From: Bugula neritina
Lineage: Eukaryota > Animalia > Bryozoa
Direction of reading: 5' to 3'
Length of the DNA stretch: 64,000 bases
Assembly (NCBI GenBank): GCA_964035545.1
Contig: OZ037773.1
Coordinates: forward strand, 6,291,751-6,355,750
Position 1 is the stretch's first letter; each line of letters opens with the position of its first letter. A program made the position numbers and the translations under genes. Shown here one piece after another: positions 1-64,000 of the stretch. The notes under the pieces were generated by a model. The model did no database searches. It was not told where the DNA came from and saw nothing but the letters and a program-made list of their open reading frames with translations.

Positions 1-404
1 ATAGTTTTATAATTTAATTACCCTGGACCTTATATTATACTAATTATTATTATCTCAGTAGCAAATATATAAACTATTAGTATTATAATTATTTTAAATG
101 AAGTTTACTTTTGCTTTTAGTAGTACTACTACTATTAGTAATGTTGTGACATATATTAGTAGTTAAAGACAATTATTAATTATGATTGTAGTTTTCTTAT
201 AGTGAAATAATGTCAATGTAAAGAAAGTAATAATTATGATATTTTCATAATAAATTGAAATTGCGACAGGATTATAATTATGTACATAAAAAAAACTTTA
301 AAATTTCCAAATAGGTCCAACACGCACATTATAATTATAATGGTTTCTTGACAAACGATAATGAGTTACATTTGTGTAAATTTTGTATCCAATTCTCTTT
401 TCAG

Positions 405-2912
405 AGTATGCATTCAAAGCAATTAATCAAGGGGGTCTTACATCTGTAGCCATACGTGGTGTTGATTGTGCAGTAGTAGCTACACAGAAAAAAGTTCCAG
501 ATAAGCTTCTTGACCCATCCACTGTGTCACATTTGTTTCAGTTGACTGACAGAGTGGGATGTGTCATGACGGGCATGCTGGGTAAGATTTTTGTTAGCAC
601 GGCTCTCTTATACCTTAACACTCCTTCACATACATCCTAAACTTGAAAGGTTTACTAGATACATTTTTATTCCCTGTTTTCATGAATGTTATGCTCCAAC
701 TCTCGTTATGTCTATGCTTGAGGAAAAACATTTTCCTTACAAAATGGTGAATACGCATTGTAGGTTCATCTTTGGTTTTTCATGTTTACAAAACTGTAGG
801 GGTTTTATTTTCATGAAATAGTATGATGTTCTAACAAATACGTTGTGTTTGATAGTTTAGATGCGTTTATGTGTTGTTTCACAGCTATCCTGCTTACCAG
901 ATTCAAAACGAACTCATGGTGTTCAGAATAATAAAATCATTTTTAAATTTATTATTGCTGTTTAATTTGCTTATGATGGTGTATAGTTGGTACATGGCCA
1001 TGTATAGTTAGTATATAGCCATGTATATAACTTCTATATAGCCATGTATAGTTAGTATAGGGCCATGTATAGTTTGCATATAGCCATGTATAGCTAGTAT
1101 ATGATTCTACAGCTGATAGCCGGTCACAAGCCCAGAGAGCAATCTATGAAGCAGGCAATTTCAAGTATAAGTTTGGGTACGACATGCCAGTAGATCAACT
1201 CTGCAAGAAGATAGCAGACATCTCTCAAGTGTACACACAGAGTGCCGAGATGAGACCCCTGGGGTGCTGTGAGTACTTTGTCTCACTGTGTAACTCAATC
1301 GGTTTCTACTAGCAGTTTTCAGTTACTGCATTGAATAAACTCCGTTTTGATTTTGTTGCATATTACAGTGTTATATTTGAACTATGGTTCCCCTGTGACA
1401 CTGTTTAGGTTAATATGTTTTTTTTTCTCTGTGATTATAAACAATTGACAAAAAGTTGATGTTCACCATATTGTTTATTAGGTGTTTTTCTGCATGCTCC
1501 TTTTCCATGTTAGATTCCCTGTACTACACCCCTTTCTCCCCTCTATTGTAGTATTAGCTCATACCCCCTCCTACTGCTGTATTGCACCCTTTTCTCCCCT
1601 TCTACTCTTGTATTACCTGTGTACACCTACTCTTCAGGTATGATACTAATAGCCATGGACGATGAGAACGGTCCCCAGGTGTACAGGTGTGACCCAGCAG
1701 GCTACTACTCTGGTTTCAAGGCCTGCTCTGCTGGAGTCAAACAACTCGAAGCAAACTCGTATCTCGAGAAGAAGCTGAAAAAGAAAAGTGATGGCTACAC
1801 GCAGGACGAAGCCGTTGATGTAAGCTTCTGCCTGATAGATTCAACTGTTTGGTTTCTAATTATACTTTCATTTTGCAGTTACTCAGCTTTGCTATGGAGA
1901 GTGATTTCTGTGGAGTTCAATGTTCAACTGGTCAATAACCAATCGTCTTCGACTCAATTTATCTCAATCCAATTCTTGCATCTTGATTCTTTATCTACAA
2001 TATGTCTGCCGGTATATATTCTGCAGATGGCTATAAGCTGCTTACAGACCATATTATCAGCTGATTTCAAAGCAGCAGACCTGGAAATTGGTATGGTTTC
2101 TGAGTCACAGCCTAAGTTTAGGTAAGTTGTTAGACCTACGGAGTTAGGATATTAGTATATAGTGTGCATACAGTTGTAAGGGTGCATGCCAGTCACATCA
2201 AATGTTTCAATGTGTTGATTTAAGAGCTCTGCACTGATTTTTTGTTCTCGACATCTAAGTATGTGAAGAACAGGAAATGAGAATATATACTCCATGGTGG
2301 AGTATAAAACATTATCTGTAATATGGCATTCATTGGCCGAAATATAAAAAGAAAGTTAAAAAACAGCACCAGAGCTTTTCTGTATAGTCTAGTAAACGAA
2401 TAACAGTGAAATTAGCAAGTCTAAAGTTATCTTCTAAATTTAATAAAATATTTAATTCACTATTGCACCTTTTTCTTTGATAATTTGATAGGAATTATTG
2501 CTAGCCTGTCAAAATGGAGTAGTTTGAGCGTTTTCTTTTGCGAAAATACTTTAAGCAGAACATTCCGATAGTTTTTCAAAACGTTTTTCTCCAGGAATAC
2601 GCCCAACATGGCGCACTTGCGCTAAAATAAAATAGTTGTGTTGTGTTCTTATTAACTAAGAATTCCAAAACTGCTCAGTTCAAGAAATCAGATATCTTAA
2701 ATTTTATTCACTTTTAATAGACTATGAAATAGTCGTAGAAATTTAGTTTGAGAGTACGATGCAAAAAATTGAAAATTTGCTCCAAATCTTTCCGACAAGG
2801 AATTTTCAGAATTTATGTGAGGAATTTCTTTCAGTTTAACATTTGTCGTTGTAGGAAGTTGACATCTGACGAGATTGATTTACATTTAACCAGAATAGCT
2901 GAAAAGGATTAG
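405..2912 (+). CDS. PSMA6: Proteasome subunit alpha type-6 (5'-partial; first coding exon lies upstream of the window)
   Basis: Exons 405-581, 1113-1268, 1638-1819, 2027-2121, 2855-2912, all GT-AG and phase-consistent. Translation [19 protein letters not shown]...[23 protein letters not shown]...[12 protein letters not shown]...[18 protein letters not shown]...[22 protein letters not shown] matches PSMA6 throughout. AATAAA at 3099-3104. Confidence 0.96.
980..1101. repeat. ~21-bp minisatellite (tagccatgtatagttagtata) just before a PSMA6 acceptor
   Basis: About 5-6 degenerate units ending ~10 nt before the AG at 1111-1112. Confidence 0.8.
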
Positions 2913-3473
2913 TCAAGGTTTCACTTCTTATATTTCTACCTATATGCTGAAAAACATTAGTAGCCAAGCATTCTTGTGAGAGAAGATGGTAAAAATTAGG
3001 CAGTCTCAAGTGTGTAAAAGAAAACAACCCCAATATTAGGGTTTTTACTAATTATTTTATGGCAGTAATGTTAATTACTATTATATTATGTATATTGAAA
3101 TAAATAGTTTTGTTCCAACACACAAGAGTATTCTGAGTATTACATGGTGTTATGCAGTCTGTAACTCAAAGAGGAGCTCTTCTAAGCAGTTTCTATACAA
3201 TGGAGTTCATACTTTGCTTAAATACTAAATACTCTCTACTTGCTACTCTTAGTAATATTACTCTCTAACACTAACATGTATAATAACAAAACAACACATT
3301 GGACTACTAGAGCATTGAGAATATAACAATCGTTTTGACTACAACTGACTATGAATTCTAATAAATAGATTATTATAAATGTTAATAAGTTTACTCTGTT
3401 ACTTATAACAATTGTTTGAAAATCACAATTTCTGAGGAATCTCCAAGTTTAGTATTAGTATTGGTTTGAGAGG

Positions 3474-6400
3474 TTACAGTTCGGTAACTTTCTCATCATT
3501 TCTGTTCTCTTGTGGTGACCGTTCTTCTTCACTGTGTCCACTTTCTTCATGTTTTACAGCTGAATCATGCTTTCCATCACTCAAATTTTCTCCAGCAGGC
3601 GCTGCATTTTGTAAAGCTTCATCTTCTGCGGAGTCTTGCTCATGAATATCTTCATCCTACATCAGAAATTATCATCTAACTCCAGTTTTAGTCACAAGAC
3701 GCATGATTTGTCAGCTAGATTTTGCCTACTGCAAGCTTCATTGCATCTATATTAACTTCTGTGTAGGCTGATATCATCAGTTATATCACAATAACTGCAC
3801 TGCAGAAGAAACAAACAGCAAATAACAAACATGCAGCTTGTGCTAAAGTTCCACTAATCATCAAGGACATAGCATTTACCATGATTATAATAAAACCTGT
3901 TAGCAAGCTATGGCAGCTTACCAATGTGTCAGGTGGCAGTTGTGGTGTGGCAGGTGCTGGTGTAGAAGCAGGTGCTGGTGTAGAAGCAGGTGCTGGTGTA
4001 GAAGCAGGTGCTGGTGTAGAGGCAGCTGCCGGTATGGACACTCCTATGTCTGTCTCCGACATCAAGGCAGCATCTCGTTGAGCTCTGTTTATGTTGATGT
4101 ACTCTTCATTTTGATACTGATGAGTGAGTGGGTATAGCAATGTCCTTCTTCTAGATGATTGCAGTGCCTGTGAGAAGTTTTTTATTCAGTATATCTTTTG
4201 ATTATGGATAGAAAATATTGAAGTTTTTACTTTATACTTTATATGACCATTCAAAAGTTTACAATAATTGTAGGTAACGAGATATATTACTGTTAAATTA
4301 TGACTAAATTTGTAAACATGCACGTATACATATAATTATGGTATATTGATAACAATGATATACATATTATATAGCTATGATGTCTCCGGTGACACACACT
4401 AAAGACCTAATTTATAACTGTGCAATAGTACAACGTTGGAGTTGTCAGCTCGTTAGACTCGCAGTGATTAGCTAACCACACATTATGTGAATGCACGTAC
4501 ACACAGTATTATTGTAACAGGTGCTTTTACAGTTTAGTGCAAGTGATAACTGTTACACACATGAAAATTACCTGCCCATGTAAAGTTTTCGCTGCTGCCT
4601 GTTATAAAATAAACAGTTTAGAAAGTAATGTGCAATTTAACCAATGCCTGGGGCCATAGGGGTGTTCACATCAAAAAGTTTACAAGCAGGCTATAAGCCT
4701 TATAAAAATGTTGAATGTTCAGTTTGTAGTGGCTACTCATTAATTTCTAACTATAATAGTTGTGTCACAGTGAGCTTAAGCATGTTAATAAAATGTTTAT
4801 AGAAACATGCAAAAAAAGCATACAAAACATATTTATCTGATATGATTGCTAACAGTAACATAACAACTAAATAGATTCTGTTATAAATTTAAAATGAATT
4901 TCTCAAACTGTGTTAATAACACTTGAGATTAACATGCTACAAATTGACTTAGCATTATAAATAAGATACATTGTAAAACTCTAAAATATCTGACATATGT
5001 GCCATATGCTGCTTTGGTGAAAATATAAATGTCATCAACACAATATAAGTTCAATTCAATCTTATTTGGGCTCATTTTAAAGCTAATTAATATTAACTCG
5101 ACGTTATTAGACTCGAAAGTGAATCGGTTAAACCTTCTTCAAGTAATGCATTGTAATATTTGACCAATGACCAATAGTAGTAAACAATAGTCTATGTTTA
5201 CCTTATTTTTAGCCAAATGTTTAAGGTACTGACTCCATTGGTACTTCCTGTATCCCCATCTGATTACGAGGATTCCAATCACTAAGAGGACAACTCCAGT
5301 TATACTAACTCCAACAATGATTCCAATGGTAGTCTGAGACAAACCCGTCGCACCTTCCCCTGATGCTATAATATATGACTATATATTTTACCTACATGGC
5401 CTTATTACTATAATATACTATAGTAGTAAATATTGTATATTATCAATATACTATGATAACATGATATTGTATTAATAAGCACACTACATAGTCTAAATAC
5501 ATTAAAATATAATACATTTCCATATACTCATAGTACTTATTTATAGTAATATTATGTATATATTATATTAATCATGCTTATAAATTGCAACTGTTGAATA
5601 GTTGAAATACGATAATAATATATTATTTGCTATCTTGTATTTTATCACCTACGAGTCACATGTTTAATGGGTTTGCTTTAGCAATGTTTAAAGTGAGACA
5701 GCTGTTTTAGTACTGAAATAAGCACAATTTTTTGGGACAGCTGTGATTGTAAAAAAGGTCATGAGTTTGAGTCCAGACCCTTTGGTGACATCAAGAAGAG
5801 CATCCAATCATAATTACTCGAGAGCCACAGTTAAAGACCTCTCACTATATAGTCAGCATGATAAGAGAAAAGTCTTTAGTATGGGAGGGGGGAGGTGGGG
5901 GGCTCACATAGAGATAAACATTTTAAACTAATGTGAGTTTTTGTGTAATTCAGACGTAGACTGCATTAGAATCGCAAAAAAAATCCTTCCATGTTCCAAA
6001 CAAAATTCAAGTGCCTTTGATGAAATAATCTGGGTGTGGAACACTGTATATAATTATTATATTGTCTTTCACATGTTGTATTTGCTCTTAATTTGAGTAT
6101 GAATTTGCAAAATCGTCCTTTAATGAAACTTATAGTGTGAAACTAATATATAGCTATAGAATAATATAAGAATTATATGAGTTGGAGCTCTAACCTGCAC
6201 ATATGCTTTCGTCACTACCACTCGGGCAGTGTTCATACCCGTCACATGTAGACGTGTCATCATCTATACAGATGTCGATTGTGTCACACAGTATTTCATC
6301 ATCAGCGCAGTTTGAACCTACAAGATAAATGAAAATCTAATTTAATACACAGATGGGAATATGTATATATAATCAATACTTTAATGTATAATGTATATAG

Positions 6401-8769
6401 TAGTAAAGAGCATAGTAATATTGTCAGTGCATGCATAATTTAAAAGGCCGGGACAGAAAATGTATCATTAGAAGATTTCAAATGCTTGGTTCAAATAAAA
6501 GTATGTCATTTAAATGATCATTATAAGTGTGAAATTAAAATAAAATATATTTAAGTTATTGTCTAGTGAAATAATACATTAATTAAGCTTGCTATAATAA
6601 TTTTCATAGTTGAATTAATAGTGATTGAATATGTTTGAATGTGGTAGTTGTATAAATATTTTGACATTGGATTGAACTCTTATAAATTCAGTACATAAAT
6701 TTGTTTAAATATGTGGAATAAGGCCCACACAGATAACCACCTTTATCTGCTTCAACAAAGGGATATTTCTTATATAGCAATATTCATATATCTAATTATT
6801 TATAATATTTATTGTATTTATATTATTATATTGTTTATTATTTAATAATGTAGAGAGAATTGTGCTATCATACTTGTGGATAAAATTTACTGTTTTGGGA
6901 AAAGTAATGAAAATCTTTTATTACTAAAATGTGACCTTCAGTAAAAGCGACGATGTAAGCAGCAAATCCTCTATCCTTGGCGCTCTCGTCTGAAAGAAAC
7001 TCAAATGTGATGTCTTCTCCAGATGTTCTGTATGTTGGTTCACCACTGAGTTCTCCACAGAGTTTGGATATCATTGCGGGACTAGTGGTATCAGCCCCGT
7101 CATACATGGAGAGATAGTCATAGCAAGTGTTGGACGACTCCTCCGTTATAAATCTCCTAAAACCATTTCATATCAACGTGTAGTCTTACATAATACCTAA
7201 AATTATACGAATGTTGTAATGTTGCATTTTATATAATCCTTATATTATATTATTGTGTCAGTGAAGTTGAAACTGCCAATTTTCTATATATAATACTATA
7301 AAGTCACAACTTCTGTAGGATAGTTTTTAATAACTTTTATAAAATTTATTTATTTCTAATAACATACATGCAGTACACATGTAGTAATACATTGTATTAA
7401 CTAGATAAAGCTGCAAGACAGACTGTATAACCATAACGCAACTATGTTTTTATATCTATGAAGTAAAAAACTGGGTATCATTCAATCAAGGACGAGCATT
7501 ATTTCTGATCATTGCCATGTCTTTGAGCTATACAACTTTATAATATATTATAATATTATATACATATTATATTATTTATATATCATTCATGTTTTGTCAA
7601 ATGTAACCCAAGTCAAGTATATGACAGTTGTTTTTGTATTCTTTAATCTACTGCCTGGCTACAGAATAAACAGTAAATAAAATGTTATATATATAATATT
7701 ATGTCAGAAGACACTATTTTCAATAGAATATATATGAATAACTTTATACTATATACATATTATGTCATGTTATATGCTATATCATTATATTATACCTACC
7801 ACATTACTAAGATTTTACCACATTATATTACTTGTATGTTAATTTAAACCATGCCATGCTACAGCTCATACCACGTATATTAGCATATATACCACATCAT
7901 ATTATTCTATATATTATTAAATTATTATTTCATACAATATACTATATTTTAACATATAAACTTACTTCATGACAACATAGAACTTTTTATTTGCTGGAGC
8001 CTTAAAACTGACAATGCAGTTGAGATTGTTGGGGTAGGTAAGAGCCCTAGATGTCTCCACAGAAGCGCTATGGATCTCTGCTAAGTCCACTGTAGTTCCA
8101 CATAGCTCATCCATGTAATCTGGTATAGGAGGTAATGCAGCAATTAATTGACGTGGTATATTAAACAGGAGATCGCTTGATGCAGCACAAAGCCCAAGAT
8201 CACAGAGGAGTAGTTGCCGACAGTCCCGAGTTTAGAGTTGAGGGTTTGGAGTTTGGATAATAATCTATATATAAACATTGCTCATGCTTAGTGCGATCTT
8301 TAACCTTGTGCTGCATCTAGCTGATTGAAGCCCATATTATATCATATTGTTGGATCTCAGTACAAGAAGTTCTGGTTTTAAAGTACTTTAACTAATAACA
8401 TAAATATCTTGGCATATAATAATTTTGAACTTCACTCACCAGATATAGAATTTAATATTTATTATGTTTTTAAAACCTTCTATGAATAACAATTGCTAAT
8501 TACATGTTCGATTGGTACTCTCTAGCTGTGGTATATATTCATAAAAGCTGATATAGGGGAAGTTCGTGACTATATGCTATCTCAAAAGATGTAAAAGTTT
8601 ACATCTTTAAACACAGGTTGAATTTTTTCACAAAAGTCAATTGATAAATTCAATTTTTTTGGAAAAAATGTTTTAAAGACCACTTACAGATGTCAAGAGT
8701 GGCATGGATCTTGTCTGCTGCAAGCACAGCTAAGAGCACCTGTGCTATAACCTGCCAGTAGTTCGACAT
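3474..8769 (-). CDS. CUB + LDL-receptor class A domain single-pass type I membrane protein (~399 aa)
   Basis: Exons 8769-8688 (signal peptide MSNYWQVIAQVLLAVLAA), 8119-7966 and 7156-6936 (CUB: YMDELCG...YPNNLNC...CYDYLSMYDG...LCG...FLSDESAKDRGF), 6317-6195 (LDLa, six Cys, CDGYEHCPSGSDESIC), 5365-5202 (TM IGIIVGVSITGVVLLVIGILVI), 4598-4572, 4167-3922, 3656-3474. Total 1200 nt, open frame, all GT-AG. Confidence 0.88.
3948..4022 (-). repeat. Coding 18-bp tandem repeat encoding (ASTPAP)x~4 in the CUB-LDLa cytoplasmic tail
   Basis: gcaggtgctggtgtagaa repeated ~4 times on the + strand. Confidence 0.85.
5740..5820 (+). mobile_element. Degenerate partial copy of the tRNA-derived SINE family
   Basis: tttggtgacatcaagaagagcatccaatcataatt matches the core of the copies at 16180, 18696 and 53550. 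Confidence 0.55.
8168..8326. mobile_element. MITE family B copy (termini GGGAAATCGCTAGAAGCAGCAC...GTGCTGCTTCTAGCGATTT-like)
   Basis: ggagatcgcttgatgcagcac ... gtgctgcatctagctgatt. Related copies at ~31851-31963, ~47257-48170 and ~56919-57052. Confidence 0.5.
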
Positions 8770-9654
8770 GCTGTTACTAGCACTGTACCGCAGTGTCATT
8801 TTAATCCACTGTGTCAGCCATAGTTTGAATTGCTAGGCTATTTATAAACAAACCAACATTGAAGTTAGCATTTGTTGATTTTTCGTAGCCTTTTGGCTCT
8901 GCATATTGCTCTTGCCATTGCGGGTTATGTATGGAGCTCTCGCCTACTTATTCATGTTTAGTTCACTCATGAATGTAAAATGGGTTCACATATTTGAATA
9001 GTATTCAAAGCTATTGAAAGTGGCATACACTGATTTACAATACAATCCTATAATGTGTAGTATAAATGCATGGTGTTTATTCAGTGAATGTGTTGAATCT
9101 TTCATATATAATATTATGTTATTATATGAACTGACTTGCTCTAACAAGGGTGCATAATTTCTCTGTATATCATGACCATAGAAAACTTTTACATGGGCTC
9201 ATCATATATCAGCTGACACAATTTTAAAGTAAATGGGCAATCAACCTTTACAATACTAGTATAAAAATTGAGTTGCAATTTTATGTAACGCTTGTCAGGA
9301 AAGAGAGAGCTGTGTTTCTTGTCATAAATGAGCACAGCAATGTTATTACCTTTTTCTAATTGAATCTAGACATTGCTTCTGATAAAAATAAAGTAGTTGC
9401 AAAATACCATTTATTATATTACGTAATTTATAATTTTATTTTACATTATATAACCATTGCGCAGTCCCTATAGTTTTATTAGTAGTTGTCTACCTTTTAA
9501 TTTTTTAACTGGGAAACTTATCGTTGCTATGCAGCTTCGGGTCAAGGACAACGCTCTGCAGGAAAAATTGAAATACTCACTTTGATCATTTACTGACTGA
9601 CTGTGTATTGAGTTTAGTGTAAATCTGATCTAACTCATCAACTACAGAATCCAA

Positions 9655-12600
9655 ATGAAGGTTGTATTGTTCTTATCTCCAGAGCTAGAACTAGCAGTGT
9701 CTGAAAGTGTTAGGAGTCACATAGATTGGGATTGTACAATTTATTCTACTGGGCCCAACAGAGTGGAATGGTAAGCTCAATTGAATTTGAATAGTCAAGA
9801 TAATAGAATAAAGATTACATTTATTTTTACTCATTACTGGTTATGATATATTAAACATTATGTTAAAAGTTTGCCTGTAAAAGTTAAAAGCAAATTTATT
9901 TCAAGTTTTGCTTCAAACCATCTTTGTAATTTTCCTAAACTAAGAACCTATATTATTTTTTCTGATGAGATAAATTTCCACATGACTATGTTTACTAATT
10001 TAAGTAGTCAACTGAGTTGAAATTTAATGCTTTTATTTAAAATCAGTATTTTATGTTTGAAACAGATACATTTTTAAATATGTCAATGTTCCAAAATTTT
10101 AATTTGAAGCATCTTTTACTCACACACCCGTTGAATACTTGTTTATTCTATTTTCAGATACCTAACACTTGTGGCTATCTTTTGCTGGTAGGCCTATAGT
10201 TAGTCCATAAAATCTGACCCAAGTTAATTAGAATAAATTGTAATAATAGTTTACATATAAGCTATAGTTTCAGTGTTACATAATAGTTTCATCTTCCTTG
10301 TAATGAAAATTGAAAATATTTGGATGTAAGTTAAAAACTATTGACTTAAAAGTAATCGGTTTTCCACTTTAATGTTAAGAGGATGTATGTATAAGCTGCA
10401 GTTACTACTCTTAATTCTATCTAAAACCTGTAGCTATAATATTTGAGGTTTTGTTTTGTTAGAAAGTTAGAAACTTTGCTTCTTGGATCTCCAACACATC
10501 TGCTTTTTATTTCTTTATTCTTTAAAGCAGTTGAAACTGTTATCAAAAGATTTTTCACAATTTACTTTCTTAATGCCCACTTTTTTGTTTAGCTATTCCT
10601 TAGTTTTTTGTTCTTCACAATATTTTTACTTTAAAAGTTTTCTAGAAGCACATCAGCTTGAACTACTTGTATAGTAGTAGATCATGAAAATGAACTTTAT
10701 TCCAAATATTTCAAGTTGCAATGGTTTAATTTATACGTTGTATATGGTCTACAACTACTAATAGCTGCTATATTTTGTCAAATGATTATGTCTATATTTG
10801 TTAGGTTAACTGATGTATCAAAGCTTACAGAAATTTTAAAGGGGGCAGACATCTGTTTTATTTCAACTACAACTGATTTTACAGCAGAAAAAAATGTCGA
10901 AGGTAAGTTAAATGTCATTGAGTGTGACAAAAATTGCACTAAATTTCTTCTTTACTAGAACTAACCAAAGCACTTCAACCTTAAATAAATTTGCTAAGTG
11001 CCTTCTATTCAATTTGTTAGCACATTTAAATTTAATTTAATTTGTAAGTTTTTCTCTTAGTTTGCTTTCAGTCAAAGTTAGCCAAGACAACATTATGCAA
11101 ATTCTTTAAAATCAGTTCTTTTTTTATCAAAATATATGAATTGTTGTTGCAGAGCACTTGAAAAGCTTTGAAATTATTTTAAAGATATTTGTATTCACCA
11201 TTTTTGCAGTGATAATTTCTCAATATAAGCTAAAAATTCATTTTAGTCAGTGAAGGGCTAGCCATTGCAGAAGCCTGCAAACGAGCCTGTGTGCCTAACG
11301 TCATTTTGTCTGCCCACATTCACTGTGAGAAGACCATTGGTGTTCCTGCTAAACACTATGATGCTAAGGCTGAGGTATATCAGTATATAAGGTGAGAGTG
11401 TTCTATACTTTCATGAATACTGTAGCAACAGTCTTACATAATATTTTGTGCTTTGATATCTCATATAACATAATTTCAATATACAAGTTTCATGTATTAT
11501 AAGTGAAGGGATAAAGCGTTTATAGTTGTGTAATAACCACTTCCAAATTATAACACTAGAAGCTGATGTAAACTTTTCACTTAATGTCATGAAAAAATTG
11601 AAACTATTACTAAGCTATTCATTCGAAATTGCGATTACCTGATGGCTATTCATATTCAATCTAATAATAAAATTTAAAGCATGTAGAATATAGTTTGCAT
11701 TTTTACTTTTTTTTAAGCCTGCATGGGCTACTCTCACTTCTTTATATATATGCTTTACTTTCAGAAACACATTGCAAATACCTGTGACAATGCTGAATAT
11801 CCCTCCACTCTATGAAATGTTTTTTGATTTTCTCTGCCCCAAGATCAATGCAGAAGGAAACTATGAGCTAGGTGAGTTAGCATCTGCAGGTTGTTCTTAG
11901 CCTATGGACTTTGCTTGCAAATTGATTTACCATTGCGGGCTATGCATGAAGTTCTCATCTACTTAATTATGATTTGTCAATACATGATCATTGACAATTA
12001 AAATTATTTTCAATTGTATTTATTGTATAACAGGTTATTCTGTACAGATGGTATAATGCGTTTATTGAAACTTGTGTAGTTGAAATTAGTGAGTAAGAAA
12101 AATAACATATAATTATATGCAGTGCTTAGATAATTGTTTAATACAAAATCATTAACTATAAAAGCTGTACGTCTCAATAAAGTGACCCATCAAAAAGTTG
12201 TAATAAGATCAAATATGTTTTTACAGCATTTACAAAACACAACAAAAAACAGTTTGATATATTATAGCCTTTTATTTTTGTTAAAAATTGTTTCTCACGG
12301 TTAATTAACATCACCAACCGATATAGTAATGATAATATTGTCTCTTTTTTAGATGACAACCTTAGCTGATGTGTTTTGCGTTTGTTGCAGTGTTTCCTGC
12401 AGTTGGCCCTGCCAGTATTGACTTCATCAGTCTCAAAGATGTTGGGAGTTGTCTCCTCACCATTTTAGAAAATCCAAAAGTATTTGAATCGAAGACAGTG
12501 GCGTTATCAGGAGATAAACTGACTGGGAAAATAGTTACTAAAATACTGAATGATGAGTTGTATCCAATGAAATTTGTTCAAAAGCAGGTATATATCTTGA

Positions 12601-13794
12601 AAATATTGGAAACCAACTGAGCCAATACGGCGATAATGGGCTTGCTTTATATTGCATAAAATGCTAAATTTAGTATTTTGATAGAAATTTCTTTTATTTC
12701 AATCTAACTAGATCGCTATTTGACCCACAAATTTTGATTAATGATCTATAACTATATTCTTCTAGAAAACAATTTGTTGAAAATTCGCAAAATGTGATTT
12801 CTGGCACACGTTAAAAATCTAAGGTGTATACAGCTTATTGAAAAATTCAATGGCATTTGTTTATTTTTAATTTTATAAATAAAATTGTGTTGTGTTGTGT
12901 TGAAAATTGCCTTGAATAATTTTACATAAGTGTTATACTCAAACCTAGTTAGTTACCTATAGTGACTTAATTTAGCTCAGTCTAGATATTGAATTCTAAT
13001 GGTGGTTGTATTTAGGTTTCAACTTGGTTTAATAGATGTTAAATTAGTGAAATATTCATAATTACTGTTTAATTCAGTTTTGACTCAATAAAATTTAATT
13101 TCTTTGATCTAAATGGCAACGTGTGCAGTTTATACTGTTCATAATTACTGTCTAATTTGGTTTCAAATAAGTAGAATGTGATTTTGCTGAGTTTGATAGT
13201 TTATAGTTTATACTAGTGCACCAGTTTCTTGTGCCTTAGGTCACTGTACAGCAGGTGAGAGAAAGGCCATTTGTTGGGTCCATAGACATTGCCAATATGT
13301 TTGAGCTCTTAGGCCGAGCAGACTTGAAGGCTAGCCCAAGTGGTAAGTTCTGTAAAGCAGTTCTACATCAAGTTTTGTAAAAATAAATGTATTCTATAAT
13401 TCCACATATAAGAAAAGGTTTTTAATGTTTGAAATTGCAGGCAGTGTAGATGTCGGTACTATAAATCAGAATAGCATTTGTAATATTGACTAGGGTTTGT
13501 TAATAATTATTATGTAATATATCTAACAATTGTATTAAAATATGTCTATTTGAGTATATAAAAATATTATAGAAGTTCTAACATAACCCATTATTAGATA
13601 TTTATACATTGGTTGGTTGTGATGAATAGTTGCATAATATATAAAATATACCATTTTTTTAATCTGTAGGAACCCGGGAGTTGTCTTCTCATGTGTTAGA
13701 TTTAAAAGCATGGGTGAGATTGAATAAAGACTTCCTAGTTAAAGCCAGTAATGAGAATACAGAAGCAGAAAAGCATTTTGTGATTGTAGTGTAA
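9655..13794 (+). CDS. NmrA-like family protein (NMRAL1/HSCARG-like atypical SDR), ~296 aa, divergent N-terminus
   Basis: Exons 9655-9770, 10805-10902, 11247-11391, 11765-11871, 12391-12587, 13240-13342, 13670-13794; 891 nt in frame. Motifs EVSEGLAIAEAC, HYDAKAEVYQYIR (cf. HFDGKGEVEEYFR), ISLKDVG, DIANMF, LDLKAWV. AATAAA at 13828-13833. The first exon is the least certain. Confidence 0.85.
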
Positions 13795-14589
13795 TTTATC
13801 TTGGTTTCTGTAATGTTTTTAATTGTTAATAAAAGTATTTGTGTAGCAAGTCTTATTTTAAAGACAATATGATACTTTTATGTATGAGTTTTATTTATAT
13901 GTTATTCTGGTTTTTTTTAGGATTCTGAATACTTTTTTATTAATAGTTTTTGGTATTATTTGATTGATTGTGTTTTTTGTAACATTTTTTTGAAAATATA
14001 TCATTTATAAATCATCATTTGTGTGTGTTAATATAAGCATACCTTTTTAAAGCCTAAATAGTGTTCATTAGCAGTTGGATGCAATTAATTTTGTGTAGGT
14101 CTAAACAGATTATTTATGTGAAAAAAATTACGACCTACAGACTATAAGCATACAATTACCACTCACCAAAGCAATACAATTAATTATTGTTTCCAGCATA
14201 GATAATGATTGTGCACATGTGCTTATAGCGCGGTTAGCACTTTTAAAGGTGAAACTATGGTTAGTCGAGGGCTATCGCTGTCCAATTAGAGAACAGAAAT
14301 GGCCTGACTTTACGACGTTGTTCTAGCCATGTTGATGTTGACACGGAAAGGACAAGGCCCTAAGATTCAATAGGCGGTTGTAGAGACTTTCGCATTGATA
14401 GATACTAATAAAGAACTGATAGAAATCAGTATACTTAGAGTTAGTAGAAACTAATAACCATGACATAAAATTACATGGAATAGACACTCACGCTTTTATT
14501 GGTCTTGTTCAATAGAACAGTAAGTGTAACTCTAACACTAATTTATAACAACAACTACAACTACAAGTGACGTTAAGTTTAACTAATTT

Positions 14590-15020
14590 AAGTTATAGTT
14601 AAACTTAATGTTCTACTATTGCTATTACTATTAGTATCAGTAATACTAATAAGTAATAGCAATACTATTACTATTAGTATTAGCTTTAGTATTACTAATA
14701 CAAATAGTAATAGTATTGTTACTATTAGTATTAGTATTACTATTACTCTATTACTATAGTATTAGTATTAGTATGACTAGTAATAGTTATAACTTATATG
14801 ACTATGTATAATTATATTCAATTTAATTGCAAGTCTCATAGTCATACTGACGGTGATACTCATACTGATACTTATACTCATACTCATACGGTATTATTAA
14901 ATATTACCTATTACTAATACTAATAGTATTACACTAATACTAATAGTAATGGTTATAGTAATAGTAATAGTAAGGCAGTAATAGTAATTAGTACTAACAG
15001 TAATACTAAGTATAATTTTA
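14590..15020. repeat. Low-complexity (TAA/TAC/TAG)n-like microsatellite region
   Basis: Runs of tactat/tagtaa/tattag in both orientations. Confidence 0.7.
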
Positions 15021-16179
15021 AGTTCCTGAACTATTCAGTAATTCATTCACACTGCACGTCTAAGGAAGTGTTTGTTTAACTTCAAGTTGCTGTTGATAAG
15101 CCATTATCATAATCATAATGATCATGTTTAAGACATAGTCGCATTGTTAACAACTGTAAGTCAAACTCAAGGTAAAAGCTTAATTAACAGTGGCACTAGC
15201 AAACAGTACGACCCCAAGTCTCTTACCAACTTAGTTTTACTAAGTAATTACCTCTTGCACTAAACAGTTACAATCAGTGTACAGCAATCCTTATAGTCAC
15301 AATTATATTGAAGATTATTTTCTAATGAATTAGTCTTAGGGTCAGTAATACTCAGATTGAGATTCAACTTTTAAAATTATAAGATCATCATAATTAGTAA
15401 TTGCCTTTTGGTTTTTCACTGTTTAGTTCCATGAGAATGTTTGTTTAAATTCTGGTTTAGTTAATTACAGACTTATGAATATTTTAAAAGTGATTTGTCA
15501 CCCTATTTATTATTATTTTAGTAGTTGTGATCATATTGAGTATTTTTCATCATTATTGCTGTTTACACCTGCATATTGTGTATGACACTGACTTACCATC
15601 AATATAACTGTTGCTGTTGATGTTATAGTTATCATAACCTAAATATTGTCATAATTATGTGGAATTTTTAACAGTTTGTTGAAATTAAAATTCTTGGTTG
15701 AATAAATACACCATCGCCATTACTATGGGTAACATTAGCAGATATTATGGGATAGAAACAATGATGAGTGTTAATTTAGGTCAACTTTATAATGTACTTG
15801 ATGATAGTTTGGGATGGACAATTGGACTTCTATTGCTGATTGACTTGCTAGCCAAGAAGACTTTCTAGTATTTTCATGATGCTACATCTAGTCTATAATT
15901 TTTGAAGTTCTAATTTGAAAAATACTTTTACTTGCAAATTGAAAATGAAACTTGGAACCAGGCCTTTATAGATACATTCTACAGAATTACAAATGCTACT
16001 TTTTGCATTTTTGCAGCACTGAAATATTGGTAAAATTAGTAGAGCTGAGCTGAAATGCTAGAATTCTGTCTACCATTTTAGAAGATTTTGTGCTGCCTTG
16101 TCTTGTTCAAAGGTTGCTTTATGTTTTGATTTTCTGCAATCTAGATTTTGATGTATTTGTCTAATGATGTGTTAAAAAG

Positions 16180-16393
16180 GAGCAGCTGTAGTGTAGGGGT
16201 TAGAGCATATGCCTAGTAAGCACGAAGTTATGGGTTCCAGTCCGACAAAGGCCATTGGTGATGTTAGGAAGAGCATCCAGTCATAATTGCTCCTGTGCCT
16301 CATCTGAATAAGCCCTAAGCCCGATTTAACAAAAAACCCTTTCCATCAGCATTTTCTCACAGGGATGGTGACTATAAACTTGTGAGAGTTTTT
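16180..16393 (+). mobile_element. tRNA-derived SINE, near full length
   Basis: tRNA-like head (A-box-like tagtgtaggggttagagc; B-box-like gggttccagtcc), core ggccattggtgatgttaggaagagcatccagtcataattgctcc and tail gggatggtgactataaacttgtgagagttttt, shared with 18696-18845 and 53550-53735. Confidence 0.75.
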
Positions 16394-18196
16394 GTTTAAT
16401 AATGTGTTAAAACTGAAGCTAATGGGTGTATTTGAAGGCTGTAATTGGTTTGCCATCTATTGGTTAGCCATGGCACAGGGTCTTTGGTAGTAGATCTGCA
16501 TATTCTATAATATGATTTAATAGTTGACGTAATCATCTATTTAAATGCTTCATGAACTTGTCTTGTAACGTGAGTGAATGACTCAAGTTAACTTATTATC
16601 CTGTTGTGTTTATTATTAAATATCATCAAATATTATCGTCATTATTGTTTGTATTATATATGATTGTACTCTTGCCAAAAGCACACTAATTTCTCTCAAA
16701 TAATGCTTGATATACCACACTAATCTGAGATTTTTTCATCTAGAAAACTGCCTGTGGATGCATCATTGTAAACTATAAGGAATATTGTCAATGTATTGCA
16801 TATTGCTAGATAAGATTTTATAAGTTATGTTATGCTCCTCTGTTTGAAACATTTTGGCATCGATGGTTTGCATTTAATCCAAACTCAAAAATTTTAAACA
16901 GTTAAAGTTTTTCCAATTAATCTTTTAGTTGAAATTTGATTCCAAATCAATTTTTCTGGACTTGTAAAGGTTTAAATCCACTCTATGCAAACTCTCCTCA
17001 AAACTGTTGATTTGTATTTTATTTTAATTATATTTTTATGCTTAAAATACTTTTTAATGTTTAACTGGAAGTGACTTGCTTCTACTAACAAGTTCTCCAT
17101 GCATGGCTAATACCTACATACACAGTTGAGTTGTTACATTTCATTAACTCGAATTCTCAGCTTAGCATCTGTTCTCTATTCACATATCTGACTGTTAAAC
17201 ACGTTCCACAATGCCTTGCATTTATTCTTTTGTCATCATCACAATGGACACAGTTGCTAGTCGTGTAGTCAACTCAATTTGGCTGCTCAAGCTTAAAAAT
17301 TAATTAGAGAACCACTAGTAGTGCTAGTGGTTAGTGTATACTTGCAGCTAATGAACTCAATTATTGTAATTATTTGATTTTGAAAGCAAATTGAAATTAC
17401 ATAATGTCCTTCCTACAATGAAGGGTGACTCAATAAGTTGTAGCCTTTCAACACATGCAGCCTGATAAAGGGCCAGGTATTTTTTATTCTAATCACTATT
17501 GTGCTGTTCTAAAATGTAAGTTAAACCTGAAACCCTTGTTGAATCATGGAAAAGAAATTTATGAAGGAATGAAAAAGACAGTCTTTTTGTTCATCCATAT
17601 GATTAGATGTACAGATTAGATGTAGTTTACATGCACTACTTAAATTCTTTGTAATCATACAGTATATTATCTACAGATGTACAGTATATCTACAGTATAA
17701 ATCTACAAATATACAGTATATCCGTAGATATATAATATATCAATATATCTACAATTATATAGTATATCTACATCTGTTTCCTTATTAGTTTCAATGGTTT
17801 TTTACATAAGTATTTTGTAATTTTATATGGCGTCAAGCCTCAACAAAACATCAGATACCTTCTTCACTTGTGAAATGAGAGAGTTACTGGTATAAATGCA
17901 TGTTTTGTAGTTGTTTTGCTTCTTTGTAACTAAACAGGTAGTCTAGTTTTTAATATTTATTATAGAATGATTATGTATAACCTTTGCTATCTCAACTGCA
18001 TGCTAGAGTAGGAGGATATTGGAGTGGAGTTATGTACCCTTTTTAGGAATCTCTTGCCAAGTTTTAGTGTGCGACTATTAATAACTCATTAAGTATTATG
18101 TTATGACTCCACCCACCTCTGGTATCTTATTGTTTTACCAAATTCCACCAAGTCTGGACATAATATTGTATTTATTCTAGATTGCAAGCTGCCAAC

Positions 18197-21100
18197 ATGT
18201 TGAAGAAAGCAAAATCTTTCAAGGAAAAGTTTAAAAAAGGCGCTCTAAACAAAGCCTCCACCTCTTCTTCGACCTTGAGGGCCACGTTGGCCAGAAATCT
18301 CTCCATATCAGGTCGGGACAAGAAACGCAACAGCAATGAATCTGGTGACAAGAAAGCCCCGCAACCCGTCAGACCTACTACACTAGGAGACGAGAAGACT
18401 CAACTGGTACCGGAGGTTGTCCACCCGGTAAGTTAGCGTGAATATGATAGTCAGTCCTTAAAGGTGGTGTACAGCTACAAGAACGTACCTCTGTGTTGAG
18501 TTTCCCTCAGGAAATAAGTTCAAGGTTCCAGCAATATAGCTTGGAGTCAACCTGAAATCTACCTTCTCAGACTACATTATTCACATCTGTTGGCTTTCTG
18601 TCTGGTAACTGGTGGGTTGATTTAAGGTTACTCCAACTTTTTTAGCTTGGCCAGTAAACTGAACACGAATGGATGTAGGATATAGGTTAGAGAGAGCAGC
18701 AGTGGGTTTGGGGTGAGCCGTTAGAGTGTTGGCTTAGTAAGCACGAAGTCATGGGTTGGAACCCCAGTAAAGGCCATTAGTGGTGTTAGGAAGAGCATCC
18801 AATCATAATTAGGGATGGCGACTATAAACTTGTGGGAGGTTTTTAGGATACAAGTTAGCCTGTTGGGCTTGAATCTTTTTGACCAGTTTCTGCATCTCTA
18901 AGGTTAGTGTGTCGGGTGGTAGGTTAATATCATACTGTAGACAAAATACTGCATGCAACCTTCTTATAGTGTCGTAGTCAGATGTTTAATAGATTCAGTT
19001 CTGTAATAATAATCAAAAAGTGTTTGGTAACGTAGACTTTTCAGGTGAAACTTAAGGCTATTTACCCAGTTCAATGCTCTTACATCAGCACACTGTATAT
19101 ATATATAGACTATCGGGAAGGTTATCCCTCCAGAATACATACGCCTAACTCAATAAAGTCATTCTATTAGTCCAGCTACATGATTTACTCCGTGGGACAG
19201 ATTTTCACTCTTCGGTTCGAATGATCAGATTGTAAAATTAATGTACGCCAACTAATTACACACTGATGCCAGGGGACGAGAGTGATTTAATCTACCAGAT
19301 AGCGTGAAATTAATAATTAGCTCTCTCACTTGGTACTAAGTGTGTAGCTGGTCACACCCTTCTCTCTGGCAAATTAGATTAATAGGCAGTTTAGATGCAA
19401 GTTGGCTCAATCAGTATAGAGTGTCTAAGATCACACAGGCAAGTATTTTACACTCTTCCCCACAGTGGCTGTGTAACTGTCATCGGTTGGTGTATGTCAG
19501 ACTTTTGATGGATACTGGAGGATTTTATGCTATTCTGCTAAGTGACATGCGTTAGCACACAGATGAAACACAGTTTCCTAATATCTGCACCAAGCAAGAT
19601 TCATTAGCTTCGAATAGATTTTTCATCCGATGTTCTGAAATAGTTGCAGAATTAAACCACAACCTTGATTTCATGCAAACCACAACCACAAATTTATCCA
19701 TACAAGGATCCATTCACATAATGCAAGCAATGGAAATGCAGTGATTAGAGATAAAGCCACTAGGTTCCCAAGAAGTTGCATAATAGGGTTATTAGTGAGA
19801 GGGCAGTGACCCTTAGGGCAGCAGAGCTTGATCAGGTCAAAGTTGGCAGCAGTATACCTTAGTTTGGTGCAGTAGCAGAGAAATTCTAATAGCCAAAGTT
19901 TTTTAATTCTTAAACTCATGGATCCATTAAATTCGGCCACTCTGTCCCTATACACACATACATAAGCCACAAAACGGGTCTAAGCTCTTCTAGTGACCTA
20001 TGGAATTTTGTGAGAAATGGAACCGTGAGATATAATAGCCAAAGTCCTTTAATTTTCAGAGAAAACAGCTTCTCTTTCATCTAGAACACAGACTGTTCCC
20101 AATCTCTCCACCACTACTGTCCCAACCTCCTAAGCTGGTAGGATGTGTTGTGGTATCGGCTACTTTCTCTCCGAGTTTGGTTTTCCGTGATACGTTAAGC
20201 TGTCCAGTTTGGGACTCGCATTTTTTTCTTCACTACTGCCTCTGTGTACAAACAGTCCTGTGGTTGATAGCCTGCATTTCCTGTGAGTTCTTTACACTTG
20301 TCAGCTCAAGAGGTCTCACCTACAATGTCATGCAGGTTGGATTGCAGAATCCCATAAATATTTATGTCTCTAATTATACTTTGAGAGTTTCTCCCACCAG
20401 TCCGTGTGCTCTTCACAAGTAATAACACGCAATGTTAATGCAACCACCTATGTAGTGTCTTTTCTGTAACTCTATTAATTTACCAAATTGAAAATTAAGG
20501 ATAGGAAAGACAACTTCTTTTACTTCTTTGTCCAAACTAGTATGAAAGTTTACAAACAAATTGAGCAAGTTTTATATCGAGTGACAAAGAAGGTTGGGTG
20601 ATAGGAGTTGATGCTAAGGCTAGGCTGAAGCTAATGCAGAGTTCTAAGGCTTGGTGTTATCTAATCTAGTAACAGAGTAGATAGAGTTCAATCAAAGAAG
20701 GTGATAGCGCTGTAACATTGTTAGTAGCATACTACAAGTTAAACAGGCAATATTATGTTACTTAGTACTTTTCTATGATGTGTGACACGCACAGGGCGGT
20801 GCCTGGATATGTAACATAACTGGTGTCACATTGCCTTACCACAGGAAATACTATTAGCTATGGTCACCCAGCTGGTGGCATTCACTGACTGTGAAATATT
20901 CACTCAGTTAGATTTCAGAGCAACATTCCAACGTCTGATAGTGTAGTGCTCAGTGTATACTAGAGTGTAACAGTGATGTGGTAATTTGATACTCTGATAT
21001 GATATTACAACTTCAAGTGTCCAATACTCTGTTGATAAGGTAACACTTTAGCAGCGATTGTAAGCGCTGTCTGTCACTAGCCATGTAATGCTGATTAAAT

Positions 21101-24100
21101 TAATTACAGCAGCAGTTGCCCAAGGCATTAAGATGGTCCATACAGTGGCAGTGGCTTGAATCGCTTACTTCTTAATACAGTTGTACTTTGTACCAGACCT
21201 GAATTCATTTGAATTAGTTTATAGAGTGGTGGTGACAGACAACTCCTGTATTCTCCAAATAGTTGTAGAATGTTGTAGCGGCTAGTCCGAAGTGCAAATT
21301 ATAATATCGTAGATTATTATAACTTATATAAATTAGAATGGAGAAAAGTTTAAAGGCATTTGTTTGGACTATATTTGGTTTTATACAAGGCGTGATATTT
21401 AGCTTGTTTGCAACTTACCGCAGTGTGGTACATGACCCTCAACCTCTTCAGAGATCTATCGTAATCTGGAGAGGTCTTTTAGTAAATATGTTGTCAATCA
21501 AAGCAGTGACTTATGAAGCTCAGTGCTTTCGGTTTCAATTTTTTGTTGTTGGCCACAGAATCAATTATTCGTAGCAGTTTTATATTCATGGTCCTTTTCT
21601 TTGGGTTTGACTGTGCCTTACATCAGGAATTGGGCAATTTATGAAAGGAAAGATAACTCCAGACTCTGTTGCTCTCTGTTATAGAATGTACAGAAAGTTC
21701 AGAATGAGAAGAGGAAAGTTCAGCAAGCTCTCAAGTACATCAACTTTGCCATAGACAGGTGTAATATGGTTCTGCTGCCTGGGTCAGCAACTGTAGCCTT
21801 GGAAACCACGTTCGAGCTAATCACCCTCATCACAGACCTCCTGTCTGCCGAAGAACCCAGGTATGTAAGGTACACAGGCTATTGTGAAGTAAGTGTACTA
21901 GTGTAAGTGTATTGAGCTATTTGCGGGTAGATTTATGAGATGTCGTTCCCTGAGGTTCATGTTGACCTTTTCACATTGACATTATATAAAGTGCTCCCTC
22001 TATATCTTACGGTTCCATTTCTCAAAAATTCCATAAGTCACGAAAAGGGTTTGGACCTCCGTTTTGTGGCTTATGTATGTGTGTATAGAAACAAAATGGC
22101 TGAATTTAGCGGATCATTGAGCTAAATCTATTACTCTACTATGTCATGGATTAAGGTTTCGGGACCCGCAGCTTAGTGAGATATGGAGAGAGAACAGTAC
22201 TTGATTATTACACAAACTTAGCTTGTCACAAAAGTATATACCTGGTAATTTAGTCGTTTGTAGTGGTTATCCTCCCTTTGATTGCAGTGCCGACCTCACC
22301 TACCATCTCACCTGTACATACAATGCCCTCGCTGAGTTGATAGAATGGTCGGATCAGGTGATGCTTATGGACTCTAAATCACAGATAGATGTGCTCAATG
22401 CTAAGTAAGTGCTATATGCATTATAGTAAATATATGTACAATATACTAAGTAAGTGCTATATGTGTATTTTCGCTGAAATTCTAGCTTATGCCTTTCTAC
22501 AACCTGTTCTATCTTTCTCAGCCTTATAATGGTGCTTCCACATTGTATGAAACACACCGTAGGTTGAAAATTATGCGCCTTTAAACATGCAATGCTGTAC
22601 ACACAAGTAGGCTTGTTACATGATATATAGTTAGATCCAGGGAAGGGTTGTATATAAGGGATAATTAGGTATCTACAACGCAGCATGTGTTTTGTGTTGA
22701 TGTGATCTACTCTACACTATCTCCGATCTCCTGGTGATTTTATTTACTTATAGTTTACTACAAGCTTGTTATCAGTCTATTAGTTATGGTTATGCCAGCA
22801 CAAAGTAATACCTCTAACCTTTACGCCATATTTGTACACTTAGTCCTGGAGATTTGACATTTGTTAAGGGCTTTCTGCATTTCCTATTAGCCTTCCATGA
22901 ATCATGTAATCTCTCTTCCTCTATTTATTCTCTCTTTGTTTTCTAGTTCAACCTAAGCCTAGCAAATAAGGCATTTTGTAAAATGTTAAAACAGCAACAC
23001 TAAAATGCTAACTAAGATTAACCACGCACTAAATTCTTTAATTTTTCTTTTCTCATCTTTTAAAGTGGAATAACCAAAAATATGAAGGAGATAACTCCAA
23101 AATCATTTTGTTGACCGTAGCACTTATAGAAGTCTGTTATATTTACAGGAGAGTTATCAAGGGTATAGAAAGCTCGGTAGATGAGCTCACCGACTACACG
23201 TGTGATATAGCTAAGCATCTGAAAGTGCAGACAACTCCAACCTACAGCACCATGACTCTACCCAGTAAGGCAAGGCAGCGGAGGGCAGCTAATAGTGAGG
23301 ACAGGTGGGTAGTCAGTACTTTGACTATTAGTTTCACTGTTGGTACTTTGACTATTAGTTTTACTGTTAGTACTTTGACTATTAGTTTCACTGTTGGTAC
23401 TTTGACTATTAGTTTCACTGTTAGTACTTTGACTATTAGTTTTACTCTTAGTACTTTGACTGTTTAGGACTCGATATATCAGCGCTGTGACTGGACACTC
23501 ATTCTTGCTTTTTTAATTTGCTGCCTGACTTTTGTTTTGTCGTGTAAAGTTTTCAGGCCTTATAATTCTTATTGCTGACATTACCTGACCCATTGACTTG
23601 GCTGATTCTATTTATAGAGCACACTGATACTATTTATAGAGCACACTGATTTTATTTATAGAGCACACTGATACTATTTGTAGAGCACACTGATTCTATT
23701 TATAGAGCACACTGATACTATTTGTAGAGCACACTGATTCTATTTGTAGAGCTAAACGAAACTCAATGCCTGAAGTGCCCCTAACGCCCAGAGAGAAGAC
23801 AATTCTAAGAGAAACTAGCCTCGGTGCCTTTGATAACCCTTTAGCCTTAGAGAAGGGGGACTCTCCGCTCTCCCCTTCACAACCTGTTCAGTTTGTGTCA
23901 ACAGAAGATTCACCTCCTCCTAAACCCTATCTCCCTCCTGGTTTTAACTTGCTGAAGACTTTGTGAGTTGTTATACTATATTATGTACTATATTCTACTA
24001 TATTATACTTATACTATATTACACTATACTATACTATATTATACTATACTATACTATACTATATTATACTATATACTTATTACCAGTTATTAGCTGTTCA

Positions 24101-27100
24101 ACTATATACCTATTACTAACAGTTATTACTTGTTACTGATTACTAGCTTAATATGCTACTAACTACTAACTAGAAGTAATTATAAGTTCTCTAGTCTAGA
24201 CTATTAGATATTGGACTCTCTCTCTAACTGCCATTATTAGTAAATACAGCTAAAGGTGTTACTTTCACTATCATTATTACAGGTACTCTACCAAGGTAGG
24301 GTGACTCCCAATCTCTCATGTATTGTACATTATAAAAGATGGTGAATGGCATATGTTCCCTCCGTGGTGTTTGAAAAGAAGCATTTATAATTGATTTTAG
24401 ATCCCGATCTTCATCGGTCGAGACGCCCCCTGAACTTCCTGTCAAAAAGTCTCTAATGTCAAGGTCAGAGATTATGAACAGCTCGGTGGACAGCTTAGAC
24501 GGCGGCCATTACTCACCGATAACCGACAGCAGCAGCAGTTCGCGACCGCACTCGGCCTTCTTTGCTAATGTAGATAGTTACAACAACATTGTAAATAGAC
24601 ACAACGTGATGTACGTACGTTCTGACAGAAGTGGCGGCTCAGGGGGACAACTTTTTAGTTCACACGACTCCTTAGACGGCCCCGTGGGCAAGAGATCCAG
24701 CATCATATCCAGCTCGTCTGCCTCCAGTGCCAGCTACTCGGCTCAACTTAGGCTCATGTCAGACGGTGGGCGTGTCTTTCTGACTCATGCAGAGGATTTG
24801 TCTCCCATCCAGCCAATCAGTGGACTCACGTCTGCCGGCTCCGTCAGGTAAAGACCGAGTTTTGAGGAGTTAGACTCCGTGTGACAGGAAGAGTGTCCAG
24901 CTGAAACATTATCAGCATGAGTTTAGACTAGTGTTTGACCAACTTTTACAAAGTTTGTCAGAGTGATTATTTGTGCAGTTATTAGTCACCGCTTATTTAT
25001 TATCCAATCAAACACCTTAATTCTAAAATATTTCCACTGTGATGGAGTCATGGTTTTGCTTATAAACTTTGTTATGATTTAAAAGCCTGTTATGAAGGTT
25101 TACTGCATTGTACTTGTGTGTTTATTGTATATTTATTTCTTGTGTTTATAGTGGACATAATCTAGACACCTCAGATCTCTCCAATCAAATTGATCAGCTG
25201 AAGATGGGTTTTATGAAGGGCTCAGCGTCTCACCACTCTAAACCTAGGTGTAGACTGAGTTCTGACTATGACAATGTCAGTGTGGGCTGTAAGTGAGACT
25301 CCCTCTACTGTGATCTGCTGCTATATTAATCTTTTCCAATTCCTAACTGATATATTAGGAAAATTTTCTATGTTACACTGTTTTATGTGGACAGTCATAG
25401 CTTAGTGTACTGAGCTTTTATTGGCTATGTTTTACCTGACCTACCAATCACATCGTGTTGATGATCAGTCACATTTTGTATATTGCTATAATAGACATGC
25501 ACCTCTCTTGTACACCCCTGGCAGTCGAGGGGGGGGGGGAGAAGGGAGGGTTGGGTTGTACATATATTTAAGCCATTATTTATTATAGTTGTGGCAGACA
25601 TTGTAAGGAATGTTAAGGTATTACTGTAATATATTGTAACCTGTTATGTAATTCATTTGCCATTAATAGCATATGACAGTCCCACACCACCTGCGGCTAA
25701 TGTCATGAGCACTTCTGAAGTATGGCAGACAGAAAGTGGCAGGTCCTTTATGCACAGAAGTTTTGATGGTCTGACAACTACCAATCACTGGCACCAAAAG
25801 CAGGTACTTGACATGTAGTCATCATAATAGCTGTATAAGTATACCGGATATTTATGAGTTGCCTCCTCGTCTAATGGTGAGCTCGACTATTGCAGTCATT
25901 CCCGGTTATACATATAGTTGATTGCTTCATTTGGGGTTTGACTTCAGATAATGAAAGCTTAACTAAGTAACTAAAACAGAAATAATATTTCAATAAATTC
26001 CGAATTAAGCTTTGTAAGTTGACTTGAAAATGTGGGACACAGGTGTGCACAACTCATGTGACACTGCTGTGCCCTGCCAATACAGGTGATAGTTTTGCTG
26101 TATGATATTTAAACAACTAAAATCAGAACTTTGTTTCTATTGGATGAAATGTTGTGTGTTTAGTGGTTAAGTTAGGTTACTGTTATTTTGAATACCACCT
26201 AACAATCAGTTGAGTAATAGTTCAACTAAAGAAATATTTCCCGCTGCTGCATTTTATTTTAATTAAATTGATAAATTTTATTGATTAGATAAAATCTCAG
26301 AGTTGTTTTATCTTAGTGTCTTTCGAGAATTACTTTCTCTAAGTATTTGCTTCTATCACTAATGTGTTAGACATAGGTTGTACCACAGTTGAGGGGGAGA
26401 TAACTTGAACCAGTGTAATTAATTTCATTATGTATACCTACTGATACTCTCTAATTTTCTCACTCACAATGTTAATACTTGTCTTTAAGAAAAGAGCCAT
26501 GAAATGCAGGTCATGTTACGAGGTAAAGATGTTAACATCTTAATATTGTGTTGTACCCCTATCCCTCTCCTCCGTACACTCCTGTACACTCCCTTACACC
26601 CCTGTGCAGCTGTCAAACTGGTAGACGTGCTACGCTAAGTACATGTGTAGCTGCGTTGTATATGTTTGTCTGGTCAAAGTTGAGTGTGTACTGTGTAGTG
26701 GTTGTAGAATGACTGTGTCATTGTTTTCATGGTGTGTGTACACTCTCAACTCTCATCTCACCTTGTGACACTGGTCATCATGTGACAGCATGTGACATTG
26801 GTCATCATGTGACGGCATGTGACACTGTGTCATCACGTGGCAGCTTTTTACAGCATGCTCTAGGTGTTGTATAATTTGTTGGTCTTACATAGTGGCAGTT
26901 GGGCTGCGGCTTGTGGTGTTTTGTTATTAACCAATCACTGAGCTTTGTTGCCTCATCAACTCCTCTTCATACCACAGTATCAAGTTGTAATACATTTTTA
27001 CTAGACATTATAGTATATTATCGTAATAGCATAACATATTATTATTCTAATAATATTGTAGTATTCTGCAATAGTATGATGTATTATAATATTTGGTGAT

Positions 27101-30100
27101 GGTACATAGTTGAGTAGGAATTCCAGCTTATTATGTGTTAAATATAGCTCTAGTGTAGGCTAGCTTTTTGAGTATTTACACCAATCGATCAACCAGTCAC
27201 TAAATAAATCAATATGAACTGTTGGACTCCGAGATTGTGAAAGGACAACTCCTGAGAAAGGATGGTGTAAGGATTTCCTTCTGTGTATCAGTCTATAAGC
27301 AGGGCATATATTCTGCATGTTTAGATGTCTGGACAGGCGTATATCGGTCTACACCACCAGTTAGAACAGAAGACATCCCCCGAATCCTTAAGAGTTGCTT
27401 CCCCTTTACACCGACTGTCCAACTCCCACACTCAGACGTCCTACCAGCCGTCCCCTCCTCCTCTTCCACCTAAACGCAGACACGGTATGTGATGACGTCA
27501 TCTCTCTTAGATGTTGTGATGATGTCATCTCTTAGATGTGATGATGTCATCTCTCTTAGATGTGATGATGTCATCTCTCTTAGATGTGGTGATGTCATTT
27601 CTCTTAAATGATGTGATGATGTCATCTCTCTTAGATGTGATGATGTCATCTCTCTTAGATGTAGAAAGGATGCAGTAAACTCACTACATACCAGTGTTTA
27701 TACTAGTTCATTGTATTAGTATTATTACCAGCATTGTAATGAACTGATAAACTGAAGGAATTCAGATTGGAATATAATTCTGTTTTAATCGAGAGTATTT
27801 ATTATACTGTTTTATGTTGTAGTGGAGTCCTACATGCACGTGTTTGGTGCCGGGGAACTTTCCGAGTTCCACCCAGTAGACAACAATCACTTTAAACAAT
27901 TTTACCTCCACGAGCAAGAGAGGTATGAGCTTGAGCTCTTTCACTCTCGGTCTGCTTTCATGATGGGTGGAATACACGCGTACCCGCAGTCTCACAACTC
28001 GGATATGTGCGTACATCAGGCACAGTTTATGAGTCATCAGAATGCTCTGATTGCCGACAGGGTACGTCTCAAATGTTTATTCGCTTCTCTCACTTTGTCC
28101 TTGAACTATGCATTTAAATAACTCTTCATCAGATGTGTTGAATGTCTTTAAACTTTCTTTTATCTGCTGAAACTGCGTTTTGCGGAATTTTTAACATTTT
28201 TTACCAGTTCTTAGTTTGCGCGAAAATATGTAAATTTTATTTAATTCTTATTATTTGAATTATTGAAACAGTTGTATATTAATTTAAGTTGGAATATATT
28301 TGAAGATTTAAATTTATTTTGGTTTACAATTTGGTATTATTATACTGCGATTGAGTTGAGTTATGTTTCTGTGTTCGTCTGCAGGACGAGCCGGTGACAG
28401 ATGTCAACCTGTTTGCTGTGCAGGCGACAGATGACACTTCAGCAAGGTGCTCCATGTTGCCTGATGACGACGAGGGCGAGGAAGACGACTATGCGGAGCT
28501 GAACCCCCTGGATATGGTGGATGTGAGAGACCTGCTGGTGCGCGACGATGCCTCTGACTCGACGAGTAACTCTTCCAGTGGAACTGGCAGCAAGCAGTCA
28601 GCATTTTCATCGTCTCAGGTCAGTTTTCCTCCGACAGACGTTTGTTAGTCTCTGCAAACAACTAGACCCCACTTAGGAGCAGTAACGGAGAAATTAAGAT
28701 AGCCTAAGTTCTTTAATTTTATTAATGAATTTTGATTTGGAGCGCTGGTTGAAATTCTTGCGAAAACATAACTGCTTATGCTACATTTCTAATCTAGAAC
28801 ACAGGCTTTTCTCAATTTCTTCAATACTGCTCTTAGCCCCGGCAGACAACTAGACCCTGCAAACAACTAGACCCTGCAGATACTAGACCCTGCAAACAAC
28901 TAGACCCTGCAGACAACTAGACCCTGCAGACAACTGGCCCCTGCAGACAACTGGCCCCTGTAGACATTTGGTCCCTGCAGTTGTTGGATATAAACCTGAT
29001 TCTTAGCAAAGCACTGAATATGATGAATATGTATTTAGTGGAGCATCTAGTATAACCTCTTGTCTCTGTTTACTTTTAGAGGTCAAGTAAAATACTCTCT
29101 GGTCTGAAAGGTGGAAGTGTAGATGCTCTTGTTATTTATGCTACGCATGTCGGGAAACACGGTGAGTAATGCTATGTCCAGCTGTTAGCACAGACGATGT
29201 GTTTAATATTCTAATATTTTTATTACAATCACTACGTTTCCAAGCTTGGCATAATGCGTTTCATTCAATGTTTAAAAACAGTTGCATCCAATAAAATCAC
29301 AACCACAAGTTCATCCATATGAGCATCCATTCCCATAATGTGAAGCAATGAAACGCAGTGACTAACTATTTTGCTCTTAAAGCAGCTGTTAACATGGATA
29401 ATGCTAGCCATTGCTTACTGGCTATTTTTAAACCTTTCCATCTTATAGCAAGTAGTTCAGTGCATTTTAAATGTTTTTCTTTTGAATCGGTTGGCCAGTG
29501 TTCAACAGAGAAAAAGTCACTTTTTGTTTGGAGTTGTGAACACCTGTCTCAAAATATCTCTGCGTGCCTCTCACCCACCAAATATAATTACTGTAACTTC
29601 TGTGCACAAGCTGCCTGTAGCCGCTGCCGCTAGTGCTGCCACAACATGTAAATAGTTCTTGCTCTCGTAGATCTATGTGCAGTGGGCAGCTTTCTCTCGC
29701 TGTCACAAGCTGACCTAGATACAGGTAATTTATTGACCTAGATACAGGTGATGTAGTATGACCTAGATACAGGTGATGTAATATGTAGGTCATGCGCTAT
29801 TCTAAATCTCCTTCCAAGGGCTGATAACTCTCCACGTGTGCTTCTCTATGTTTCTAACTGTTTGTTTAGACAAGGCTGTTTATTCGAATGCTTGTGGTTT
29901 AATTCTTTTGTTAAAATTCTTTATTGCTAAAACCATATTTTTATGGTTATTTATAGAGTAGAATAATAATCTAAATATTCTGGAATATATTTCCATTTTT
30001 AAATTAAATTAAAACTTTGGCAGTGAGGATTGTGGGAACAGCCTTGTGTGGTATCGGAATTTCATTTCTATCTATACACGCATGTCATTGATTGCTATGC

Positions 30101-33100
30101 TGTCTTTCTATGATGAAATCATGAAGCTAATGAATATGGTACTAATGCTAAAGTGTGGGTGTTGGAACAGGGGGAAGAGGATTCCATCAAACTCGAAGTG
30201 GTGGCAGTGGCAGATATAGTTAGTGATGGACACTCTTGTTCTTATAATAAGATCAAGATTTATATTCACTTAACTTACAAACTTAGCATCTTAAATTCAA
30301 ATTTGAAAGAATTTCAGCTAATTAGATCTTTCTGTTGCTGCCGCTACTTGTATACGGGGGGGGGGGGAGGGGGAGCCGGTATTTACGTGGCAGTCATAAG
30401 CTGGTTGACACATATTTGTGATAAGGTGGCTGTCCACCCATTTCTAACTCTTTCAACGTCTGTTGATAACAGTTTAGGTGCTCTGTTGGTGAAGGTCTGA
30501 TGATTTGCATGCATGTTCTTGTACTGCAGTCAACTCTGATGGTAGATATATCCTTAAAGATGTTGGCCAACGCCTCATTCAAGCATAATCCTAATCTTAC
30601 TAACATTTTTCTTTTCAACTTCTATTTTTATTGTTAAACTTTTTAAAGTGTCATTTGTTATAGTGGAGGATACACTCTAATTGCAAATCTGGAAGGACTA
30701 GCGCAGCTGTCAATGCAGCTATAATGTGTATTTGTTTTTGTTTATTTATTGTGTCATTTTGAACAATTTATAACTTCTGTATTTTACTCTAAGCAGCCAA
30801 ATTGCTAATGGCAAAACGTTAACAATTCATTTTACATGTATAATATCAACCCCTATATACTACATTCTATATTTTTCATTTGAATCACAGTTTTACATGG
30901 AATTATCTTTTTTTAAACTTTATTTTTCTATGATCATTATGAAACTAGCTTAAAATACTTGGGAATAGTTTATTGATGCCTTATGTCTAGCCTCATCATT
31001 TTTTCTTAAAAAGAAGACAATTTCTGTTGAATGTTAGTAAAAGATGTTGGATTAACATTTATTACTGAATATTTGATAATTTTGTTGTAAATTCTAGACT
31101 TCATGTACCAAGAGGCATTTCTTACCACATATCGTACATTCCTCACTCCCGAGGAATTGATAGATAAGCTGTTGTATCGGTACAATAAGTTCTCACATGC
31201 TCAGGACGTATCTAAGAAAAGATTATCTCGAAATGCTTTTTCACTGCTAGTTCGAGTGGTGGATGAGCTAACGTAAGTATTTCTCTCTCTTGCAGCGATT
31301 CTTTACACTGCTGTGTATTCATGTGATAGAAGAGAAATAACATATTACCTTCCAACAACTCTTTTATTTTGTAAATCTGAATTATGATTAAGTTTATATT
31401 CAGATAAATAAATTGTTGAAACTTTGAGCAGGTGTTTGCAGGTGTTTCAGTGTTTAGATAGTGACTATCCTCTATGACTATTTATAACTAGAAGTATTTG
31501 TGTCTGCTAGTTAGTCTGTGTTCTTATGTAGCATGCTGTCTACTCATTTGTGGGTGTTTCAGGTCTAGTGAACTTGTGTCATCTATAAACCTGAGGTTAC
31601 TAAGGCTAGTGGCAGAGTTGGTAAGGGAGGGGGAGTTGATCCTCGCCAAAATTATGAGACGCAAACTACTAGAAAAATTTGACCCGAACCAGAAGCCAAT
31701 CAAAAAGATTGAGATTGTAGTCTCAGCTCCAAAGTCACCCCTGTAAGTAAAATCACCAGCTACATCTCGGGTGGGGGAGGTAAGATCAAAGGCTTTCTCC
31801 TGGAAAATGATTTGTCAACAAGAGTTCAACTATATTTGTAATGTGCTGCTGGAAAATTAGTTGAAGGAGCTCCAAATTGGAGTTAAATGGGTGCAGTGGG
31901 GTTTGTAGTATACTCTATACTATACTCGGCACCCCCAATTAGGTGCTGCTTCTAGCGATATTCGTGGTACTGTATTGCGAAATACATGTTCTACATCCTA
32001 CAGTGTTATGTAATATATGTGTTGCAGGAGAGAAGCCACTCTCATAGATTTCAAGTCACAAGAGTTGGCAGAGCAGCTGACTTTACTTGAGAATGACTTC
32101 TACCAGAGACTTGAATTACCAGAACTACTTATCTGGTCACGGGAACAGAACGAGGAAAAGTTAGTCTGACTGTCATTTGTTTATATTATATAGTATTCTG
32201 CTGTCATATTACATACTATATAATGTGCTATCATATTATTGATTTCATCATGCATAATTTGCATAACATCTAAACACTTAATATTTCATATGCACTACTA
32301 GTGTTCAAAGGTTCATTTGATCTTTTGAGTCGACTTGCTGTGTATAAATATGCTACTAGTGCATGCTGTAGTGAGCTTTCACATGTACCCTACTCACTGA
32401 CAGGTTTTCACATGTGCTCTACTCAATGACAAGTGCCATACTCACTGACATGTGTCATACTCACTGACACGTGTCATACTCACTGACACGTGCCATACTC
32501 ACTGACATGTGTCATACTCACTGACATGTGTCATACTCACTGACATGTGCTCTACTAACTGATATGTGCTCTACTCACTGACTCGTGCCATACTCGCTGA
32601 CATGTGCTCTATTTACTGACAGGTTTTCACATGTGCTCTACTCACTGACATGTGCCATACTCACTGACATGTGCTCTAATTTGCTGACATGTGCTCTACT
32701 CACTGACACGTGCCACACTCACTGACATGTGCTCTACTCACTGACATGTGCTCTGCTAACTGACATGTGCTCTACTCACTGACTGCTCTAATTTGCTGAC
32801 ATGATTCACAGGTGTCCCAATCTAGTAGAGTTTACAGAACATTTCAACAAAATTTCATGGTGGTGTCGAAATTTGATACTGAAACCTGATGACCCAACAA
32901 CTAGAGAGAAGTACTTCATAAAATTTGTTCACATATTAAAGGTTTGTTGTCATTTTTGGTGAAAACAGAGTGAATTTGAATGCTAGTTCTTAATAGAGTT
33001 TGTAAACCAGCCTGCAACAAATATTGTGCAATAAGTTGCAAGTGTGTGAAGCATGGCGGTTTTGTCAAAAACTGAATCACGTTTGTTAGTCAATTAAAAA

Positions 33101-34496
33101 ATAAAAGAGCAATTATACTCTCAATATTGTAATACCCTGTTTCTTGTTTCCCACTGCCTTGTGTGAAAATATCTAGCAAACATTACTTAGTTGCAGCAAC
33201 CATTACTTAGTTGCAGCAACCATTACTTAGTTGCAGCAACCATTATTTAGTTACAGCAACCGTTACTTAGTTACAGCAACCATTACTTATTAACAGCAAC
33301 TATTACGTCATTACAGCAACCATTACATAACAACCAGTGTACTATACGCTGTGTCTAGACAATCTCAACTATTTAGGCCTCCTTGCTTTATGTTGCAGCA
33401 TCTACGCAAACATAACAACTTTAACTCCCTCTTGGCCCTGCTCAGTGCTCTAGATTCCGCACCCATCAGCCGTCTGGACTGGCCCAAACAGGAAAAGGAA
33501 ATGATACAAGAGTACTTCAGTCTTATTGATTGCACCAGCAGTTTCAAGTCATATCGAATGACCTTAGCAGAGGCCCAACCGCCGTGCATCCCGTATATGT
33601 AAGACTCTAATGCATGACTCCGATATCTACTGATAGTCATTTACTGATAGTCAGTTACTGATAGTCATCAACTGATAGTCATTTACCCGAGAAAAGTTGT
33701 TGTTAGTGAAATTGAGTCATCGCATTAAGTTTCAGAAAAGCATGATAATTTATTTGTATAAGATTTTTCCTTGAAGCTTTTTTTCTCATTTTTAAAGACA
33801 AGTCGGAGCATAACTTGTATGAGAATGCTTAAACTATAATGATGGTTATGCTTTATTGACCAATTAATTTCTATGAAATATCCAAGTATTAACAGAATTT
33901 TGGAGTTGTCATCTTATGGCTGTATAATTTTAGAGGTTTGATTCTCAACGACATGACAATCATAAGGGTAGGAAACACGGCTAAGCTGGCAGACGGGGAT
34001 CTCATCAACTTTCAGATGAGGTGGCAGCTGTTCAACGTGCTAGAGTGTCTTCGCAGGTTCAGGAAACCGTGAGTTTGACTTACCTTTAGTCACACAAAGC
34101 TTAGTGGTGTTTACATTGAGTAATACTGACAACAATGTGTATATAATGTGTGATAGCTTTTGTGGATAGCATATTATGGGAAGGGATCCACTGATGGTGT
34201 CTCTGATATTACTTCACCGTCATCAAAGTGAAATGATTTTAAATTCAATTTGTGTTTTGCTTTCTATACTCTCAGTGGTGCTCATGAAACACATTGATGG
34301 TCTGCTTACACTGTAACCTTACATTGCTGTGGCTCATTATACATGCTAATATATGCCCTTTTTCTCCCTCAGGGTCTACCCCTTCCAAAAAGATCAAAAT
34401 ATTCTACAGTTCCTCGATGACTTCAATGATTACAACTCTAACGATGATGAAATGTGGGAGAGATCCAAGGAGATCAAGCCGACCAGCACTAAATAG
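18197..34496 (+). CDS. RAPGEF1: Rap guanine nucleotide exchange factor 1 (C3G), ~1133 aa
   Basis: 19 phase-consistent exons: 18197-18427, 21685-21860, 22288-22404, 23149-23304, 23750-23962, 24401-24847, 25152-25288, 25670-25803, 27325-27484, 27823-28061, 28385-28618, 29080-29161, 31098-31272, 31563-31742, 32028-32159, 32812-32941, 33399-33598, 33934-34068, 34373-34496 (3402 nt). C3G hallmarks: LLPGSA, LAELIEWSDQVML, Crk-SH3 motifs PPELPVKK and PPPLPPKRRH, SDYDNV, REM domain (GGSVDAL; YQEAFLTTYRTF) and CDC25 domain (ELAEQLTL; PNLVEFTEHFN; NNFNSLLALLSALDSAPISRLDW; PPCIPYIG). A probable non-coding first exon ends at 14519. Confidence 0.95.
18696..18845 (+). mobile_element. tRNA-derived SINE copy with internal deletion
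   Basis: gttagagtgttggcttagtaagcacgaagtcatgggttggaacccc...gttaggaagagcatccaatcataatt joined directly to the tail gggatggcgactataaacttgtg. Confidence 0.75.
19912..20034. mobile_element. MITE family A partial copy (reverse complement of 21994-22125)
   Basis: gatccattaaattcggccac...cacatacataagccacaaaacgg...gagaaatggaaccgtgagatata. Confidence 0.7.
21994..22192. mobile_element. MITE family A copy with terminal inverted repeats
   Basis: Left ctccctctatatcttac and right gtgagatatggagagag. Internal sequence matches 19912-20034 and 46581-46742 in the opposite orientation. Confidence 0.7.
23313..23465. repeat. 27-bp minisatellite (gtactttgactattagtttcactgtta) x~5.5 just after a RAPGEF1 donor
   Basis: Visible tandem units; they produce the TLTISFTV repeat in the ORF track. 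Confidence 0.9.
23602..23752. repeat. 22-bp minisatellite (ctgattctatttatagagcaca) x~7 overlapping a RAPGEF1 acceptor
   Basis: Visible tandem units; the last unit supplies the acceptor AG at 23748-23749. Confidence 0.9.
27488..27662. repeat. ~24-bp minisatellite (gatgtgatgatgtcatctctctta) x~7 just after a donor
   Basis: Tandem units starting a few nt after the GT at 27485. Confidence 0.9.
28676..28833. mobile_element. MITE family C copy (~160 bp; TIR GGAGCAGTA..GAGAAATT..AGCCT)
   Basis: ggagcagtaacggagaaattaagatagcct ... aggcttttctcaatttcttcaatactgctct, TA-flanked. Reverse-complement copy at 56629-56792. Confidence 0.75.
28841..28980. repeat. 17-bp minisatellite (ctgcagacaactagacc) x~8; the first unit (28652-28670) is separated from the rest by MITE C
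   Basis: Visible tandem units. Confidence 0.85.
29229..29361. mobile_element. Small putative MITE with imperfect ~28-bp TIR beginning CACT
   Basis: tcactacgtttccaagcttggcataatg versus the reverse complement of cataatgtgaagcaatgaaacgcagtga; no clear TSD. Confidence 0.4.
32383..32802. repeat. 19-bp minisatellite (tactcactgacatgtgctc) x~20 just before an acceptor
   Basis: Tandem units ending ~9 nt before the AG at 32810-32811; each unit contains a branch-point-like CTGAC. Confidence 0.9.
33181..33327. repeat. 20-bp minisatellite (cattacttagttgcagcaac) x~7
   Basis: Visible tandem units. Confidence 0.9.
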
Positions 34497-35735
34497 CTGT
34501 TATGGGTGGTCTATACCCATCCCTTTAATTTGTTATCGGAACTGTTGTAGATCCCCGGCAATGTATTCTATAAATTAGTGATTCCTCAGGTGTAAATATA
34601 TTCAATATTTTTCTATTAGGTTTTACTTTCCATTGTGTTGCTCTGCTAATGTGACTGTTATGGAAATGTGTTAGAACCCTTTATTCTACCCGTTCATCTT
34701 TTTATGTACCCCACCCCCACCTTACTATGTACCCACCCCCACATTTCTATATACACAACGTACTTATTGAATTTGATAAAGAAATAACGTGCCCTCAGCG
34801 TGTTTCAACCCTTTACAGTAGACCTTCGCAGTCTATCCATCTCTCTACTCTCTAATCCGCTCCGATAGCGTATTATTTTCTTCGTACAATACCATGTAGC
34901 TTGATTATATAATTTTAATTGATTTTTCAATGTATTTTTGTGCATTATTTTACTATTTTATTTCTTTTATGAAAATTTTTTCATTCTACTTAATTTTTGT
35001 GACTTATTGTAGTTAAAAAATTGTAGACTGAAAGGTTTGCTGATGTATAAAGCAAAATTTTTTCCATGACCGCTACTTACTACTACTGTCACTAACTGCT
35101 ACTTAAATTGTAGAACACTTTCCAACTGAAATACTTTTGTTATTGTATTCAGTCATCAGTATGTATGACTGTTTTGTCAAAACTAATGTACGGAAGATGC
35201 TGCTGTATTTAAGATGCTGCTGTATTTAAGATGCTGCTGCAATTGCTTCATTTTTTTCTTTTCAGTAACTATAAAAATAAACTCAATATTTCCTATAGTC
35301 TAATTTTTAGGCTTTGGCTTTTTACTATATGAACTGCTTTTAGACACATCTTGTAACTCTGTAAATATTATTGTACAATAAATGATTGAACTCTTTTGGT
35401 GCATTAGTATCATATAATATAAAATATTATGCTAATCCTTTATATTTAATAAAACTTCTAAAGTTATGGAATGTTTTTTTTTATTATCATCACAACAGAC
35501 AGTATGCACTTTAATTGACATTAATTCAAATTGTATTCTATAAAAGAAAAAAATGTCAAATGCATGTTGTAAATTATTGAGTACAAGATAAATAAATATA
35601 ATGCTGTACTGTGAAAGGCTTCAGTCAATTCTGGTGGAATTATGACAGTAAGACTATGGAATTAAAGATGAACTTATTTTGTAACATCTAAATGTTAGAA
35701 TGATATGCAGCGTTGGCTTGATATTAAAGCAATTC

Positions 35736-43217
<7,482 letters not shown>

Positions 43218-45229
43218 TATGTTTGCTGACACGGTAAAAGCCGACAGCTACAGAGCTCACTGTGAAAGTGTATCATTGCACGTCCACTTTCCGTACACAC
43301 AAGAGCTTCAAAGCCATATAACCAGAAGGAATATACTACTTTGTACTTTAATTACTGCTTATTTTTTAAATATAATTACAGTTCCGTCAAAGGAAGCACG
43401 TCTGGGCACGAGCGAGAGTGCCAGAATCAATATCTGTAGAATTAAATATCAGTAACACGCTATACTGTATAAACTATATACTATATACCGTATATAATTA
43501 TTATTGAGCTGCAGCCTAGATGTAAGAAGTTAATAATATATAAGATGGAGTCATTTACCATCATCTTAACACTCAGAAATTTTAATTACAAATGATGTCC
43601 TTAAAAAGGAAAGATAAAGGTGAACTGCCGTTGCAGATGATACACATACACATCAGGGATATTGTGAACTTAATTACATAGCTATATGATTATATATGTG
43701 CATAAAATATAGGTGCTAGGACAATATATTATAGCATAGTATAATATAAGGCAATATAACATAATGAAATATAATATAATGTAATATACCATAAAATAGT
43801 ATAATATAAGGCACTATAACATAATGAAATATAATATAATGCAATATATACCATAAAATAGTATAATATAATACAGTATAGTATAATGTAATATACTATA
43901 AAATAATATAATATAATGCGCATAAGATAATATTCTAAAGCAATATAACATTATGTTGTGTAGTTTGTCCAAAAAGCCATTTGATTTAGCAATCACAGCT
44001 GATTCATCTCGCATAAATGATTAGTTTTATAAAAAATAACATCAAAATGATTTACAATAAATCCTACACTGTAACTTGGAGCTACACAATAAGTAGAATA
44101 TCCCTTAGACCTTTGCAAAGATGTTGAAATCAGAGAGTATTGTCATTCAGGAAGAATCTGGTGACATACCTACAAGGGAAACAACAAGTCTGAAAGAAAA
44201 AACTCAACAGTGAAAATCATCTCGCCAACCTAACAAACTCAGTTGGTAAAGTTTTCTACCGGCTGTCAACCATATTCATGGCTTGTGCGTCTTGACTAGC
44301 TACAATGTTATAACGTCATAAAGCTTCAAGCTATTTATATTTTTCTTTTTTCTGTTAAAATGTATATGTATTTTTTTTATTAGCTTTGATATAACAAAAC
44401 AAACAAACAACAAGTTTAATGAGTGAGTCAGGAAAATATACTTTGGGCTTATTATTTACTGTTGGTCATGTTTTACTGTATTTTAATTATTATTGATAAA
44501 TATGCATGCCATTGTGTAAAACTAAAATCATATTTTGATCAAAGTGTCTGCACACAGTACTGTCATTGAGTTACCAGGAATGTAGATGCACACACCAATG
44601 TTTGTTATTGTATTTTGGTAACATCTCCTTAATTGTAATTGTTTGCACATTTTGTTGAAGATGCTAGATATTCCTATGTAAAAGCAATTTCTGATCAACA
44701 CATATATTGTAAGTTGCAATTAATGTAAATTTATTTTAGAGTAAGTGATCAAAAGTGATTACCAAGAACTGGTTGCTTGTTGCATTGCTGGTACAGAGAA
44801 ACTCTAGTTAACATTATGTAACCATTATGAGCAAGTTCATTAAACCTGATGCATACAATAAGACATTATTTATACAGTAATACAATCATTGGTATTAATT
44901 AGTAAACAATGCAATAACCAGCTAAACAAGGTTCAAACGGGTTCACAGACGATGACATACCTGCCAATATTATCTTAAATCAATAATTAAATAATTATGT
45001 TTATACGTCAGATGTGCAGTTACTGTTGAGAACAATGACAATTTGGAAGCCATCATTTGTATTGTTTAAGCTGATTGGATCATTTATTTCTTAAATAAGT
45101 CAATAAGAGTTCATGTTATTCTGTGAATTAAATATAGACATGTTGATTACACTGAATGATGAAATATAGAATTCATTATTACACTACAGCTCATCTTTGG
45201 AGTTAGTTGACATATAATTTTAAGACAAA

Positions 45230-48200
45230 ATGCACAAACTGCATTGTATCAAGTATTTAGTTTTGACTCTAGCAGCTTTTTCTGTTATAGTAATATCACT
45301 CTCCAATAATTTGGATAGTCAACAAGGGGGAGAGAACTTCACACAAAGGTAGGAGTTTGACTGTTTACTACATGACAAATGTTTATGATAATATGGTAAT
45401 TAAAGCTTTATAGTTTTATAATTGTATTACAGATAGAATTCTTTTGTAGTACGTTGTTTCAAACCTAGTTGTGTTGCTCGTAGCACAAGTATAATGCAAT
45501 GCGAGAATAGCATAAAGTGTAGTAAATTATAACTTCAAAGCATGTTTTAATGTAGCAGAGTATTCAATATAAGCATTTATATATAATGGCTGAGTCCATA
45601 GGGGTGTCTGAGAATATCGTAAAAATTAACCTATCAGCTAACATAACTATTTAGGCACGTATATATTTTATATATTAATTAAATGGGCTAAAATACTTTA
45701 AAGTTGACGGTACAGCTAATTTTATTTTCCTATAATCTAATCAGACATAAATTATGATATACAAAGGCACAAATAATAATTAAACACTTGTTTACTTTTG
45801 ATGGGAATCTTGTTAGCTAAAGCTATCAGTCATGACAACCGAAATAATGATAGTGCCTTTTTATAATTAAGTTGGTGTAATACAGTACTACAAGGAATAA
45901 ATATAGTATAAGAGTAATAATATAATATAATATATGACTATGAGTACAATATATTACCATGAATAAACTATATTACTATTAGTATAATATGTTATTAGTA
46001 TAATATATTATTACTAATATACAATTATGGGTATAATATATTACTATGAGTACAATATATTACTATGAATACAATATATTACTATAAGTACAATATAATT
46101 ATTACTATGAGTACAATTATTACTATGAGTACAATATATTACTATGAGTAGGTACAATATATTACTATGAGTACAATATATTACTATGAGTACAATATAT
46201 TACTATAAGTACAATATATTACTATGAGTACAATATATTACTATGAGTACAATACATGACTACAACTATAATATTCACAGAGATGAGGAGAAGCATTCCT
46301 TTACTAGTCCACAGCACAAAGAGAAACGCTCAGTACCACTGCTAACAGTTAGAGCTAAAAGAAGCGCTGAACCCAACACCACCTTCAAAGAAACATCAAG
46401 TGTTAGTCTTGGCACGCGTAACGCAGAAATAGCAACTCTGTTCAAACTAGACACACCTCTTCAACTGGATCTTCCATTCAATGCCAGTCAAGTGTTGAAA
46501 TTACAGAAACATCGCAAAAATAAAATTAACCAAGTAAGATGGTGTAAAGTTTTCACAACTATATGTTTTAAGTTTTAAAACGGTCCAGAAACCTCAATTC
46601 GTGGCATATTTAACTCACAGAGTCGTTAAATTCAGCCATTTTGTTCCTATATCCACATACATAAGCTACAAAATGGGAGTCCAAGCCTTTCTCGTGACCT
46701 AATTTATTTCGATAGAAATGGAACCGTGAGATATGGAGAGAGAAAGCTGTGCTATAAACAACATTATTCCACTGAATTGTTTAGCCTTCTTTAAATGATG
46801 TCTAGTTTCAGCTATTTAAAATACTTTTATTTTATTTGAGGTTTAAAACACCTCAAATCTCACATATACAAGTAATTTTTTTTATTCTTTACACCAACAT
46901 TATTGAATCCATTTGCAGGTGTGTGCTGAGCATGTGGCAAAGAGAAAAGAAGACAGTCACGAGAACCGGCTCATAGGTCATGGCAACTGTTACTCTCTCG
47001 TCAACAACAGCATCATGATGTGTCGAATGCCAAAAACAGGTTCCAAAGATATGCTCAGACTACTCTGTGGGTCTCTCGGGCAGCAGTGTGCTCCGGGAAT
47101 ATTCACGTGAGTTGATGGCTTCTTTAGATGCTGAAGTGTATTGTTATATTTTAAACTACTATTTTATTGTATTATGATTACTTATAAAAGCCTATTTATG
47201 CAATGACATATAATTATTGCTGCAGGCAGTGTAACTATCAATGTTGTCAATGCTTGGGAAATTGCTTGATGCAGCACGCAGTTTGGGGTTACTGAGTGTA
47301 GTGGTTGGAGGGTTTGAAGTTTGGGCACCATCACCGGCTTTCCATGTACCGATCTCAGATCGATCTCAGCGAGATCGATCCATGGAAAGACGCCAAAGAT
47401 CGATCTCAGTCGATCTGAGCTGGTCGGTCTGTAGAGCTCGAACTCAGATCGATCTCATGTTAATAAGACCATGGAAAGACGCCAGATCGATCTGAGAAGT
47501 AGAAAAAGACTGCTCGCTACAATGTTGTCTGCTAATAAAAATGATAACTTATTGATAATTACTAAGCAAAGTATTAACTAATCATGATAACCACTTTTTC
47601 AGATGCCAAAACTTTGACTTTCAGTACAATGATTAAGAAAACTCAATTATATGCAGTAGAAGGTAAAAAAATGGGAAAATTTAAATTGAATTTAAATGAC
47701 TATCAAAACTTAGTTTCATTAGCTATTTTCTTTGTAATTTTAAGCCTAACAGTCCTGTAAGTTTATTAATAATCTGCAAGACAGCCATTAATGTTATATA
47801 AGCTGTCAAGCTAAAAAATTAAAATTAATTATTTTAAATTGGCCAAATTACCATACACTGAAAGCTTTGCTGCGTATAGTTTATAGCTGGGATTAAATTT
47901 TAGACTACTACCATCTTGTTTTCAACAGTAGTAGCTTTAATCACTCAAATAGGTGAACAAATTATACTTTTAAAGTATCCTTCACTTAAGAGGAGGCAAC
48001 TTCGCGAGATCGATCTGACACTCTCATGGAAAAACGATCGATCTGAGCACATTTTTCAGATCGATCTCAGCCAGATCGATCTGAGATCGGTACATGGAAA
48101 GCCCGTGCATGTGAATGCAAATAATACTGTACTCAGTCACTACCAACTCGGAGCTGCTTCTAGCAGTCCCCAATGTTTGTTATGTTAGCCTTCATTCTAT

Positions 48201-51200
48201 GAATTGTAGTCACCTGCTACTTATAGTATATGCTATAATATTCTAAGGAGTAGTTATGATTTTGATGTTTGATGGCTAAACTTTGTAGATATTGTTTTAT
48301 AGCATATATTATTATGCTTTAAATCCTAATTTTGAACATTAATTTATAATATAATATATGTATAAGTTGTATGGTTCAATAAAATCTATGAATACTATCT
48401 CTAAACATTTTATTTATTATTATGGTCTTTGAATAATTAGAGAAATACTTTACAACTTCTAACCACTGCATAGATAATTGTTTGCTCCTTGTTGCTAAGC
48501 AACCACAGCCTCTAGCGTTGACAAGTTTTTATGACGGAGTTATCTCTCCCATTACAGACATCTCAAGTTGGAACCAGAAGAGAATATGTTGGATTCACAA
48601 TATTTTGGTAAATACTTTTCGTTCAACACAGTTAGAAACCCGTGGACCAGACTTGTCAGTGCTTTCACTCACAAGTTCCTCAACTCGCACGACTACATTT
48701 ATATGGCAGCCGCTGACAAGTGCTTTGACAGACACAAGTGAGAAATTACTCATCATTCTTCTTAATTTCATGTCATTTCTTGCATTGTATTGTATATCAT
48801 GGCTAATGGTATACTAAAACAGAAATTTGGGCAGCTAGCTAAAGTAAGATACTTACTGTAAAATATATTGTAAATTCTACCCAATAACATAGCCATAATT
48901 ATAATACACAATAATATTAATTAATACACAATAGTTGTGATATATTGTCATAGTCATAATAACAATACACAATAATAATAAGCAATGTAGCGTAATTGGT
49001 ATAATAATACACGATATAGTCCCTATGCTCAAGATTATGTAATATCATTAATGGCTTTCCAGAAATTCTATGGTTGAAAAGCAAAAACTTGAAGTTTTTA
49101 ACAAACTTTTTTAATTAACAGTGAATTGTGTTAAGTGGCATCAAATATATATAGCATAGTAACATCACAGTACATTAGTGTAGGTATTGTATATTACAGT
49201 AGATTGGTATATATTATAATAATATATTGCATCATATAGTAATAATATAATTATGACTTCTACATCTGCTTAATTGCAGTGGGCAAGTGAATTAGTTTTA
49301 ATCTCAAGCTCTGAAGAGTACATTGCAATATATTATTTTATATTTTCATTATCTCTTGCATCATCGATAATTCTAGTCATCCCAATGATATAGAACTTGG
49401 CAGCACTGTAGTTAAATAATGTTACTGCTCTCATAATATACATTATAATGTAGACATTGTGCATCTATAGAGACCATGCGATTGGTCACATCTATGGGAA
49501 TCAGAATTGCTATTTCGTAGCAAAAAGTAAACATTTTTAAACAATAATTGTGCACTGGGCTATCATTGTATGACTTGAGTAACAACATGTAAAAATATGG
49601 TCAAATAACTTAACAAATCGTGCTGGAGAAAATGACACCATTTCATATTCTATATTCTTTAAGATTTTTTTTGTTTACTGAAATTTTGGGATTGTTATAG
49701 GTTAGAAAGTGCTGTATTGTATACTAGAAGTCTTAGTTAGATTCGCTTAAAAGATATCATGAGAGAGTAACTCTACATATGTCATACATGAAGTTTAGAC
49801 TATTTCAATTTTTCATATATCATATTTCAACAGTTGATATGTATATATGAGTATGTAACTATATGTGGAAAAATCATTATTTTATAAATTCTCTGCAATA
49901 TAAAGAACTTACCATTCAAAATGTATATATTTATTCGATTTTATAAAATTTAATATAATATGAGTATATAAACATATAAAATAATTGAGTAATGTAATTC
50001 AAATATAGATTTAAATAGTTAAGTTGCACCAGTTCTGACTACGTCACAATACTGCATCAATTCATTGCTGGAACAAGCGTTGGATATGCAGCAGTGACAA
50101 CTTAAGTCTTGAAGTCTTTGCTCTGCCATCAGATCCTCAAAGTCTATCGGGTCTGAAATCCAAAGTCAGAATAGAATTAATAGTTTTAATTATTAAATAA
50201 TGCTAAGCTTCTTATAGTAGGGGTAACGGGGGCACAACGGGCCGAATTTTGCATTTGTTGCTCTCATTTGTCTGCTTTTTAAGTTACTAGTTCAATAATC
50301 TCTAGTCTTAATGCTGCATCTGTTGTCTATTACAGGTACCAGTTTGTTGTTTCTATCTCTCTCACAACTTTCAGAATAATGAAATTTTCATGACAAAAAA
50401 ATTGGCCCATTGTGCCCCGGTACCGGGGTACAATGGGCCACTGGGTGGAACTCGACAAATATATTGAAACTTTGCGTATTTTGTTACATCTGATCTTTAT
50501 TTATTTAATATTACAAACAAATAAAGATACTCTTTAAGATCTACAGCAAAATTCATGCTTTAGCTGTACAGTTTGTGCCACTACGGATAGCAGAGGAAGG
50601 CAAAATCAAACGCACATCACTCGGTTCTATAGTGCCATTATCATTACTGTTTAAAACTAAAAATGTTCTTTTATTTTCACTTCAGAGGAACTTTTATCAC
50701 AAAAAAACTTTAGTTACATGTACTACAAAATTTCGAGTAGACTTTTTCTATAAACTGTAGCTAAGGTGCATGGCTGAGATTTGTGATTGGAGTACGGAAA
50801 GGAGAGGCGGGAGCAAATGAGCAAATCACAATTTATTTTAGTCAAGTACATGAATATTCTCTCAATGGTGTAATATATAATGAATATCATGACTATCTAC
50901 TAGTAGCAACAGCAGAGTGTTTTGTATTATGTATAAAATGGCAAAGCTTTAACCTCATCAGATGTATATATTAAGGGAGCTTCAACTTGTAGTTTTGTAG
51001 TCTTACCATGATCTGATGTCTTTGATATTTTACAAAAAGGTCAGAAATAGCTATATCTATAGATTTCAGTAACATTTCAACCAACTTTTTGGGCAAACAA
51101 ACTAATAACAGTGATCAGGGTGCAATAATCAGCTGGCCCGTTGTGCCCCGGTCAGCACGGCTCATTGTGCCCCGTGTGGCAAAATTGAAAATAAATGTGC

Positions 51201-51520
51201 CTCAAGGAAAATTTATTTTAGAATTTGCTGTTATACTAGTTAAGCAATGTAGAGACAAGCAATGGCAACAATATTAGTAAAATATAGGCTTCTTGCCTTT
51301 GAGTGTAAAAAGTTATAAAGCTTTAACGACATCCTAAAAAATTTACAAAAAGTAGGTAAAAACAGTTTTTTGCTCGCCTTTTCAACACGTATGTTCCGCA
51401 AGTGATGAAACTACAAAGGCTGAATAATTATGTCAATATCTTTTTATGAAAAAAAAATCACAACTCTAAGTTTATAAGTTCTCTCACAATTTGGCCGGCT
51501 CTTTGTACCCCTATGACCGT

Positions 51521-51564
<44 letters not shown>

Positions 51565-54225
51565 TTACCCCTAATATAGGTACAGTAAGAAAAAAATCAT
51601 ATATGGTCTGCTAGTGGTCTGCTAGTGATCTGCTAATGGAGTGCTAATGGTCTGCTAATGGTCTGCTAGTGGTCTGCTAGTGGTCTGCTAGTGGTATGCT
51701 AATGGTCTGCTAGTGGTATGCTAATGGTCTGATAATAATCTGTTGATGATTTCTAACTATCACAGAATATTGTAAATTGTTCAAAATATCAAATAGAATG
51801 TAAAGATACAACAAACCAGTGAGTTTTCTAACCTGCCCAGTGACCATCTCTGATCATCCACTGTAATATATTATATAACATGCATACTGAGGGCCAAGCT
51901 TGTAATATCTTATAGCTTTTCTGTACAGCTCTGCATTAAAAACTGAGTTGGATTAAAGTGGATAATATAACTTATAACTTGAAACTTAAAATAAATGTTT
52001 TCACCGATTGAACACATCCATGACTTTAAGTATCTCCCCCCCTCCCCCCCCCCCCCGTCCCTCAGTTTACAGGAGTGTAAATGTTGGTAGTGATTCATTT
52101 AGGTTAGTTTAACTTTTAAACTCAATGACCTAGTTCTTAAGATGACCTAGTTCCTGAGATGACCTAGTTTTGCTCACCTCTCTGCTCCCCACTGCCAGGA
52201 CATCTGTTTTCTAGTAAATTAAGCACAGGAACAAGACATCTCATAGATTGCAAGAATTCACTTTCTGTACAAGCTCTAGGAACATGCTGGTCCAGTTTGA
52301 CTGGTGGTGTCAGTAAAAGCAGCACCCCAACTGCTGTTAGCATCCACCTGTAGATGTAGTTATCATTTTCAATAGAATTAATAATAGACCTGTTAATAGC
52401 CATCAATATGTTACTACTTTATCTATATTTTACTACATAAGAAATTGTTTATTTTTGCAATACAAATGTTATATGCAACCACTTGCTCAAAATGATTATA
52501 TTGTTCAACATCTACTGTAGATTTGGCTCTGGTTATTCATGTGATTTCCAACTGCAGCAGTTTATATTCTTACATATACAGAAGAACTGATAAGCATTAC
52601 CAATATATAGAATTATTGTTTCTTTGACTGTAACATAGTATAAAATATATTATGTTAAGTTATCTTACCTCACCATGTTACTGTAACTGTGTCTGCAGCC
52701 CCTTCTAAAGCCTCACTTCTGGCTGTATTATATTTATACTCTACTTGGTTCTGCCTCATTACATTGACAAAATCTTGCTAATTGTTTTCAGGTTACACAA
52801 AAACTGTAAAACAATTACGATTTTTATACCAACTTCAATACAATGGTAACTCTTGAAACTTTTTAATTTATACTAGCTAGCACGTTGACATTATGCAACT
52901 GTAAAGCCTAGATGCCAACTACTAATATAATATGATTTATATATCATATAATATATATAAAACAATTATACTTTACATAATAATATGTAGATGCTCTATA
53001 ATATATCACGTAATAGCTAATAAATTGTTTAAATACTATTTGTTGTTCAAATTTTTAAAATAAGCTTTGAAAGAAAAAAAGGTTCTATGTAAAACATTTC
53101 ATAGCTTAATATAGAACTTTTTTGCCCCTTTATCAGGCACTTAGAAAATATTTACACAAACTGCACTACCGTATCGCACTTTTTCATTAGCGAGTGCTTT
53201 GAGTTACTGTCAAAGTGATCACATGCATGCAAGTGAAATATCTTCACGCTAGACAATACTTCTGCAGGAAACTGACGGCCCGACACATAAAATGGACATT
53301 CCAGAGATTTCTAAATGACTGCGTGATTGACTCCTGGGAGAGGAAGGGGGCGGAGAATATGGATGAGCACTGGAGGCCGCAGAGCCTGTTGGGTTCTTTC
53401 TGCACAATGGATTACACATATATAAGTAAGTAGAACAGTACGTTATATATTAGTAAGTATAGAATAGTACGTTATATATCAGCATATGGAATAACTGTAA
53501 GTGCATAGAGTAGCATATACATATAACTGTAAAATACAGATGTCATAAAAGTGTGTGCTGGTTACATCGATGACCTAGTAAACCCGAGTTTATGGGCTTA
53601 AACCCCAGTAAAGGCCATTGGTGATGTTAGGAAAAGCATCCAGTCATAATTGCTCCTGGGCCACATATGAATAAGTCTTTAGCCCATTTTAAATAAAACT
53701 TTTTCATCTGTGGTGGGGAAGTTCTCACAGGGATGTGTGTAAATAGCTTAATGATATAAAGAAAGCATATAATATAATGTGTCACAGTACATTCTGATAT
53801 AGGTCATCATCATTATCGGTTTACTAAATATTATTTAACATTTTTAAATGCTTTAATGTGTATAGCATATATTATAATTTGATAATTTCAATCCAATTTA
53901 TAATTATAACTTATCAAAAATCTTATCATAGTTAGACTGGTTTATTGCCCTTCCTAAGAGCAGTATCATACATCTATTTTTAGATAAGTTTGAGACGGCT
54001 CAGCTAGATCGGACTGCTCTACTTTATAAATTCAGTGTCAGACAAGGCTTTGACCAAATCATGGCAGATTCTTCTGCAAACCGAGAGAAGTTTGAGAAAC
54101 ACAACACCACCGCAAACACGTACTCCAAACTCTGGGGTGAAACGAGCACAGCTACAATAAATAAACTCAAAGTAATTTACGATTTAGATATAAGACTCTT
54201 TGACTATCCAGCAACACCTCTGTGA
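45230..54225 (+). CDS. Golgi carbohydrate sulfotransferase (Sulfotransfer_2; CHST8-14/HNK-1ST-like), ~379 aa
   Basis: Exons 45230-45348 (type II anchor YLVLTLAAFSVIVISL), 46281-46533, 46919-47106 (5'-PSB CRMPKTGS), 48558-48737 (3'-PB VRNPWTRLVSAF), 53268-53425 (TFQRFL...DEHWRPQ), 53984-54225 (KFET...IYDLDIRLFDYP). 1140 nt in frame. Confidence 0.9.
45935..46255. repeat. 19-bp minisatellite (tattactatgagtacaata) x~15 before a sulfotransferase acceptor
   Basis: Tandem units ending ~25 nt before the AG at 46279-46280. Confidence 0.9.
46581..46742. mobile_element. MITE family A copy
   Basis: ttaaattcagccattttgttcctata...cacatacataagctacaaaatgg...gaaatggaaccgtgagatatggagagag. Confidence 0.7.
47332..48107. 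mobile_element. Non-autonomous CACTA/CMC-like DNA transposon (776 bp) inserted into a MITE B copy
   Basis: ~35-bp TIR cac(c/g)ggctttccatgtaccgatctcagatcgatct; 3-bp TSD cat (47329-47331 and 48108-48110); many subterminal agatcgatct palindromic repeats at both ends. Confidence 0.8.
50019..52676 (-). CDS. Insulin-like peptide precursor (8 Cys, molluscan-insulin-like pattern), 103 aa, nested antisense in sulfotransferase intron 4
   Basis: Exons 52676-52669, 52347-52178, 50152-50019, all GT-AG, 312 nt. Translation MVRWMLTAVGVLLLLTPPVKLDQHVPRACTESEFLQSMRCLVPVLNLLENRCPGSGEQRDPIDFEDLMAEQRLQDLSCHCCISNACSSNELMQYCDVVRTGAT*. Signal peptide; B-chain C-x11-C; A-chain CxCC-x4-C-x8-C ending ELxxYC; phase-1 intron in the C-domain. 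Confidence 0.82.
50220..51571. mobile_element. Non-autonomous DNA transposon with TA target duplication (Tc1/mariner/pogo-like), ~1.35 kb, inside the insulin-like gene intron
   Basis: TIR ggggtaacgggggcacaacgg / ccgttgtgcccc(C)n-gttacccc. TA on both sides (50218-50219 and 51572-51573). Internal copies of the ttgtgcccc motif at ~50410, ~51140 and ~51165. Confidence 0.8.
51604..51731. repeat. 11-bp minisatellite (tggtctgctag) x~11
   Basis: Visible tandem units. Confidence 0.9.
53550..53735 (+). mobile_element. tRNA-derived SINE copy
   Basis: aaaggccattggtgatgttaggaaaagcatccagtcataattgctcctg...ttctcacagggatg matches 16180-16393. Confidence 0.75.
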
Positions 54226-55144
54226 TACGCCGTGTGGTGAGCTAATAACAAACCTATGTGTGATATAATGACGAATCTCATCACCAGGAGATGAGGATCT
54301 TTAGAATGACAACAGCTGTCAGAAAGCTGGCTTCAAAAACTGTATTGTTTGAGAAATAGAGGCTAAATAGCCAGAAACTTGGGCTAAAGTTAAACGTAGA
54401 CTATAGCGTACTATGATCAGAATTCAAAACAGTACTGCTAAATATTTATATTACTGCAAAAAGTGGGGGCAGAGTAGCTCTTCAAAGATTAGACAACTTC
54501 TAAGCAGAAAGCTGGAGTCATAAGCATTTAACTTTGGTGTAATATAATATAATATAATTACAGTGAATACTTATCGAGTTTAAAGCATCTTTGTTTATTG
54601 CAGCAAAATTAACATAAACAAGTTACTGTTCTAATTATACTAAACTGCTGACTAATAAAATACAAATTTTAACAAAACAGGACCAACTATATATAAGTTA
54701 TACAGAAATTACATATATATAAAGTATATATATATATATATATATATTATGATATTATTTTACAGTAAAAATGTTGGTATTGCCTGGTGATATTGTGATA
54801 AAATTTCAAGTATTTATTATTCAACTTTTTTTCAAATAATTATAAATTTTTCAATACCTTTTTTTATGTTTAAGACTATAAAAATAGAAAATGATATTTA
54901 CTAAAAATAAATAAGTTATCATTTTTTGTGGAATTAGGGCAATTATTTATAAAATATAGCCAGCATAGGTCTTCAAAGTTAAACTTATGCATGTATCTTC
55001 ATATACAACATAATTTGTGTAACTGGTCTAAAATAAAATAGCTTTAAAGACTCTAAATTTCTCAATGTCATGCTATAAAAACATTAACTTCAATTTTACT
55101 AAAACTATTGTGACAGATCACAGCGTAAAGACTGTGACATTTGT

Positions 55145-57289
55145 TCAATATTGTTCAAACAACTCCAGAAGGTTCTGCTCCACTGGTGGGTAAGTGCATC
55201 CGGTATGATTGACTACGTGAACTTTTAGCCCACTGTCCATCCAGTGGCCCAGCCCTTGTTGTCGGGCTATCTCCATCATCCCCTCCAACTCTCCATCTTC
55301 CACAAATCTTTGCTTGTGATAGAAGTTTATTCCTACAGCAAATGGGAAATTATACACTCTTGATAATGCAAATGCATTCAATAGTCATGCATGTAGAACA
55401 CATTAAATTTTGTACAAGTATGTCCAAGTGTTAATAACATGATAGTTTAATATATTTATCAGTTTAAATCAATATGGCAGCTAATAAATCACATATCAGC
55501 TATTCAGGCAAATTGTATATCTGTTTCCTTGTTTGTCAGCACAGCATATTGGAAAACAAAATATCATCAGTATGAAAAGGCAACTCCCAACTAAAGAGTT
55601 ATAAAGCACTTGCAAGCACCTGTGAAAGCTACTCTGTTGAAATACTCCACACACTGAAACTCAATGACCCAGTTGTACTTGTCAGTCACTTTGTCAACGC
55701 CGAGAGCCACTATGGTGTTCGGCCAGACTATCATAGGCAGCCATGGCCAGTGTGCGTGCATGTGACCTTTTGGATGACCTACAGACAAGAATAATATATT
55801 TATACACCCTCTAACCTTTTACTAGAGATAGAATAATATATTTATAATATGCCCTTTAACTTTTTGCTATAGACAAGAGTAATATATTCATATATACTTT
55901 CGTCATTTACTAAAAGCCGTGTAGTGAATAGACAACTACCAAATGTTGCCAATTACAATCTAATAATATTATGATGAGTCATATAGGTACAGGAGTTGCT
56001 CCCTCTCACCATTTAAATTGAATGTCAGGTTGGCATACTGCTGCGTCTCGGAGCACCACAGTGTGAAGTTATCAAATATGTGATTGCTCTCGGGCCGATA
56101 GTGCTTAACGGACCTCTCACACCCGCAGACAGATATTGGCTGAGTGATGTCATGGTACGCCAACTCATACCTTTAATATATGCAGTCAGCAATGGCAGCA
56201 TGAAAAATATATTGATACAGGATATTGCCATGGTTTGTGGGATGAAAAAATATCAACAGTGCAATCATTGCTTCTCAGCTAGAGATTTTAATCGGTTATT
56301 TAGGTTTTTCTAATATCTAATCATAGTAGACATGGAATATACAAACATCATTAAAAATGGAGCAGCAGTTTTTTTGGCGTGAGTGAGTTATTTGGAGCTT
56401 TAAAAAGTAGCTCCAAATGATGATGAATAAATTCACTTGATAAGTGTAGACACTAATGCCATATTGCAGAACGAAGACTGCTTTCTGTCAGATGCTCACT
56501 GCAGATCACTGCAGATCACTGCAGATTCAATGGAAGTTGCCTGCTCAAAAGTCAAACTGCAGAAACATTACAGCTATAAAACAGCTTTGTTTTGGTTGCA
56601 TCTCTAGTCAATGATGAGGCAAGAGGTAGGTGCAGTAATGGAGAAATTGAGAAAAGCCTGTGTTCTACATGTAGATTAAAAATGTAGCAAAAGAAGTTGT
56701 GTTCTCACAAGAATTTCAACATACACCTCAAACCAAAGTCTAATAATAAACTTAAAGAACTTAGGCGATCTCAATTTCTCTACTACTGCTCCTAAGTGAA
56801 CAGCTGAGCAAGAAAGCCAGTTGCTATATTTCAAGCATAATAATATAAGCTATAGTTTTTCATTATAAACAAATAACATGGAAAGAATTTGAGCTTTATA
56901 AAGGTTTTATGTGTTGAAGGGAAATCGCTAGAAGCAGCACCGAGTCGGTGGTCATTGAGTACAGTAATTTAGCGGCCTGAGGTTTGGGCAACGAGTTCTA
57001 CACAAACTCTGCACTCAATTATCTCGATTCTGTGCTGTTTCTAAAGATTTTCGTCTGAAACCTAAATACCTAACCACAGCTGTCTACTAGTTACTGAAGT
57101 ACGCTAAACCACCTACCATACTCCCTGAAGTTTTCTCACATCAAAGTGCTTCCTAACATAGTCTGTCTGTATGTCTGCAGGTAGAGGGCACCTTGGACCA
57201 TCAACTAAGAACCAATAGGCAATGTTTGACCCAAAGTACGCCAAGACTATCCCAAATACAGCTACTAGAATGTTCTTGCATGCTCCCAT
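55145..57289 (-). CDS. Divergent lipocalin-like protein with N-terminal signal/anchor, ~226 aa
   Basis: Exons 57289-57117, 56170-56010, 55778-55620, 55332-55145 (681 nt in frame). Splicing assembles the lipocalin SCR1 motif HFDVRKLQGVW/YELAYHD. Later segments TDKYNWVIEFQC (SCR2-like), GINFYHK (SCR3-like), helix MMEIARQQGLG and a C-terminal VNHTGC. Confidence 0.75.
56629..56792. mobile_element. MITE family C copy (reverse orientation relative to 28676-28833)
   Basis: ggtgcagtaatggagaaattgagaaaagcct ... aggcgatctcaatttctctactactgctcc, flanked by ta and taa. Confidence 0.75.
56919..57052. mobile_element. MITE family B copy
   Basis: gggaaatcgctagaagcagcac ... gtgctgtttctaaagattttc. Confidence 0.55.
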
Positions 57290-58394
57290 CACTTAAAGAG
57301 CAGTTAATTTATCATTACTACTCAGTTCGACTCCGCCGAGTTCAACGTCCTTGAAGTTTGTCACGTGATGTGATAAAGACAAGTTCAAAACTCGCCTGCT
57401 TATCTAAACACAGCACAGACTGCAGGGTTTATCATTTCACCTTTCTGAATGAAGAATAACAAAGCTCTATGGTTGCATTGTTATACACATGCATTCAGCA
57501 ATGCTTCTTATTTGTAGCCCAAACACAAGGCCTATTTTATGGGCTTATCCTGCCCCTCCCTCCCTGTCAAGGTTGTGTATGGAGTGGTGGCTATCACCAG
57601 TTTCATTTTGTGCATTGAGAGATCTCAAGCTATATGTGAACCTCTTTATTAAAAACTCCTACATATCTATATAATATATATTATAGGCTACTATTAATTT
57701 GAAACAGTGAAATTTCCAAAGACAGACATTACATTATACTTTTATACATATTATAAATTCACCTTGCACATACATACCTCGAAGTGCACATATTATACAT
57801 TGTGTGCGTGTGTATGTGAAAATATAATATTTTATGCATTTATGCTATTGCAATGGTAACTAATCATTATCTAAGGGCAGATAATTTCTTATTTTCACTT
57901 CTTTCTAAAAGTCACGCTAGTCTACTTCTATAGATAAAGATAAAGCAAAAGTAAATAGCGGAGCTGATAAAATAAAATATTTTGAGTGCTCAGAAATTTT
58001 CTAAATAAATGTATACGAAACTCCTACAGCTATTTGTAGATTAAAGTAGTTAGGACTCCGGTTATTAAATGCTCTCTTATATAAAAGCAATAACATTATT
58101 ATTATGAGTTTTACATTCACAACACCATTAAATACTTTAGTGCTTTGTACTCCTCAAAGGCAGCTACTGTAAGCTATACAAATTAAATTATAAAACTATT
58201 ATTAAATAATATTTGCATTGAACTTAATGAATAGGGGTACTGAATGGCTTTAGATTTCAATATCAAAGTATAACCAGCTCACAGGGCCTGCTGCCTGATA
58301 TCAGCATAGAGCACTTGGCAGCGCATGCTTGGTAGCTAAGGTGTTGGGTGACACTGTTGAACGTGTGCTCTCAAGTGAATGTAACACGCAAACA

Positions 58395-61276
58395 ATGTCT
58401 AAAACAAACACTGTAGGTGCAGTTAACAAAGAGTACAGGGCCATGGAAGGTAGGTGACTGCTCTGCTCTTTTCTACTAAAATTACTTTTTGGTAGTTTCA
58501 GTTATGATTTAATTTTTAGGCTCTACATAAGTTTTTGCTTTTAGTCTGTGTGATTATTTCAGTGTAATACTATTATAAAAGGTTTCTTAAAAGCCTTTTG
58601 GTGTTAATTTAAAGCTTAAAAGCTTATCCTTTGTGTGGTCAAAGTTAATGAAAGCACTGGCTTAATAGAAAGAGTCTTGAACCTGTCTGTGTTTTATTAG
58701 TTGTGTTTATTTAGGAGATAAAACCATTAAAGCCTTTTCTAAGAAACACTCTAATTATAGAGATTAAACATCAAAAACAAAAAAATTGAAGTGTACTGAA
58801 ATTTATACTCTGATTGATTCCAATTCACCAAAAGTAGATCAGAGTAAAAGAAAAATCTAGTTTTTATATTTTTGTCTTATTTGTATCGCATTATAACTAT
58901 TTCATTAAAGAAACTTGGCTGTAACATATTAGAATTTCTAGAACTTTGCTTAATATAAGGAAGTGCAGCATAATGTATTCTTATCTAACAACTCTTGTCT
59001 TTCTCTTTAACCCCTCTTTAATTTATTTCCACTTTTAACAATTGTATATCTCTTGTTTCTTATTAAATATATATTATATAGAACTTGTAATACTAATTTT
59101 CGTCAATTTCAACTTTTCTGTGTCGTTTTCAAGTAAAGAAAACTCAGCATTTCATTACTCAGAATTAATTCATCTAGACAGCTTCAGACCAACTAGGCAA
59201 ATTATTTTAGTTTTCCATAAAAACGCATGAGATCAATCAGTTAACATTAAGCACGTTCAATACAACTTGGTGTCATCCCAGATAGACACTTCCAGTATGT
59301 TAGACACTAGGCTAAATTTCCCACTTAGACGCTTCCCACATGAACGCTTCCTAGTTAGACACTATTTGTTTATTTTGGTACAGTACATATTCCCCCCCCC
59401 CCTGCAATTTATTTGAATATTGTTGAAATATATGTATATCTACATAAACTTGGATCAATTGTTTGTTATTTAGCACATAAATAAATTCCTTTGATCTGCG
59501 TTAACTTATTAATTTTACATCTTCTATACTTCTTGTTGTTTGAAAAGATATTTCGTTATTAAGTATTCATTAATAGTATAAATGTCTATTATTAAATTTA
59601 ATGTATTACTTTTTTGTCCCACATAAATCTGTGAAAATTGGAATATTATTCCAGATAATTCATATTATATCTATTATTTCACATTTAGCAATCGATACAA
59701 CAGTTATATAGGTACGTACCAAAATCCAAAATAACATCCGACTGGGAAGAATCTATCTAGGATGAAACCTGCCACCTCAACTATATATACTTTTTATTGG
59801 CCACAAAACTATCTTTCCTAGTTAAATTAAGATCAACCGGAAAGTTAACATTTTAGTAGAGACACTAATGCAGCATGTTTTCTTACAGTTGAACCTGGTA
59901 CAAAGATTAGGCCAGAGCCAGCTGTTTTAACAGATAACAGCTTGCACACACTGGCAAAGGAAATAGACTCAGATTTACGGTTTATCATGTTGCTTTGTAT
60001 TCCGACAACCAGAATTATACAGATGAAAGACGATGCAGGTTGGGTAACTCGTTCTTTCTGAAGCAGTTGATTGCAGCTTTAATTTATAGATTTTAGGCTA
60101 AACACCAAAGATTTCAAATTATATTGGCACTTGTATAAAATAGTATTAAAAATATGCATGTTTTTGCATCAATCTTTTAAAATGTTAATTATAGAGGTTC
60201 ATAATTATATTATATATTAGCAAATATAAAAAAGACTATGCTAAATAAATCAATAAATATTTTGTTATTTAGTATAGCTGAAGATTCCTTTACGTATTTA
60301 GCTAAGGTTCTACATTGAGCGGTTTGGTTCATCTCTAGACAATAGCTATATATTGGTGTTATATTTACAGAAAACAATGGATGGCCACCCAGTCTTCTCA
60401 CCCATCAAATGCTGCTGGAATGGAAAGCTGCCAGAGCTACAGCCAAGGATAAAGATAAGGTTCGGTCACATGTTTCACTCAACAATCTATTGAATTGTTT
60501 GTATCCCATCAAATGTTTAAAACACTATTCTGAAACACTTTAACTTGAGAACATAACTTTGACTTGAAAAGACTTGGTACCACAGAAAAGAACCTATTAC
60601 ACAACGTTCTCGTAGCTAACAAACCCCTTTTTAATTAAATTAAGCGTACTTTATCATTATTATTATTAACTTAGAATACAAAATTCTATACTAGGATGTA
60701 TAAAGTACAGCCCTAAAGGCAAGTGCTAATGAGTTAAAATTGATTTATATTTGGAAGTAAAGCTACAGTGTAATGGTGGCTTATAAACTGCTTTCAACTG
60801 CTCAGTTATATATTCATTTTACCAAAACTACTAGAAACATGATCTCATTCGTTAAGACACTGTTCTAAGAAAAGCTGTAAGATTAGCTTGTTGATTTTAT
60901 GCAGATTGCATCCTCACATTATAATTAGTGTAACTTCCAATTACCAGATATTCAGTGTATTGTACAACAGATGAGACAATAACTGTTGGGTTGCACTATT
61001 TCTCATTCCTATACTTGCCTTGATTTAAATATAATATAACAGCTAGTGGTTGCGTTTGATATAAAGTTGGGAGTTATTATTCCAACCTCTCCTCCCCAGA
61101 TTCAAGGTTATCCAAGTGTATCATAACCACTTAATAGTTGATAGTATATGTTTCATATACAGGTGGCAGATTTAGAAAAAGCCTTGAGAGAAGTTGGAAA
61201 GCACGAAGTAGCAGACGTATTTATGGACAGACACCGTCAGAATATTGACATCACACCAGATGCATTCCAGTCTTAA
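58395..61276 (+). CDS. Small death-domain-only protein, ~135 aa
   Basis: Exons 58395-58449, 59889-60038, 60371-60459, 61163-61276 (408 nt in frame). LTDNSLHTLAKEI...LLCIPTTRIIQMKDD...HQMLLEWK...KVADLEKALREVGKHEVAD follows the death-fold pattern. AATAAA at 61363-61368. Confidence 0.8.
59269..59769. mobile_element. Unclassified ~500-bp element with ~28-bp imperfect TIR
   Basis: ggtgtcatcccagatagacacttccag versus the reverse complement of ctgggaagaatctatctaggatgaaacc. Subterminal tagacacttccc-like repeats; no clear TSD. Confidence 0.55.
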
Positions 61277-62462
61277 AAGGAATCTTGAGTATATTTTTTA
61301 AGAATTTCTGCCGATCCTCTTCATTAAATAACACACGATCATTTAGTTTTATACAGTTTACAAATAAATGCTCAAACTATTATTATCTGACATTAGATTG
61401 AATCATTCTGTTTGTGGGATTTTGCTTATGCATGCCGGCCCTTCTCTGTGTTCTTTTCACCAAAGCTGTATCTAGAGGAGTCTTTCTATATACACTTTTA
61501 TGTGCTGTACTTATATGCATGTTTTTTCAAATATATGTAAAAAAACTCTAAGGCTAAAAACAAGATTGAAGGCCAAAGCTATAGGAATTATAATACTTCA
61601 CTGGTTTAAAATGTCTACTCCAGTTTAGCGTTACTTAGGAACCTGTTGAGTAGCAAAATTAGGGGTGCAGATCAGAAACTAAAGTGAATTTTTTTTATGC
61701 TTACAGCAAAATACTACAATATGAATCTCTAACATCTCAGACACACTTCTATAAAAAATGAAAGAGTTGGAAATATAACACGTGGTTTACAAGTAATTAG
61801 AAACTAGTATATTAAGCCATAACATAAACATTAAATATATGAAACACATAGTTCATGGTACATTACATATTACACTACCTACAGCATCCTGTACACATGT
61901 AGCCTCTAGGTTAAAGACAAATGTGATAAATTCTAACTCAATAAAACAGGAAACTTTATTAACTGTATAACAGTTAGACTCAAATAACACAGTGCACATT
62001 GTCCCATGATTAAATACTATACTTAAGGTTGTAAGCAACGGTCTGTACTATGCACAATGGTACCGTAATAAAGCCTACACTGATCAGCTTGAATAATTCA
62101 CACTGAAAATGAGCCTAAAGACTTGAAAAATAACCAACATCAGTTTATTTCTGCTCAGTATGACGAGGCACTGTCACTGTCAGTACTAACGGGGAATCAC
62201 CGCCGGCATCACTTCACATAGCTAGCAGCAAATAAATAGTTTGAGTCATTTCATAGTTTAGAAAAGAGTAGAAGTCGAAGCGAGTCCCTGAACTGAAGCA
62301 ATATTCCTAGTAGTGTCCATGTAATACCACACAGAGCTGCAGCACCAGCGTAGACGAAGGAATAGTAAGAGTGCAAAGAGTTATCTCCCCGCCATATGAC
62401 TGTCCACGCACTCCCTGTTATTGCAGTGGCTATGCGCTCCTAGCTCCTCCCTTAGCTGTTTG

Positions 62463-64000
62463 CTAGTTGTCTCCTCCTTGCTTGATTTGAAGAAGATTAT
62501 CGCAGATAGTGGTCAGCTCTCGGACTTCGCCTTCCTGGAACATCACGCAAACAGGTTACTCAACCTCGGCACTACTAACATACACGGCTGACCTCAGCAC
62601 CACTAACATACACGGCTGACGCAAACAGAAATAACTAGACAATATATGAGAGCAAAGAAATATCATTCTATATTACCCTTATATAATTTTATATTATCTT
62701 GATACCACTCTATACTACCTTCATATCTTTTTATATTACCTTGATATCATTCTATATTACCTCTATATAACTCTATACTACCTTGAAATTATTATATATT
62801 ACTTTGATATCACTCTATATTACCTCTATATAACTCTATACTACCTTGAAATTATTATATATTACTTTGATATCACTCTAAATTACCTTGATATCATTCT
62901 ATATCACCACACTCCACATAACTAGCTCACAGATAACTCCCAGTATGACTACGCCACGCACCACACACACAGATAACTCCCAGTATGACTACGCCACGCA
63001 CCACACACACAGATAACTCCCAGTATGACTACGCCACGCACCACACACACAGATAACTCCCAGTATGACCACGCCACGCACCACACACACAGATAACTCC
63101 CAGTATGACCACGCCACGCACACAGATAACTCCCAGTATGACTACGCCACGCACCACGCACACAGATAACTCCCAGTATGACTACGCCACGCACCACACA
63201 CACAGATAACTCCCAGTATGACCACGCACCACACACACAGATAACTCCCAGTATAACTACGCACCTTTTGAGAGAGTTGATTCTGCTGACTAGAAATCGT
63301 CAGCTCCTGTTTCCTGTTTGCCATTTGCAGCTTCGTCACCTGATTTTGGTGCTCGGCTTTGAGTCTCTGAGTATCTTCATAGCTTCTGGTGAGTTTAGAC
63401 TGGAACTCTGCTTTACACTCCTACAAAACATCACGCAACTGAGTTGGTATCAAACAGGGCGGCTATGAAACTGAGCTATACCAACCAGGGTTGGGGCCAA
63501 TTATGAAACTGAGCTATACCTACAAACTCAGTCTAGATGTAGTAAACCATTTGCCTGCTGGGTACGGACAGCAAACACAAATTTGGCTGGAATTAAAACA
63601 GAGTGTATCTCTAGAGGAAACATACCTAAATACTATTAAAATATACCAAGCAGGAGTTGATTATGGAGAGTAGAGTTGGTTACAGAACATCGTGACCGGG
63701 TAAACCAAGCTACAGGCCCCAGCAGGCTTGTCTCACCAGTTTAGTACTTTGCATCTCTACCATTCATTCCGATTTGAGTTAAATTTCAGTAAAAAGCAAG
63801 TCATAGCAAAGAAACCACACAAGCGAACCAGTAATAAAACAGTAAAGTTAGCTGAGCTGACAAACAATTCAAAGGTCTCTTCACAGTCACACACCCCTCA
63901 GGGTTACACAGCTCAACCCCAGACCCCACCTGAAACTTAGCCGAGTGCTCCGAGATCTTAGCCTGCAGTTCCTGGTTGTGCTGAGTCAGACTCCCCTCTC
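62463..64000 (-). CDS. 3' end of a TACC (transforming acidic coiled-coil) family gene
   Basis: Exons >64000-63930, 63420-63265, 62534-62463: ...EGSLTQHNQELQAKISEHSAKFQECKAEFQSKL...LQMANRKQELTISSQQNQLSQKEGEVRELTTICDNLLQIKQGGDN*. This matches the TACC C-terminus (cf. KENEELTRICDDLI). Confidence 0.82.
62660..62905. repeat. Degenerate AT-rich tandem repeat (tatattaccttgatatca..., with a ~63-bp higher-order duplication)
   Basis: Repeated tattacct/ctctatat units; ~62752-62815 is duplicated at ~62815-62880. Confidence 0.7.
62927..63262. repeat. ~39-bp minisatellite (cacagataactcccagtatgactacgccacgcaccacaca) x~9 abutting a TACC donor
   Basis: Near-perfect tandem units ending at the GT donor (63264-63263). 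Confidence 0.92.

Follow-up and report, generated by a model that had tools for sequence, protein, structure and literature searches.

The question raised by this locus is whether a carbohydrate sulfotransferase gene of Bugula neritina hosts, inside one of its introns and on the opposite strand, an overlooked gene for an insulin-like hormone. An earlier note on this DNA had proposed exactly that, with three minus-strand GT-AG exons spliced to a secreted precursor of 103 amino acids. Having followed the proposal up in the window (the whole stretch of 64,000 nucleotides that was analysed) and in the rest of the genome, we think it probable that this is a real, single-copy gene on the minus strand of chromosome 9, whose precursor of 103 (or 99) amino acids gives rise to a divergent peptide of the insulin superfamily.

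The gene model was confirmed by direct reading and by an in-frame splice. Spliced together, the three minus-strand exons (52676-52669, 52347-52178 and 50152-50019) amount to 312 nt, with an open frame of 103 codons followed by TAA. The donors of introns 1 and 2 read GAG/GTAAGA and GAG/GTGAGC, and the acceptors TCTACAG/ and GATTTCAG/ (the slash marks the splice site). A TATA-like box (TATAAATA, 52731-52738, minus strand) can be read directly 55 nt upstream of the ATG and is putatively functional. The coding part of exon 1 (ATGGTGAG, 52669-52676) specifies Met-Val plus 2 nt and ends at a phase-2 donor, GTAAGA. This exon is the least certain part of the gene model; an ATG within exon 2, at 52343-52341, is an alternative start that gives the product of 99 amino acids.

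Intron 1 (52348-52668, 321 nt, GT..AG) is of phase 2. Exon 2 (52178-52347) holds the signal-peptide core and the B domain and ends in phase 1 after GEQR; it is backed by the paralogue alignment, by an RNA contig and by conservation in a genomic contig of a sibling species, L012. Intron 2 (50153-52177, 2025 nt, GTGAGC..TTTCAG) lies within the C domain and carries a transposon insertion. Its junction reads GAG AGA G/gtgagc ... cag/AC, which gives the phase 1 that had been claimed for a C-domain intron, and the same is seen in paralogues 1 and 2. A phase-1 intron at this place is conserved in relaxin, Dilp7 and insulin genes (PMC11863921). The coding part of exon 3 (50019-50152) supplies the rest of the C domain, the A domain and a tail, DVVRTGAT, before the stop codon at 50021-50019. 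A probable 3' UTR follows (49910-50018, minus strand), with an AATAAA at 49935-49930, 84 nt beyond the stop codon, and a 3' end that may lie near 49910. The earlier remark that the A-chain exon is absent from the open reading frame track fits what we see: a list of open reading frames shows it only as an ATG-initiated frame of 36 amino acids, under the usual thresholds.

Small genes nested in introns are common in animals. The host intron here (48738-53267 on the plus strand, 4530 nt) holds the whole nested gene, and this part of the proposal stands on two observations. An RNA-derived contig, from an RNA run of the sibling type, joins 48737 to 53268 across GT..AG at a depth of 262, and the flanking plus-strand exon pieces at 48568-48735 and 53269-53433 match Pfam Sulfotransfer_2 (E 1.1e-8 and 2.9e-4). 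The surroundings of one paralogue were examined and are intergenic, so nesting is not a trait of the family, and the nested position here seems to be a local accident rather than regulatory design. The insertion in intron 2 (50213-51578) is a high-copy, MITE-like DNA transposon next to a poly-G run. Its 20-nt terminal inverted repeats, at 50213-50232 and 51559-51578, are 95% complementary, its word depth in the DNA run is about 1e5, and it is missing from L012.

RNA evidence for the nested gene comes from one run of the sibling type or species, read at a 90% identity threshold. A contig covers exon 2 (52195-52349, depth 184) and another exon 3 (depth 225), while two stretches of intron 2 have depths of 48 and 30 and the depth within intron 1 is zero at 52402-52575. 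The exon 2 contig parts from the genome right at the acceptor, where 7 of its letters stay unaligned, although the sibling genomic sequence at that acceptor is nearly identical. The contigs are exon-limited, and no contig or read that spans either junction of the nested gene is listed for this sibling-species run; the exon-limited coverage could result in part from applying the 90% threshold to a diverged species. An exact 20-nt probe for the exon 2/exon 3 junction had one match and no true one among metagenome contigs, the lone match being a chance hit in a bacterial contig with unrelated flanks.

The spliced product has a hydrophobic N-terminus, MVRWMLTAVGVLLLL, then a domain with three cysteines, a linker of 25 residues and a domain with five cysteines, i.e. 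the order B-C-A with eight cysteines in all. The C-x11-C spacing that had been reported for the B domain is present between its second and third cysteines (C40 and C52), but it is incomplete as a description, as the full pattern is C-x10-C-x11-C with C29 as the first. The A domain reads C-H-CC-x4-C-x8-C and so departs from the canonical signature, CC-x3-C-x8-C. The B chain is without the glycine of the canonical pattern, and the basic residues available for processing are two single arginines (EQR), with no dibasic site. The extra cysteine upstream in the B chain and the CxCC (here CHCC) in the A chain are of the MIP type (molluscan insulin-related peptides). The earlier note had called this arrangement typical of molluscan insulin-related peptides, which is apt for the extra cysteine pair and fails for the CC-x4-C loop, the missing B-chain glycine and the missing dibasic sites.

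These features suggest how the hormone may be made and used. The precursor would consist of a signal peptide, the three-cysteine B domain, a short connecting domain of 25 residues and the five-cysteine A domain. By analogy with the canonical eight-cysteine insulins of the same genome an insulin fold is expected, with the three classical disulfides and a fourth that would join the first B-domain cysteine to the first A-domain cysteine. Because dibasic sites are absent and the B and A cores lie at an IGF-like distance from each other, the peptide is most likely either secreted as a single chain, in the manner of an IGF, or cleaved at a monobasic site, the conserved Arg-Leu ahead of the A domain. 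Its most probable target would be a tyrosine kinase of the insulin-receptor type; the genome contains receptor L-domain loci.

The nested gene has relatives. Four further loci on chromosome 9, at 4.30, 4.32, 4.34 and 4.37 Mb, emerged when the whole genome was searched with protein and profile queries. CHCC is invariant in all five loci, and the C-x11-C spacing of the B core is common to all the paralogues and to eight canonical Bugula B chains; the paralogue A-chain spacings after CC are x5-x8 and x5-x9. Between the nested gene and paralogue 1 the Smith-Waterman z is 18.6. In paralogues 1 and 2, which were examined in detail, a phase-2 acceptor precedes the hydrophobic core and a phase-1 donor lies directly past the third B cysteine, at the same position in the C domain. 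The B exons of paralogues 2 and 3 have the same phase-2 acceptor and no ATG, so these genes need a mini exon. Upstream of paralogue 2, at a distance of 368 nt, there is a candidate, ATGAAAAG/GTGAGG, with a TATA-like element before it at about the distance seen in the nested gene; for paralogue 1 a search for exon 1 gave several candidates, none convincing. The five CHCC loci on chromosome 9 probably represent a bryozoan family that arose by duplication.

Is the product an insulin? The earlier note had called for a check of the spliced protein against Pfam Insulin (PF00049). On the separate exon products hmmscan gave no insulin match, and PF00049 run over the whole genome matched eight other loci, the nested gene not being among them. 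Further profile tests do point to kinship with insulins. With an HMM built on the genome's ten canonical A chains, the nested A chain reaches 23.5 bits (E 4.5e-5 for a proteome of 20,264 proteins) against 13.5 for the best of 1000 shuffles, and a combined B+A HMM gives 26.9 bits. The B domain alone scores 0.7 bits against canonical B chains, with no detectable similarity beyond the cysteines. In hhalign the CHCC family aligns with the canonical insulins at 97% probability and a score of 50.1, with all eight cysteines in register, where the maximum over 200 column shuffles was 19.2; the mini constructs used in the profile tests were excised by cysteine pattern, which favours that register. A genome-wide search with the family A-exon profile finds, past the five members, a canonical insulin A chain as the next match (C3:31652657, E 0.0037). 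In the PDB, the best match is the A chain of Con-Ins G1, an insulin of a cone snail, with an E of 0.07. A language model places the product nearest to PF00049 clusters, which we treat as a lead only. A two-chain complex prediction for the exon products with the B and A domains scored 0.05, a value that counts neither for nor against an insulin. We conclude that the nested gene very probably encodes a secreted, eight-cysteine peptide of the insulin superfamily with a phase-1 C-domain intron; as a molecule, the product is of a known kind.

That the gene is possibly unannotated agrees with the published insulin gene lists for B. neritina, which do not include it, and with its absence from the large protein collections searched. 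The known set consists of six cDNAs, BnILP-A to F (Wong et al. 2016, PMC4990251), and of the genes on chromosomes 3, 6 and 7 in a screen published in 2025, for which the Ensembl name is 'INSulin related'; the canonical insulin loci of the genome analysed here are identical to published Ensembl models. The exon 2 frame, used as the query of a word-index protein search, retrieved nothing, not even itself, and the protein is therefore not in that collection. Exhaustive phmmer with the A-chain exon, run over 1.84 billion representatives, returned a single open reading frame of 43 amino acids from a sibling-species genomic contig; it crosses the intron/exon boundary unspliced and is therefore no evidence for splicing. 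A metagenome scan with the A-exon alignment, in a collection from which records close to this genome may be missing, gave 144 pattern matches, none of which was confirmed.

Among competing explanations the one that survives best, though we think it improbable, is that the gene descends from the Dilp7-type (ILP7) lineage rather than from a MIP-type duplicate; its receptor might then be a leucine-rich-repeat GPCR and not an insulin receptor. Dilp7-type genes have a phase-2 intron in the signal-peptide/B-chain region together with the phase-1 C-domain intron (PMC11863921), and their A chains have CC-x4-C or CC-x5-C loops, which occur in the accepted insulin-family members Dilp6, Dilp7 and ILP7 (PMC11863921 supplement). 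The CHCC family likewise combines intron phases 2 and 1 with x4 or x5 loops. With Drosophila Dilp7 and the ILP7 of oyster, Owenia, starfish and acorn worm the nested gene shares its loop, two coding introns of phases 2 and 1 and the absence of a glycine following the first core B cysteine, as well as eight cysteines in the case of the lophotrochozoan members. Furthermore, the canonical Bugula insulins examined carry their ATG inside the B exon, no ILP7 hallmark motif turned up in the rest of the genome and a bryozoan ILP7 is absent from the 2025 screen.

Other details speak against a Dilp7-type gene. The phase-2 intron of the nested gene falls after codon 2, ahead of the hydrophobic core, instead of separating signal peptide from B chain. 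Dilp7-type precursors have the A-chain signature ECC-x4/5-C-[STV]-W-E-E-x-A-E-x-C and, between their signal peptide and B chain, a Trp-rich spacer; of these the nested gene shares the loop length alone, the WEE[FYLV]AE motif and the spacer both being missing. The extra cysteines sit at MIP-type positions (a far N-terminal B cysteine and CxCC), whereas the extra pair of ILP7 is located at C-x3-C and within the C-terminal tail (PMC11863921 supplement), and dibasic sites are present in ILP7 precursors. In the second half of the A chain, 7 of 10 positions agree with canonical Bugula insulins and about 4 of 10 with ILP7, and B. neritina is absent from the relaxin/LGR3/LGR4 receptor files of the 2025 screen. 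On balance a MIP-type origin is the reading we prefer.

It is still less likely, and in our judgement quite unlikely, that the locus is the decaying duplicate of an insulin gene, a transcribed relic from which the hormone is no longer made. The classical processing sites are absent, the B exon of paralogue 4 is frameshifted, and L012 misses 87 nt, among them the donor of exon 2 and the 52 exonic nt before it; if this deletion is real, that copy is broken at the end of exon 2. The RNA run of the sibling type nevertheless covers the stretch that is missing in L012 (52057-52349), so the deletion may be an allele or an assembly error. In the reference genome the frame is intact and retains all eight cysteines. 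Conservation is clearly higher in the exons and 3' UTR than in their flanks: compared with L012, the part of exon 2 that is present there is 94.1% identical, exon 3 is 93.3% identical with all cysteines and the position of the stop kept, and the 3' UTR is 90.8% identical, all three free of indels, against 72-85% with many indels in the introns and downstream (72% with indels for intron 1, 83% with many indels beyond the 3' UTR). The coding changes in L012 are 8 synonymous and 7 non-synonymous, and every cysteine is kept. Non-synonymous variants within the species, from the DNA run, include P53S, Q71P and T100N, which might be taken as signs of decay, but all three lie outside the cysteine cores.

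Least of all, and with only a very slim chance of being right, comes a cysteine-rich secreted protein of another fold (e.g. cystine-knot-like) that mimics the insulin pattern, or a chance open reading frame: Pfam Insulin is silent, the B domain lacks sequence similarity to insulin B chains and the paralogue motif CHCC(R)P recurs in Norrin as SCHCCRPQ, but we reject a Norrin-like knot, as that match spans 8 residues (E 3.5-5.2) and the CxGxC motif is absent, while the cysteines number only eight and pair one-to-one with those of the genome's eight-cysteine insulins, the A-chain similarity is significant against shuffles, the exon structure is of insulin type, and chance is excluded because there are five paralogues and conservation in a sibling species.

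If the gene is a divergent insulin-type gene, as we prefer to read it, the insulin set of B. neritina would be enlarged by a separate subfamily, with as many as five loci, all on chromosome 9. A bolder and rather doubtful extension is that the five CHCC loci form an unrecognised, bryozoan-specific branch of the insulin superfamily, made up of single-chain IGF-like or Dilp7-like hormones with a receptor preference of their own. Were this true, a second axis of insulin-type signalling would exist in bryozoans, one overlooked by profile-based surveys. More generally, comparative endocrinology draws on gene lists obtained by HMM screening of annotated proteomes, and such lists can miss peptide genes that are short, nested in introns and divergent.

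How the nested gene compares with known systems is best seen beside the canonical Bugula insulins and MIPs. With these it shares a signal peptide followed by B, C and A domains, eight cysteines, the C-x11-C core of the B domain, an extra B cysteine 10-16 residues ahead of that core, a CxCC in the A chain and the phase-1 intron of the C domain. The tail of its A chain, C-S-x-N-E-L-x-x-Y-C, is close to the CSLNELLEYC of a canonical gene on chromosome 3. It differs in having CHCC where theirs is an invariant CECC, CC-x4-C in place of CC-x3-C, and no G-I-[VI] preceding the A-chain cysteines. All six published BnILPs have KR or RR (PMC4990251), whereas the nested gene has no dibasic sites, and its C domain has 25 residues against some 45-80 in the canonical genes. 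It is also without a basic cleavage site and a long C-terminal extension past the A chain, has an additional phase-2 intron near the start codon and escapes detection by PF00049.

A further likeness is to IGFs and to Dilp6. The 25 residues between the B and A cysteine cores compare with 28 in human IGF1, a dibasic pair is absent, and Dilp6 too has a CC-x4-C loop. The nested gene lacks D and E domains, however, and has eight cysteines rather than six; the likeness seen here is one of architecture. With its IGF-like architecture, MIP-type cysteines and an A-chain loop of the Dilp6/7 type, the gene bears on how insulins, IGFs and Dilp7 diverged in Spiralia.

Re-splicing the three minus-strand exons of the nested insulin-like gene, with coding parts at 52676-52669 (exon 1), 52347-52178 (exon 2) and 50152-50019 (exon 3), yields an intact 312-nt reading frame of 103 codons and TAA, and the coordinates and sequence in the earlier note were therefore right. 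The two introns have GT..AG ends that fit the consensus well, the first in phase 2 and the second in phase 1; the splice sites read GAG/GTAAGA, TCTACAG/G, GAG/GTGAGC and GATTTCAG/A. On the same strand, a TATA-like TATAAATA (52738-52731) lies 55 nt 5′ of the ATG, and an AATAAA (49935-49930) lies 84 nt 3′ of the stop. The 8-nt exon 1 remains the weakest element of the model, and an alternative start in exon 2 (ATG, 52343-52341) could give a 99-aa product.

The gene does lie within sulfotransferase intron 48738-53267. The plus-strand ORF pieces on either side match Pfam Sulfotransfer_2 (E 1.1e-8 and 2.9e-4), and an RNA contig from run X1, with a depth of 262, joins 48737 to 53268 across a GT..AG intron, skipping 4530 nt. 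X1 is labelled as symbiont metagenome RNA-Seq (2016) and is roughly 91-94% identical to the window; the spliced host transcript establishes that it contains RNA.

The predicted precursor begins with MVR and a hydrophobic core of 12 residues. Its B domain carries Cys 29, 40 and 52 (C-x10-C-x11-C) and lacks the Gly that usually follows the first core Cys. An acidic linker of 25 residues follows, with two single Arg, each within E-Q-R, and then the A domain, C78-H-C80-C81-x4-C86-x8-C95, with an 8-residue tail. Of the cysteine pattern first described, the B core C-x11-C stands, while the A chain is CC-x4-C and not the canonical x3.

The nested gene is a member of a gene family and not a chance ORF. 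Its A-exon peptide weakly matches a second chromosome 9 locus, paralogue 1, which is built on the same plan: a phase-2 acceptor precedes the hydrophobic core, the B domain is spaced C-x11-C-x11-C, the donor is in phase 1, and the A exon reads CHCC-x5-C-x8-C. The two proteins align with z = 18.6 against shuffles. A third type, at 4.30 Mb, has C-x8-C-x11-C in the B domain and CHCC-x5-C-x9-C in the A domain. Genome searches with A-exon and B-exon profiles (A3, A4) found five loci, all on chromosome 9, at 6.34 (the nested gene), 4.374, 4.336, 4.323 and 4.302 Mb. The last three are tandem and near-identical. The 4.336-Mb copy (G000:C9:4335733-4336342 in the assembly, L027/L036), the fourth paralogue, is probably a pseudogene, because its B exon shifts frame after the signal peptide and before the first Cys: a 1-nt indel leaves RVVSKSTASSHNL in another frame upstream of that Cys, where NEWFPSRQLPVII is expected. 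An Arg/Lys-Leu pair 5-8 residues ahead of the A-domain Cys is common to the three types of the family, and could be a monobasic cleavage site.

In the 4.30-Mb type the B exon has no ATG, and a short upstream coding exon is therefore needed. The candidate is ATGAAAAG/GTGAGG, 368 nt ahead of the acceptor and with a TATA-like box 69 nt upstream; its counterpart in the nested gene is ATGGTGAG/GTAAGA, 321 nt ahead of the acceptor. This parallel is the best support for the putative 8-nt exon 1.

The earlier note had raised the conservation of the nesting. Paralogue 1, the one paralogue whose surroundings were examined, sits outside any intron, with an FN3-domain gene on one side and a histone cluster on the other; the nesting is therefore particular to the nested copy. 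The FN3-domain gene is upstream of this paralogue; the cluster, about 2 kb downstream (L021:2732-5344, G000:C9:4376731-4379343), has H2B, H2A, H4 and H3 ORFs on alternating strands.

An exhaustive protein search with the A exon returned a single match, the 43-aa ORF P0001, from a 1884-bp JGI metagenome contig (L012) of genomic DNA from a sibling form that spans most of the locus. Identity to the window is 94.1% in the part of exon 2 present, 93.3% in exon 3 and 90.8% in the 3′ UTR, all without indels, and 72% in intron 1, 84.5% in intron 2 and 83% downstream, all with many indels. In the coding sequence, 8 changes are synonymous and 7 non-synonymous; the stop position and every Cys in the covered parts are kept. 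Missing from the contig are 87 nt (L012:321-324 vs window 52141-52229), among them the intron 2 donor and the final 52 nt of exon 2. Allelic variation, pseudogenisation of this copy or an assembly error could explain the gap; the first and the last of these may be suspected because X1, which is of a sibling type, contains the missing stretch (contigs over 52057-52349).

Intron 2 of the nested gene also hosts a MITE-like DNA transposon (50213-51578, about 1.35 kb), absent from L012. Its terminal inverted repeats, TATAGTAGGGGTAACGGGGG, are 20 nt long, and a GGGGCACAA(C/T)GGGCC palindrome recurs within it. Its word depth of about 1e5 in X2, which is a same-species DNA run, marks it as very high-copy. 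Next to its end, at about 51600-51740, CCATTAGCAGA/CCACTAGCAGA units form a short tandem array; long poly-G runs occur at 51517-51574 and 52040-52062, and reads appear to be cut at the first. Elsewhere in the window, a block of about 1.2 kb (37872-39115) carries long ORFs in several frames of either strand and shows an extreme GC skew (0.655 in 38001-40000); it is probably a low-complexity or simple-repeat tract.

Only two runs, X1 and X2, contain the A exon. X2 covers introns as well as exons, and its variants at 50032, 50119 and 52199 (T100N, Q71P and P53S) are within-species and outside the Cys cores; Q71P is the state also found in L012 and X1. Depth in X1 is 184 for the exon 2 contig (52195-52349) and 225 for the exon 3 contig, against 48 and 30 in two stretches of intron 2 and zero in intron 1 (52402-52575), although some of this restriction to exons may reflect the 90% identity threshold. 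The alignment of the exon 2 contig ends at 52349 with 7 letters over, although L012 and the window hardly differ in their genomic sequence ahead of the acceptor; this divergence points to an upstream exon spliced onto exon 2. The proposed junctions, 52669/52347 and 52178/50152, are not among the joints listed from the read contigs, and a junction probe in metagenome contigs had as its sole match a chance bacterial sequence. Expression of the nested gene is thus likely, with putative splice junctions. In X1, a bulk run, contig depth is much the same over the host exons as over the nested ones, a poor measure that speaks neither for nor against the interference suggested earlier.

Pfam Insulin (PF00049) speaks against insulin membership: the separate exon products gave no match, and in the whole 216-Mb assembly its eight loci fall on contigs 3, 6 and 7, outside the window (chromosome 9, 6,291,751-6,355,750). 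Translations of the eight are identical to the Ensembl B. neritina models, at the same chromosome coordinates, in the supplement of a 2025 screen (PMC11863921; GCA_964035545.1, 216.0 Mb, 9 chromosomes), which lists Bugula insulin-related genes on chromosomes 3, 6 and 7 only. Every canonical Bugula insulin has an A chain of the form G-I-[VIY]-CECC-x3-C-x8-C with a basic site after it and, almost always, a long extension; the B chains have an additional upstream Cys at a spacing of x10 to x16. The set of six cDNAs published by Wong et al. 2016 (PMC4990251) is likewise entirely of CECC type with dibasic sites. We also observed CECC A-chain exons at G000:C3:31641062, C3:31649586, C3:31652669 and C7:11223410 (the last with a matching B exon at 11223948), outside every B. 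neritina gene range of the 2025 screen; the A-chain exons of the canonical family seem to number at least ten.

A second point against kinship of the nested gene with these insulins is its B domain, which does not resemble canonical B chains in sequence (0.7 bits). Other results favour kinship. Aligned to the eight canonical A chains, the A exon gives z = 6-11, a score reached by 0/500 shuffles. An HMM of ten canonical A chains scores 23.5 bits (E 4.5e-5, 20,264 proteins; best of 1000 shuffles 13.5), a B+A model scores 26.9 bits, and hhalign of the three CHCC types with the eight insulins gives 97% probability and a score of 50.1 (maximum of 200 column shuffles 19.2) with all eight Cys in register, a register partly built in, as the mini constructs for the HMM and hhalign tests were excised by Cys pattern. 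Independent of that excision are the non-Cys matches in C-S-x-N-E-L-x-x-Y-C and a reciprocal match genome-wide, where the first hit of the family A-exon profile past its five members is a canonical insulin A chain (E 0.0037). The best PDB match was the Con-Ins G1 A chain (E 0.07), and language-model neighbours of the A exon fall in PF00049 clusters (0.78-0.82), which is a lead only. A match to Norrin in the PDB search was confined to CHCCRP and was set aside. Since a CC-x4-C or CC-x5-C loop occurs in Dilp6, Dilp7 and ILP7 (PMC11863921), the spacing does not exclude insulin membership. As for the target of the peptide, we favour a receptor of the insulin-receptor type, because the genome has receptor L-domain loci of the sort seen in insulin-receptor and EGFR-type kinases, and the relaxin/LGR receptor files of the 2025 screen hold zero Bugula entries (PMC11863921).

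We read the nested gene as an offshoot of the spiralian 8-Cys insulins that has diverged from them. It shares with the molluscan MIP-type insulins an additional Cys pair in the same placement, and they are closest to the second half of its A chain. We keep a Dilp7 origin as a rival: the loop length of the A chain, the missing Gly and the intron pair of phases 2 and 1 are likenesses to Dilp7-type genes (PMC11863921), yet the nested gene has its phase-2 intron before the hydrophobic core, and has neither the WEE-x-AE motif, the like of which was not found elsewhere in the genome either, nor the Trp-rich spacer. The spiralian offshoot that we prefer would have an IGF-like architecture, since its predicted linker, at 25 residues and free of dibasic sites, resembles that of IGF.
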